This document shows, one piece after another, positions 1-64,000 of a stretch of 64,000 nucleotides of DNA. Position 1 is the first letter of the stretch. Each line of letters begins with the position of its first letter. The stretch is from assembly GCA_951406725.2 (NCBI GenBank), contig OX597814.1:3286001-3350000 (forward strand). The letters are read 5' to 3'. Under the pieces are notes generated by a model. It worked only from the letters and a program-made list of their open reading frames with translations. It searched no databases and was not told the origin of the DNA. Source of the stretch: Octopus vulgaris. Taxonomy: Eukaryota. Made by a program: the position numbers and the translations under genes.

Positions 1-256
1 CATGTGTGTGTATATTTATATGCCTGTGTGTGGGTATGTATACATATATATATATACACATACATACATATATAATATATATACATATATATATATATAT
101 ATACATATATATACATACATATATATATATATATATATAAATTTATATATATGATATATATTTTGTTTTGTATTTATTTACATATATAAGCATATATACG
201 CTTACTTTTCTTTGTATTTTGTCTTCATGGATTTGTATTGGAAACCAGAGTAGCTA

Positions 257-304
<48 letters not shown>

Positions 305-665
305 TGTCTGTCTGTCTGTCTGTCTGTCTTTCTGTCTGTCTGCAAGTGTACAGAGGGATATATTATGTAAGCATTCGATAAAATCCTTCGCTGCAGGGAG
401 GAGTCCATATGTTCAAAATCTGCTGACAGAAAAGTAATAACATAAATAGAGATGTGCACAGCCCAAATATATATATATATATATATATCTGTGTGTGTGT
501 GTGTGTAAGTCGGTCTTTCTGTCTGTGTGTGTGCAGAAGCGTACACACACCTACATGTGTATGGGGAGGGGGGGGTGACTGCCTGTGGGCGTATCTGTAA
601 CTGCACAGGTATACATGTGTAAAATTGTGTTTATAACATGAAGTATACATTTATATGCATGTATT

Positions 666-716
<51 letters not shown>

Positions 717-947
717 ATGTGTGTGTGTGTGTGCACGCAGACAATATGCACTCATATATGTATATATAGAGAGATGGAGACAGAGTAAGAAAGAGACAAA
801 CCGGGGGGGAGGCGGGGGTGTATATGTAGAGAAATGAGACTCCATGAAATAATGTATGGATTGTGTATGCATGTTTATATATACACACAGACACACAGAC
901 ACACACTCATATAAAGAAAGATTTATTATATACACAATCAGCATGTT

Positions 948-986
<39 letters not shown>

Positions 987-992
987 CAATCA

Positions 993-1032
<40 letters not shown>

Positions 1033-1215
1033 CATTCATATATGTATATATACATTCATATATATATACACATACACATTCATATTTATATGTAAAGTTT
1101 TATATACACATATGTTATAACATATGTATGGCTATATATATATATATATATATATGTTATAACATATGTATGGCTATATATATATATATATATATATGTT
1201 ATAACATATGTATGG

Positions 1216-1279
<64 letters not shown>

Positions 1280-2451
1280 TATATTCGTGCGTACCGTCTG
1301 TGTGTGTTCTACGTCGTTGTACACAGGTCTAAAGATATCTGCAGACTGTTCGCAAATACACTGTAAAAGTTTCTATCTCTATACACAGTGTATAGCGGAG
1401 AGGTTCTCAAAACCGATTTGCGTTCAATAATTAACGTTAGTACTATATAATACATACATGATGCACAGTCATACACACACACAGACACACAGACACACCC
1501 ACAACATACACACGCACACATACACATACATAAATAGATAGATACATGTGTATTTATACATGTGTGTATAATTTATCCATATATCAAAAAATATATATAT
1601 ATATATGCATATGTAAGCATGTATATATACGTATAGATACACACATATATATATATGTTTATATTTACATAGATATGCATATGTGCACGTGCACACACAC
1701 ACTTTTATAAGCCTAGCTACCAAAGCCCTCCTGTCGTGACCACAACGCCTCTTTTTTATTTTTTTTCCTTGACTTTCTCATCTCCCTTCATCTACATTAA
1801 CTAAAATGTTCCTAACCTCATTTTTTGCTTCGTTGTTTAAGACTTGTGTGTCTCTTATTTCATGAATGATATTTAACTGGTATTTCTAGCAAATCGGGAA
1901 CCATTACGTAGAAACCAACTTCCTTGGCACGAATTTAATGATGTCTGCGAACGTTTTAAAGAGAACTCTAAGCACTGTTGTTGTTGTTGTTAATGATGGT
2001 GAAGATGGTGATGAAGGTGGCGGTGGTGGCGGTGTGATTAAAAGTGAAATATTATTAAAGAGTCTGTAAGAAACGGAAGCAAGAGAAAGCCAAAATTGCC
2101 CAAGGGAACCGAAAGAAGCTCAAGAAATGATTAAAACTTGAAGAATTAAGCAGAAGAAATCGCAATTTATTGCAGGTTTCAAAGTTGAAATTAAAAATCA
2201 CTGTTGAGGGAAATGACTCTTAGATTCCGCTTAATGAAATGCAATCTGATTGGAAAGATTATCTATTGGTCTATCTAGATTTCGATCTGTTTATCGAACA
2301 CTCTATCTGTCTATCTGGACATGTATCTATTTATCTAACTATTATATTTATCTCTTTACTTATCAATATGTCTATGCATGTTTATTTAACTATCTTATCT
2401 AAATGTATGTTTCTCGATCTCATCTGCTTAACTTCGAGCATACACAATACG

Positions 2452-2485
<34 letters not shown>

Positions 2486-2750
2486 CGCGTACACATGCAA
2501 ATATCTACTTCTGACTTCGTTCTGATGATGTCTACCATTGGCAACGAGGCAAAAATATAAATATATATTTTCCTCACCATGGTAAACAGAAACGATCGTA
2601 AACTCACTTTCACTCTTACCTTTCTTAACTTATTAAATAATGGCTTCCTAGCGGAAAAGACACACTTCTCATTGTTGTTTTTCCTTCAGTTTCATATCGT
2701 CTATATTTATCTATCTATATATATAACAAAGTGATGTTGCACGAGTGGAA

Positions 2751-2987
2751 ATATATATGAAAGAAGGTTTGAAAAGGCAATTTTAAAAGATGCTTATTCA
2801 CTCGACCGATTTCACTTTTTTAGAAAAAGATTGTCAAAAGTAAAATGTAAAAGATTTGTAAAAGCTTTGTTGAGTTAAATAAAGCTTTTACATTTTACTT
2901 TTGACAATCTTTTTCTAAAAAAGTGAAATCGGTCGAGTGAATAAACATCTTTTAAAATTGCCTTTTCAAACCTTCTTTCATATATAT
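2751..2987. repeat. Near-perfect foldback inverted repeat (about 100-bp arms)
   Basis: 2751-2853 is the reverse complement of about 2885-2987 with one mismatch; spacer about 30 nt; ends lie in (TA)n. Confidence 0.9.
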
Positions 2988-3193
2988 ATATATATATATA
3001 TATGGAAGTACATGGATCTTTGTATGGGCATTGATTCCAAGGTGGAGGCCATAAGTTGGCACCTTTGGAGTCAAAATCTTTAGTAGGAAGAGGAAAATGT
3101 TTTCTTGCATCAAGAACATCAGCGATTATGTGGCTTGTGAGGATAATTTTGGTAAGTTTTGTAATCCAGCACAACGCTGAGTAGAGGTGCAAG

Positions 3194-3245
<52 letters not shown>

Positions 3246-3391
3246 TACCTTGATACACACATTTAAAGACAATGGTGAGTGATGCATAAAGACAAGACAG
3301 GAAGACCGACAGACACAAATACACAGACCTATACTTCGTTAATAATAATAATAATAATAATAATGATAATAGTAGTAGTAGTAGTAGCAGC

Positions 3392-3518
<127 letters not shown>

Positions 3519-3526
3519 ACAATAAT

Positions 3527-3759
3527 GTTCTCTACTAAAGGCCTGAATTGGCCTGAAATTTGAGGCTAAGATACTAATCGATCACATCGACCCCAGTACG
3601 TCAACTGACACCCATTCCACCGAACAACACCCCTCTTCCTCCCAAGAAAGAAAGGCAAAGTCGGCTTCGGTGTGATTTGAACTCAGAACGTTAAAGATGG
3701 ATGAAATATGCCGCTAAGCATTTTGCCCGCATGCTAACGAGTCTTCTAGCTCGCTGCCT
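3527..3759 (-). mobile_element. tRNA-derived SINE family A (Meta/MESC-like central domain), diverged copy
   Basis: Head AGGCAGCGAGCTAGAAGACTCGTTAGC, B-box GAGTTCAAATC, body similar to GTCGACTTTGCCTTTCATCC; homologous to other copies in the window. Confidence 0.8.
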
Positions 3760-3780
3760 ATTTTAATAATAGCTTTACGC

Positions 3781-4560
<780 letters not shown>

Positions 4561-4837
4561 ATACACAACACTACTCCGAGATTATTCTGTCGATCAACAA
4601 TGAAGTTGGCGATGTTTAATTCGCATTAAAACTATTTTATTTTGGCATAGAACCTTTAATTTCTGTGGAATTTCACAACAATGCCATGAAACAGTCTTCA
4701 AAGAGTTTTGCCAATATGAAAACAGCAATATTTCGCACCTCATGCTGGAATTTCTGGCGCGAAATGCTAAAAAAAATAACCGATGTCTTTAACTGCACAT
4801 GTTTAGGAGTGTAGGGGTGTGAGTAGGTGTGACGGTG

Positions 4838-4872
<35 letters not shown>

Positions 4873-4983
4873 GTATTAGTGGGATTATGTGTTGGTCCGC
4901 AGATATGTACGTGACGGGTAGTTATATTGATAGCTTTCTTAAAACAATGACAATATATGTGTCTATACGTACGTATGTGCGTA

Positions 4984-5037
<54 letters not shown>

Positions 5038-5248
5038 GTGTTTATGTATAAATATGGTGGGTGAGAGCTAGAAGAACGAAGAGAGAAAGGGAGTATTCGA
5101 TGATTCAGTCATTTGTACTCCGAGGTCCACATAAATTAATTGTGCGCATGATATCAAATAGATACTCTCATGTGCTTCTCTATTTCTCTAAAAGTCTGTT
5201 TCTTGTATTGTGATTTCTTCCGATTTTATATGTGCATATCTGTGCATA

Positions 5249-5291
<43 letters not shown>

Positions 5292-5413
5292 GTGCATGTG
5301 TGTGTGTGTGTAGCAAGTATGTTAACGTTCCGCCATAAATAATCCATATATGTGTGTACTTAAAAATCTTGATATATTCAAATATTGTGTGCGTGTGTGT
5401 GTGTGAGTGTGTG

Positions 5414-5489
<76 letters not shown>

Positions 5490-5609
5490 TGTGTAGACAA
5501 ATTTGAAGTGTTAGCACACACATTTCCCGAAGCAACAACACTTTAAGAAAAACCAGGGTAGTTAAAAAGTAATTAGTTGTGGAAAAAAGTCATAGCGTTG
5601 AGCCATTTC

Positions 5610-5744
5610 CCTACCCGTTTCACACCCGTTGTCATGTGATATAGGTATCAAAGACTGGCGAGTAGGGACGTACGATGGGGGAGGGGGAATTTTTGACCCA
5701 TAATACAGTCACACCCATCGACTTTTGGGTGAGAAACGGGTAGG
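5610..5744. mobile_element. Small MITE-like element with 18-bp inverted termini
   Basis: CCTACCCGTTTCACACCC (5610-5627) versus GGGTGAGAAACGGGTAGG (5727-5744), one mismatch; no clear TSD. Confidence 0.5.
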
Positions 5745-6037
5745 AATCGGGTAAAGGGGGAGACAAAGTTGTTGTTTCAGGGATATTTTGAAAGGAGAAA
5801 GCGTGAAATGAGACCAGAGGGACTTGTGTGTGTATGTGTGCATGCGCGCGTGTGTTGTGTGCGCGTGCGTATGCGCATGTAAGTAGAATTATGTGTATAT
5901 GTAGTTATATGTCTGTGTATAGTAATGTGAGTGTGTATGCTATATACATATATATGCGTGTGTATGCAGGTGGTTATATATGCATTTATGATGTGAATGA
6001 GCTAGTTTTGTGTGACGTATGTGTTAATTACGTGTAA

Positions 6038-6147
<110 letters not shown>

Positions 6148-6229
6148 ATAAAATTAACACATACGTCACTCAAAACTGTGTGTATGTATATATATATTCA
6201 TATATATATACACATACACACTGAGCTAA

Positions 6230-6323
<94 letters not shown>

Positions 6324-6705
6324 GTGAGAGGAACTGCTATTATAGGCATTTAATAGTGGGAAGGAGAAAGTGTGGGAAGTGACTAGGATGGGGTGCATGA
6401 GAGAGAGAGAGAAAATAATAAATAGTGAAGGGTAGAAGTAAGAGGGTGTGTAGAAGTGCAGGGGGGGAGCAAGTGGACCGACTGACTTTCCGACCATGGT
6501 TCCGCTTCTGCGAGAATTTTGGCGGAGCATGACGAAATAAGGGACATTTTATATACAAGAGAGAGGTTTAGTGTTGTTTTGTTTGTGTTAGCGGGTGGAG
6601 AATACGGGTGCAGGGGGGTACTGGCGCGTAGATGATGAAGTTATATTGGCAGGGAAATTTGGTTAAAAAAGAGAAAAAAAAAAAGGAAGAAAAATAATTA
6701 TTGTA

Positions 6706-6803
6706 TTAGTGATGATGATGATGATGATGATGACGACGAATGTGATGATGATGATGATGACAATGATGATGATGACGATGATGATGATGATGACGACGAC
6801 GAC

Positions 6804-6836
<33 letters not shown>

Positions 6837-7250
6837 GGCGGTGGTGATGATGACTATGATGATGATGATTATGATGTGTGTGGGGATGGCGGTGAGACTG
6901 CGTTATTGTGATGGTCGTGTGTGTGTGTGTGCAATGTGATGACGGATGTGTACGGGTAATGATATAATGATGAGAATCATGATGATGATGATGATAATGA
7001 TGATGATGATGATGATGGTTATGAGAATTGGGGATTGAGGTCTCGGTGCCAGGAGCGGCCATGGTTATGGTGGTGATATTAATGATGATGATAATGTTGA
7101 TGATGGCAACGGTCATCTTTCCCCGCGGCCACCACCAACACCATCATCATCATCATCATCATGGACATGATCTTGACAGTGCTGACGATGGAGATGTCAT
7201 TGTGATGACGGAGAAATTGGCAAAGATGATGAAAATGATGATGATGACGC
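6706..7250. repeat. Degenerate (GAT)n/(GGT)n/(CAT)n microsatellite block
   Basis: Directly visible; gives poly-His and poly-Met ORFs. Confidence 0.9.
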
Positions 7251-7295
7251 GTTAGTGAAGCATAAAGACACGATGTCCCAGAAGTATGAGCATCC

Positions 7296-8400
<1,105 letters not shown>

Positions 8401-9170
8401 ACATTTACATATGTGTGTTTGTGCATGTGTGTGTGTGTATGTACATATGGACGCGCACACACATTCTTCGGGGCGATGCCCCAGCATGGCCACAGTCTAA
8501 TGACTGAAACAAATAAAAGATAAAACAGACAGAAATATCTATATGAAATGTTTATGAATGAGTGCTTGTGCGTTAATGTAGCTACACACGCTCACACACA
8601 TACACACACGCACACACACATACACACACACGCATACACACATACACACATACATGCATGATGTGTCTGTGTCCATGTATGTCCGTGTTGCTGTCTTGGG
8701 AGGGTCGTTGAGCACTGGTTCTATTTCATTTCTGAATTTTATTCGATATTTAGCCTAGTAATTAGTTAACCAATCGGTTCTGCGATTAACCGCTCGACAA
8801 ATCAAGAAGCTGGTTTCTCAGAGTCCTTCTTGCAGGGTATGGGTGGCCGTGTGGGGGTGGGGGTGGGGGGCACCGAGACAGACCTGCAGAAACGAATTCG
8901 GACGAAAGGACTCTTAGAAAGGAGACGATTGGTCAGTTGATCGATCGATCGATCGACTGATCAAGCAGATGATCACTTAAATGGTTAAGTAGTTGCCTAA
9001 TAATACGAGAAGGGAAATGATATATAACCAGTGTGAGTGTTTCTTATGGGGCAAAACGACCCTCCCAGGATACGACTATATTTATTGCAATATACCATAT
9101 TTACATGAAAAATCTTCCAAAACACAGAAATACAGAAATAATAATGTGTGTATGTGGGTGTGTGTAGATG

Positions 9171-9271
<101 letters not shown>

Positions 9272-11021
9272 ATAGATAGGTAGATAGATAGATAACATAA
9301 CGATTGCTGTTGCATAGTTTATTCGTCCGATATTGGCTTGTGTGTTATATGCATTATCCATAAAGGTAGATCGATAAACAGGTAGGTTGGTATGTAGGTA
9401 GGATGGTGGATAGACATGCAATCAGAGAACCACAGTCACACACACTCTAAGGCATACATATTCGCAGGTTCCTTGACACATACATACAGAGGAGAATCTG
9501 ATGTAAACAGAAAAATAAAACAAGCGAAGAACAACACGTAAGATGGCGGTGATGAAAAAGGCTTCATAGCTTCTCTGGATATGATGCGTTTCAAAGAGAG
9601 GGAAGACATTAAACAGAGGACAGGTGGACATGCGGACATTTGGACAATGTAGAGACGAGTACATTATTTCAAATGGACTTTAATGAAGACACTAAGGTAG
9701 AAACATAAGAAAGAGGTGACAAATATACTTACGTGCTTCATAGTTTATTAATGTTCCCTTGAGACTAGGGTTAGAGTGAGGGTTAGTAATGTTACAAACA
9801 GAAGACCGTTAGCGTTGTGTTATAATGGACACAGTTAAGTCTAAACAGGTCGCCATTTTGTCGAAGTCTACCAAAGAGTTGAACATGAATTTTAGAGGTT
9901 TTTGTGTTTGTTTCTCGTATTTTTTTAAAGTGGGGCAAATATATTTAAAACAATCATTGGGTCCAAACCCCACAGTTTTTCCTGGACATAGTTTATTGAT
10001 AACTGACCAATCGAAACCCGATAGAGTTAGTCTTAGTATTCTATAATAATTCCGTTAATAATTCCAAACAACCATTCTTAAATCACTTCACATTCTAGGA
10101 TGCTTTAGAGGAATATTAAATCATCAACCCCAGTACATGACTGGTATTTTAATTTCATCAACTCCGGATACATGAAAATCAAATACTGATCGTAGCCGGG
10201 GATTTGAACCCAGAAAGTATAAAATCGGAGTTAAACATCGCAAATATTTTGTCCGATACTCTAAACATTCTACTAATCCACCTGCAAATTGTTTCCTAAT
10301 CTTGGATTAGATTAAGCTTTGCTTTGCTTCTTTTTTCTTTTTTTTTTTTTCTTTTTGCAGTTAACAGAACATGACCATATGCTGGTCGCTATTTATTAGT
10401 GACCATTCTTTGATTCTGTATTGGTCACCCATTGGTCAAGATATATATTAACACAAATTCCATTGGGTATATATTACTGCCTCAAGCCAAGTCTTCCCCT
10501 ATACAAAGTTATAGATGTGTCCCATGGCTAAACAGATGCCTCCTGCTCTTTAGGTTAGAAAACAATCTCAGTAATTACTCACAATAATTAACATAATTAA
10601 ATTTGCCAATTTCAGTTTTTTTCCTGTTTTATCTATTCTTTTTGTTTCATTCTTTATTGCTTATTTTGTTTTCTATTTTGTTTCAAATCATTATTAGTAT
10701 ATTGTTAAGATGTTAGTTGACAATTGAAAACTGGATATCGAAATCATAATTAGTGCTGTCGCTGATGATGATGCTGATGATGATGGTGCTCTCTGTTGCT
10801 CTTGTTATCGTTGTTTATTTTTGCCAACTGGCTGCTGCTGCTGATGCTACTGCTGCTATTCACGAAACCAAAACGCAGTCAGCATCTTCTTCCATAACAC
10901 TGAACATGATGACGATCATATCAACAATGATCCTCTTCTGCATTGCTCTACACATCACCAATCTAATCGTTCTCGTCATCAGCAACTCAACCACCACAGC
11001 AACACAACCAGTTTATTACTA

Positions 11022-11081
<60 letters not shown>

Positions 11082-11301
11082 CTATCTAACTTACTTCAAG
11101 CATGAAATCAATAAAATTAAGTGAAAATTTAATATCAAAATTGAACGATAAAACAATACATACATATATATGTATGTGTGTATACATATATGTATATATA
11201 TATATATATACATACGCATGTGTGTATACATATATGTATATATATATATACATACGCATGTGTGTATACATATATGTATATATATATATATATACATACG
11301 C

Positions 11302-11358
<57 letters not shown>

Positions 11359-11455
11359 CATATATGTATATATATATACATTATAAATGCACACAAACCT
11401 ATGATATATATATATATATATATATACATATATAGTAAATAGACACAAACACATA

Positions 11456-11505
<50 letters not shown>

Positions 11506-11635
11506 CAAAGAAATATATAAAAACTATTAAATTAAAATAAATGAATCAATAAACTAAAAAAACAACTAAATACTGTAAAAAAAATACTAAAAAAAATAAG
11601 GCAAGAATTTAAGAAAAGGCGATGCGTTGACATAC

Positions 11636-12181
11636 CTGAGTTTGACCTGGATTTCGATCGACTTCTTGATAATGCTGAAGTTGCTTTAAACATACTGGTG
11701 GCTGGGTGAAAACCAAGTGGAGTCGAGCTGTATTCAGTTCCGGTCATGTAGGAAGGATAACTGGTCATGTGATGAGCCGGGTGAGTTGATCCGTGTGTGT
11801 TGAGAAAATGCGGGATTCCGGCAGCCCCCGTAGCGCCACCACTGCCAGCGTTGCTGCTCGCTAAAATACCATTTTGATGGTCGTTCTCATCGACTGCCTT
11901 AAAAGGTTTGTTCTCTGTGTTATAGTCGCCATGGTTAGCACCGCCATTGATACTGTCCGGACTGGTGTCTTTTGGTGGAGTTGGCGGGAAACTGAATGAG
12001 CTAGATGTGGCAATCGAGGTAGGGGGATGTACAGACAACGGTGCAGTGGCGTTTGGATGAGTGAGGGACTTGCTGAAGGGATTCATCCAACTGGGACTAG
12101 AGTGAGCCATTACTGGCTTGCTCTCCGCTAACCACGGATGAAGCGGCGTGTGAAAATGTGGTCGACAGACTTGAGCGCTGC
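11636..12181 (-). CDS. GATA3: Internal coding exon of a GATA1/2/3-class (GATA2/GATA3-like) zinc-finger transcription factor: N-terminal activation region, ending just before zinc finger 1
   Basis: Translation GSAQVCRPHFHTPLHPWL...SPSWMNPFSK...FSFPPTPPKDTSPD...HHMTSYPSYM..EYSS..FHP...RSKSRSNS matches GATA2/3 motifs (GSQVCRP, PWL, SPW..PFSK, FPPTPPKDVSPD, YP.Y). Acceptor ttttcacag|GC at 12182/12181, donor TCAG|gtatgt at 11636/11635. Length 546 nt, phase 1-1, the same intron positions as vertebrate GATA2/3 before EGRECVNC. Invertebrates have one GATA123 gene, so the symbol is approximate. Confidence 0.95.
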
Positions 12182-12258
12182 CTGTGAAAAGAGACAAAAC
12201 AATACAGTGAAGATGGGCGAAATCACATCGAAACGTCGGACATAGTCCTAACTAAGCA

Positions 12259-12324
<66 letters not shown>

Positions 12325-12500
12325 GTTACAAGAATATTTCAAAGTTGCGACGAGGGATTTATTTCTATAATTGATTTAAACATAATCAATGCCAACAGGT
12401 TTAATTTGGAAGTGTTTTAACTGAAGGCTTCTTTTTGGAACAGGTGGGTTCTTGTGTAGGGAAATGTCACTATATTCATACACTTACATATGGGTGTATG

Positions 12501-12542
<42 letters not shown>

Positions 12543-13094
12543 TATACATATATGAAATTCAAATTTACAGAAAACAAAAGACGAAGACAAATACGTTGTT
12601 TGGCCAATAAATATATCTATTAGATACTCTGTTTTAATGATAATAATAGTATTATTAATATTAATTTAAAAAATCATAAAATGTAATAACAAAAGAATGA
12701 GACCTCGATATTAGAGAAATAGAGGATTGTTTAAATATGTTATAATTTTGAACAAACAGTAAAAGGTTGTCATTATAGCACTCGGAGTTTCGAATGTCGG
12801 AGTGAAGAGCTACGATACATTCTTGTCAGATGTTAATGGCAACAGACGCTATGAAAAACCGTCAAATAAAAGGGAAGTAACTCTAATAGGTTGGAAAATA
12901 AAAAATAAAGAAAGATAAAAATACACGCAACCGTATTCTCACATGGCATAGACATAAACCTCCTGCGTTCACAACATCTACATATGTACACACTCATACA
13001 ATCTTGTATACGTACATGTACACGCACACACACACACACAAAACTATATGTATGTACGTACTCATACATGCACACATATCCACACACACTTATG

Positions 13095-13155
<61 letters not shown>

Positions 13156-13722
13156 TATACTGTATATACACTGTAATATTGAATACGTTTTAGAACTCTT
13201 TGCATTCATTCGAAGTTGAAAATTTCTGAGGAAACCCGGATCTATATGAAAAAGTGAGGGTTTCATTTAGGTTTCCATGGATATACATCTCCCTCATCTG
13301 ACTAATTGTGTCTCAAACCATCGGAGAGTCAAATTGAGTTGGATGCAAATAAAGACGATGTACATTTACTAATAGAATATAAACGGCTGTCTTTTCGACT
13401 TCATATCCTGACCCATGTCAAATCCACCATTTTACATATGTAGGATCTTATTGCTAAGGATAATGGCGTATAAATATTTAACGGTTAAATGTTCGAAACT
13501 ACGGCGATTGTGGCTACTATAAATCGCATTGGCCTTGTGTAGATATACACCAATAACACTTATTCCAGAAGGTGAGACTGTGAAAGCCTAGAAAAGTTAA
13601 TGATAGATGTTAGAACATTTTTGTTCGAGTAAAGAATGAAAAAATCTCGTATAAGAATATGCAGAACATATTTGAAAAAGATGCAATTAGAACATGGTTA
13701 GTGTTCTGATAGAGCACACAAA

Positions 13723-13784
<62 letters not shown>

Positions 13785-14033
13785 TGTGTGTATGTGTTTA
13801 TATGTCACATTTTAGAATTTCGACATATGAAATATTTGTTCATGTCATCTATCTATCTTTCTATCTGTCAATCTATTTATCTATCGCATCCATCAATATG
13901 TCTCTCTCACACTATCTATATATCAATCTACCAGTTCATCTTTCTATATCATATTTTTTTTTATTATCTTCCAACCAATCTATCAATTTGCATGTATACA
14001 CGCACACACACACGTGTGATTGAGTGTGTGTGC

Positions 14034-14070
<37 letters not shown>

Positions 14071-14160
14071 GCACATTATCGAAAAGCGAAAGCTTCCCAT
14101 GCAGGAGGGGTGGTAAGAGGCGAGGAGTAGAGCGGTGAATATCAGGAGAGGAAAAAAGAA

Positions 14161-14320
14161 ATCAACGCCTGTCTGTGTGACATTACGATCTAATTAGTTC
14201 ACAGTAAAGCAATGACAAGTCTTGATTGGCCAATATATACACTTCTGTACAAAAATATCACCTCATTAGTAAACACCCGGCGTGAAGGTCAAACGTCGGT
14301 AAATCATACAATACAATAGC
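14161..14320. promoter_or_regulatory. Candidate intronic enhancer (TALE/Hox, Fox, nuclear receptor, Sox motif cluster)
   Basis: Unique island between microsatellites: TGACA x2, CTAATTAG, TGATTGGCCAAT, GTAAACA, AAGGTCA, GTAAATCAT (ATGATTTAC on minus), ACAAT x2. Motif evidence only. Confidence 0.4.
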
Positions 14321-14438
14321 ACACATATCTCACACACACACACACACACACACACACTATATCTTTCTCTCTCTCACACACACACACACACTCTCTCACA
14401 CACACACACACTATATCTTTCTCTCTCACACACACACA

Positions 14439-14473
<35 letters not shown>

Positions 14474-14494
14474 TCTCTCTCTCTCACACACACA

Positions 14495-14577
<83 letters not shown>

Positions 14578-14881
14578 ACAACACACACACGAGTTTCTGT
14601 ATAGACAGTGTGTGGTGTGTTTATGTTAGTGTGTGTAATTAACACTTTCAAACACTTCTTCAAAAAGTTTTTTACATCTTTTAGTTACTTCTCTCCTTCA
14701 TACATACAATGTACACACACACACACACACACGCACACACCGTCACACCCTACACTCCTAAACACACATATATATATACACACATACACACACTTTCCAT
14801 CTTACAACGCGTTTCACAACCATGTGTGTGTGTGTGTGTGTGCTGTGAAAACTCATCTTTGTGTGTTATATACGTATATAT

Positions 14882-15272
14882 AGGCATAGGAGTGGCTGTG
14901 TGGTAAGTAGCTTCCTAATCAACCACATGGTTCCGGGATCGGTCCCACTGCATGGCACCTTGGGCAAGTGTCTTCTGCTATAGCCTCAGGCCGAAACTGA
15001 AAGAAGCCCGTCGTATATATATATATGTGTGAGTGTATATATGTGTATGTGTGTGTATATGTTTCTGTGTCCGTTTTTGTCCCCCTTAACATCGCTTGAC
15101 AACCGAGGTTGGTGTGTTGACGTCCTCGTAACCTGGCGGTTCGGCAAAAGGTACCAATAAACTAATACTAGGCTTATAAAGTCCTGGGGGTCGATTTGCT
15201 CGACCAAAGGCGGTACTCCAGCATGGCTACAGTCCAATGACTGAAACAAGTGAAAGAGTAAAAAAAAAGAGA
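14882..15272 (+). mobile_element. tRNA-derived SINE family B (CORE-like domain, internal microsatellite)
   Basis: A-box TGGCTGTGTGG, B-box-like GGATCGGTCCC, CORE-like GGCACCTTGGGCAAGTGTCTT, tail CAGCATGGCTACAGTCCAATGACTGAAACAAG; many homologues in the window. Confidence 0.9.
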
Positions 15273-15357
15273 GTATATGATAATATATTTGTGTACAGTG
15301 TATGTCTGATCTAGGCTCAAAGCAAGGCAGAATGAATATAAAATGTACGAGTATGTG

Positions 15358-15396
<39 letters not shown>

Positions 15397-15412
15397 AGGG
15401 AGAGAGAGAGAG

Positions 15413-15463
<51 letters not shown>

Positions 15464-15486
15464 AAAAGAAAAAAGAAAGAAAGAAA

Positions 15487-15517
<31 letters not shown>

Positions 15518-15519
15518 GA

Positions 15520-15551
<32 letters not shown>

Positions 15552-15848
15552 GTATGTGTGTGTGTGTCTTATTCTACAGACTTATTACAGCGTTTTGTGA
15601 AGAGAAACTCGTGAAGAGAATCTCGGGCGGTGGGGGTTGGAGAAAAAAAACTTACTGCATATCTAGCAATACAACTGAGATTCCAAGACAAAAAAGAGAT
15701 TTTGACTGAAGCATATTAACACAAACGCGGCAGCTAAAACTTCACTAACAACAACAACAGCAACGCCAGTACAAACAACAAGATCAGCTAACTATAATGA
15801 CAACAATAGGCACGAAAATATAAACCCCCACGGATAGCAAATGATAAC

Positions 15849-16057
15849 GGTTTCGAATTTTGGATGAAGGGACTAAGACGGTTAGATCGATCCAAAGATC
15901 AACTGCTAAGTCATTTCATCGACCCCGGAAGAATAAATGGCAAAGTCGCCCTCGGCGGAATTTGAAATCAGAGCACGAAGACGGATGAAATGCTGAAAAA
16001 CATTTTGCTCACTAAGTATTTTGTCCGGCGAGCTAACGATTCTGCCAGCTCGCCGCC

Positions 16058-16058
<1 letters not shown>
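15849..16058 (-). mobile_element. SINE family A copy
   Basis: Head AGGCGGCGAGCTGGCAGAATCGTTAGC and Meta-like body. Confidence 0.85.
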
Positions 16059-16116
<58 letters not shown>

Positions 16117-16120
<4 letters not shown>

Positions 16121-16330
16121 TCTACGGGAAGCACAAGGCCTCAAATTTTTGGAGAAAGGGATTAAGTCGATTGCATCGACCCCAGTACGTAACTGGTACA
16201 AATTTTATCGACCACGAAAGGATGAAAGGCAAAGTCGACCTCGGCAGAATTCGAACTCAGAATCCAACGGCGCACGAAATTCTGTTAAGCATTTCACCCG
16301 GCGCACTAACGATTCTGCCAGCTTGCCGCC
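16117..16330 (-). mobile_element. SINE family A copy inserted in (AAT)n
   Basis: Full head, B-box GAGTTCGAATTC and Meta-like body; (AAT)n on both sides. Confidence 0.9.
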
Positions 16331-16406
<76 letters not shown>

Positions 16407-16756
16407 TAATAATAATAATAATGATTATGGAAAAAGCAAAATGAGGCTCGGTTGCGAGTGAAAAAGTCATTAAAATATAAAATTGCTTTATAATCGTCCG
16501 GGGTGGCCACGGCTATCTGGTGGAGATTGAATAAATGCGTCAATAAATAAAGAAAGAAACTTAAAACAAAATAGTTGTACAATAAATAAACATAATAACT
16601 AGATAACTATGTAAATATAAATAATATATTGAAATAAATATAAACACAGGAGACTGACTAACGCAGACGACATTAGCTGGGCGAGAAATGAATGTCTGGC
16701 GCAAAACATGGCGGAACACCAAGACAATGTCGACATATTGATGTGTGCGTGCGTGC

Positions 16757-16850
<94 letters not shown>

Positions 16851-17148
16851 TAGTCACCAATTCTGCAAATAACAGCTTCGTTGAACAATAACAGCAGCAG
16901 CACTGTTGTTGATAGTCATTGATCATGGTGGTGATAGCAATGATGATGATGATGATGATGTTGGTCTTGTTGTTGTTGTTGTTGTGAACATTTTATCTTT
17001 CACGTCCAATGAGCTAAGTGTTGCTACTGTTGTTGATGTGGAACCTCAGGTGAACTCCGACCAAATAGACATATTCGAAGACATTCCAGCTATAGCCATC
17101 ACGTCTTTTTCTCTGACAGGTAACAACCAGGACTGCATTATCGAATAT

Positions 17149-17293
17149 GCCGAGGTCGACTTTGCCTTTCATCCTTTCGAAGTCGATAAATAAAGTACCA
17201 GTTACGCACTGGGGTCGATGCAATCGACTTCATCCCTTTGTCTGTCCTTGTTTGTTTCCTCTATGTTTAGCCCCTTGTGGGAAATAAAGAAAT
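17149..17293 (+). mobile_element. 5'-truncated SINE family A copy
   Basis: GCCGAGGTCGACTTTGCCTTTCATCCTTTCG...GTTTAGCCCCTTGTGGGAAATAAAGAAATA. Confidence 0.9.
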
Positions 17294-18047
17294 ATATCCA
17301 ATATGCCCATCTCTTATTTAAAACCGTAGAGTTTGATTTGAGTTAGAATTGGTGACTATTTCTCGCAGGTACACCGACCACTTTGTGACCCTTTTCGTGA
17401 ACGACGATATTTCAATGCCTGTTGTTGTTGTTTTAGATTATTCTTCCGTCAAGAAAATCTTTACATAATGATATTTGAAGAACAAACTAACGCTATAGCA
17501 AGTCTAAATTAATTAGTATGTCCTTATTCTAATCAATCAATTTGACCTCGTAATATTCGATCAGCATGCAATTGGTATTTTAATTAGCGATGTTCGAAGC
17601 TAAACTCAATCGCGACGCAATTTAACCACCGAATGTTCAAGAACAGAACCATAATCTGTGAAATTCTTACTATTTGCTCCCAGATTGACATGCATGGACA
17701 AATTCCTAGTAAAAGCGAATTAGGGAGACCACGTGGCCGCCAAGGGAAGGAGAAGGAAACAGCGAGGTTTGGACAAACTCCTGAAGGAAATTATGAATTT
17801 GGTTGATAAGAGGTATGAGGGAAGTTGGACGGAGGATGTTGCGTTTCCTGCTGCGCAAGAACCGCTTCACAAAAGATAGAGATTTTCGCTGACTTTTTAC
17901 TAACTTTGTCTCTCAAGCAATCATTAAAGGTTTCATTTTTTGCACTTGTTGTCGAAGATATAGACAATGATGAGTTAAATCATCCCATTGTATTACTGGT
18001 ATGTTCTTTATATCGACGATACAGTAGAAATTTAAACACACACACCA

Positions 18048-18338
18048 TCCGAACGTGGCTGAGGCCAGCGCCGCCTTGACTGACTTCTGTGCCGGTGGCA
18101 CATAAAAAGCACCAACCGATCGTGGCCACTGCCAACCTCGTCTGGCACCTGTGCCGGTGGCACATAAAAATCACCCACTACACTCACGGAGTGGTTGGCG
18201 TTAGGAAGGGCATCCAGCTGTAGAAACACTACCAGATCAGATTGGTGCCTGGTGCAGCCTCCTGGCTTTCCAGACCCCGGTCGAACCGTCCAACCCATGC
18301 TAGCATGGAAAATGGACGTTAAACGATGATGATGATGA
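18048..18338 (+). mobile_element. 3' end of an RTE-like retroposon with a (GAT)n tail
   Basis: GGTTGGCGTTAGGAAGGGCATCCAGCTGTAGAAAC segment; terminus CCAACCCATGCTAGCATGGAAAATGGACGTTAAAC(GAT)n; two internal TGTGCCGGTGGCACATAAAAA subrepeats; possible TSD ACACCAT. Clade assignment from recollection. Confidence 0.65.
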
Positions 18339-19201
18339 GGAGGAGGAGGAGGAGGAAGAGGAGGACACCATGCAAAGAAGTAGCTAAATGATGGTAAGTT
18401 GGCATAACAGGTAGAACATCAGAAAATATGTTTTCAATATTCCTGTTCTGAGTTCAAATGACATCAAGGTTAAATTTGTTTTTCATGATCTCTAGGTTCT
18501 ATTATATACAATACCAGTCATGTATTCCGGTCCATTATACGCCAATCCTTGCTTCAATGGAAGACTAAGGCTAGCTAAGGTAGAGCCCAGTGTTATAATA
18601 TTGTGTAAATGTTGCAGTATTGTAATAGTTAATGCAACACCGTTTACCTCGTTGCATCTTTGTGTATCTGTGTCTCCATCAGTATATGTGTGTGTATGGA
18701 TGTATACATGTACGTACGCTTCCGCTAATTTATCTCTCTGTCGATCTGTTAGTCTCTCCGGCGGCATCTCTGGTTGTCCATCTCTTAATGTCCGCCAGTC
18801 TGTCTGTCTCTCTTGTCTGTCTCCGCCCGTCTAATGTATATGTCTGCATACCTGTCTTTGTCACTCTCTCTATAGAATCGTTGGAATCTCTATCTATCTA
18901 TCATTCTATCTCTCCGCTCGTCTACCTGTTTTAATATGTCACTGAATGTCTCTCTCTATATAATTGCTTCTCCCTCTCTCCCTCCTTCCTGTCTTTCTCT
19001 CCCTCTCTCTCTATCTATCTATCTATCTAGCTAGCTAGCTATCTATCTCCCTCTCTCATTCCTCTTTATATAAATCACAAATAGAGACATGGCGCAAAGA
19101 AACCTTGAAGTGGTTGCGTGAGAAAGGCAGAGTAAGAAAAGTAAAATTAGAGGGAGCGAAATAGAGACACAGCGGCAGAAATAGAGACACAGCGGCAGAG
19201 T

Positions 19202-19236
<35 letters not shown>

Positions 19237-20020
19237 TAGTAGTAGCAGCAGCAGCACTAGCAAAATAAGAGACAATCATCGTAGACTAAAAAGGAAACGA
19301 AGAGATTGGGAATGTATGTCTAAGAGTGTATGTTTGAGTTTGTATTTGTGCGTGTGTGTGTGTGTGTGTGTATGTGTGTGTTTATGTGAGTGTGAGTGTG
19401 TGTGTGTGTGTGTGTATGTGTGTGTTTGTGTGTGTGTGTGTGTGTTTGTATGTGTGTTTGTGTGTGTGTAAGTGTGAGTGTGTGTGTGTGTGTGTTAGAG
19501 AGCGATGATGTAAACAGTAGCATTATAAACGGCCAACACGATAAAAGATGTAGATAAGTCAAAGTAAGGAGGCTGCTCTGTTTACAGTATTCAGATATTG
19601 TAGCACGATAAACTCCAGTTTTCGTCAACAGAGCGAGAAATCTATCGACTGATACGTCTTAAGGAGGTCTTAATTTAGACCAACACATCTTAACATAGTG
19701 TTTTATAGGTTAGAAGGGAGGCGGAGATACGGGGGAGGATAGTGGGTACCACTCCTATGGGGTACACTCCTATGGCGTACACTCCTCTTTGTCGGTCTTA
19801 CTTCATACAAACGTTCATCTGCTTCCTCACGACTCCAACCTCAGGAATGCAATGCAACAGTGTCTAAATGGTTGTGTGTGTGTCTGTGTCTCCCTCTGTG
19901 TCTGTATGCGTGTGTCAGTCTGTATGCGTGTGTGTACCTGTGTCTATGTGTGTGTATGTGTGTGTATCCGTGTTTGTGTTTGTGTGTCTGTGTGTTTTGC
20001 TGCGTGTGTGTGTGTGTGTT

Positions 20021-20402
20021 CAGGCATGGCTGTGTGGTTAAGAAGTCCGCTTTGTAACCACGTGGTTTCGGGTTCAGTCTCACAGCGCAGCACTTTGAAC
20101 AAGTGTGTTCTACTATAGCCCCAGGATGACTAATGCATTGTGGGTGAATTGGAAGACGGAAACTGCGAGGAAGCTCTTTGTGTGTGTGTGTGTGTATATA
20201 TACCTGGCGTGTACGTAAATGTGAAAGTGTTGTCTTAATTATTTTCCCTCTTACTGCTTGAAAATTTGTATTGGTTTTGTTTGTGTCTCGTATCTTAGCA
20301 CTTCGGCAAAAAAGACTTGACAGAAAAATATGTACGGAACTGGATTTGTTCGACTCTGTGCCCCAGCATGGCCGCATTCCAATTACTATAACTAGTAAAA
20401 GA
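20021..20402 (+). mobile_element. SINE family B, diverged copy
   Basis: A/B boxes, CORE-like segment, CCAGCATGGCCGCA tail. Confidence 0.8.
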
Positions 20403-20993
20403 ATTTGTTTTCATATTGGCTGACGAATTTTGATGCAGCCATCTCTGTTTTTTTTTCTTGTTTTTACATATATTTGTGTGTGAGAGAGATAGAGAGACAC
20501 AGAGACACAGAGAGACACAGAGATATGGCCGGAAGCCATCGATGACATACAAGATACGCATAATCGATCACACTGCGAGAATAACACGGGCATGGATGAC
20601 CAACAGTAAACAAGTAAACACAGGTCCACTTGTTTCAACTTCTTAGGGTTCGTCAGTGATGGCTTATATCACCGTGTAACTACAAAAGCGAACTGAAATA
20701 TCTGAATGAATTATGCAAAGATAGCATTACTTTCGTACATATTGTTTAATGATATTTTGTGTTGCGTGTGGCCGTGAAGGTGTGTGTGTGTGTATACGCA
20801 TATGTATACCCGAATATATGTAAGTATATGCACATAGACAAACAGACACACAAACGTACACATGTTGAGACATAAAAACAAGATATGCATACACACACAT
20901 TCGCACACACACACGCACACACACACACACACACATGTATACGAATATATTCCTTTATATATGTGAATTTCGTGATATATAGTTATGTGCGTG

Positions 20994-21028
<35 letters not shown>

Positions 21029-21050
21029 TTATATATATACATACACACAC

Positions 21051-21101
<51 letters not shown>

Positions 21102-21195
21102 CATACACATATACATATTCACACACGCCTATATACATATGTGTTTATATGTTTCTGTATGAGCACGTGCGTGTGTTTACACACACACACACGTG

Positions 21196-21250
<55 letters not shown>

Positions 21251-21678
21251 CATTATATCAAACAGACAAAATTCGCAACAACGCAAGCAACAATAACTGT
21301 TGACAGCAATAATAACAACAATAAAAAGGAGAGAATCGAAAAGAACTAGGAACAAAAAAAAAAAAAGAAAGAAAAGAAAGAAGAAAAGAATGCAAAACGT
21401 GATTGCAATATTTTTCAGAAGAAAATATATATTGAATTAAAAAGATAAGACAATCCTATGAAACGGAATTAATCCAACACAGCGTCTTCGGAGGATTATT
21501 ATTATTTTAGCATCATCACCATCATCATCATCATCATCAACAACAACATGATTATTATTAGTATCATTATCGTTATAATCATCACCATCATCATCATCAT
21601 CATCACCATTATCATTATCATTATTATCATCATCATTATCATCATCATTAGTATTAGTACTAGTATTATTATTTATTA

Positions 21679-21732
<54 letters not shown>

Positions 21733-21803
21733 TTATTATCTGTGTTGCAGTTGTTGTTGTTGTTGTTGCTGTTGTTTTAATTCTTTCGTTTGTTTTTGTT
21801 TTG

Positions 21804-21834
<31 letters not shown>

Positions 21835-22184
21835 GTGTTTCTTGTTTTTATTCTGACAATTTTATTTTATTTTATTATTTTTTTTTGTTCTTGTTATTCT
21901 TGCTACAGATTTTTTTTTTTTCGCTTATTTTTTTTAAATTGGTTTTTGCCTTTCTTTGTGATATTTGAGGATTTTCTTAATGGCATTACAATGATATCTA
22001 TCATTATCATCATCATCATCATCATTTTCTCTCCCTAGACACACATTCACATGCCTGTATATACATATATATATATACACACACACACATATACTTATAT
22101 GTACATACATATATAAACGTATTTTATATATGTATATATATATATATATTACTTAAACATATACATACATAAACACACACACAT

Positions 22185-22237
<53 letters not shown>

Positions 22238-22600
22238 CAAACATACGCACATGCATACAAACACGCGCTCTCATACGTATATGCATACACATATACATAT
22301 ATACACACTATTTGTGGATGTATATATTGTTTTGTAGTTATTTTGATATCTTTAGCTTTAGTGAAAGAAGTTGATGACTGATATTTTGATAATGTTGTTA
22401 ATTAGTGGATGTGTATCAATGTATATATACACAAGAATGTATGTATACATATACATAAACATTATGCATGTATATATATGCATATATATATGCACACTTG
22501 CATATATGTGAGTGTATATACATATAAACATAGATATATAAATGTTTATACATGCACATACAAATGTATATATAGACATACATATATATATATATATATG

Positions 22601-22637
<37 letters not shown>

Positions 22638-22667
22638 GTATATATACATATGTATATATATATATGA

Positions 22668-22724
<57 letters not shown>

Positions 22725-23402
22725 TAAATATGCTTGTGTGTGCATACAAACACATAAGCGTGTGTGTGCGTATACAAATGTATCTCTTCATGTAGAAATA
22801 TATGCACAGATGTAATTTCGTTTAAATGTATGTGTATATACACGTGTGTGTGTGTGTGTGTACGCGTGTGTTTGTGTGTATACGTATATGCACAGACCAA
22901 GCGTATTGTTCTATTTAATTGCACAAAAGTCTTGACTTGTTTGACCAAGATTTCAGCACAAGTTTAAAGTACTTTTTTCACACGCCCACACACACACACA
23001 CACACGTATGCATACATGTCAACATACACACTCACACACACAACATAGGTGCGTGTATCAATTATACTTAGAACTTTAAGTATATGCGTGCACACACACA
23101 CACACATTCACACACATATATATATATATATATATATACACACAAACACACATGTATATAGATAGAAACGTGTATATCTGTGTCTGTATGTATCTATAAA
23201 GACGTCGATGTAGCTTTGGCAATTAAAGCAATCAATGTACTCAATACTATTAAATACTGTGGAATGATATTTGTTCATTTGTGAATCACTAAGATTTTTC
23301 CGTGGAACGGAAATGGCCGAACAGCTACTCGTTCCGATTTACTTTCCATAAATATACAAATATATATATTTAAATGCCTATATATTTAACGAGTAATACC
23401 TA

Positions 23403-23571
23403 AGCGCAGGAGTAGATGTGTGGTAAGTAGCTTATTTACCAACCACATGGTTCCGGGTTCAGTCCCACTGCGTGACACCTTGGGCAAATGTCTTCTACTA
23501 TAGCCTCAGGCCGACCAAAGCCGTGTGAGTGGATTAGGTAGACGGAAACTGAAAGAAGCCAGTCGTATGCG

Positions 23572-23627
<56 letters not shown>

Positions 23628-23825
23628 TATGTGTTTGTCTCTCCACCAACCGATGTTGCTGTCTTTATGAGCCCCGTAACTTAGCGGTTCGGCAAAACAG
23701 ACCTGTAGAATAAGTACTAGGCTTACAAAGAGTAAGTCCTGCGGGGTTGATTTATTCGACTAAAGGTAGTGCCCCAGCATGGTCACAATCAAATGAGCGA
23801 AACAAGCAAAAGAGTAAAAGAGTAA
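23403..23825 (+). mobile_element. SINE family B, full length
   Basis: GCGCAGGAGTAGATGTGTGGTAAG...GGTTCAGTCCC...CCTTGGGCAAATGTC...(TG)n...tail with AAAAGAGT repeats. Confidence 0.9.
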
Positions 23826-23830
23826 ATATA

Positions 23831-23869
<39 letters not shown>

Positions 23870-23994
23870 CGTGTATGACAGACAATTATAGACAGACTGA
23901 CAGACTGATAAGTAAGCCATTAGACATATAGACACGTGAGTGATGATTTCTGTATTTGTGTGTGTACTTTTGTATGTATTATCTGTCTATATAT

Positions 23995-24062
<68 letters not shown>

Positions 24063-24417
24063 ATTATTCATACACACATAGTAAAACGGCTTCTTTCGCT
24101 TCCCTTCTGAAGTCGTCAGTCAGTGCCTTCATTCGCGACGAAAGTACATCAAAAGGAAACGAGACAGACAATCTGAAAGACTACAGAAAGTTTCAATATA
24201 TTGCCATACACGAAATCAATTAATTGGTGTGCTGTACCGCGTGTCTCTTGATTAATATCGTTCGTTTATCATCCTACATTACAATGTCTCCTGAGAAACG
24301 GCACATATCTCTCGAAAAATATAAACTGCTCTGCAAATTATTGACTCACACACATATTCAGGCGTTTGTTTGGATGTGTGTTTATGTATGCAAATATGTG
24401 TGTGTGTGTGTGTGTGC

Positions 24418-24502
<85 letters not shown>

Positions 24503-24505
24503 TAT

Positions 24506-24540
<35 letters not shown>

Positions 24541-24689
24541 TATACATATACATATATACATATACATACATATATATATATATCCATTATATATGCATAT
24601 GCATATATACACATACATATTTATATACATATATATATATATATGCACACACTCATATATACGTACATACATATATATACATATATATA

Positions 24690-24737
<48 letters not shown>

Positions 24738-24811
24738 CATATATATATACTTATACACACACATATATATACACACACATATATATATATATATACATGC
24801 ATATATATAAG

Positions 24812-24972
24812 CTCCGGGCTTCTTTTAGTTTCCTTTGTCTAAATGCACTGACAAGTCTTTATTCGGCCCGCGGCTATAGTAGAACACTTTTGCCCAAGGT
24901 GCCATGCAGTTGGATTGAACCCAGAACTATGTTGTAGAGAAGAAAGCTTTTTACCACACAACCTGTCAGCGC
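24812..24972 (-). mobile_element. SINE family B, 5' half
   Basis: Reverse complement of the head and CORE-like domain. Confidence 0.75.
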
Positions 24973-25077
24973 ACATACACACACACACGCGCGCTTTCTT
25001 CTCCAATTATCACTTATCAGTTACGACTATAAGTCATATTTTAATGTTATCATCATAAAAGCTTCCTCCACACTCTC

Positions 25078-25234
<157 letters not shown>

Positions 25235-25297
25235 TGGAGAGAGAAAGAGAGGATTATGTGTACAAAAGTACAAAACAAAGCTAGTGGGTATATGTGT

Positions 25298-25354
<57 letters not shown>

Positions 25355-25474
25355 TCTAATATGCAGACTACTTATAGATACATATCTTATATATAAAATA
25401 CTTAAGTATAAATACGTCATTAAAATGTTACAAACGGTAGAAATAATAATAATAATAAAAATAATAATAATAAC

Positions 25475-25524
<50 letters not shown>

Positions 25525-25526
<2 letters not shown>

Positions 25527-26071
25527 CAGTACCAGGCAGTGGCTCTCATGGCTTCTGATCTTAACTGATTGGAAGTGTTATCATGTACATTGTTTTGTCT
25601 TGGTATAAAAGATGGGCTACAGCAAATATTCTGCTCAATACCACAGATTTGCTTGTCAGTTGTTTGACCTTAACCAGTTGAGCATGTCCCTTAGTGGCTG
25701 ACGATATGTGCATCTCTGATCACGAGCAGAAGTAGTGGGGGAGCATCATAGCCAAGTATTAAGAGGGATTCTTTGGGGTTTGGATAATTCACCTCTGGAA
25801 ACATGGATGTTTCGATCAACATCCTTAAACAATTCTTATTCAGAGACCTTTTGAGCGTGATGGGTTACTCGACCAGAAGAAAATTCTAACTGGGCTCCAC
25901 CTGCAAGGTCATGCGCTGTTTATCTTGATATGAGATCACCATGTCGCGCACATATGGTTGTGATGCATGTGCCTTGTGTATCGTTATCAGACGGGTCGTC
26001 ATGATGGGTATATTGGGCTTCGTATATTTTACCCCAGTGTCACTTTGATGGCATGCACTGCTCTCTCACTC
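25525..26071 (+). mobile_element. About 550-bp retroposon fragment inserted into (AAT)n (possibly Dong/R4-related 3' UTR or non-autonomous element)
   Basis: Complex non-coding block with sharp borders against (AAT)n on both sides; single copy in the window; clade inferred only from the target. Confidence 0.5.
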
Positions 26072-26691
26072 AATAATAATAATAATAATGACGATGGTTC
26101 TTTCTAATTTAAATCGGTAATTTTGAGGAGAGTGGATAAGTCGGTAACATAAGCTCCAGTACTGAACTGACAATCTATTTTATCAAACTTTAACGATGAG
26201 AGGCGAAGATAACTTCGATGAGGTTTCAAATTAAAAGACAAAGACTTGGAAGAACCCTAAGGGATTTTTTTCCCCACTACCGAACCCCTAAGGTCAATTG
26301 CGCTCTGTTATCGTTCTATTGTGGCTGAAAATAAGGTAAGATTTTAGTAACTGGTCTCTAAAACTTCCCCAAAGTCAGATGACGTATTCGCTGGTGACCC
26401 TTGTGTGAGCAAGTTTTAGGTATAACACCTAAAGGCCCCTTAAAACATTTGTAATTTTTGTAACAAGCATGTAATTGCACAGGGATTAGTCTACGTCTGT
26501 CTACTCATACACACACTCACACATACACACCTACACATGTCTTTTATAACGATACATCTCAAAACGAGTTCAGATATAAAATAAAATGTCTGCGTATATT
26601 ACTCTGTGGACAGACAGACAGATAACTAGATATGCAAATGGATGAAGAAATAACGTAGGTGATGGATAGACACACAGACAGACAGACAGAT

Positions 26692-26722
<31 letters not shown>

Positions 26723-26755
26723 TAGATAGATAGAGAGATAGATAGATAGAGAGAG

Positions 26756-26830
<75 letters not shown>

Positions 26831-26840
26831 CAGACAGACG

Positions 26841-26890
<50 letters not shown>

Positions 26891-27460
26891 TAGAAATGCC
26901 TCCTGGCAAAACTTACTTATGGTTAAAATATCGATTATTGTGAGTTAATCTTGCAATATGTATTTTCGGATAGAGTGAAATATCGATCGATTCCATTCTT
27001 ATATATAGGACTAATTAATTTGTTATTAACAATAGTGTTTAATTAGTAGTCTATAATTAGACTATGTAAAGTTTTCTAACAAAACAATAATTGAAGCCAG
27101 TGCGTCGTTGTTTTTTTTTTACTCCGGCACAAATCTGGTGAAGCTCATTGTGGTTGCTGTTGTTGTTCTTATTGTGTCTGAGGTGGACTCTGGCTCACGA
27201 GAACTCTAATTAACGGTATTGCAAAAGTGAACATTATTTCATATCATTTTACGTAATATCCTTCCTGTCTATTAGAGGAGACTGTGGTTTGAGGTATATT
27301 TGGTTGCTATTTCTAACAGAGCGAACGACCAGGTGCAGATTTCTTCGTCGGCCTAACGTGTTAACCGCTGGCTTCTGGTAGTGCAAACACACAAACCTGT
27401 GAACATGTTATTATTTCGCTGCAGCATAGACATCCGATTAACCTGTTGCTAGAACACAAT

Positions 27461-28020
27461 ATATATTTCTTTACTACCCACAAAGGGGGACAGACACACG
27501 GATTAAGTGGATTATATCGACTCCAGTGCGTAACTGGTACTCTCTTTATCGACCCCGAAAGGATGAAAGGCATAGTCGACCTCGGCGGAATTTGAACTCA
27601 GAACATAACGGCAGACGAAATACCTATTTCTTTACTACCCACAAGGGGCTAAACACAGAGAAGACAATCAAAGGAATTAAGTCGATTAAGTCGACCCCAG
27701 TACTTAACTGATACTTAATTTATCGACCCCGAAAGGATGAAAGGCAAAGTCGACCTCGGCGGAATTTGATCTCAGAACGTAACGGCAGACGAAATACCTA
27801 TTTCTTTACTACCCACAAGGGGCTAAACACAGAGAAGACAATCAAAGGAATTAAGTCGATTAAGTCGACCCCAGTACTTAACTGATACTTAATTTATCGA
27901 CCCCGAAAGGATGAAAGGCAAAGTCGACCTCGGCGGAATTTGAACTCAGAACGTAACGGCAGACGAAATACGGCTACGCATTTCGCCCGGCGTGCTAACA
28001 ATTCTGCCAGATCACCACCT
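27461..28020 (-). mobile_element. SINE family A trimer (one head, three bodies; 174-bp unit)
   Basis: Junction GACGAAATACC|TATTTCTTTAC at 27624/27625 and 27798/27799; head only at the right end. Confidence 0.92.
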
Positions 28021-28055
28021 CAATGTACTCGGGTTTAACACTAAAGCGTTATGTG

Positions 28056-28094
<39 letters not shown>

Positions 28095-28103
28095 ACCATT
28101 AAT

Positions 28104-28493
28104 GGAAGCACTCCGTCGGTTACGACGATGAGGGTTCCGGTTGATCCGAATCAACGGAACAGCCTGCTCGTGAAATTAACGTGTAAGTGGCTGAGCACTC
28201 CACAGACACGTGTACCCTTAACGTAGTTCTCAGGGAAATTCAGCATGACAAAGAGAGTGACAAGGCTGGTCCTTTGAAATACAGGTACAACAGAAACAGG
28301 AAGTAAGAGTGGAGTGAGAGAAAGTTGAGGCGAAAGAGTACAACAGGGGTCGCCACCACCCCCTGCCGGAGCCTCGTGGAGCTTTTAGGTGTTTTCGCTC
28401 AATAAACACACACAACGCCCGGTCTGGGAATCGAAACCGCGATCCTCCGACCGCGAGTCCGCTGCCCTAACCACTGGGCCATTGCGCCTCCAC
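28104..28493 (-). mobile_element. tRNA-derived SINE family C, full length with TSD
   Basis: Head GGAGGCGCAATGGCCCAGTGGTTAGG (A-box), B-box GTTTCGATTCC; TSD GTACCATT(A/G)AT at 28093-28103 and 28494-28504. Confidence 0.9.
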
Positions 28494-28823
28494 GTACCAT
28501 TGATACACACGGGATGCTAAATAAGTATTATTAATAATTTCATGTCATGAAAAAAAGTGAAAAAAGAATCGGTGGATTTATGTAATGTGCCTTGTGTTTC
28601 CAAGTAATCTTTCAAGCTCAATGCACACGGATAGTCCTATTTGAAAGCCAGGGCGCTGATACATGAGAAAACACGAGAATAAAAACGAGAAAATCGTTGC
28701 AAAAAGTTCCACTTCTTGCATCAAACTTCTCGTCTTTCAGTGATATACTGCTGCGTGTTAAATGATATTCATCTCTCACTATGAGTACGTTTTTGTTAAT
28801 CGTACCAATAACGGAACATATAC

Positions 28824-28860
<37 letters not shown>

Positions 28861-28879
28861 CGTTTACTATATATATATA

Positions 28880-29281
28880 TTCTTTTACTTGTTTTAGCCA
28901 TTTGACTGCGGCCAGGTTGGAGCACTGCCTTTAGTCGAACAAATCGACCCCCAGGACTTATTCTTTGTAAGCCCAGTACTTGTTCGATCGGTCTCTTTTG
29001 TCGGAATGCTAAGTTACGGGGGCGTAAACACACCAGCATCGGTTGTCAAGCGATGGTAGTAGGGGAAACACAGACACACAAATACTTACATACACAAACA
29101 CATATCTATATATGCATATAAACGACGGGCTTCTTTCAGTTTCCGTCTACCAAGAAGTGTTTTCTACTATAGCCCAAAGCTATAGTAGAAGACACTTGGC
29201 CAAGGTGCCACGCAGTGGGACTGAACCCGTAACCATGTATTTGGGAAGCAAGCTTCTTATCATACAGTCACTCCTGCGCCT
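28880..29281 (-). mobile_element. SINE family B, full length
   Basis: Reverse complement of the family B consensus. Confidence 0.9.
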
Positions 29282-29315
29282 ATACTGTTTTTTTATTACA
29301 AGGTATTAATTATTA

Positions 29316-29512
29316 AGGTGGCGAGCTGGTCGAATCTTTAAATGTCTTGAGGTATTGTCCCGCCACTTCATTATTGATCTTCAATTCCTGAAGGAATTAG
29401 GCCTTATTATCCCTTCGCAGCCCCTAAACATATCGTTGGAGCGCTGAGGGAGATGCAATCGACTATGCACCTCCCCTCAAAATTGATGGCCTTGCTCCTA
29501 AATCAGAACCCA
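29316..29512 (+). mobile_element. SINE family A, old degenerate copy
   Basis: AGGTGGCGAGCTGG head and CCCTCAAAATTGATGGCCTTG tail. Confidence 0.6.
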
Positions 29513-29551
29513 TTGTAGATTGATTTAAAAATAGATGTTTCGGTACATATA

Positions 29552-29746
29552 TATTTCTTTATTGCCCACAGGGGGCTAAACAAAGAGGGAACAAACAAAG
29601 GGTTTAAATCGATTACACAGACCCCAGTGCGTAACTGGTACTTTACTTAAGGACCCCGAAAAGATGAAAGGCAAAGTCGACCTCGGCGGGGTTTGAACTC
29701 AGAACGTAACGGCCGACGAAATACCGCTAAGTATTTCGCCCGGCGT
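29552..29746 (-). mobile_element. SINE family A, slightly 5'-truncated, with TSD
   Basis: Meta-like body; flanking TGTTT(C/T)GGT(A/G)CATATA direct repeats. Confidence 0.88.
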
Positions 29747-30604
29747 GTTTTGGTGCATATAGCCATATATATACATCAGACAGAAGAGATCAAATCATTT
29801 GAAAAGTCTGTATTGTGCGAAACATACGGCCTTCTTTCATGAATCGCATCCATAACGATGTACTCCATTATACTTTTTTAAAATTAACGATTATTTAATT
29901 ATTTATATAAGCACGAAAACGCAACGGTTTTGTTTGCTTTTTTTTTTCTATAAATAAAATTGCCTTAAGTGAGAATATTTTCTCTGAGACAAACTAAGTT
30001 GAAAGGCCTTCATAGCTTTTAAGTGTTTCTCAAGCATATATGGGCTAGTCTTAAGTTTGCGCCCTTCTTGACACTGTTTCGTACACTTACTCATGAAGTT
30101 GTTCCGGCCTGGCGACCAAAGAGCTCAATATTGACTAATTTCTGATAAAGTTCGCTGAGTTGCCTTGCTTTACATGCTGAAGAGAACTATCGAGTTTGAA
30201 ATGTATTCATTACTCCAAAAGAAGGTACTCTGAGTTGACTATGTTGTTTAAACGCCTTTTTGTCTTTAGCGAATTTTTTTTCTTTTCCATGACAACATGC
30301 AGTGAAAAGCCTTTACACGTTCAAATTCCTCTCAAATATGTTTGAACCGGTCTTATGGTTAAAATGTTAGACAATTAAACATCTACAATATCTTATATTC
30401 CCAAATGCCATACCGTTGAATCAGCCTTTAAAAGATACTCCAACAGCTATGTATAGCAGCTAAACCTCCCTCAAATTACATAATATCGCATTAAAAATCT
30501 CACCATCTGAAATATTACATAGTGTTGTTCTTAGAGAAAACATGTTCTCGGTTTGCTGCGACGAATCAAAGAAAAAACCGACCTTGGTGGAATAATAATA
30601 ATGG

Positions 30605-30798
30605 CTTTAAATTTTGGTACAAGGCTCGAAGTTATAAGGGGAGTGGTGTGTCGGTTGCATTGGGCACCAGTACTTTCACGGGCAGTTGCTTTATCAACCC
30701 AGAAAGGTTGAAAGGCAAAGTTGGTTTCGGTGGCATTTGAACTCACAACATAAAAAGCCAGAGAAAATGCCTTTAAGCATTTTATCCAGCTCACGCCT
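30605..30798 (-). mobile_element. SINE family A, diverged copy
   Basis: GAAAGGCAAAGT...TTTGAACTCA and head remnant CCAGCTCACGCCTT. Confidence 0.7.
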
Positions 30799-30867
30799 TA
30801 ATATTAATGATAACAATAATATATTTCTCATGCCCTTGCGGCAAATAAAAGAACTCATCAACGCCAC

Positions 30868-30919
<52 letters not shown>

Positions 30920-31646
30920 TCTTTTCATCTGCAGCATTCAAAGTATTCATTCAAAGGTTTGTTTGCTGATGTTGTTGATACGAAACTAGATTCCTCCCCC
31001 TACACACACTTTTTGTCCGCGCATTGCAAAGATACAAAGATTATTTGGCGTTAATGTTTGCAAGGAAAACCTGTAAAGGCCCTGCGAGGCTTGACCACTA
31101 TAAACAAGGATTATAAAGAGCCTAACTTAACACTGCAAGTGCCAGGCCGCCATTGAATATATTTACAAAAACCTTTTGCCGAAAGAATAATATAGTTTGG
31201 CTGAAAAGCTTAAAGAGTTCTCTCGCTTTTTTTCCCCTTTCTTTTATATTTCTTTTTCTTTTTCCAGATAATAATGTTGCTTGTTGATGAGAATGATGAT
31301 GATCACGATGATGATGATGATGATGATGATGATGTTGATGGCGGTGCTTGGGGTGGTGGTGGTTGTGGTGACGATATGGAGACGACGAGGAAGCAGAGCG
31401 CATGACGATGACGGTAATAATAACAATAATAATAATAATAATAATAATAAAAGCTGCGCATGCGTATCCTACATTCCATTGACTCTAAATCTTTCAGCCA
31501 ACAGGCTATCATGGACGGTAATTTTGGTCAAATGACTTTTTCTCGTTTTTTTTTTCTCTTTTCCTCCCCTACTTTTCCTTCCATTTTTCGTTTCTACTTT
31601 CACTTTCACATTATTATTATTATTATTATCGTCATCATCATCACCA

Positions 31647-31695
<49 letters not shown>

Positions 31696-32280
31696 CATTA
31701 TTATTACTGTTGTTGTTGTTACTATTATTATTATTTGTTGTTGTTGCTGTTGTTGTTTTTATTGGCGTAAATGAATGGTCGCAGTTTCAACTCTTTCATA
31801 AAAATCTCTCTCAAAGCGCAGACATGACAAGGAATCGATAGAGTTTTTGTTTTGTTGTTCTTGTTTCTTGGTTGTGTTTTTTTTTTGTTCTTTCAATATT
31901 CTGTATATAGCTGTTTTTATTTTTGTTGGTTGTGTTTTTTTTCTCTCTCTCTTGTCATGAATATCTTTCTTGTTTTTGTTGTTGTTATTAACAGTCAACC
32001 AGAAAATGGTGGAATACGAGGTATTAGCGGAGTTTGATGTTGTGGAAGGTGGTGGTGGTGGTGACTGTGGTGGTGGTGACTGTGGTGGGGGTGATGGGAT
32101 GAACAAACTATTTAATGCATCGACATCTGACGAAACCATTTTTGATCGGCCCTCTTTGGGGTCCAGTATTAAAATCAAAGATAATTTTTCATACACAACA
32201 CAACATAACATATATATATATATGTGTGTGTATGTATGTGTGTGAGTGTATACACACGTGTCTATATGTGTGCATACATA

Positions 32281-32317
<37 letters not shown>

Positions 32318-32429
32318 CATACATATACATATATATATATATGTTTTACATATATATATACACACATACATATATGTATATATATGCATACATATGATAT
32401 TTAGATACGTACACACACTCACACATGCA

Positions 32430-32466
<37 letters not shown>

Positions 32467-33833
32467 GCATACATATATATATTTACATATATAGATCCGT
32501 ACACACAGAATCATATATGCATACTTATACACACACACACACATATATATATATACATACATACATACATTCATACATACATACATTCATACATACACGC
32601 ACATACACACATACATACATACATACATACATACATACATTCATACATACATACATTCATACATACATACATACATACGCATATATAGTCACACATACAT
32701 ACACCCATATATAATGACCGCGGTTCAATGACTGAAATAAATAAACGAATAAAAGAATGTGTGTACGTGTGGGTAAGGAGAGAGAAGGGGGAGAGAGAGA
32801 TAGAAATATGAGGGGGGAGAGAGAGGAGAGAAGGGGGAATATAGGAAAGAGTTGCTGAAAAAGAAATATAGAAATTAAAACGACCTCCAAAAATACACGC
32901 TGCACTGATTTGGAGGATTAGAAAACTCTACACACACAACGCACACGCGCGTGTTTATATAGTTGAAATAGGTGGAACATTTTTTTTGAGAATTAGTTTA
33001 TATAAAAATAAATGAATTGATAAAACTATACAACACAAATCTGTACTAAACAATTTATTATGGAAATTGAGAGAAATACGTAGTTTAAAAGAAACCTATA
33101 GCCTATGACTCTAGAAAGTCATCTATCTTTCATAAGTAGTACCTTCAAAATATTCAACCAAAATCACTCTTTTCACCGGAAATTTAAGTCGTAGGCCGGT
33201 AATGCTATAGTGAGGACGACCAGTTTAGAATTTTTATTCTCACGAAAGTTTGCTGATCGACGACTAATATGGCGACGCAATAATATTTTATATATGTTTT
33301 TGCGCGTTTGTTTCTAGGCGGAAGATCCTTTTATTAAGTGGTTGCATTTGAAAAAATACATGCCATAGTTTCAGCAATTTTATTAAGTTTCTCTTGCATG
33401 TTTTCATACTGCCATTTTACCATTGGCTTCGTATAGTGTAGTTTCTAAATCCATCATGAACATTCTTAGAGTTCCGCAGTCTCGCCTTAAGGATGTTAAG
33501 CGTTGCTAGCGCCTGCGTATGTAATTGCCTCCGCTTATACTAGATAAATATGATCTGTGTAAACTTTGCTGCGCGTCATAAAGCTTACATAAATTACATT
33601 CTGGAGAAAAATTTACATATACCTTGTTTTCTATCTTAAAACCCACACACACATACCATCGCATCAAATCTTGACTATTAGCCAATGAAAATCTAGAAAT
33701 ATAGATTAAGGGCTTATGAGCCATTTTCTTCCAAAGGAACATCATACTGCATGACGCTCGAACAAAATATGCAACATTTTGACAAAAAACTTGTTTTGTA
33801 CAATACGCACGCACACACACACAGACACACACA

Positions 33834-33868
<35 letters not shown>

Positions 33869-33899
33869 TATGTTAATACAATCTTCGCATGCATGTTAT

Positions 33900-34230
33900 A
33901 GCTGATTACTATTAATATTCTAATGTTGCTCACTGTCATAAATATAAAAAAATTTGTCTGGTATTTATGTAACGTATCTGCTGGTGGTGAAGTCGCTGCT
34001 AAATTGCCCACCGTTCTTCTACGGCAAGAAATAAAATTGAATTGTCAAGCTGACTTGGTAAAATATATATCTAGGTTTGTTGCTGTTGCACCGAAGTTCT
34101 CAAAGTTAATAACTGGTGTGATCGATAACGCAGCCGCTCAGTAAGCGATTGATATGCGGATCGATTATCTATGGAATTTGTAGAAATATCTTTTTCTGCC
34201 TTAGCCATCCCTTATAGCCGTAAATATTAT
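33900..34230. promoter_or_regulatory. Candidate conserved non-coding element
   Basis: Unique island with CTGTCATAAA, TGTCAA, ATCGAT x2, TTATCT and CGTAAA. Motif evidence only. Confidence 0.25.
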
Positions 34231-34997
34231 ATGCGTGTGTATCTATGTGTTCGTGTCGTGTAGAGAAACTTTAATGTATATGTTGGGTAGAGCATGTCTC
34301 TTTGTGTGCAAGTTCAATTCAGAGTTATAGTTTATATCTGTCAATCTATATACATACATATATAAATATATACATTTGTACACATCTATAAAATACATGA
34401 ACGCGCATATATATATATATATACACATGAATATGTATTTATAAACATATATATGCATGTCTATATATGTATATCTGTAAATATATACATATATGTGTAT
34501 GTGTGGTGTGTACATATGGATATACATATATACACACATGCATATACATATATGTATATATGCATATAAATATATATAATTGTACATATACATACATATT
34601 CCCACATATACATACATATGCAGATATATGTGCGAGTATGGAAGGGTTAATGTAACTCTGTGTGTGTGTGTGTGTGTGTGTGTGAATTTATGTACAACTA
34701 AATACATGTACTTCACATTGATTTCTTGAGTCTTTGAGTGTGTTTTATGTCTAAACTCCCCTAATCCATAGATTAAACTTCAATAACAGAACACATATCT
34801 ATGTCCCTACCACTCTAGTCCTATCTCTACATCTACTCTATACATGGAAATATGTAAATAGATTTATGTTAATTTTACTCGGTCTGCTCATGCGCCATGT
34901 ACTTTATGTAAATGCACGCAAGCACAAATATGCTTACATGCCTATGTGCGTCTGTGAACACATTATATAAATATATATATATACATATATATATATA

Positions 34998-35046
<49 letters not shown>

Positions 35047-35097
35047 CCATATTTATATATATACATATATTATATCATATATATATATATATATTAT

Positions 35098-35143
<46 letters not shown>

Positions 35144-35350
35144 TATATACATATATATATATATATACATATATACACACACTCATATATATATATACAG
35201 AAATATACATATATATATACATACATATATATATATATGTAAAGAGAGACAGAGAGAGGGAGATATTAGATATTTAAAGATATAATACACTTGTGTGTGT
35301 GTGCATGCATATATATACATATATATACATGTATGTATACATATATATAT

Positions 35351-35393
<43 letters not shown>

Positions 35394-35515
35394 GTGTAAA
35401 GTTTTCACACCAATGTATTGGATATTATATGCATTTAGACCATAGAGAGAGGGGGAGACATAGAAATATGTAGGCATGCATGTCTTCTTGTAGTTGTGTG
35501 TGTGTATATAAATAC

Positions 35516-35554
<39 letters not shown>

Positions 35555-35952
35555 TATGTTTGTATGTATGTATGTATGTGTTTATGTGCATCCGCTTATG
35601 TATGTACGTATGAGTATGCATATATGTATATATGCATGTATGTAGAATTCCTCTCAGATTTATCGATCCACATAAATATCGATTACATCCAATCGAGATG
35701 TCGTTGTTTAAAATATTTAAATATATTTAAATGTTGGACTTTAAAACTTAACCATGGGACTTAGTAGCAACTTTTATCTTTAATAATCGATTATTGATGA
35801 CTAACATGGTTGTGTCACCTAAAAGTTGGTGCTAGGATTTATTTTACACAAGACTCTGCCAATGGACGATGTACTGTTAGACATCGTAGAGTAAAAAGAA
35901 AAAAACAAAGTTTTGTTCCTGTAAATAACGATGCCAGAATATATAAATCTAT

Positions 35953-36140
35953 TTTCCTCTTGTTTTAGTCATTAGACAACGGCCTTGCTGGGGCATCGCC
36001 ATGAAAACTTTTTAGTCATTTGTATCGACTCTAGTCCTTATTGTTTTGTTTTTTTTTAAAGAATGGCACTTATTCCATCGGACTAATTTGCCGAACGTCT
36101 ATGTTATAAAGACGATTGTCAAGAAATGGTGATGGGACAG
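35953..36140 (-). mobile_element. SINE family B, 3' half, degenerate
   Basis: Reverse complement of the tail (GGCGATGCCCCAGCAAGGCCG). Confidence 0.65.
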
Positions 36141-36178
36141 AAAGAAACACACACACACACATACACACATATATATAT

Positions 36179-36221
<43 letters not shown>

Positions 36222-36977
36222 AATGGTCTCAATGACACCATTATCTCTTATATATATATATATATATATATATATAACATGTTCACCGTTGTTGATAACT
36301 ATATGACGAATAACACTGTAGTTGTTTATGATAGTCTAACTTCATGTTGGGATCAAAGCGTTTTGTACGAACACAGTTTAGACTTGGGATGAGAGAAAAC
36401 TACTGGGTGTGTGTGTGTATGTGTGTGTGTTTTGGTAGGCTGGCACTATATATAAAACATTTGTAGAAAATTGTAGTTATATTTTTGATTAAATTCGTCG
36501 TAAACGAACAATTGAACGCTGTTGTTTTACACCAGTGATGGTCAACTTTTTTTTATATATAACCTAATCTAAAAGTTTTATAAATCAAGCTTTGAGAATA
36601 AATTTCACCAAATCTCTGACATAAACCCAAGCAAAATCTACCACCCAGTCCTACCTGAAAACGTGATAATTTTAAATTCACTAAAGGGGTGGGGAAGGGG
36701 ATCTTGAAATACGTCTAAATCGATAGGTATGCAATTATATAAATGTCACGGTGTCCCACTAAACATTTTGGCAAATGACCCATTTGTCGGTCATATAGCA
36801 AAAATTGTGCAGGTCATGTATGATTGAGCACGCCTATAATAAAAGGCATTTCAAGCGTGACCATCCTGTTTGTAAGGAACCTGGGAGTGTCATTATTTAA
36901 TATAAGTTTACCTTTCGTTAAAGAAAATGGTATTAATTGAGGGGAACTTACCAGCTATTTCTGGCAGGTTGAAAGAC

Positions 36978-37014
<37 letters not shown>

Positions 37015-37370
37015 ATGAAATAAAAACAAAAACAATGATAGGGCTTCCATGTAGTGGCATAATCTGCTAAAGATAGCAGCCTATTTCTTCTCAAACCCAC
37101 CATTTATCTGTCTGTCTTGAAAAAAAAAATACAGAAGAACCATTAAGCAATATTGACAGATTCACTATGATTCCAAAAATTATGTATGGGCAGAAATGAA
37201 ACATTTTTGAACATAGGTTATACTGATTCGGGGCTGAGCAAGGGCTAAAGAACTTAACAACAAAACCAACTTTCACGGAACCTTATTTCTGTTTCAATAA
37301 TCAACGTTTGCTGTCGATATATCATCTTTCGTTTGTTTACAGATCTGGTCTTTCATTTTGAATGCGTGAG

Positions 37371-37428
37371 ACAGACTGTCGTCTGCTTCTCAAACTGTCG
37401 TCTGCTTCTCAGACTGTCGTCTGCTTCT
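37371..37428. repeat. 19-bp tandem repeat x3
   Basis: CA(G/A)ACTGTCGTCTGCTTCT three times. Confidence 0.85.
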
Positions 37429-37601
37429 CGTTCTGCCTTACTCCTTACTACAATTTCATTTTGACTTCTTTTTTCAGCAATGTCATACTTTTCGTTTTTT
37501 TTTTCAAAATGCCTTTGCAGAAATACATATGTAAACAGAAATAAAAGCGAGCAGTGGACAGGTAGTACACACTTTATTAAAAGCAGCAGAAATATCACAA
37601 T

Positions 37602-37643
37602 AACTGTTACTCAGAATTTCACGTTCCCATTCGTCGGACAGTT
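37602..37643 (-). ncRNA. Minimal type I hammerhead-like motif (CCGA core variant), probably from a Penelope-like LTR
   Basis: Minus strand reads AACTGT-CCGACGA-ATG GGAA CGT-GAAA-TTCTGAG-TA-ACAGTT: 6-bp stem I, stem II with a GGAA loop, quasi-palindromic stem III, GUA triplet, AATAAA about 25 nt downstream. Confidence 0.55.
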
Positions 37644-37765
37644 TTGCTTAATAAAGCATATTACTCTATGGTATTTGAGTACTCTTTTTCCCACCTTGTT
37701 TCACATTTATGCTTCACATTTATGTGCTTACACCGGTATATATATACACACATAGGCTATATAAG

Positions 37766-38002
37766 GTAGTCGTAGTTTACGACCGGTCAGAAAGTTACTG
37801 TTAGTTTCACATCCATTATTTCTCTTAGCAATACAGGCGACTCACCTAACCTGTTGGCCCGAGGCACACAACCTCTGCACTTTTACTACCATTAGTAAAG
37901 GACGTATGTGCCTCCGGCCAGTAGGTTTCTTGAATCACTTATATAGTTAAGTGCAATAATAAACCAGTGGTAACTTTCTGACCGGCCTTAACCAACGACT
38001 AC
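37766..38002. mobile_element. MITE with about 33-bp terminal inverted repeats
   Basis: GTAGTCGTAGTTTACGACCGGTCAGAAAGTTAC (37766-37798) versus the reverse complement at 37970-38002, four mismatches. Confidence 0.75.
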
Positions 38003-38548
38003 AGAAAATATTAAAGCCCAAAACAATTTCTTTAGAGCAGTAACATTTTATTTTCGGACCTATGGACAACTGACCGATATATATATATAGGGGAGAGAAA
38101 GACAAACAAACAGATAAATACAGGTAGGTAGCCACCCTAAAATACACATAAGTATAGGCCTGATTCAAGTATACAATTAGCCTCACGTATTCATAGACGC
38201 AGTCACACATGCATGTATATATGTATATATGTTTGTGTATTTATATACATATTTGTCTATATTTGTGTTCATATATGCATATATACACCCCTACTCTATA
38301 TATATATGTGTGTGTGTGTAATTACGTATGTGTTGTATCTATGTTACATGTGTAGTTATATACACATATATATATATACATACACATATTTATATATAGA
38401 TATTCCTCAATGGGTCGTAACATCCCTAGCATCAGCCCCGCCACCATCAGCATCCCTACAACTTCCTCTTCTTTCATCTTTTCACTTAATTTTCCGCCAT
38501 CTCGCTTCCATTTTATCTCTTTATCTAATCAGTTATATGCCCATTATA

Positions 38549-38605
38549 CACCCGTCGGCCAGTGTTCTGGGTACAGTTAGCATTTAATACACTGGCCAAC
38601 GGGTG
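38549..38605. mobile_element. Ultra-short Tc1/mariner-type MITE or hairpin with TA flanks
   Basis: TA|CACCCGTCGGCCAGTGT...ACACTGGCCAACGGGTG|TA. Confidence 0.6.
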
Positions 38606-38885
38606 TATCATTGTTTTGGTTGTTATTAATAGGAGGTGGAATTAGAGGAGCAGTTTGAGGACATATTACTCATATGTTTATTAGCATACACACACGTGTG
38701 TGTGTGTGTGTGTGTGTGTACATGTGTATGTGTGCATATATGTGTGTGTACATGTGTGTGTACATGTGTGTGTGTGTGTACATGTGTGTGTAAATGTGTG
38801 TGTGTACATGTGTGTGTGTACATGTGTGTGTGTACATGTGTGTAGGTGCTGATTGTCAAACACAATAATTGCTAGATAGATAGAT

Positions 38886-39410
38886 ATGTTTCTTTATTAG
38901 CCACACAGGGCTGCACACAGACAGGACAAATTACAAGGTAGAGCTTTTCTTTTGGGGCTAAAAAAAAAGGGGGGTTGGTTTTCGATCAAAAGGGATCGTA
39001 AAAGGAGAGAAAGAGGACAAAAAGGGGAGGATAATTTTTTTTTTATTTAAAAAAGGGGGCGGGGGATTGATCAATAAGGATATTTATCACAGAAATGTCA
39101 ATATGAACAGGTGAGGTTTACCCGTGGAAAGAAAAGCCTACGGAAAAGACCACGCACGGAAGTCACATGTTATATTTCTTTTTTCTTTCTTTTTTTGCAA
39201 ATAAACAACTCTCTGTATTAATTTTTACGGTTCATAGAATCATAGTCAATGTGGCTTCGTCATTCATACGTGCCATCCTTGCTACATTCACCCATTTTTT
39301 TTTTAAACATTCACTAGACGAAACTTGCCTCTCTACTCTCACTTTCCTCTTCAAGTGATACTTGAAGAAGTTGATGAGAGATTGGCCAGAGAGGAAAGTG
39401 TTTGTCTCTA
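38886..39410 (-). mobile_element. 3' end of an L1/Tx1-like LINE (ORF2 C-terminus plus 3' UTR) inserted in (AGAT)n
   Basis: Minus ORF ...SGQSLINFFKYHLKRKVRVERQVSSSECLKKKWVNVARM...IL* (stop 39232-39234) resembles L1/Tx1 ORF2 C-termini; 3' end CAGCCCTGTGTGGCTAATAAAGAAAC; AGAT repeats on both flanks. Confidence 0.65.
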
Positions 39411-39658
39411 ATAGATAGATAGATTGATAGATAGATAGATTGATAGATAGGTAGACAGACAAAAAGATAGAATGACAGATAGACAGATATATAGATGTTA
39501 TAGGTGTGTATGCGTGCGTGTAATAACTAAATATACGTATATAAACCCCCAAACTGAGGCCAAATTGCATTTAAAGTGTTGAGGTCCATCAAATATTTTA
39601 TTATTCAATAGGACAACGAAATGAGAAGCGTATGGCCAACCTGTGGAACCTTAAGATA

Positions 39659-39919
39659 TAGGTGTAGCTGTGTGGTAAGCAGTTTGCATCCAAAACACAT
39701 GGTTCCGGTTTCAATCCCACTGCGTGGCACCTGAGCAAAACCTTGTGAGTGGCTTTGGGAGATGGAAAATGAAGGAAGCCCGTTACATGTATGTGTGTGT
39801 GTGTACGTGTGTGTGTGTGTGTGTGTGTCCCTTACCACCACTTGACCTCTGGTATTGGTGTGTTGGCGTGTCCGTAACTTAGCGATAGAATAAGTCTAGT
39901 GACTGGAACAAATAAAAGA
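39659..39919 (+). mobile_element. SINE family B, internally deleted copy
   Basis: Head and CORE-like segment, (TG)n and tail remnant. Confidence 0.75.
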
Positions 39920-40751
39920 TACCAAAACAACAAATTGACATAAAAATATTTATTTTTCGAAATTTGCATCTAAAATTCCAAATTCTTCAGCCAAATCCGA
40001 ATGCTATCTTGAGATGGCGCTGCAATTTGCCCTGTCAGCGAAAATTCAATCTCTCCTAAATATGAACTGAGAGTTTAGTTTCATTTCTTTTATATTTGCT
40101 TTTTCGTTTTTATTCTACTGTTTTTTTTCTTTTATAATTATTTTTATCTTCATTATTTCTTGTTTTATTTCGGCGTTGTTACCGTTTCTGGAATCTAAGC
40201 CACTTAAGTGTTAATATTGATCTTTGGACTTTGATACCAGACTTCATCTTGAAGGCTAAATGTGTAGTCGATGAAATTGACTCTAGTTTTTGGATTGGTG
40301 CCGTATTTTATTGATCTCCAGAATAATCAAAGACAAAATCAACTCCGAATAGAATTTGTTCACAGAGTTTAAAAGGAAATAAAGAATTTAATACTTCTGG
40401 CGGTTTCAAGTGACACCTAACTAAATATAACCTCCGTAATGTTGGGTTGAGGCGATCATAAGTATCTTAACACCTGATTAAAAATAAACGTATTATTACC
40501 TTCCAGAAATATAAGTGAAGGAAATAATCTGAACTATGGCAAGTTTTAACCACAAAATATAAAAGGACTTAAGCTGTGGCAGTCTGTCGAAGATTGCTTC
40601 CGTGTACGGTCCTACCATAATCTCTATTTAAAAATAGACGATATAAACGCTGGGTTGGTGGGTGGTACGGTGATTGATTCCTTCTGTCACGCTTTAGAGC
40701 GTATAAAGAACGAGGGAGAGAAAGTGTGTGTGTGTGTGTGTGTAAGAAGTG

Positions 40752-41058
40752 ATGAAGCATGGCTTAGTGGTTAGTGTTTTCGGTTCACAACCGCAGGGTC
40801 ATGAGATCGATTCCCGGCAACACGTGTGTCCTTCTGCAAGGTACTTTTTTTTTCACGTTACTCCAGTCTACTCAGCTGTCAAAAACGAGTTGTACCTGTA
40901 ACTCGAAAGGTCAGCCTTGTTTCATTGTGTGTCAAGCTGAACCTCCCTGAGAAATATGTTAAGAATACAAATGTCTGTGGAGTACTCAGCCACTTGCACG
41001 TTAACTGAGCGAGCAGTCTGTTCTGTTGATCGGATAATCAGGAACACTCAATGGAGTG
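40752..41058 (+). mobile_element. SINE family C variant (CORE-like head)
   Basis: A-box TGGCTTAGTGG, GATCGATTCCC, body TCTGTGGAGTACTCAGCCACTTGCACGTTAA. Confidence 0.8.
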
Positions 41059-41293
41059 CTGGTATGTAAAAGTGAGATGCAAAGAGAATTAACATAAGCA
41101 GTGCAGAATGAGTGCACATGCTAGGCTTGGTGGTGGGCAATGATCGACTTTCTAAAAATAACCTCATTTTTATAAAGAAATTTCGCAAAGATACGTCTCG
41201 ACGGAAATGGCTGCGATTATGTTCAATAAAATTTAGGAAAACGATATACAAATCAGAAATTTGTTTTATTTAATTTCATTTTAATGTAATATT

Positions 41294-41664
41294 TCTCTTT
41301 TACTCGTTTCAGTCATTTGACTGCGGTCATGTTGGAGCACCGCGTTTAGTCGAGCAAATCAACCCCCAGGACTTATACTTTTGTAAGCCCAGTACTTATT
41401 CTATCGGTCTCTTTTGCCGAACCACTAAGCTACGGGGACGTAAACACACCACCATCGGTTGTCAAGCGATGTTGGGTGGGGGTGGGTCATACACACACAC
41501 ACACACACACATATATATACATATACACATGATGGGCTTCTTTCAGTTTCCGTCTACCAAATCCACTCACAAGGCTTTGGTCGGCCAGAGGCTATAGTAG
41601 AAGACACTTGCCCAAGGTGCCACGCAGTGGGACTGAACCTGGAACCATGTGGTTGGTAAGCAAG
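41294..41664 (-). mobile_element. SINE family B, near full length
   Basis: Reverse complement of the family B consensus. Confidence 0.9.
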
Positions 41665-41882
41665 TTTATCACTTTGTATAAGCACCAAGAAATTTGATAA
41701 CAATTCAATAATAATAATTGCTTGTATAAACTATTTCTTGATTACGTTTTATCGTCATCTTCTATTTACCGTCATGGTTTGGAATGAAGCACATGGAGCA
41801 TTTACTGTTGAACAAGCATGGTGAACCATGGAGGATTCTATGTCGCACCCTACATCCCCCCACACACACATGTATATAGTTT

Positions 41883-42310
41883 AATGTACACTGCAAGAGC
41901 TACCAACAGTTTCTTGCCATTAAGTCACGTGGTTAAGCAAGGTTTTACAACCTGGCGTGCATCTCCAGGCAATCTTCAGGCTGTGAGTACATGACTTGTT
42001 CTCTTTGAAATCAGGAAATTGTCACATGAGAAACCACAATTTCACCATATTCAAACGGATCTAAGAAATACAACATATGCATAGCAGAAAGATAGTAAAT
42101 TCTTTTCAGATCCAAGAATCTAACCACATGACTTAATTCCAAAATTTTCAGAAAATTTCGGCTTATGGACAAATTTCTTTTGGCGAACTGGCGAACACCA
42201 CCCTCATCGGATGCACAGCTGCCTCGCAGAGTTTGGGCTCCTCCCCGTTGAATTCTACAATAATTAATTTAATTATGACTTCTACGGTTAAAGGGGACGT
42301 AACAAATCTT
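41883..42310 (-). mobile_element. Penelope-like element remnant with a hammerhead-like motif
   Basis: Minus strand AGC-CTGAAGA-TTGCC...GGCAA-GAAAC-TGTTG-GTA-GCT at about 41898-41982; both modules are homologous to 58038-58420. Confidence 0.5.
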
Positions 42311-42581
42311 TTTCCGTGCATATTCGCCTTGTCTTCGCATTCCACTTTTTGCATCAACGGTCTTCTCGTTTTTTCTCGTGGTTTCTCATATGGAACAAAT
42401 CATGTGCCATGTGTTCAGAACCTTAACTTAAATACCTTCCTGACAACGAGTCTAATAGTAAGGCAAAAAACATTTAGTAACTCTTACTTTAGTACAGTGT
42501 ACAATAAATGATATTTATCTCTCACTGGACAGAGTACCTTCTTTTATGATGATCTTATCTCAACGGAACTGTAAACACTGT

Positions 42582-42672
<91 letters not shown>

Positions 42673-43139
42673 TGTACATCATTCATCGAATCATTCATTT
42701 TTGTTTCCGTAGAGGGTAAGATCTGATTTTTAAGTAAGATCTCGGCTGTTATTTCTATTAGATTGAATCAATCAGATAGGCCGTCTCTTGTTCAATTACT
42801 AAATGAGAGTGTATGGAGTCGGTGCGTGTGTTTTTTTGCACTTCCCCCACCCCCTCGGAGCATTATTAACATCTTAAAAACAAACGAAAAGAGTGAAAAG
42901 ACAATGATGAAGAGAAATAGAAATAAGGGATCAACAAAAGAAACAAACAAAAAGGGACCCGAAGGGAATGAAAGTGATGTGAGAAACAAAGTGAATGTGT
43001 GTGTGTGTGTGTGTGTGTGTTCACATTGTTTCTCACATTACACACATATATATATATACAGAGAGAGAGGGAGAGAGAGTCAGGTACACTGAGATACAGA
43101 GGGCACGTAGAAAGATAGATAGAAAAAGAGAGGATGGAT

Positions 43140-43893
<754 letters not shown>

Positions 43894-44204
43894 AATAAAA
43901 GAAGGGAGGAATGTTAGATGGGTGGAATGGCCGTTAAATAGGTTAATATTGACAAATGAAGCCGATAGAATTTACAGGAATTTGGAGAGAATCTAAATAT
44001 TTGGCGTGAAATGGTGCTCACTTAATCTCACCGTCTCTCCTTTACGCCGTCTTTCTCTTCCTCCCCCATACAGGCTTATGTGTGCTTCTATATATGTATA
44101 GATGTATATATGGATATATATATATATATATATGGATATATATATATATATATGGATATATACATATATATACATATATATATATATATACACACATATA
44201 TATG

Positions 44205-44243
<39 letters not shown>

Positions 44244-44261
44244 GTATATACATATATACAC

Positions 44262-44306
<45 letters not shown>

Positions 44307-44930
44307 CATATTTATACATGCACCAATATGCATGCATACATGTAAATACACAGACACATACGTACGCATATATAATAAAGATTTATAAATGTGTGTGTGC
44401 GTGTGTATGTGTGTGTGTGTGTGTGTATGTGTGTGTGTGTAATTAGACTGAAAAGTCAAACAATCCCATTATACTATAACGAACGACAGCAACAACAACA
44501 CCAAACACGAATTAAACAATTTTCAATCAGCGTGGAAACAGCACAAGTTCGACGTTGCGAAATCTCGGGAAAGGCTTCTAATTCTTCACACCCCCCACCT
44601 CCATCCTCCCGCCTCAGACGTGTTCCTCTTCTCAACGTCTTGGAAATGAAGAAATGTTATTTCTGCAAGAATTCTGTTCCTTTATTAGGGGAACATAATC
44701 TGGTTTTGTGTCTAAAATTAGGAGAGTGGTCTGGAAGGGGTGGATTAAAGAAGAGATAGTGTATAGGCAGAGAGAGAAAGAGAGTGAGAGAGAGATAAAG
44801 GGAGTGAGAGAGAAAAAGGGACGGATCGATAGAGATATAGAGATAGATAGAAAGATAGATAGATACATAGGGAGAGAGAGAGAGAGGAGAGATAAATAGC
44901 TAGATAGATACATAGATGGATGGATGGATG

Positions 44931-45076
<146 letters not shown>

Positions 45077-45553
45077 CGATGGAATGAGCTAATAACAGAT
45101 AAGAGAGAAGTGAAAGGAGAGACATAGCAGAAAGAGCGGGAAGGGAGAGGGAAAGAATGATATAGGTGGAAAAAGAAGAGAGAACTCGGTGAGGGATGTG
45201 AACGGGTAATGGAGAAAGAGAGGGGGGAAGTGCCAATAATCAAAGTCTGCGATTAATTTCTGTTTTAAAGACAAATTTCATTATAAGAGAGTGTGGTGGG
45301 GTTCAGGGGCGTGGATCGTGGAAATACACACACACGCACACATACACAGAAACATACGACATGCACAGGTATAGTTAAACATATTTACACACACACACCT
45401 GATAACTTCCTAACGTTTATATAATTGCACACATATTGTACACATGGAGAGATACATGCACATGTAGGCACAGATATAAAAAGAAATCAAGAAACTACAG
45501 TGGGGATGAGGTGTATATATGTATATATATATATATATATATACATATATATA

Positions 45554-45590
<37 letters not shown>

Positions 45591-45610
45591 TATATACATA
45601 CATACACACG

Positions 45611-45659
<49 letters not shown>

Positions 45660-45984
45660 TCACGTACGTAGCTTCAACTTGTAGACAGATACGTATGTAC
45701 ATATATAAATGTATAAATTTATCAGTGGTGCCTAGACACATACTTATATGTATCTAGTCATCTACAAATACATATTTGTGTGTGTGTACACATATAGTGA
45801 AAGTGAGTGAAGGAGAGAGAGAGAGAGAGAGAGAGAACTTTTCCCTTCAGCAATATATTGTATTACCACTTCGTTGACATCTGAATGAACAGCAACGAGC
45901 ATGGAGTAGATTGTGTTGTACGCAATATTTGAAAAGTATTCTTTACCCGAAATATTGCCACGTTAAGGGTAACACATTAAGAAC

Positions 45985-46104
45985 AACGTTAAGGGTAACA
46001 CTTGTCTGTGGAGTGCTTAGCCACTTGCACGTTATCTTCACGAGCAAGCTGTTCCGTTCAGCGTGCCAGCTGGGACCTTCGTCATCGCAACCGACGGAGT
46101 GCTC
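45985..46104 (+). mobile_element. SINE family C 3' fragment
   Basis: ACGTTAAGGGTAACAC...CCACTTGCACGTT...AACCGACGGAGTGC. Confidence 0.75.
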
Positions 46105-46331
46105 CTAAAGAAAGACAAAGCGAGTCAACCGATTCTACATTGTTAGCTGTCGAAATTATTCTTGTGATTTACCTACAGAATGCATAAGCACAATGTGTAT
46201 ATGTGTGTGTGTGTGTGTGTAACACATCTAAGCACATTCACACAGAAAACCGCACAATATATAGAATGATATATAGAACTATGTAGGCACACTTAGAAAG
46301 ATTGATAAATACTGATACATACTTAAAGATA

Positions 46332-46491
46332 CAGGCGTGGCTGTATGCTAAGAAGCTTGCTTCCCAACCACATGGTTCCGGGTTCAATCCCACTGCGCGG
46401 CACCTAAGGCAAGTATCTTCTACTATAGCCTCAGTTCGACCAAAGCCTTGTCAGTAGATTTGGTAGACGGAAACTAAAAGAAGCCCGTCGC

Positions 46492-46539
<48 letters not shown>

Positions 46540-46790
46540 ATATACGCGGGGATTTTTCTTGTACGTATATATTTGCATCTGTCTTTTCCCCTGCCCTACC
46601 CCCCCACCCCCACCCCGGCCATCGATGAGTTTATATCCCCGCAAACTAGCGGTTCGGCAAAAAGAGCGATAGAGTATGTGCTAGGCTTACAAAGATTAAG
46701 TCCTGAGGTCAATTTCTGCGATTAACAAGCCTTTAAGGCGGTGCTCCAGCTTGGCCGCAGTCAAATGAGTGAAACGTGTAAAAGGAATAA
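46332..46790 (+). mobile_element. SINE family B, full length
   Basis: Head, B-box GGTTCAATCCC, CORE-like segment, microsatellite and tail. Confidence 0.9.
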
Positions 46791-46823
46791 AAAAGCAAAA
46801 TAAAAAACAATACTTAAAGGCAA

Positions 46824-46854
<31 letters not shown>

Positions 46855-46971
46855 TTCATGAGAAAATAGGAGTGTCTTGAAGCAGTAAGGTATAACAGTG
46901 CCTGCACACACACACACACACCTTATGAATACGTGCGTGCACGTGTGTGTGTGTAAGCGTGGTGTATGGGC

Positions 46972-47014
<43 letters not shown>

Positions 47015-47285
47015 CCTGTGTGAACGTATGTGTGGAGGTATGTATGCTTAAATAGGCTTCCTCAGACGTCTATACACTTAATAGCTACGATATTTTTGAT
47101 GGCTGTGTTGATGATGATGATGGTGTTGGTGGCGATTGTTGTGGTGGTGGTTGTGGTTTTGGCGGTGTCGGTGGTGGTGATGGCAGTGATGGTGTCGGTG
47201 GGGGATGGAGACTGTAAGCGAAGGGCTCAAGCGTTTGTTGAAAGCAAAGAATGGGTTATGGAGGAGAAGAACGAGGAAGTGTGCA

Positions 47286-47323
<38 letters not shown>

Positions 47324-47429
47324 GAGGAGGAGGAGGAGGAGGAGGAGACAAAGAGGTGGGGGGGGGGGGGGATAAAAGTGGGCAAAAGAAAGAAGAGGTG
47401 AGGCGATGGGGACTTCAAAACAAAATCTG

Positions 47430-47570
47430 GTCAAAGAAACAGGAAACCAGAGAGCGGCGATTTCCTTGGCGCAGCTTGGTGACTCAAGTGTCCATCTGGT
47501 GAGCACGTGACATCCGCGACGCTTAGGTTGCTTACAAGATGACCGCTGCCTACCGCACGAGAACAATGCA
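47430..47570. promoter_or_regulatory. Candidate enhancer (ETS, AP-1, NKX, E-box, Sox cluster)
   Basis: CAGGAAAC, ATTTCCT, TGACTCA, TCAAGTG, CATCTG, CACGTGAC and AACAATG within 140 bp of GC-richer unique DNA. Confidence 0.4.
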
Positions 47571-47922
47571 TGCCATAAGAGGGGCAACTACCACCACCAC
47601 CACCACCACCAGACCACTACTACTACTACTACTACTACTAAATAACAATGCTGCAACAACTACAGCAACAATAGCAAAGATAAACAACGACAAAATAATA
47701 AAAATAAAAAAAACCTAGTCAATGAGAGAGAGTCACTGGGTGGTTGTTCAGTTAGCTTGAAATAGCAACCAAATTTCAAGTTATTCACCATTTTTTTCTT
47801 GAAAGATAAGAAGGACAGACTGGTAAATGTAGTTTTAAATACACGGTGTCTAAATAGTTTAAGGTGTTGGTTATGGCCAGAACGAGTCTGATCATAGCCT
47901 GGGGCTAAATAACATTTAATTA

Positions 47923-48319
47923 CAGTTATCCTTCGCCATATCGCGGTTCACTTATCGCGGTTTATTCTTTAAGCTTACGTCGATTCCTCTGTGGTGTTGT
48001 TTTGCATTCATAACTAAATATATATATATATACAAATTATAAAAAATAATAATAATAAATATGCTCAGTCGGTAGAGCATCAGGCTTTTATGAGTTATCC
48101 TCAAAAGGGATCTGAGGGTCGCGGGTTCAAGTCCCTCTGCGGGCGCATAGTTTATTTTATAAAGGCGGTGCTCCGGCATGGCCACAGTCAAAGGACTGAA
48201 ACAAGTAAATGAGTAAAATAGTAAAGAGTATACAGTACAGTACTGTTTTTGCTTCGCGGATTTTCACCTATTGCAGGGGTGTTTTGGACGTAACATCCGC
48301 GATAATCGAAGCATTACTG
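47923..48319. mobile_element. Tigger/pogo-like MITE with TA TSD, hosting nested insertions
   Basis: TA|CAGTTATCCTTCGCCATATCGCGG ... CCGCGATAATCGAAGCATTACTG|TA. Confidence 0.65.
48063..48145 (+). tRNA. tRNA-Lys(TTT) with a 19-nt intron; 5' acceptor strand missing, probable pseudogene
   Basis: D arm GCTCAGTCGGTAGAGC, anticodon stem-loop TCAGG-CT-TTT-A, intron 48091-48109, ATCTGAGGGTC, T arm GCGGGTTCAAGTCCCTC, 3' end TGCGGGCG. Closely resembles eukaryotic tRNA-Lys-TTT; positions 1-9 are replaced by AT-rich sequence. Confidence 0.85.
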
Positions 48320-48475
48320 TATACAAGATACTGTAGATTCAGACATCTTACATGCTAACTTGGTGTATAATAAGCAAACTAGGTGTACTATATACTGATT
48401 AGACGTATTTCACATACACAGTGTGTGTGTTTAATTGTTGTTTTCTATCCATGGGTCAACACTGATCGAGAATAC

Positions 48476-49066
48476 ATATTTCTTTACTACCCACAAGGGG
48501 CTAAACATAGAGGGAACAAACAAGGACAGACATAGGTATTAAGTCGATTGCATCGACCCCAGTGCTTAACTGGTACTTAATTTATCGATCCCGAAAGGAT
48601 GAAAGGCAAAGTCGACCTCGGCGGAATTTGAACTCAGAACGTAGTGGCAGACGAAATACCTATTTCTTTATTACCCACAAGGGGCCAAATACAGAGAGGA
48701 CAAACATAGGTATTAAGTCGATTGCATCGACCCCAGTGCGTAACTGGTACTTAATTTATCGACCCCGAAAGGATGAAAGGCAAAGTCGACCTCGGCGGAA
48801 TTTGAACTCAGAACGTAGTGGCAGACGAAATACCTATTTCTTTATTACCCACAAGGGGCTAAACACAGAGAGGACAAACAAGGACAGACAAAGGTATTAA
48901 GTCGATTGCATCGACCCCAGTGCGTAACTGGTACTTAATGTATCGACCCCGAAAGGATGAAAGGCAAAGTCGACCTCGGCGGAATTTGAACTCAGAACGT
49001 AGTGGCAGACGAAATACCGGTAAGCATTTCGCCCGGCGCGCTAACGTTTCTGCCAGCTCGCCGCCT
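48476..49066 (-). mobile_element. SINE family A trimer within one 17-bp TSD
   Basis: Junctions at 48660/48661 and 48834/48835; TSD ACACTGATCGAGAATAC at 48459-48475 and 49068-49084. Confidence 0.95.
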
Positions 49067-50164
49067 CACACTGATCGAGAATACGAATGACCAAAGCCAT
49101 TGCAGCCACGCCTTAAGATATCCTATTAGTGATATTCTGACGGAACACAGGCATGGTGATACTGAGATGGAGATATAGCCATATATGATATTGCGATTGT
49201 GGATATAACTACGGTGATATGTGGATTTAGACATAATCATGGTGACATCCGCGAGCATACAGCCACGGTGAACCTGAGATATGGAGATAGAGCGAAGGAG
49301 ATACCAGGACGGAGATATAGCATAATGGATATCAGGACATGGATGTAGCATAGAGGATATCATGAAAGAGTAAGAAGGTAGTGGGTATTGGGGTGGAGCT
49401 GGAAGGTAGTGGATATCAGGCCAGGGATACAACATAGGGAATATCAGGAAGGAGATGTGAAAATGGCGACCTCAACGCTCACGGTAGAGATACTGTGGCA
49501 CAGAATTAGGAATATTTAAGGGGTCATAGGTATAAAGATATAAGTGATGGGAACATACATTACAGGGAACACACACGCACACACATAGGTAGCGGGAGGG
49601 AGGGGTTATTTTTAAGAGTAAACCCCGTCATGTTGGCTACTAGCTGGGCCACAGTGAGACGCCGAAACTGAAAATGATAACAAGGTCGGACTGTTATGTC
49701 CCGTGTTGATATCACAGAGATGGAACTGATACGGAGCAAAGTGATATGGCGATATCGGCTCATAATATTGTGATTATTAGATATGGATATGACAGTGGTG
49801 GTGGTGGTGGTGGCGGTGGCGCTAGCGGCAGACATGATGGGTGTGAGTAGTGATGAAGACAATAAGATTGATGGCGAGGATTATGCAAATGGTGATGGTA
49901 GTGATAGCGTTGGTGGTGGTGATGATGATGATGATGATGACATCTGTCTGTTGATAGAGCTACGAGAACTGATACAGATGTGGTTCCGATGCAAAAAGAA
50001 ATAAATAAATGGGGGGGGGACCATGAGCTCCAGATAACAAGATGTCGTTGAACACCATGTGATATAACCATCAAAGTAATGGCATTGATAATGATGATGA
50101 TGATAATGACGCAGGTGGTGGTGATCACGATGATCGTGGTGATGGTGAGGATGGATCGATAATG

Positions 50165-50377
50165 GTTCCAAATTTTGCCACAAGGGCAGCCATTTTAGGA
50201 GAGGCGATAAATCGATTACATCGACTCCAGTACGCAACTAGTAATGAATTTATCGACCCAGAAAGGATGAAAGGCAAAGTCGACCTCGGCGGAATTCGAA
50301 CTCAGAACGTAGCGACGGGCGAAATACCGCTAAGCATTTCGTCCAGAATGCTAACGATTCTGCCAGCTCGCCGCCTT
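50165..50377 (-). mobile_element. SINE family A copy (alternative tail) with TSD
   Basis: TSD AGGAT(G/A)GATCGATAATG at 50148-50164 and 50378-50394. Confidence 0.92.
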
Positions 50378-50682
50378 AGGATAGATCGATAATGCTATCT
50401 AATCAAAAGATATCGATACGACGATATCGATTTAATGAGCGTGAAATAATTAATTTTACTTAAAGAAAATATTTATCTTCCAGCTCAGTCCTGAATTAGT
50501 GTGTGCGCGCGCGCTTGCATATCATATATATATCATCAGAGGTGTTCCAGCCATGACCATACCAACTTCTATTCAGGGGTTACCTAGTACTCTTACATCA
50601 TATATCGCTCTTCATTCATTTTTTGTAAGGATTTCACTTCTATTGCTAAAAGGTCGAGAGACTAAGGTGAGACTTCTTTGCT

Positions 50683-50902
50683 TCTTTACTCTTTTACTTG
50701 TTTCAGTCATTTGACTGCGGCCATGCTGGAGCACCGCCTTTAGTCGAGCAAATCGACCCCGGGACTTATTCTTTGTAAGCCCAGTACTTATTCTATCGGT
50801 CTCTTTTGCCGAACCGCTAAGTAACGGGGACATAAACACACCAGCATCGGTTGTCAAGCAATGCTAGTGGGACAAACACAGACACACAAACACACACACA
50901 CT

Positions 50903-50956
<54 letters not shown>

Positions 50957-51121
50957 TACGACGGGCTTCTTTCAGTTTCCGCCTACCGAATCCACTCACA
51001 AGGCTTTGGTCAGCCCGAGGCTATAGTAGAAGACACTTGCCCAAGGTGCCACTGCGTGGGACTGAACCCGGAACCATGTGGTTGGTAAACAAGCTACTTA
51101 CCACACAGCCACTCCTGCGCC
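50683..51121 (-). mobile_element. SINE family B, full length, young
   Basis: Near-consensus head GGCGCAGGAGTGGCTGTGTGGTAAGTAGC through to the tail. Confidence 0.93.
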
Positions 51122-51397
51122 TTTGTTATCGTAATTTATCTTAATTAATGATGGCGCTAATTGTGATTATGATAATGACGATTTCTAGAACTGGTACACG
51201 TTTTAAAGATGGAATATAGCAACCCCAGTACATAGCTGGTACTTCATTTTGTGGAACGCTGAGAGGGAAATGCCAAGACTGCAGGCGCAAAATTGGAAAA
51301 TATATATACAGAGACGGAACTAAAAAGTAAGACATATTTAGCACGATGCTCTACCGACTCTGGTTTATCCGCATCCGAGTAATAATAAGGATAATGG

Positions 51398-51781
51398 TTT
51401 TAAATTTTGGCACAAACACGGCACTTTCGGGAGAAAGGACATACAAAGGGATTAAGTCGTAACTGGTACTTATTTAATCGACCCCGAAAGGATGAAAGGC
51501 AAAGTCGACCTCGGCGGAATTTGAACTCAGAACGTAGCGACGGGCGAAATGCCTATTTCTTTACTACCCACAAGGGGCTACTCACAGAGGGGACAAACAA
51601 GGACAAACAAACGGATTAAGTCGATTATATCGACCCCAGTGCGTAACTGGTACTTATTTTATCGATCATGACAGGATACATGGCAAAGTCAACCCCGGCG
51701 GAATTTGAACTCAGAACGTAGAGACGGACGAAATGCCGTTAAGCATTTTGTCCGGTGTGCTAACGATTCTGCCAGCTCCTT
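51398..51781 (-). mobile_element. SINE family A dimer
   Basis: Junction GGCGAAATGCC|TATTTCTTTAC at 51553/51554. Confidence 0.88.
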
Positions 51782-51950
51782 TCCTTAAAGTAATCATGGT
51801 GGGAATGAGAAGAGGATGGAAGATGATGCTGACGGCGACGATGATGGAATGAATTGCGCCTACGCGAAACACAAAGACATCGGGGCTCAAAGAATCGGAT
51901 GAGTTATTGGAAGACCACATGCGTGCACGTGCACACTTACGCACACGCAT

Positions 51951-51989
<39 letters not shown>

Positions 51990-52103
51990 TATATACTATA
52001 TATATATATATATATTATATATATATATGTGTGTGTGTGCATATATATTTATATCAATACAGGCATCTGTATACATACATTCAAATATATGCATGCGTAT
52101 TTA

Positions 52104-52189
<86 letters not shown>

Positions 52190-52344
52190 CACAACACAGA
52201 GGCATGCATACAATACATATATACACATGGCGATAGATAGGCCGACAGGCAGGCAGACAGACAGACAGATAGATAGATAGAGAGATAGATAGAGAGAGAG
52301 AGAGAGAGAGATAGATAGACAGATAGATAGACATACAGACAAAC

Positions 52345-52412
<68 letters not shown>

Positions 52413-52428
52413 GGATAGATAGATAGAT

Positions 52429-52530
<102 letters not shown>

Positions 52531-53155
52531 CAGACAAACAAGCAGTTACAGATATACATAAATACACACACACACACGTGTATGTGTGGGTAGGCAAAGG
52601 GAGAGATTTGTATATTTATATTATAGTAACAGAAATAGAAAGAGACAGACGAGTGAGGCTTGCAAGATTAAACATCCCAGTCATAAAGAGAGACGGTGTC
52701 AGAGAGAGAAATCTTTAACGAGCAAGAAATGCAAATAATTAAGATATTTATATTGATTGCAGAAAGAAAATCCAGAAAGAGAAAGGAGAGAGAGAGGAGA
52801 AAATAATGTTATAAAAATGAAGAACTTACAAGGAGGTATATGGCGTCCAGCAAACAAACAGGAATGGCTACAAGTGTGAAACCTAAACAGATATGTATAT
52901 ATGTATATATGTATATGTATATATATAAATACGCGCGCACACACACACAATGTACTGGATGTGTTGTGTAGAGTAGAAGAGAAACACCAATGGTCGTCTG
53001 GCGGCCTTCATCTATTGTTTTTCCTGAGTTTCACTCCCTAAATATGTCCTACTTCACATTTCACTTGGCTCCCAACATCCGTCAACACATTCAACATACG
53101 CACACACACACACACACACACACTCACACAAAACGCACGCGAGCACACACACAAC

Positions 53156-53202
<47 letters not shown>

Positions 53203-53365
53203 GTATGTATATGCGTGTGTTTTTGACTCTGTGTGTACGTATACAAACACAAACAAAATGTTTTTTTCTGTGTCCTGTTTCATTTACTCTCTCTTCTTGT
53301 CTTGCTATATTTGTATGTGTGCGTGTGTGTGCGTGTGTGTTTGCATACATACATATACATGTATG

Positions 53366-53396
<31 letters not shown>

Positions 53397-53581
53397 CTAC
53401 ATATATGCATATCTGTATGTATATACGTATACATATACACACACACATAAGTACATACACACACAGATATATAAATGATATATAAATAATAAATAAATAT
53501 ATACATACATATATGTACATACCTACATGTACATATACACACACATATATATAGGTATATATATATATATATGTATATATA

Positions 53582-53619
<38 letters not shown>

Positions 53620-53763
53620 CTATACATATATATACATATATATATGTATATCTATACATATATGTATACGTATGTATACATACATACATACGTATATATA
53701 CATATATATACTATATATATATGCATGTATGTATATATATGCATGTGTATATATATGCATATG

Positions 53764-53862
<99 letters not shown>

Positions 53863-54234
53863 GGCGGTGCCCCGGCATGGCCACATCTTGTGAGCTGAAA
53901 CTAGATAAATAAAAAAAATAAATATATATATATATATCCTTCACTTAACTCCTGTTACAGGCGCCTGTAGCTTATTCGAGTAACTTTTTTGACACACGCA
54001 CAGACACACGAACACATGATACATACTCACATATTCATACATACTTAAAAACACACACACATATACACACGTGTTTCTACACACACATATTTATATACAC
54101 GCAATCGTCTTTAAATGCCTAAATATGTCTTATAGTAACGTGATTATCGCTAAAGCATTTGTGATGACAAAGCTAAACGTTGATTTAGTCTGCAGTTCTT
54201 TTCGACCATTTGGTGAACCCAATTGGAAGAGTCA

Positions 54235-54569
54235 GGCAAGGGTCTTCTACTATAGCCTCAGGCTAATCGACCCCAGGACTTATTCTTTGTAATCCTAGTA
54301 CTTATTCTATCGGTTTCTCTTGACGAAACGCTAATTGCCGGGGACGTAAACACACCAGCATCGGGGGACAAACACACACACACACACCACACACACCACA
54401 TACACACATCACACACACACACCACACACACCACATACACACACCACACACACCACATACACACACACCACACACACACACACACATATATACCATAGGC
54501 TTCTTTCAGTTTCCGTCTACCAAATCCACCCACAAAGGTAGACGGAAACTGAAAGAAACCTATCGTATA

Positions 54570-54605
<36 letters not shown>

Positions 54606-54642
54606 TGTCTGTGTCTGTGTGGTGTGTGTGCATGTGGTGGGT

Positions 54643-54676
<34 letters not shown>

Positions 54677-54876
54677 TGTGTCTGTGTCTGTGTGTTTGTC
54701 CCCCGATGCTGGTGTGTTTACGTCCCCGGCAATTAGCGGTTCGGCAAGAAAGACCGATAAGAATAAGTACTAGGATTACAAAGAATAAGTCCTGTGGTCA
54801 ATTTGCTCGATTAAAGGCGGTGCTCCAGCATGGCCGCAGTCAAATGACTGAAACAAGTAAAAAGAGCATAAAAGAA
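54235..54876. mobile_element. SINE family B with a local inverted duplication (foldback)
   Basis: Arms 54265-54521 (-) and 54537-54803 (+) share private variants. Confidence 0.88.
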
Positions 54877-55279
54877 CATAGGCCTAAGGGTGGAGCCCTG
54901 CGTTCACAACCACCTTTTGACCCAAGAACCTCTGTGAACCCTATTTTACTCAACTGGACCCTTATAGCCATTCGAAGTCCCATTAAATTTTTATAATTAA
55001 ACATTAGAAATTGTGTAAAACATTTTCTTTTTGATATTTTCTCCGGTAAATAACCGTTTTATTGTACAAAGTTGTTAGCAAAATTTTATAAGGACCCCGG
55101 AAGAGGACCATCGATGTACAGCAAAAAGGTGGGAAGGGCATGGGTGGGTTGCTTTTAAACATGCGGCACCTTAAAAAGGACTAAGCCGCGACGAAACAAT
55201 CTCAACATATGTGTTTGTATGCACATACATGTATACACACACACACACACACACACACACATACTATGTGCGTATGAAT

Positions 55280-55318
<39 letters not shown>

Positions 55319-55479
55319 GTGTGTGTGTATGCAGATTTGTTTGTGTGTGTGTTTATGTGCAATTAAGTTGTGTAGTGATTTAAGGAAGGGTTTTGTTGGA
55401 ATTGTTTGGGGAAAAACACTTAGAATTGTTTTATTTACTCGTTTATTTATTTAGTGGTTTGTGTGTGTGCGTGTGTGAC

Positions 55480-55516
<37 letters not shown>

Positions 55517-55587
55517 ATGGGACAAGGAGACAGAAAGAGAGAGGTCAGAAAGAGAGGTTGAGTAGGATGCTTGAGAGAAAGAATTAA

Positions 55588-55629
<42 letters not shown>

Positions 55630-55692
55630 GAATTTATATTATTTGTGTATGTTTGTGTGCGTATGTGCGTGTGTATGCATGTGTGTGAATAC

Positions 55693-55747
<55 letters not shown>

Positions 55748-55861
55748 GTATTCACACACATATTCTTATTTAAGAACGACAAATTCGCACTTTGCAAAAG
55801 TATAGAGTAACCCATCAGATGAATGTAAAAGCGTTTTTACTATAATTGAGCACAAAAGCTT

Positions 55862-55990
55862 TTATTCTTTTACTCTTTTACTTGTTTCAGTCATTTGACT
55901 GCGGCCTTGCTGGAGCACCGCCTTTAGTCGAGCAAATCGATCCCAGGACTTATTCTTTGGAAGCCTAGTACTTATTCTATTGGTCTCTTT
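55862..55990 (-). mobile_element. SINE family B 3' half
   Basis: Reverse complement of the tail consensus. Confidence 0.85.
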
Positions 55991-56375
55991 CTCGTATGTA
56001 TTTCTCTGTGGGTCTGTGTTTGTCCCCACCACCAAGTTTTCAGTAGTTATGGTGTAAAATAGGGAGTTTGAACGATTTAATGGTGTAGGTATGATTGCGG
56101 TTAAGAAGCTTCTTTCACGGCCACTTGGTTCTCTCTTTGCTCATTCAACACCTGAGCTTTGATTCAACCAAAATTGTGTCTTTGAAATTTGGTAAATTTC
56201 AGAGATTATACTCTGACTGAAATAGCTGTGAGGTTAAGAAGCTCACTTGGCAACCATCTGGTTTTAGGATCGGTCCCACTGTGCAGCATCGTGAGTAAAT
56301 AGTGTATAATCCAGAACTGATCAAAGCCTTGAAAATGAGTTTGGTAAATGGAGACTGAAAGAAGCCAGTCATATA

Positions 56376-56960
56376 CAGGCTGACCATAAACCTTGGCTGC
56401 ATAAACGAAAATGCATATTTTCAAGAATTTTATTCAACTCCATTCATGAAGAACCATTTCCACCATTATTGATGCAAAATTCTGTGTATTTTGTGAGATT
56501 CCTGTGAACCCAATGCAGTACCTGCACAGATCAGTCAGTTTGAGACCATTCATTCATGGGTACACGGAGGGGATGCGGAATACACTTTTGCAGAAGGACA
56601 AAAAGCCGAAGCCAAGAAGCCCAACGGACACAATACCGAACGGACATAAAGCCGAACGGACAAGTAACCGAAAAAACATACGAAGATTAAAATTTAAGCT
56701 CGTTAAATCTTAAGTGCTAAATTGGTGAATTGGTCATTAAACTATGTAGGTAGGAATTTTTTTTTTATTGTGCCCGTCCGGCTTTATGTCTATTCGGCTT
56801 CTTGTCCCTCAAAAAAAGTGCATTCGGCATCCTGTCCACGTACGCATTCATGATGTGTTCCTTTAGATGGTTCCTCTCTGAGATTTTCATTGAGTACACC
56901 GTCTCCTTCAGTGTATCCCAGAAAAAGAAGTCAACACAACTCTGATGAGCGAGGAACACA
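56376..56960 (-). mobile_element. Tc1/mariner transposase 3' remnant
   Basis: Minus translation ..PRSSEL..DFFFWDTLKETVYSMK...HLKEHIMN...HWVHRNLTKYTEFCINNGG resembles the WPPRSPDLNPxDFFxWGxLKxxVY...CIxxxG C-terminus; TA|CAGGCTGACC terminus. Confidence 0.75.
56559..56844. mobile_element. MULE-like MITE nested in the Tc1/mariner remnant
   Basis: Imperfect long TIRs with GGACA(T/A)AAAGCCGAA subrepeats; 8-bp TSD CATTCATG at 56551-56558 and 56845-56852. Confidence 0.75.
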
Positions 56961-56977
56961 TTTCACAAGAATATTAG

Positions 56978-57191
56978 TTTCAACATTTTTGGCATGACGT
57001 CAGCAATTCCAGTGGAGGGTGTAAATCGATTACATTGACCCCAGTGCACAACTAGTACTTACTTTATTGACACTGAAAGGTTAAAAGGAAAAATCGACAT
57101 CGTTGGAATTTGAGCTCAGAACCCGAAGACGGACGAAATGCCGCTAAGCATTTCGTCCGGCGTGCAAACGATTCTGCCAGCTCGCTGCCTT
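56978..57191 (-). mobile_element. SINE family A copy
   Basis: Head AGGCAGCGAGCTGGCAGAATCG and Meta-like body. Confidence 0.85.
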
Positions 57192-57611
57192 CAGTCCACA
57201 AGAACATTACTGATATTTTCCACACTTTATGTTCACCCCGTGTAGTACTCAATACTTTAGAGAGTAGAGAATGTTATATTCCTTAATTGGTAACCTATGC
57301 AAAGTCAAAGGTTTCGATTTTATGCAAATCATATCACATGACTAGAATGACATAGAATCGAAAAAGAATGCATAGAATGTATTTCAGTCAACAAAGTATG
57401 CGCTTGCGTACACGCACGGTTACGCACACATATGCACAAAGGCATACACTTACACATGGCTTCAAATACAAGCATACACACACACACACACACACACACA
57501 CATAGTACAAAGAATAAAGAAAAAACGCAAAGACGTTGAGAGAAATAGGAATTCTTTAACATTTCGAGCATACCCTCTTCTTCGGAAAAGAGGTGAAGAA
57601 AGAAATATTAG

Positions 57612-57850
57612 ACGGCTGTGTGGTAAGAAGATTGCTTCCCAATCACATGGTTCTGGGTTCAGTTTTACTCAATCTGCTTGACAACCGATGGTAGTGTGCT
57701 TATATGCCCGTAACTTAACGGTTCGACAAAAGAGATAAAACAGCACAGAACTTAAGAAAAAAAATAAAGAATGGGGTTAGTTTGTTCGCCAAATATTCTT
57801 CCAGTCGCTGCTACAGCATGACCATAATCTAATGTCTAAAGCAAGTAAAA
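57612..57850 (+). mobile_element. SINE family B, deleted and diverged copy
   Basis: Head plus tail remnant. Confidence 0.7.
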
Positions 57851-57853
57851 TAA

Positions 57854-57954
<101 letters not shown>

Positions 57955-58037
57955 TTGTATGTGTGTATGTATAGTTTATGGTTCCGTTAACGTCAGCATA
58001 AAGTAGGAACTCCATCCAACCGAGATAAATATCATTT

Positions 58038-58420
58038 AATGTACTCTGTACTGCAATAAGAGCTACCAACAGTTTCTTGTTATTAAGACACGTGGTTAGA
58101 CAGGTTTTTATAACGTGCTTTATGCATCCAAGCAATATTGAGGTTGTGAGCCCATGTTGTGTTCCATTTGAAAATCAGGACACAACAACACGAGAAACCA
58201 CGTGTAAAGAACGAGAAGTTTGATGCAAACACTGGCATGATAAGAGAAAGAGCAAATAAAAATGGAAAAGGAAAGGAAGGAAAAGAAAGAAAGTCTGAGT
58301 AACGTCTTCTTTGACCGAAGAAGTTATAATTAAACTAGTTGTAAAATAATTGAATGGAGAGGAGTCCAAAGTCTGCGAGACAGCTGCTCGATCCGGAGAG
58401 GGTTCTGTCCTTCCGTCCAC
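58038..58420. mobile_element. Second copy of the Penelope-like remnant
   Basis: AAGAGCTACCAACAGTTTCTTG module in the same orientation as 41883; second module inverted relative to 42200-42303. Confidence 0.5.
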
Positions 58421-58585
58421 CAATAGATATTTGTCCATATACTTGCATTTGCTGAAGATTTCAGATCTGGAATTATGTAGTGTAGTGGAATTCTTACATT
58501 TAAAAAGCATGTGTCACCTTTCAGCTACGCATAAGTTGTATTCTTTAAATCTCATATATAATGTTTGTCAATGTAAATATGTGCG

Positions 58586-58649
<64 letters not shown>

Positions 58650-59172
58650 CGTATGTGCATGTGTACGTGCGTGTGTTTGTGTGTGTGTGTGTGGTACTTC
58701 CCAATTGTAAAAGGATGAGTTAAAATACTTCGATGAACTGAGATGACCTGGGTAATCAGTTGATAAAAACTCCTCTGTAGGAAGTTTTCGAACTCTATGA
58801 CAACAGTTAAGAGAAATAATTATATTAAAATTGTTTGGTGGATGTTTGTGATTCTGGTTCTATAAATTAAAGAAAGAAAGAATGAAGGAAAGAAAGAAAG
58901 AAAGAATGAATGAAAGAAAGAAAGAAAGAGAGATAGAGAGAAATAATACAGTTAAAGACGAAATCTCTGCTAAAATCTGTCGGTGTCAGTGGATTATTGT
59001 CTTCGATAATGGTATCCTGTTGAGATCAACGGAATCTTCTACAAAAAGTGACGCACTGGATTTGATAGATCCAAGCAGAAAATTCTTCAGTTTCGTTATT
59101 TTTCTAGTCGTTTACGCTTTTAAGGATTAATTCTTTTTTTTTTTTACAATACCATTTTTTATCGTTAAGAAA

Positions 59173-59259
<87 letters not shown>

Positions 59260-59261
<2 letters not shown>

Positions 59262-59579
59262 CATGAATGTTGTGAGTAAAGAGGTTGAAAAAATTAACCA
59301 AGTACTCCGAATTGAAAGTGGAAACGACAAGACTGTATGGAATGCGAGAGGGTAATGTAAAAGTGATACCAGTGGTGATCGGAGCGTTTGGGTTCAATCC
59401 CATTGAAACTTCAAGACTTCTTAAGGCCACTGGAAATCACATGCAAGATTGATGTCTTGCAAAAAGCAGCCTTCCTGGGCACAGCGCACATCTTAAGGAA
59501 AGTATTACCTGTCTGAGGTTCCTTGTTGTGACTTGACAGATGACTTAAGTCCCCGGTGCAATTTTGTGTTACGAAGGAA
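59260..59579 (+). mobile_element. 3' end of a Dong/R4-clade LINE (restriction-like endonuclease C-terminus) inserted in (AAT)n
   Basis: With two +1 frameshifts it reads DMNVVSKEVEKITKYSELKVETTRLYGM...VKVIPVVIGALGSIP...LQKAAFLGTAHILRKVLPV* (stop 59514-59516); (AAT)n flanks. Confidence 0.88.
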
Positions 59580-59604
59580 TAATAATTACTATTTCAAATT
59601 TTGA

Positions 59605-59778
59605 AGTGTTTTGTTATTGAACAAAACACTTCCTTGCATGCAGCTCAGTCCACTCAAATGGCAAAAATGAGTAACCGTGAGACGGACCGGCGTCCCGTCC
59701 CCCGTCCAGGTGGGGAATGTATACGCGATGGAAACCGAGAAACCGGCCCTCATGAGCCTGGCATGGCTCGAGAAGGAG
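59605..59778 (+). mobile_element. Headless SINE remnant with CORE-like and V-like domains
   Basis: CAGTCCACTCAAATGGCAAAAATGAGTA (shared with the family C variant), then GACGGACCGGCGTCCCGTCC...GAAACCG...GGCTCG. Confidence 0.55.
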
Positions 59779-59900
59779 ATATTTATTTTATGATAAAAAT
59801 GAACGGTAATATTTTCCATCTATAGACACACTATTAATTTCTGACTAGAAAATGGTATACAAAAAGAGTACAGAACCTCTATAGTCCTATGAAAAAAAAA

Positions 59901-60226
59901 GGAGCACTCCGTCGGTTACGACGACGAGGGTCCCAGCTGATACGATCAACGGAACAGCTTGCTTGTGAAATTAACGTGCAAGTGGCTGAGCACTCCACAG
60001 ACACGTGTACCTTTAACGTAGTTCGCAAGAAGATTCAGTGTGACACAGAGTGTGACAAGGCTGGCCCTTTTTTTGAAATACAGGTACTACTCGTTTTTGC
60101 CAGCTGAGGGGACTGGAGCAACGTGAAATAAAGTGTCTTGCTCAAGGACACAATACGTCGCCGGAAATCGAACTCACAATCTTACGATCATGAGCCGAAT
60201 GTCCTAACCACTAAGCCACACGCCCT
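59901..60226 (-). mobile_element. SINE family C variant, full length
   Basis: Head GGGCGTGTGGCTTAGTGGTTAGG, B-box GAGTTCGATTTCC, CORE-like TGTGTCCTTGAGCAAGACACTT; degenerate TSD ATA(G/A)TCCTA(T/C)G. Confidence 0.88.
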
Positions 60227-60676
60227 TACATAATCCTACGGACTATAGGTCAAATCAACAAAGTAAACCAATAATCCGTAACAATAGGATGTAAAGATCT
60301 GGTTTTTGGAATGTTATGCGAAGTTTACTCCGATAGACCTATAGTCTCAAACATAGTTTAGCAACAGTTTAAAACACCTGGTTACATTAATCAGGCTTTA
60401 GGAATTGTATAGATATTGAATCCCCTTATAGTTCCATCAACAATAAGCTAAATCTATTGACTATAACCTGTCTTTCAACCAATCTTAAAAACAATTCCCA
60501 ATCACAAGATATTGAACACACATTTGACATTCGGAACAGTGCACTTATTGACTTATAGACTATACCTATAGGCTATGCCTTTGGCTTATACATATTGTTA
60601 TAGATAATTCCCAATAAATTAGAAAATTACTATTTGCAAATCTCAGAACGAGAGATATTCAGCAACAGTTCTTTCT

Positions 60677-61038
60677 AGTAAAGATTGTTTGCCAACATAA
60701 CATGGCAGTCCTGGTTTAGGACGAATGTGGCTGTAATTTAGCCCCAGGAGACATCGTCCCCTGCTGGCTATACGACACGATCTGTGTCCCTATATTTTTG
60801 AACAAGGGAATCTAGCAACCCCACTCAGCTCAAAACATCTGTATCTGTGTAACCCGGAAATCGCGATACACAGATATTGTTTTGGGCTGCGTTGGGGTGC
60901 TAGATTCCCTTGTTCAAAAATATAAGGACACAGATCGTGTCGTATAGCCAGCTGGAGACGATGTCTCCTGGGGCTAAATTACAGCAACATTCGTCCTAAA
61001 CCAGGACTGCCATGTTATGTTGGCAAATAATCTTTACT
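60677..61038. mobile_element. 362-bp palindromic foldback element (MITE-like)
   Basis: Arms of about 175 bp, AGTAAAGATTGTTTGCCAACATAACATGG... and ...CCATGTTATGTTGGCAAATAATCTTTACT; short spacer near 60852-60866. Confidence 0.9.
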
Positions 61039-61454
61039 CCAATTCCCAATAAGCTGTGAAAATCAATAAATCGACGTAGATAATATCTAATAACCAGGTT
61101 AGTTCTAAAGAGAAGCTGTTGACTAAATAAATTCTGTAAGCTGAAGAAAAGAGAGGGGGAGGAGGGAGGGGAAGTGTGTGTGTGTTTGAGGGAGAGAATG
61201 AGCGAGTGTGCGCGTGCGTGAGCTGGTTTTATATGTCAGAGAAAGTGTATGAGTGAGAATGTTAGTGAGTGAGTGGAGGGGAGAGAGAGAGTGTTAGTGA
61301 CTAAATAAGAAAGCGAGTGAGTGAGTGAGCGAGAGTGAGTGAGAATGAGGAAGAGAGAGAAGGGGGAGGAGGGAATTCAAGGTGCGGAGTATGAAGAAGA
61401 AGAAGCTGGACGAGTGTGATTGAGAGAATGTGAACGAGGTCGGTAATGTTTAAG

Positions 61455-61520
61455 ATCCCGGAACTGGCAGCCATTTCGTAGTTTGTTTACATCTGTTTAG
61501 TGGAGATAATAATTAATGAG
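61455..61520. promoter_or_regulatory. Candidate autoregulatory enhancer: E-box-N8-GATA composite with Fox, ETS-like and homeobox motifs
   Basis: CATCTG (61490-61495), TTTAGTGG, AGATAA (61504-61509); overlapping TGTTTAC; CCGGAA at 61458; TAATTA at 61510. Confidence 0.55.
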
Positions 61521-61659
61521 GAGATCGCCATCAGCTTGCAGAGACGACATGTCGCGAAAGGAGTCGGGAGAGTTTGAGACAGACAACTGCAGAAATGGCA
61601 CGGCGGCGGCGGACTTCAATGTGGCTCGATGCGAGGGTCATTCAGTGCCTAAATCTGTA

Positions 61660-61713
<54 letters not shown>

Positions 61714-61999
61714 TGTGTACTCAATAATGAGCTCAGTAGCAGTCATCGATATACAGGTCCCATTGGTTTCATGTAAGTTGGGTCTGATTATAGCTTTACA
61801 ACACGATATTAGTTACGATCGTCAGGCTTGGCTGATGATTTTAACAAACATCGTGTTGGGAAACACCCTGGTACTTAGTCGTTTCTACGCTTCACACGAA
61901 GACAATGGGTCTTTACTTTTATTGTTGCGTTGTATTTAGTATATAATAAAGAACTTAATCTTCGTGGAAACTATACGTATACAAAGCAATACATACATT

Positions 62000-62043
<44 letters not shown>

Positions 62044-62145
62044 TATACACAAACACACAAACACAGAAACACGCACAAGACAGATGCGTTAGAAGCACAC
62101 ACAAGCACATGAGTCTGTGGATGTATATGCATATAAGAAGTATTC

Positions 62146-62232
62146 TGCGCGGGAACACAGCGCATCGCCCGATCTAGGAACCGAAACCATAATCTTACGA
62201 TCGCGAGAGCAACATCCCGACCGTTAAGCCAC
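62146..62232 (-). mobile_element. SINE family C-type head fragment
   Basis: TGTGGCTTAACGGTCGGG...TCACGATCGTAAG-like...GGTTTCGGTTCC. Confidence 0.55.
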
Positions 62233-62237
62233 AAGTG

Positions 62238-62278
<41 letters not shown>

Positions 62279-62295
62279 AAACTCACACACACACA

Positions 62296-62347
<52 letters not shown>

Positions 62348-62350
<3 letters not shown>

Positions 62351-62620
62351 CCTTTAAGTACCTATTTCTTTACTACCCACAAGGGGCTAAACACAGAGGG
62401 GAGAAACAAGGACAGACATAGGTATTAAGTCGATTATATCGACCCCAGTGCGTAACTGGTACTTAATTTATCGACCCCGAAAGGATGAAAGGCAAAGTCG
62501 ACCTCGGCGGACATCCTTTAAGTACCAGTTACGCACTGGGGTCGATGTAATCGACTTAATCCGTTTGTCTGTCCTTGTTTGTCCCCTCTGTATTTAGTCC
62601 CTTGTGGGAAGTAAAGAAAT
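62348..62620. mobile_element. Two opposite-orientation SINE family A fragments, one nested with a 15-bp direct repeat
   Basis: CATCCTTTAAGTACC at 62348-62362 and 62512-62526; minus copy 62363-62510, plus copy 62512-62620; (TAC)n on both flanks. Confidence 0.85.
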
Positions 62621-62621
62621 T

Positions 62622-62657
<36 letters not shown>

Positions 62658-62802
62658 CACTAGTAGTAGTAGTAGTACTATAACGATTACAGTTGCTGCT
62701 GCTGCTGCTACTATTACTACTACCACAGTAATCTAAGTAGTATTTAAGTGGACGATGTGTTTTCGATGTTCGACATCAGTAAGGGAGAGAGAAGAGGGGG
62801 AG

Positions 62803-62838
<36 letters not shown>

Positions 62839-63202
62839 GGGAGGGGATGACAGAGAGAAATGAGAGAAGAGAAGGGTGTCAGAGACAGAGTGGGGGTACT
62901 ATTAAAGTGCCACAAACGGTAACATAGCGAAGGTGAAGAAAGATTAACTGTGGCAAGTTGTTGTGCTGAGTATGGTAAAATGGTGGCGGAGGTGGGGAGT
63001 AGGTAGTTTTGTTGTGGTGGTGGTAAGGGTGGTGGTGGTGGTGAGGGTGATGGCGGTAACGGAAGAGTAGATTTGGTTTTTGAAAACCCTTGTCGAAATA
63101 TATAAGTCTGTATGCACGGGAGTGCGTGCGTCATTTTGTATATTTTGAGAGCAAGCATCTCCGTATGAAATCCTGCGTTGAATAATAGTGCGCGTGCGCG
63201 TG

Positions 63203-63249
<47 letters not shown>

Positions 63250-63579
63250 TCGTGTGTGTGTGTGTGTATGTTTCGTTTTTCTATATGTGTATATGTGTTT
63301 CATATATGTATATATAAATATATATATATACATATATATATATATATGCATATATACATATATATATGCATATATATATATATATGCATATATATATATG
63401 CATATATATATGCATATTTATATATATATATGCGCATTCATATATGTGTGGGGGTGTCTGTGAGTGCATGTGACTTTGCATTTCCCTATTTTTATTAATC
63501 ACTATTCTTTCTACAAAGAGGGACCTAGTTTCCAACAAGCAAAAACTCATTGCAGTTGGGACAACAACTACAATAAGTG

Positions 63580-63617
<38 letters not shown>

Positions 63618-64000
63618 AACTTTAAGAAAGTTTTATATATTGTTACTGTTCCACTTACAGATTATATCTGTAATGTACGTGTTCGCTGGTCTCTTTCTTT
63701 GCTTGAAAATCCTTATCCACATTATGTCTTAGGCATTTTTGGGTATAAATAGGTATTTATAATCAGGTAAAAGGAGCTTGTTTCGAAGTAGTTTCCCATA
63801 AATATTGTCTGTCTCATTGATTTTGAAACATGGCCATCGCAAACTGAATGAAAAGCAGTCACGAATATGAATATGACTAGGTTAAACGAAATAATATATG
63901 AAGCAAACACTACAAAATGGCTACACGTTCATATTTTTTCCTCTAGAAACATCGAATCCGAACAAATATGCAGAAAACGGGAGAAAATAAGAGAAAATTT

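Follow-up and report, generated by a model that had tools for sequence, protein, structure and literature searches.

The question raised by this locus is whether a short composite of an E-box and a GATA site in the octopus GATA1/2/3 gene is a working regulatory element, akin to the +9.5 enhancer of mammalian Gata2, or an accidental match within a very long intron. In the 64,000-nucleotide stretch of DNA analysed here, hereafter the window, CATCTG-TTTAGTGG-AGATAA is present at 61490-61509 of the plus strand, as the earlier note had claimed. It is the sole match to the exact pattern CATCTG-N8-AGATAA, and the pattern was matched in 2 of 100 shuffles of the window. The looser pattern CANNTG-N8-WGATAR has likewise 1 match in the window against 1.24 expected, and 69 of the 100 shuffles match it.

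The composite, consisting of the E-box CATCTG, an 8-bp spacer and the GATA site AGATAA, runs antisense to the GATA1/2/3 gene and is surrounded by several further words. The heptamer TGTTTAC (61484-61490, plus strand) shares its last base with the first base of the E-box, and the homeodomain-like palindrome TAATTA (61510-61515) adjoins the GATA site, both at the places described before. A second heptamer, TGTTTAG, can be read from the sequence at 61494-61500 of the plus strand, where it overlaps the end of the E-box and the spacer; it begins 10 bp after TGTTTAC, and the tandem words thus stand on either side of the E-box and contribute some of its bases. Both heptamers are forkhead-like by consensus. 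The word CCGGAA at 61458-61463 (plus strand), previously described as ETS-like, is indeed present 5' of the E-box and is the sole GGAA/TTCC core in 61400-61660, but it fails the stricter ETS pattern [AC]GGAA[AG][TC].

The identity of the host gene is clear. The minus-strand exon at window positions 12181-11636 has its matches among GATA-3-like proteins from octopus and further molluscs, and mapping of full-length relatives onto 264 kb yields five coding exons of the minus-strand gene: the first at G000:C1:3414188-3413967, the second or activation-domain exon at window positions 11636-12181, the ZF1 exon at G000:C1:3267258, the ZF2 exon at G000:C1:3223611 and the last at G000:C1:3212179-3211724. 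The best match of the zinc fingers, tested on the relative P0002, is human GATA3, and the paralogues on C4, which look GATA4/5/6-like, differ from this gene in the finger linker. Protein matches, exon mapping and the finger comparison all bear out the proposal that this is a mollusc GATA1/2/3 locus. The five-exon mapping places the motif (C1:3347490) in the first coding intron, which spans ~116 kb; the first coding exon lies ~66 kb upstream of the motif and the activation-domain exon ~49 kb downstream of it, and the position 5' of the latter exon that had been given for it can therefore be refined to an intronic one.

Other parts of the gene structure bear on how the intron may be used. A possible alternative 5' exon at 52830-53011 (minus strand) matches the N-terminus of the related proteins P0001 and P0054 and terminates at GTAAGT, a donor whose phase fits the following exon; its frame is broken here, and it would therefore be at most non-coding. 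Alternative 5' exons are joined to the activation-domain exon in P0001, P0054 and P0061, of which the N-terminus of P0061 has no match within the intron. Together with the short forms P0051, P0055 and P0056, the 52830-53011 match and P0061 hint at alternative 5' exons and at isoforms with a shortened N-terminus, and the alternative 5' exons among the related proteins imply that the long intron may hold a promoter. Elsewhere in the gene, a 72-nt in-frame cassette exon lies at G000:C1:3284735-3284806 (minus strand), ~1.2 kb outside the window start, and inserts 24 residues just ahead of the first zinc finger. The sequencing runs X7 and X10 show it both spliced in and skipped, and proteins of octopus, Argonauta and more distant cephalopods likewise include forms that have it and forms that lack it.

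The motif is set in a single-copy island at 61400-61660 that has one match in the genome, itself, in a search that skips very common words. No local repeat covers 61051-62100, and the island lacks the many genome copies of an interspersed repeat, whereas a search of this kind did pick up the neighbouring MITE; the claim of a non-repetitive island is thus upheld. This MITE-like inverted repeat (60677-61038), with 161-nt arms that are 94% complementary, adjoins the island and is of high copy number, with 2545 candidates in the genome, the best of the 40 that were scored being ~87-91% identical. On the other side, at 61799-61858, lies a short inverted repeat whose 27-nt arms are 81% complementary, and a sub-threshold Rfam match to a microRNA precursor also falls there. 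The island is comparatively rich in GC and CpG (48% and 15, respectively, in 61420-61659), both values being in the top 5-6% of 1226 overlapping windows, and contains GCCAT/ATGGC cores at 61470, 61527 and 61595, three such cores being present in 1.2% of 1226 windows. The cores are YY1/Pho-like by consensus. The non-repetitive setting as such adds little, since 52 of 84 CATCTG and 119 of 201 AGATAA words in the locus also lie outside detected repeats (an upper bound, from local comparison only); ~46% of the locus is free of tandem and local repeats.

A genome-wide count of the motif, which the earlier note had put forward as a measure of background, gives 402 exact copies in the 2.8-Gb genome G000, or one per 7 Mb, against 339 expected from local hexamer frequencies, but the N8 spacing itself is not enriched. 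The same half-sites occur 408 times with an N6 spacer (p = 0.86 for N8 versus N6) and 546 times with an N10 spacer, the latter count being partly due to a repeat family. The 8-bp spacer is therefore not preferred genome-wide and the motif occurs at its background rate. A control with the pattern read backwards has 177 genome copies; the enrichment it would imply was rejected, since this control alters dinucleotides and the spacer controls abolish the effect. The chance of at least one exact copy amounts to 0.9% per window, in fair agreement with the rough estimate made earlier for 64 kb, and rises to 2.9% over the coding span of ~202 kb and to 3.7% over the 264 kb analysed, the locus rather than the window being the fair unit. 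In the 264-kb locus, CANNTG-N6-14-AGATAA is found at 3 sites against 7.2 expected, the locus having been scanned as separate pieces such that a motif spanning a 10-kb boundary could be missed.

The surroundings of the GATA site were compared with those of 337 AGATAA sites in 464 kb, using a limit of 45 bp. A loose forkhead word is present within this distance at 139 of the sites, GGAA at 146 and TAATTA at 27, and all three loose motifs occur together at 4, the site at 61490-61509 among them. The exact words are rarer (TGTTTAC at 6, CCGGAA at 5 and TAATTA at 27 of the 337), and the exact triple is found at none, because the CCGGAA of our site starts one base beyond the 45-bp limit. The accessory cluster is thus uncommon, but its members were named post hoc. 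Matches to the forkhead-E-box-GATA pattern in metagenomes, 13 in number, were discarded as chance occurrences since none extends beyond 28 bases. The 100 kb around the tal-like gene contain no CATCTG composite and 1 relaxed one, and the 100 kb around one GATA4/5/6-like locus none and 3, respectively. A single-copy CAGGTG-N9-AGATAA lies ~30 kb upstream of the tal-like bHLH exon at G000:C28:12450191-12450211 (minus strand). It occurs at background rate and ends 14 bp before a plus-strand CAG|GTAAGT donor, and because of this donor it is probably located inside an exon.

Variation among close relatives gives a mixed picture of constraint. Among 24 sequencing runs listed, none is identified as ATAC or ChIP and none is from a distant cephalopod. 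The island is contained in 10 of them, which carry three organism labels and are all near-identical to the window; the island comparison (61045-61655) covers four of these ten (X4, X7, X8 and X10), and the control comparison covers four runs on the ZF1 exon and its flanking intron. Another run, X12, has none of the island's words and on the control shows only repeat-derived pieces. X7 carries two alleles, one of which equals the window over the pieces listed, while the second carries 14 differences over the 414 bases of 61095-61508, six of which fall in 61403-61478; a further X7 piece has a substitution at 61541, shared with X10, and small indels at 61539-61566. RNA editing could account for up to five of the changes in X7 (A>G, T>C), and some allele differences rest on contigs of depth below 5. 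Between the variable parts lies a 62-bp block, 61479-61540, in which one shared contig represents both X7 alleles without a difference. It includes the forkhead, E-box, GATA and TAATTA words and has no listed difference in X4, X8 or X10 either. At the local rate of 17-23 events in 490 bases, a 62-bp invariant gap is expected by chance with p of 0.054-0.116, a post hoc and non-significant value, and a 20-30 bp invariant motif with p of 0.25-0.5, so the block is a weak hint of a constrained core. The flanks of the island, unlike the 62-bp core, vary freely among these near-identical relatives, the only ones in which conservation over a ~150-bp core, as in the vertebrate enhancer, could be read.

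The run X4, which bears another organism label, differs from the window at 2 of 580 island bases compared with 16 of ~730 intronic control bases (Fisher p = 0.004). This was rejected as proof of constraint, because an X7 allele differs at 14 of 414 bases over the same stretch, and shared haplotype ancestry explains X4 and X7 more simply. That two alleles within one RNA run differ by 3-5% over 61095-61584, more than X4 differs from the window, suggests old or shared haplotypes in this region.

None of the ten runs that contain the island is recorded as RNA; X7 and X10 prove to be RNA runs in which the gene is expressed, as loose ends from the ZF1 exon match the ZF2, activation-domain and 72-nt cassette exons. 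Contig depth cannot rank the parts of the gene. Their contigs run across the island unspliced, as they also do across the intron beside ZF1, and among the pieces listed no splice joint is seen at the island in either run, though a rare exon may exist there. Contigs of both runs end at 61095 with no loose end listed, and the DNA run X4 continues to 61076. The bases at 61095|61094 read G|GT on the gene strand, and a donor-like GTATGT is found on the plus strand at 61657. The stop at 61095 could reflect the end of a transcript, the start of an antisense one or a break in the assembly, and it is less than a weak hint because X7 and X10 come from one study. The plus-strand frame 61516-61656 has no relative among longer proteins, which is a weak test, and is disrupted by indels between alleles, which appear in contigs of low depth. 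A comparison with Rfam produced two matches, both far below the family threshold.

Genes for most of the partners that a TAL-GATA complex would need are present in the genome. A TAL-like bHLH is encoded on C28 (E 3e-30 to TAL1), an E-protein-like bHLH on C18 and an LMO-like LIM domain, with the subtype left at LMO-like, on C11; the translated matches comprised all 41 for HLH and 30 of 42 for LIM. A search for LDB1/Chip with PF01803 gave no matches, and likewise none in the controls. Genes of the TAL, E-protein and LMO families are general to animals, and their presence therefore says little about this site. As for the cells in which the site might act, those of Platynereis that express gata123 and tal are presumably GABAergic neurons, and a working octopus site could therefore be neural rather than blood-related. 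Co-expression of the two genes in Platynereis is given in a figure legend of PMC8445025. For molluscs, published work reports a GATA2-like transcript in the squid white body (PMC4361686), 'Gata3-1', the GATA paralogue being taken as named there, in squid haemocytes and endothelial cells (PMC12240821), and higher CgGATA3, CgSCL and CgRunx in the haematopoietic sector of the oyster gill (PMC12468279). Partner-like genes together with GATA3-like and SCL transcripts in blood-forming tissue of molluscs make the TAL-GATA mechanism proposed earlier possible.

Weighing these observations, we give an approximately even probability to the site being an accidental match of 12 bases within ordinary single-copy intronic DNA that takes no part in recruiting a TAL-GATA complex. 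The octopus copy would then be a product of drift, as most of the remaining 401 would be; the AT richness of the genome and a gene extending over more than 200 kb would have favoured such a match, and the neighbouring forkhead, ETS and homeodomain words would have been picked out after they were seen. This reading rests on the background copy number, the lack of spacer preference, the unenriched locus and the normal single-copy context, and also on the location outside the +9.5 intron, the single GATA site, the missing 3' ETS site, the uneven constraint on the island and the commonness of loose accessory motifs near AGATAA sites. Against a chance origin stand the per-locus probability, which is still just 3-4% for a site that was expected beforehand in this one gene, the invariance of 61479-61540 in four runs, the low X4 divergence, the GC and CpG content, the rare co-occurrence of accessory words and the partner genes. 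When chance is set to ~0.035 per locus, autoregulation is assumed at 0.05-0.3 and the exact form at 0.1-0.2, the posterior for a functional site spans 0.12-0.63 under these priors of our own. The invariant core and the GC- and CpG-rich setting raise the odds of some function, and the missing 3' ETS site, single GATA site, other intron, variable flanks and absent spacer preference lower those of a +9.5-type function.

That the site is a working E-box-GATA enhancer core with TAL-GATA autoregulation, each binding step being inferred, is a possibility we regard as rather unlikely. CATCTG would be occupied by a dimer of TAL and an E-protein and AGATAA, one helical turn away, by GATA1/2/3, with LMO and LDB bridging the two, and the complex would act back on the GATA1/2/3 gene in precursors of haemocytes, in the lining of vessels or in neurons positive for Gata123 and Tal; such an enhancer would have arisen independently of +9.5 or via site turnover. 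Exact +9.5 half-sites and spacer in an orthologous gene, at 3-4% by chance, are consistent with this, as are the 62-bp invariant core, the TAL-like, E-protein-like and LMO-like genes and the GATA, SCL and tal transcripts reported in part for squid, oyster and Platynereis cells. The weight of these points is reduced by the unenriched spacer, by the p of 0.25-0.5 for an invariant motif of the 20-30 bp defined a priori, by the lack of a CATCTG composite in the 100 kb around the tal-like gene or the one GATA4/5/6-like locus, and by the generality of the partner genes. The narrower proposal that octopus GATA1/2/3 may autoregulate via TAL/E-protein-LMO-LDB-GATA at a site evolved separately from +9.5 appears slightly less probable again. 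Less probable than either, the island may be regulatory by some other logic, with the E-box spacing incidental, and would act as a forkhead-GATA-homeodomain core or as an internal promoter or source of a low-level transcript with GCCAT sites. The tandem TGTTTAC and TGTTTAG, the three GCCAT cores with high GC and CpG, and the alternative 5' exons that suggest a promoter in the intron would fit such a role, and the invariant core and low X4 divergence are compatible with any constraint. However, the motif labels follow consensus sequences chosen post hoc, no splice joint is seen at the island among the listed pieces of two RNA runs, the plus-strand frame lacks a protein relative and is broken by indels, and no Rfam match comes near its threshold. 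Finally, the same gene family and the identical half-sites and spacer could point to a direct orthologue of Gata2 +9.5 and gata2a i4 inherited from the bilaterian ancestor, which we consider highly improbable because the vertebrate element is in the fourth intron, the octopus zinc-finger intron has no match to any of 8 patterns, and the homologous region is absent even from zebrafish gata2b (PMC7018942).

At present the octopus site belongs to a known E-box-GATA motif class by its sequence only, is one of 402 copies and matters little. If it were functional, the comparison of cephalopod and vertebrate blood and vessels would move from shared expression to shared regulatory grammar, and a 20-bp, directly mutable element would become available for testing convergence against deep homology. 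Should the autoregulation be true, it would be cis-regulatory evidence for the same Scl-Gata wiring of blood and vessels, or of neurons, in a mollusc with closed circulation. In the open-licence PMC and bioRxiv literature we found no study of cephalopod GATA1/2/3 cis-regulation, and such work may exist elsewhere.

The octopus site resembles the mammalian +9.5 and zebrafish i4 elements in having a CATCTG E-box, a spacer and a GATA site within an intron of a GATA1/2/3 gene. Unlike those, it is located in the first coding rather than the fourth intron, is antisense, has a single GATA site and no 3' Ets motif, the sole GGAA in 61400-61660 being 5', and is a predicted element only. The human position c.1017 is, on residue numbering, taken here as the junction of the two zinc-finger exons; the octopus gene has an intron at the corresponding junction, and these ~43.5 kb contain no match for all 8 composite patterns. 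Given the different intron, the empty zinc-finger intron and the lack of a 3' ETS site, the octopus element is, on this comparison, not a +9.5 orthologue, and the deep homology with Gata2 +9.5 that had been considered is left unsupported. PMC8664263 describes the human +9.8 element (c.1017+512 to +572) as an E-box, spacer, GATA and 3' Ets motif, with all three motifs required for reporter activity, and PMC7018942 describes the zebrafish homologue in intron 4 of gata2a, where a 150-bp conserved core has GATA, E-box and Ets sites, and a gata2b without the homologous region.

A broader class provides a closer counterpart. The octopus site fits the sequence definition of a '+9.5-like' element in its strictest form, judged by sequence alone, whereas functional members such as the Samd14 enhancer are further defined by GATA and TAL1 occupancy. 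The +9.5-like cistrome was reportedly defined by Hewitt in 2015. The class is given as CANNTG-N6-14-AGATAA in PMC7605252 and PMC10587717, the latter also reporting an occupied intronic TRAK2 site that is dispensable; CATCTG is reported to be enriched at GATA2-occupied loci in progenitors (PMC5220053) and the Samd14 enhancer to be near-identical in its composite (PMC7242717). The complex proposed for the octopus, which would join TAL and GATA1/2/3 on the latter's own gene, also has a counterpart in a protostome. In Drosophila, a complex of Pannier, Chip, dLMO, Achaete/Scute and Daughterless acts on achaete-scute. It is alike in combining GATA, bHLH, LMO and LDB proteins, and it differs in its GATA factor, in the proneural bHLH and in its target. 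Since this GATA-bHLH-LMO-Chip complex is known (PMC3088666; also Ramain 2000 and Asmar 2008, by title), the architecture is neither restricted to vertebrates nor new to protostomes.
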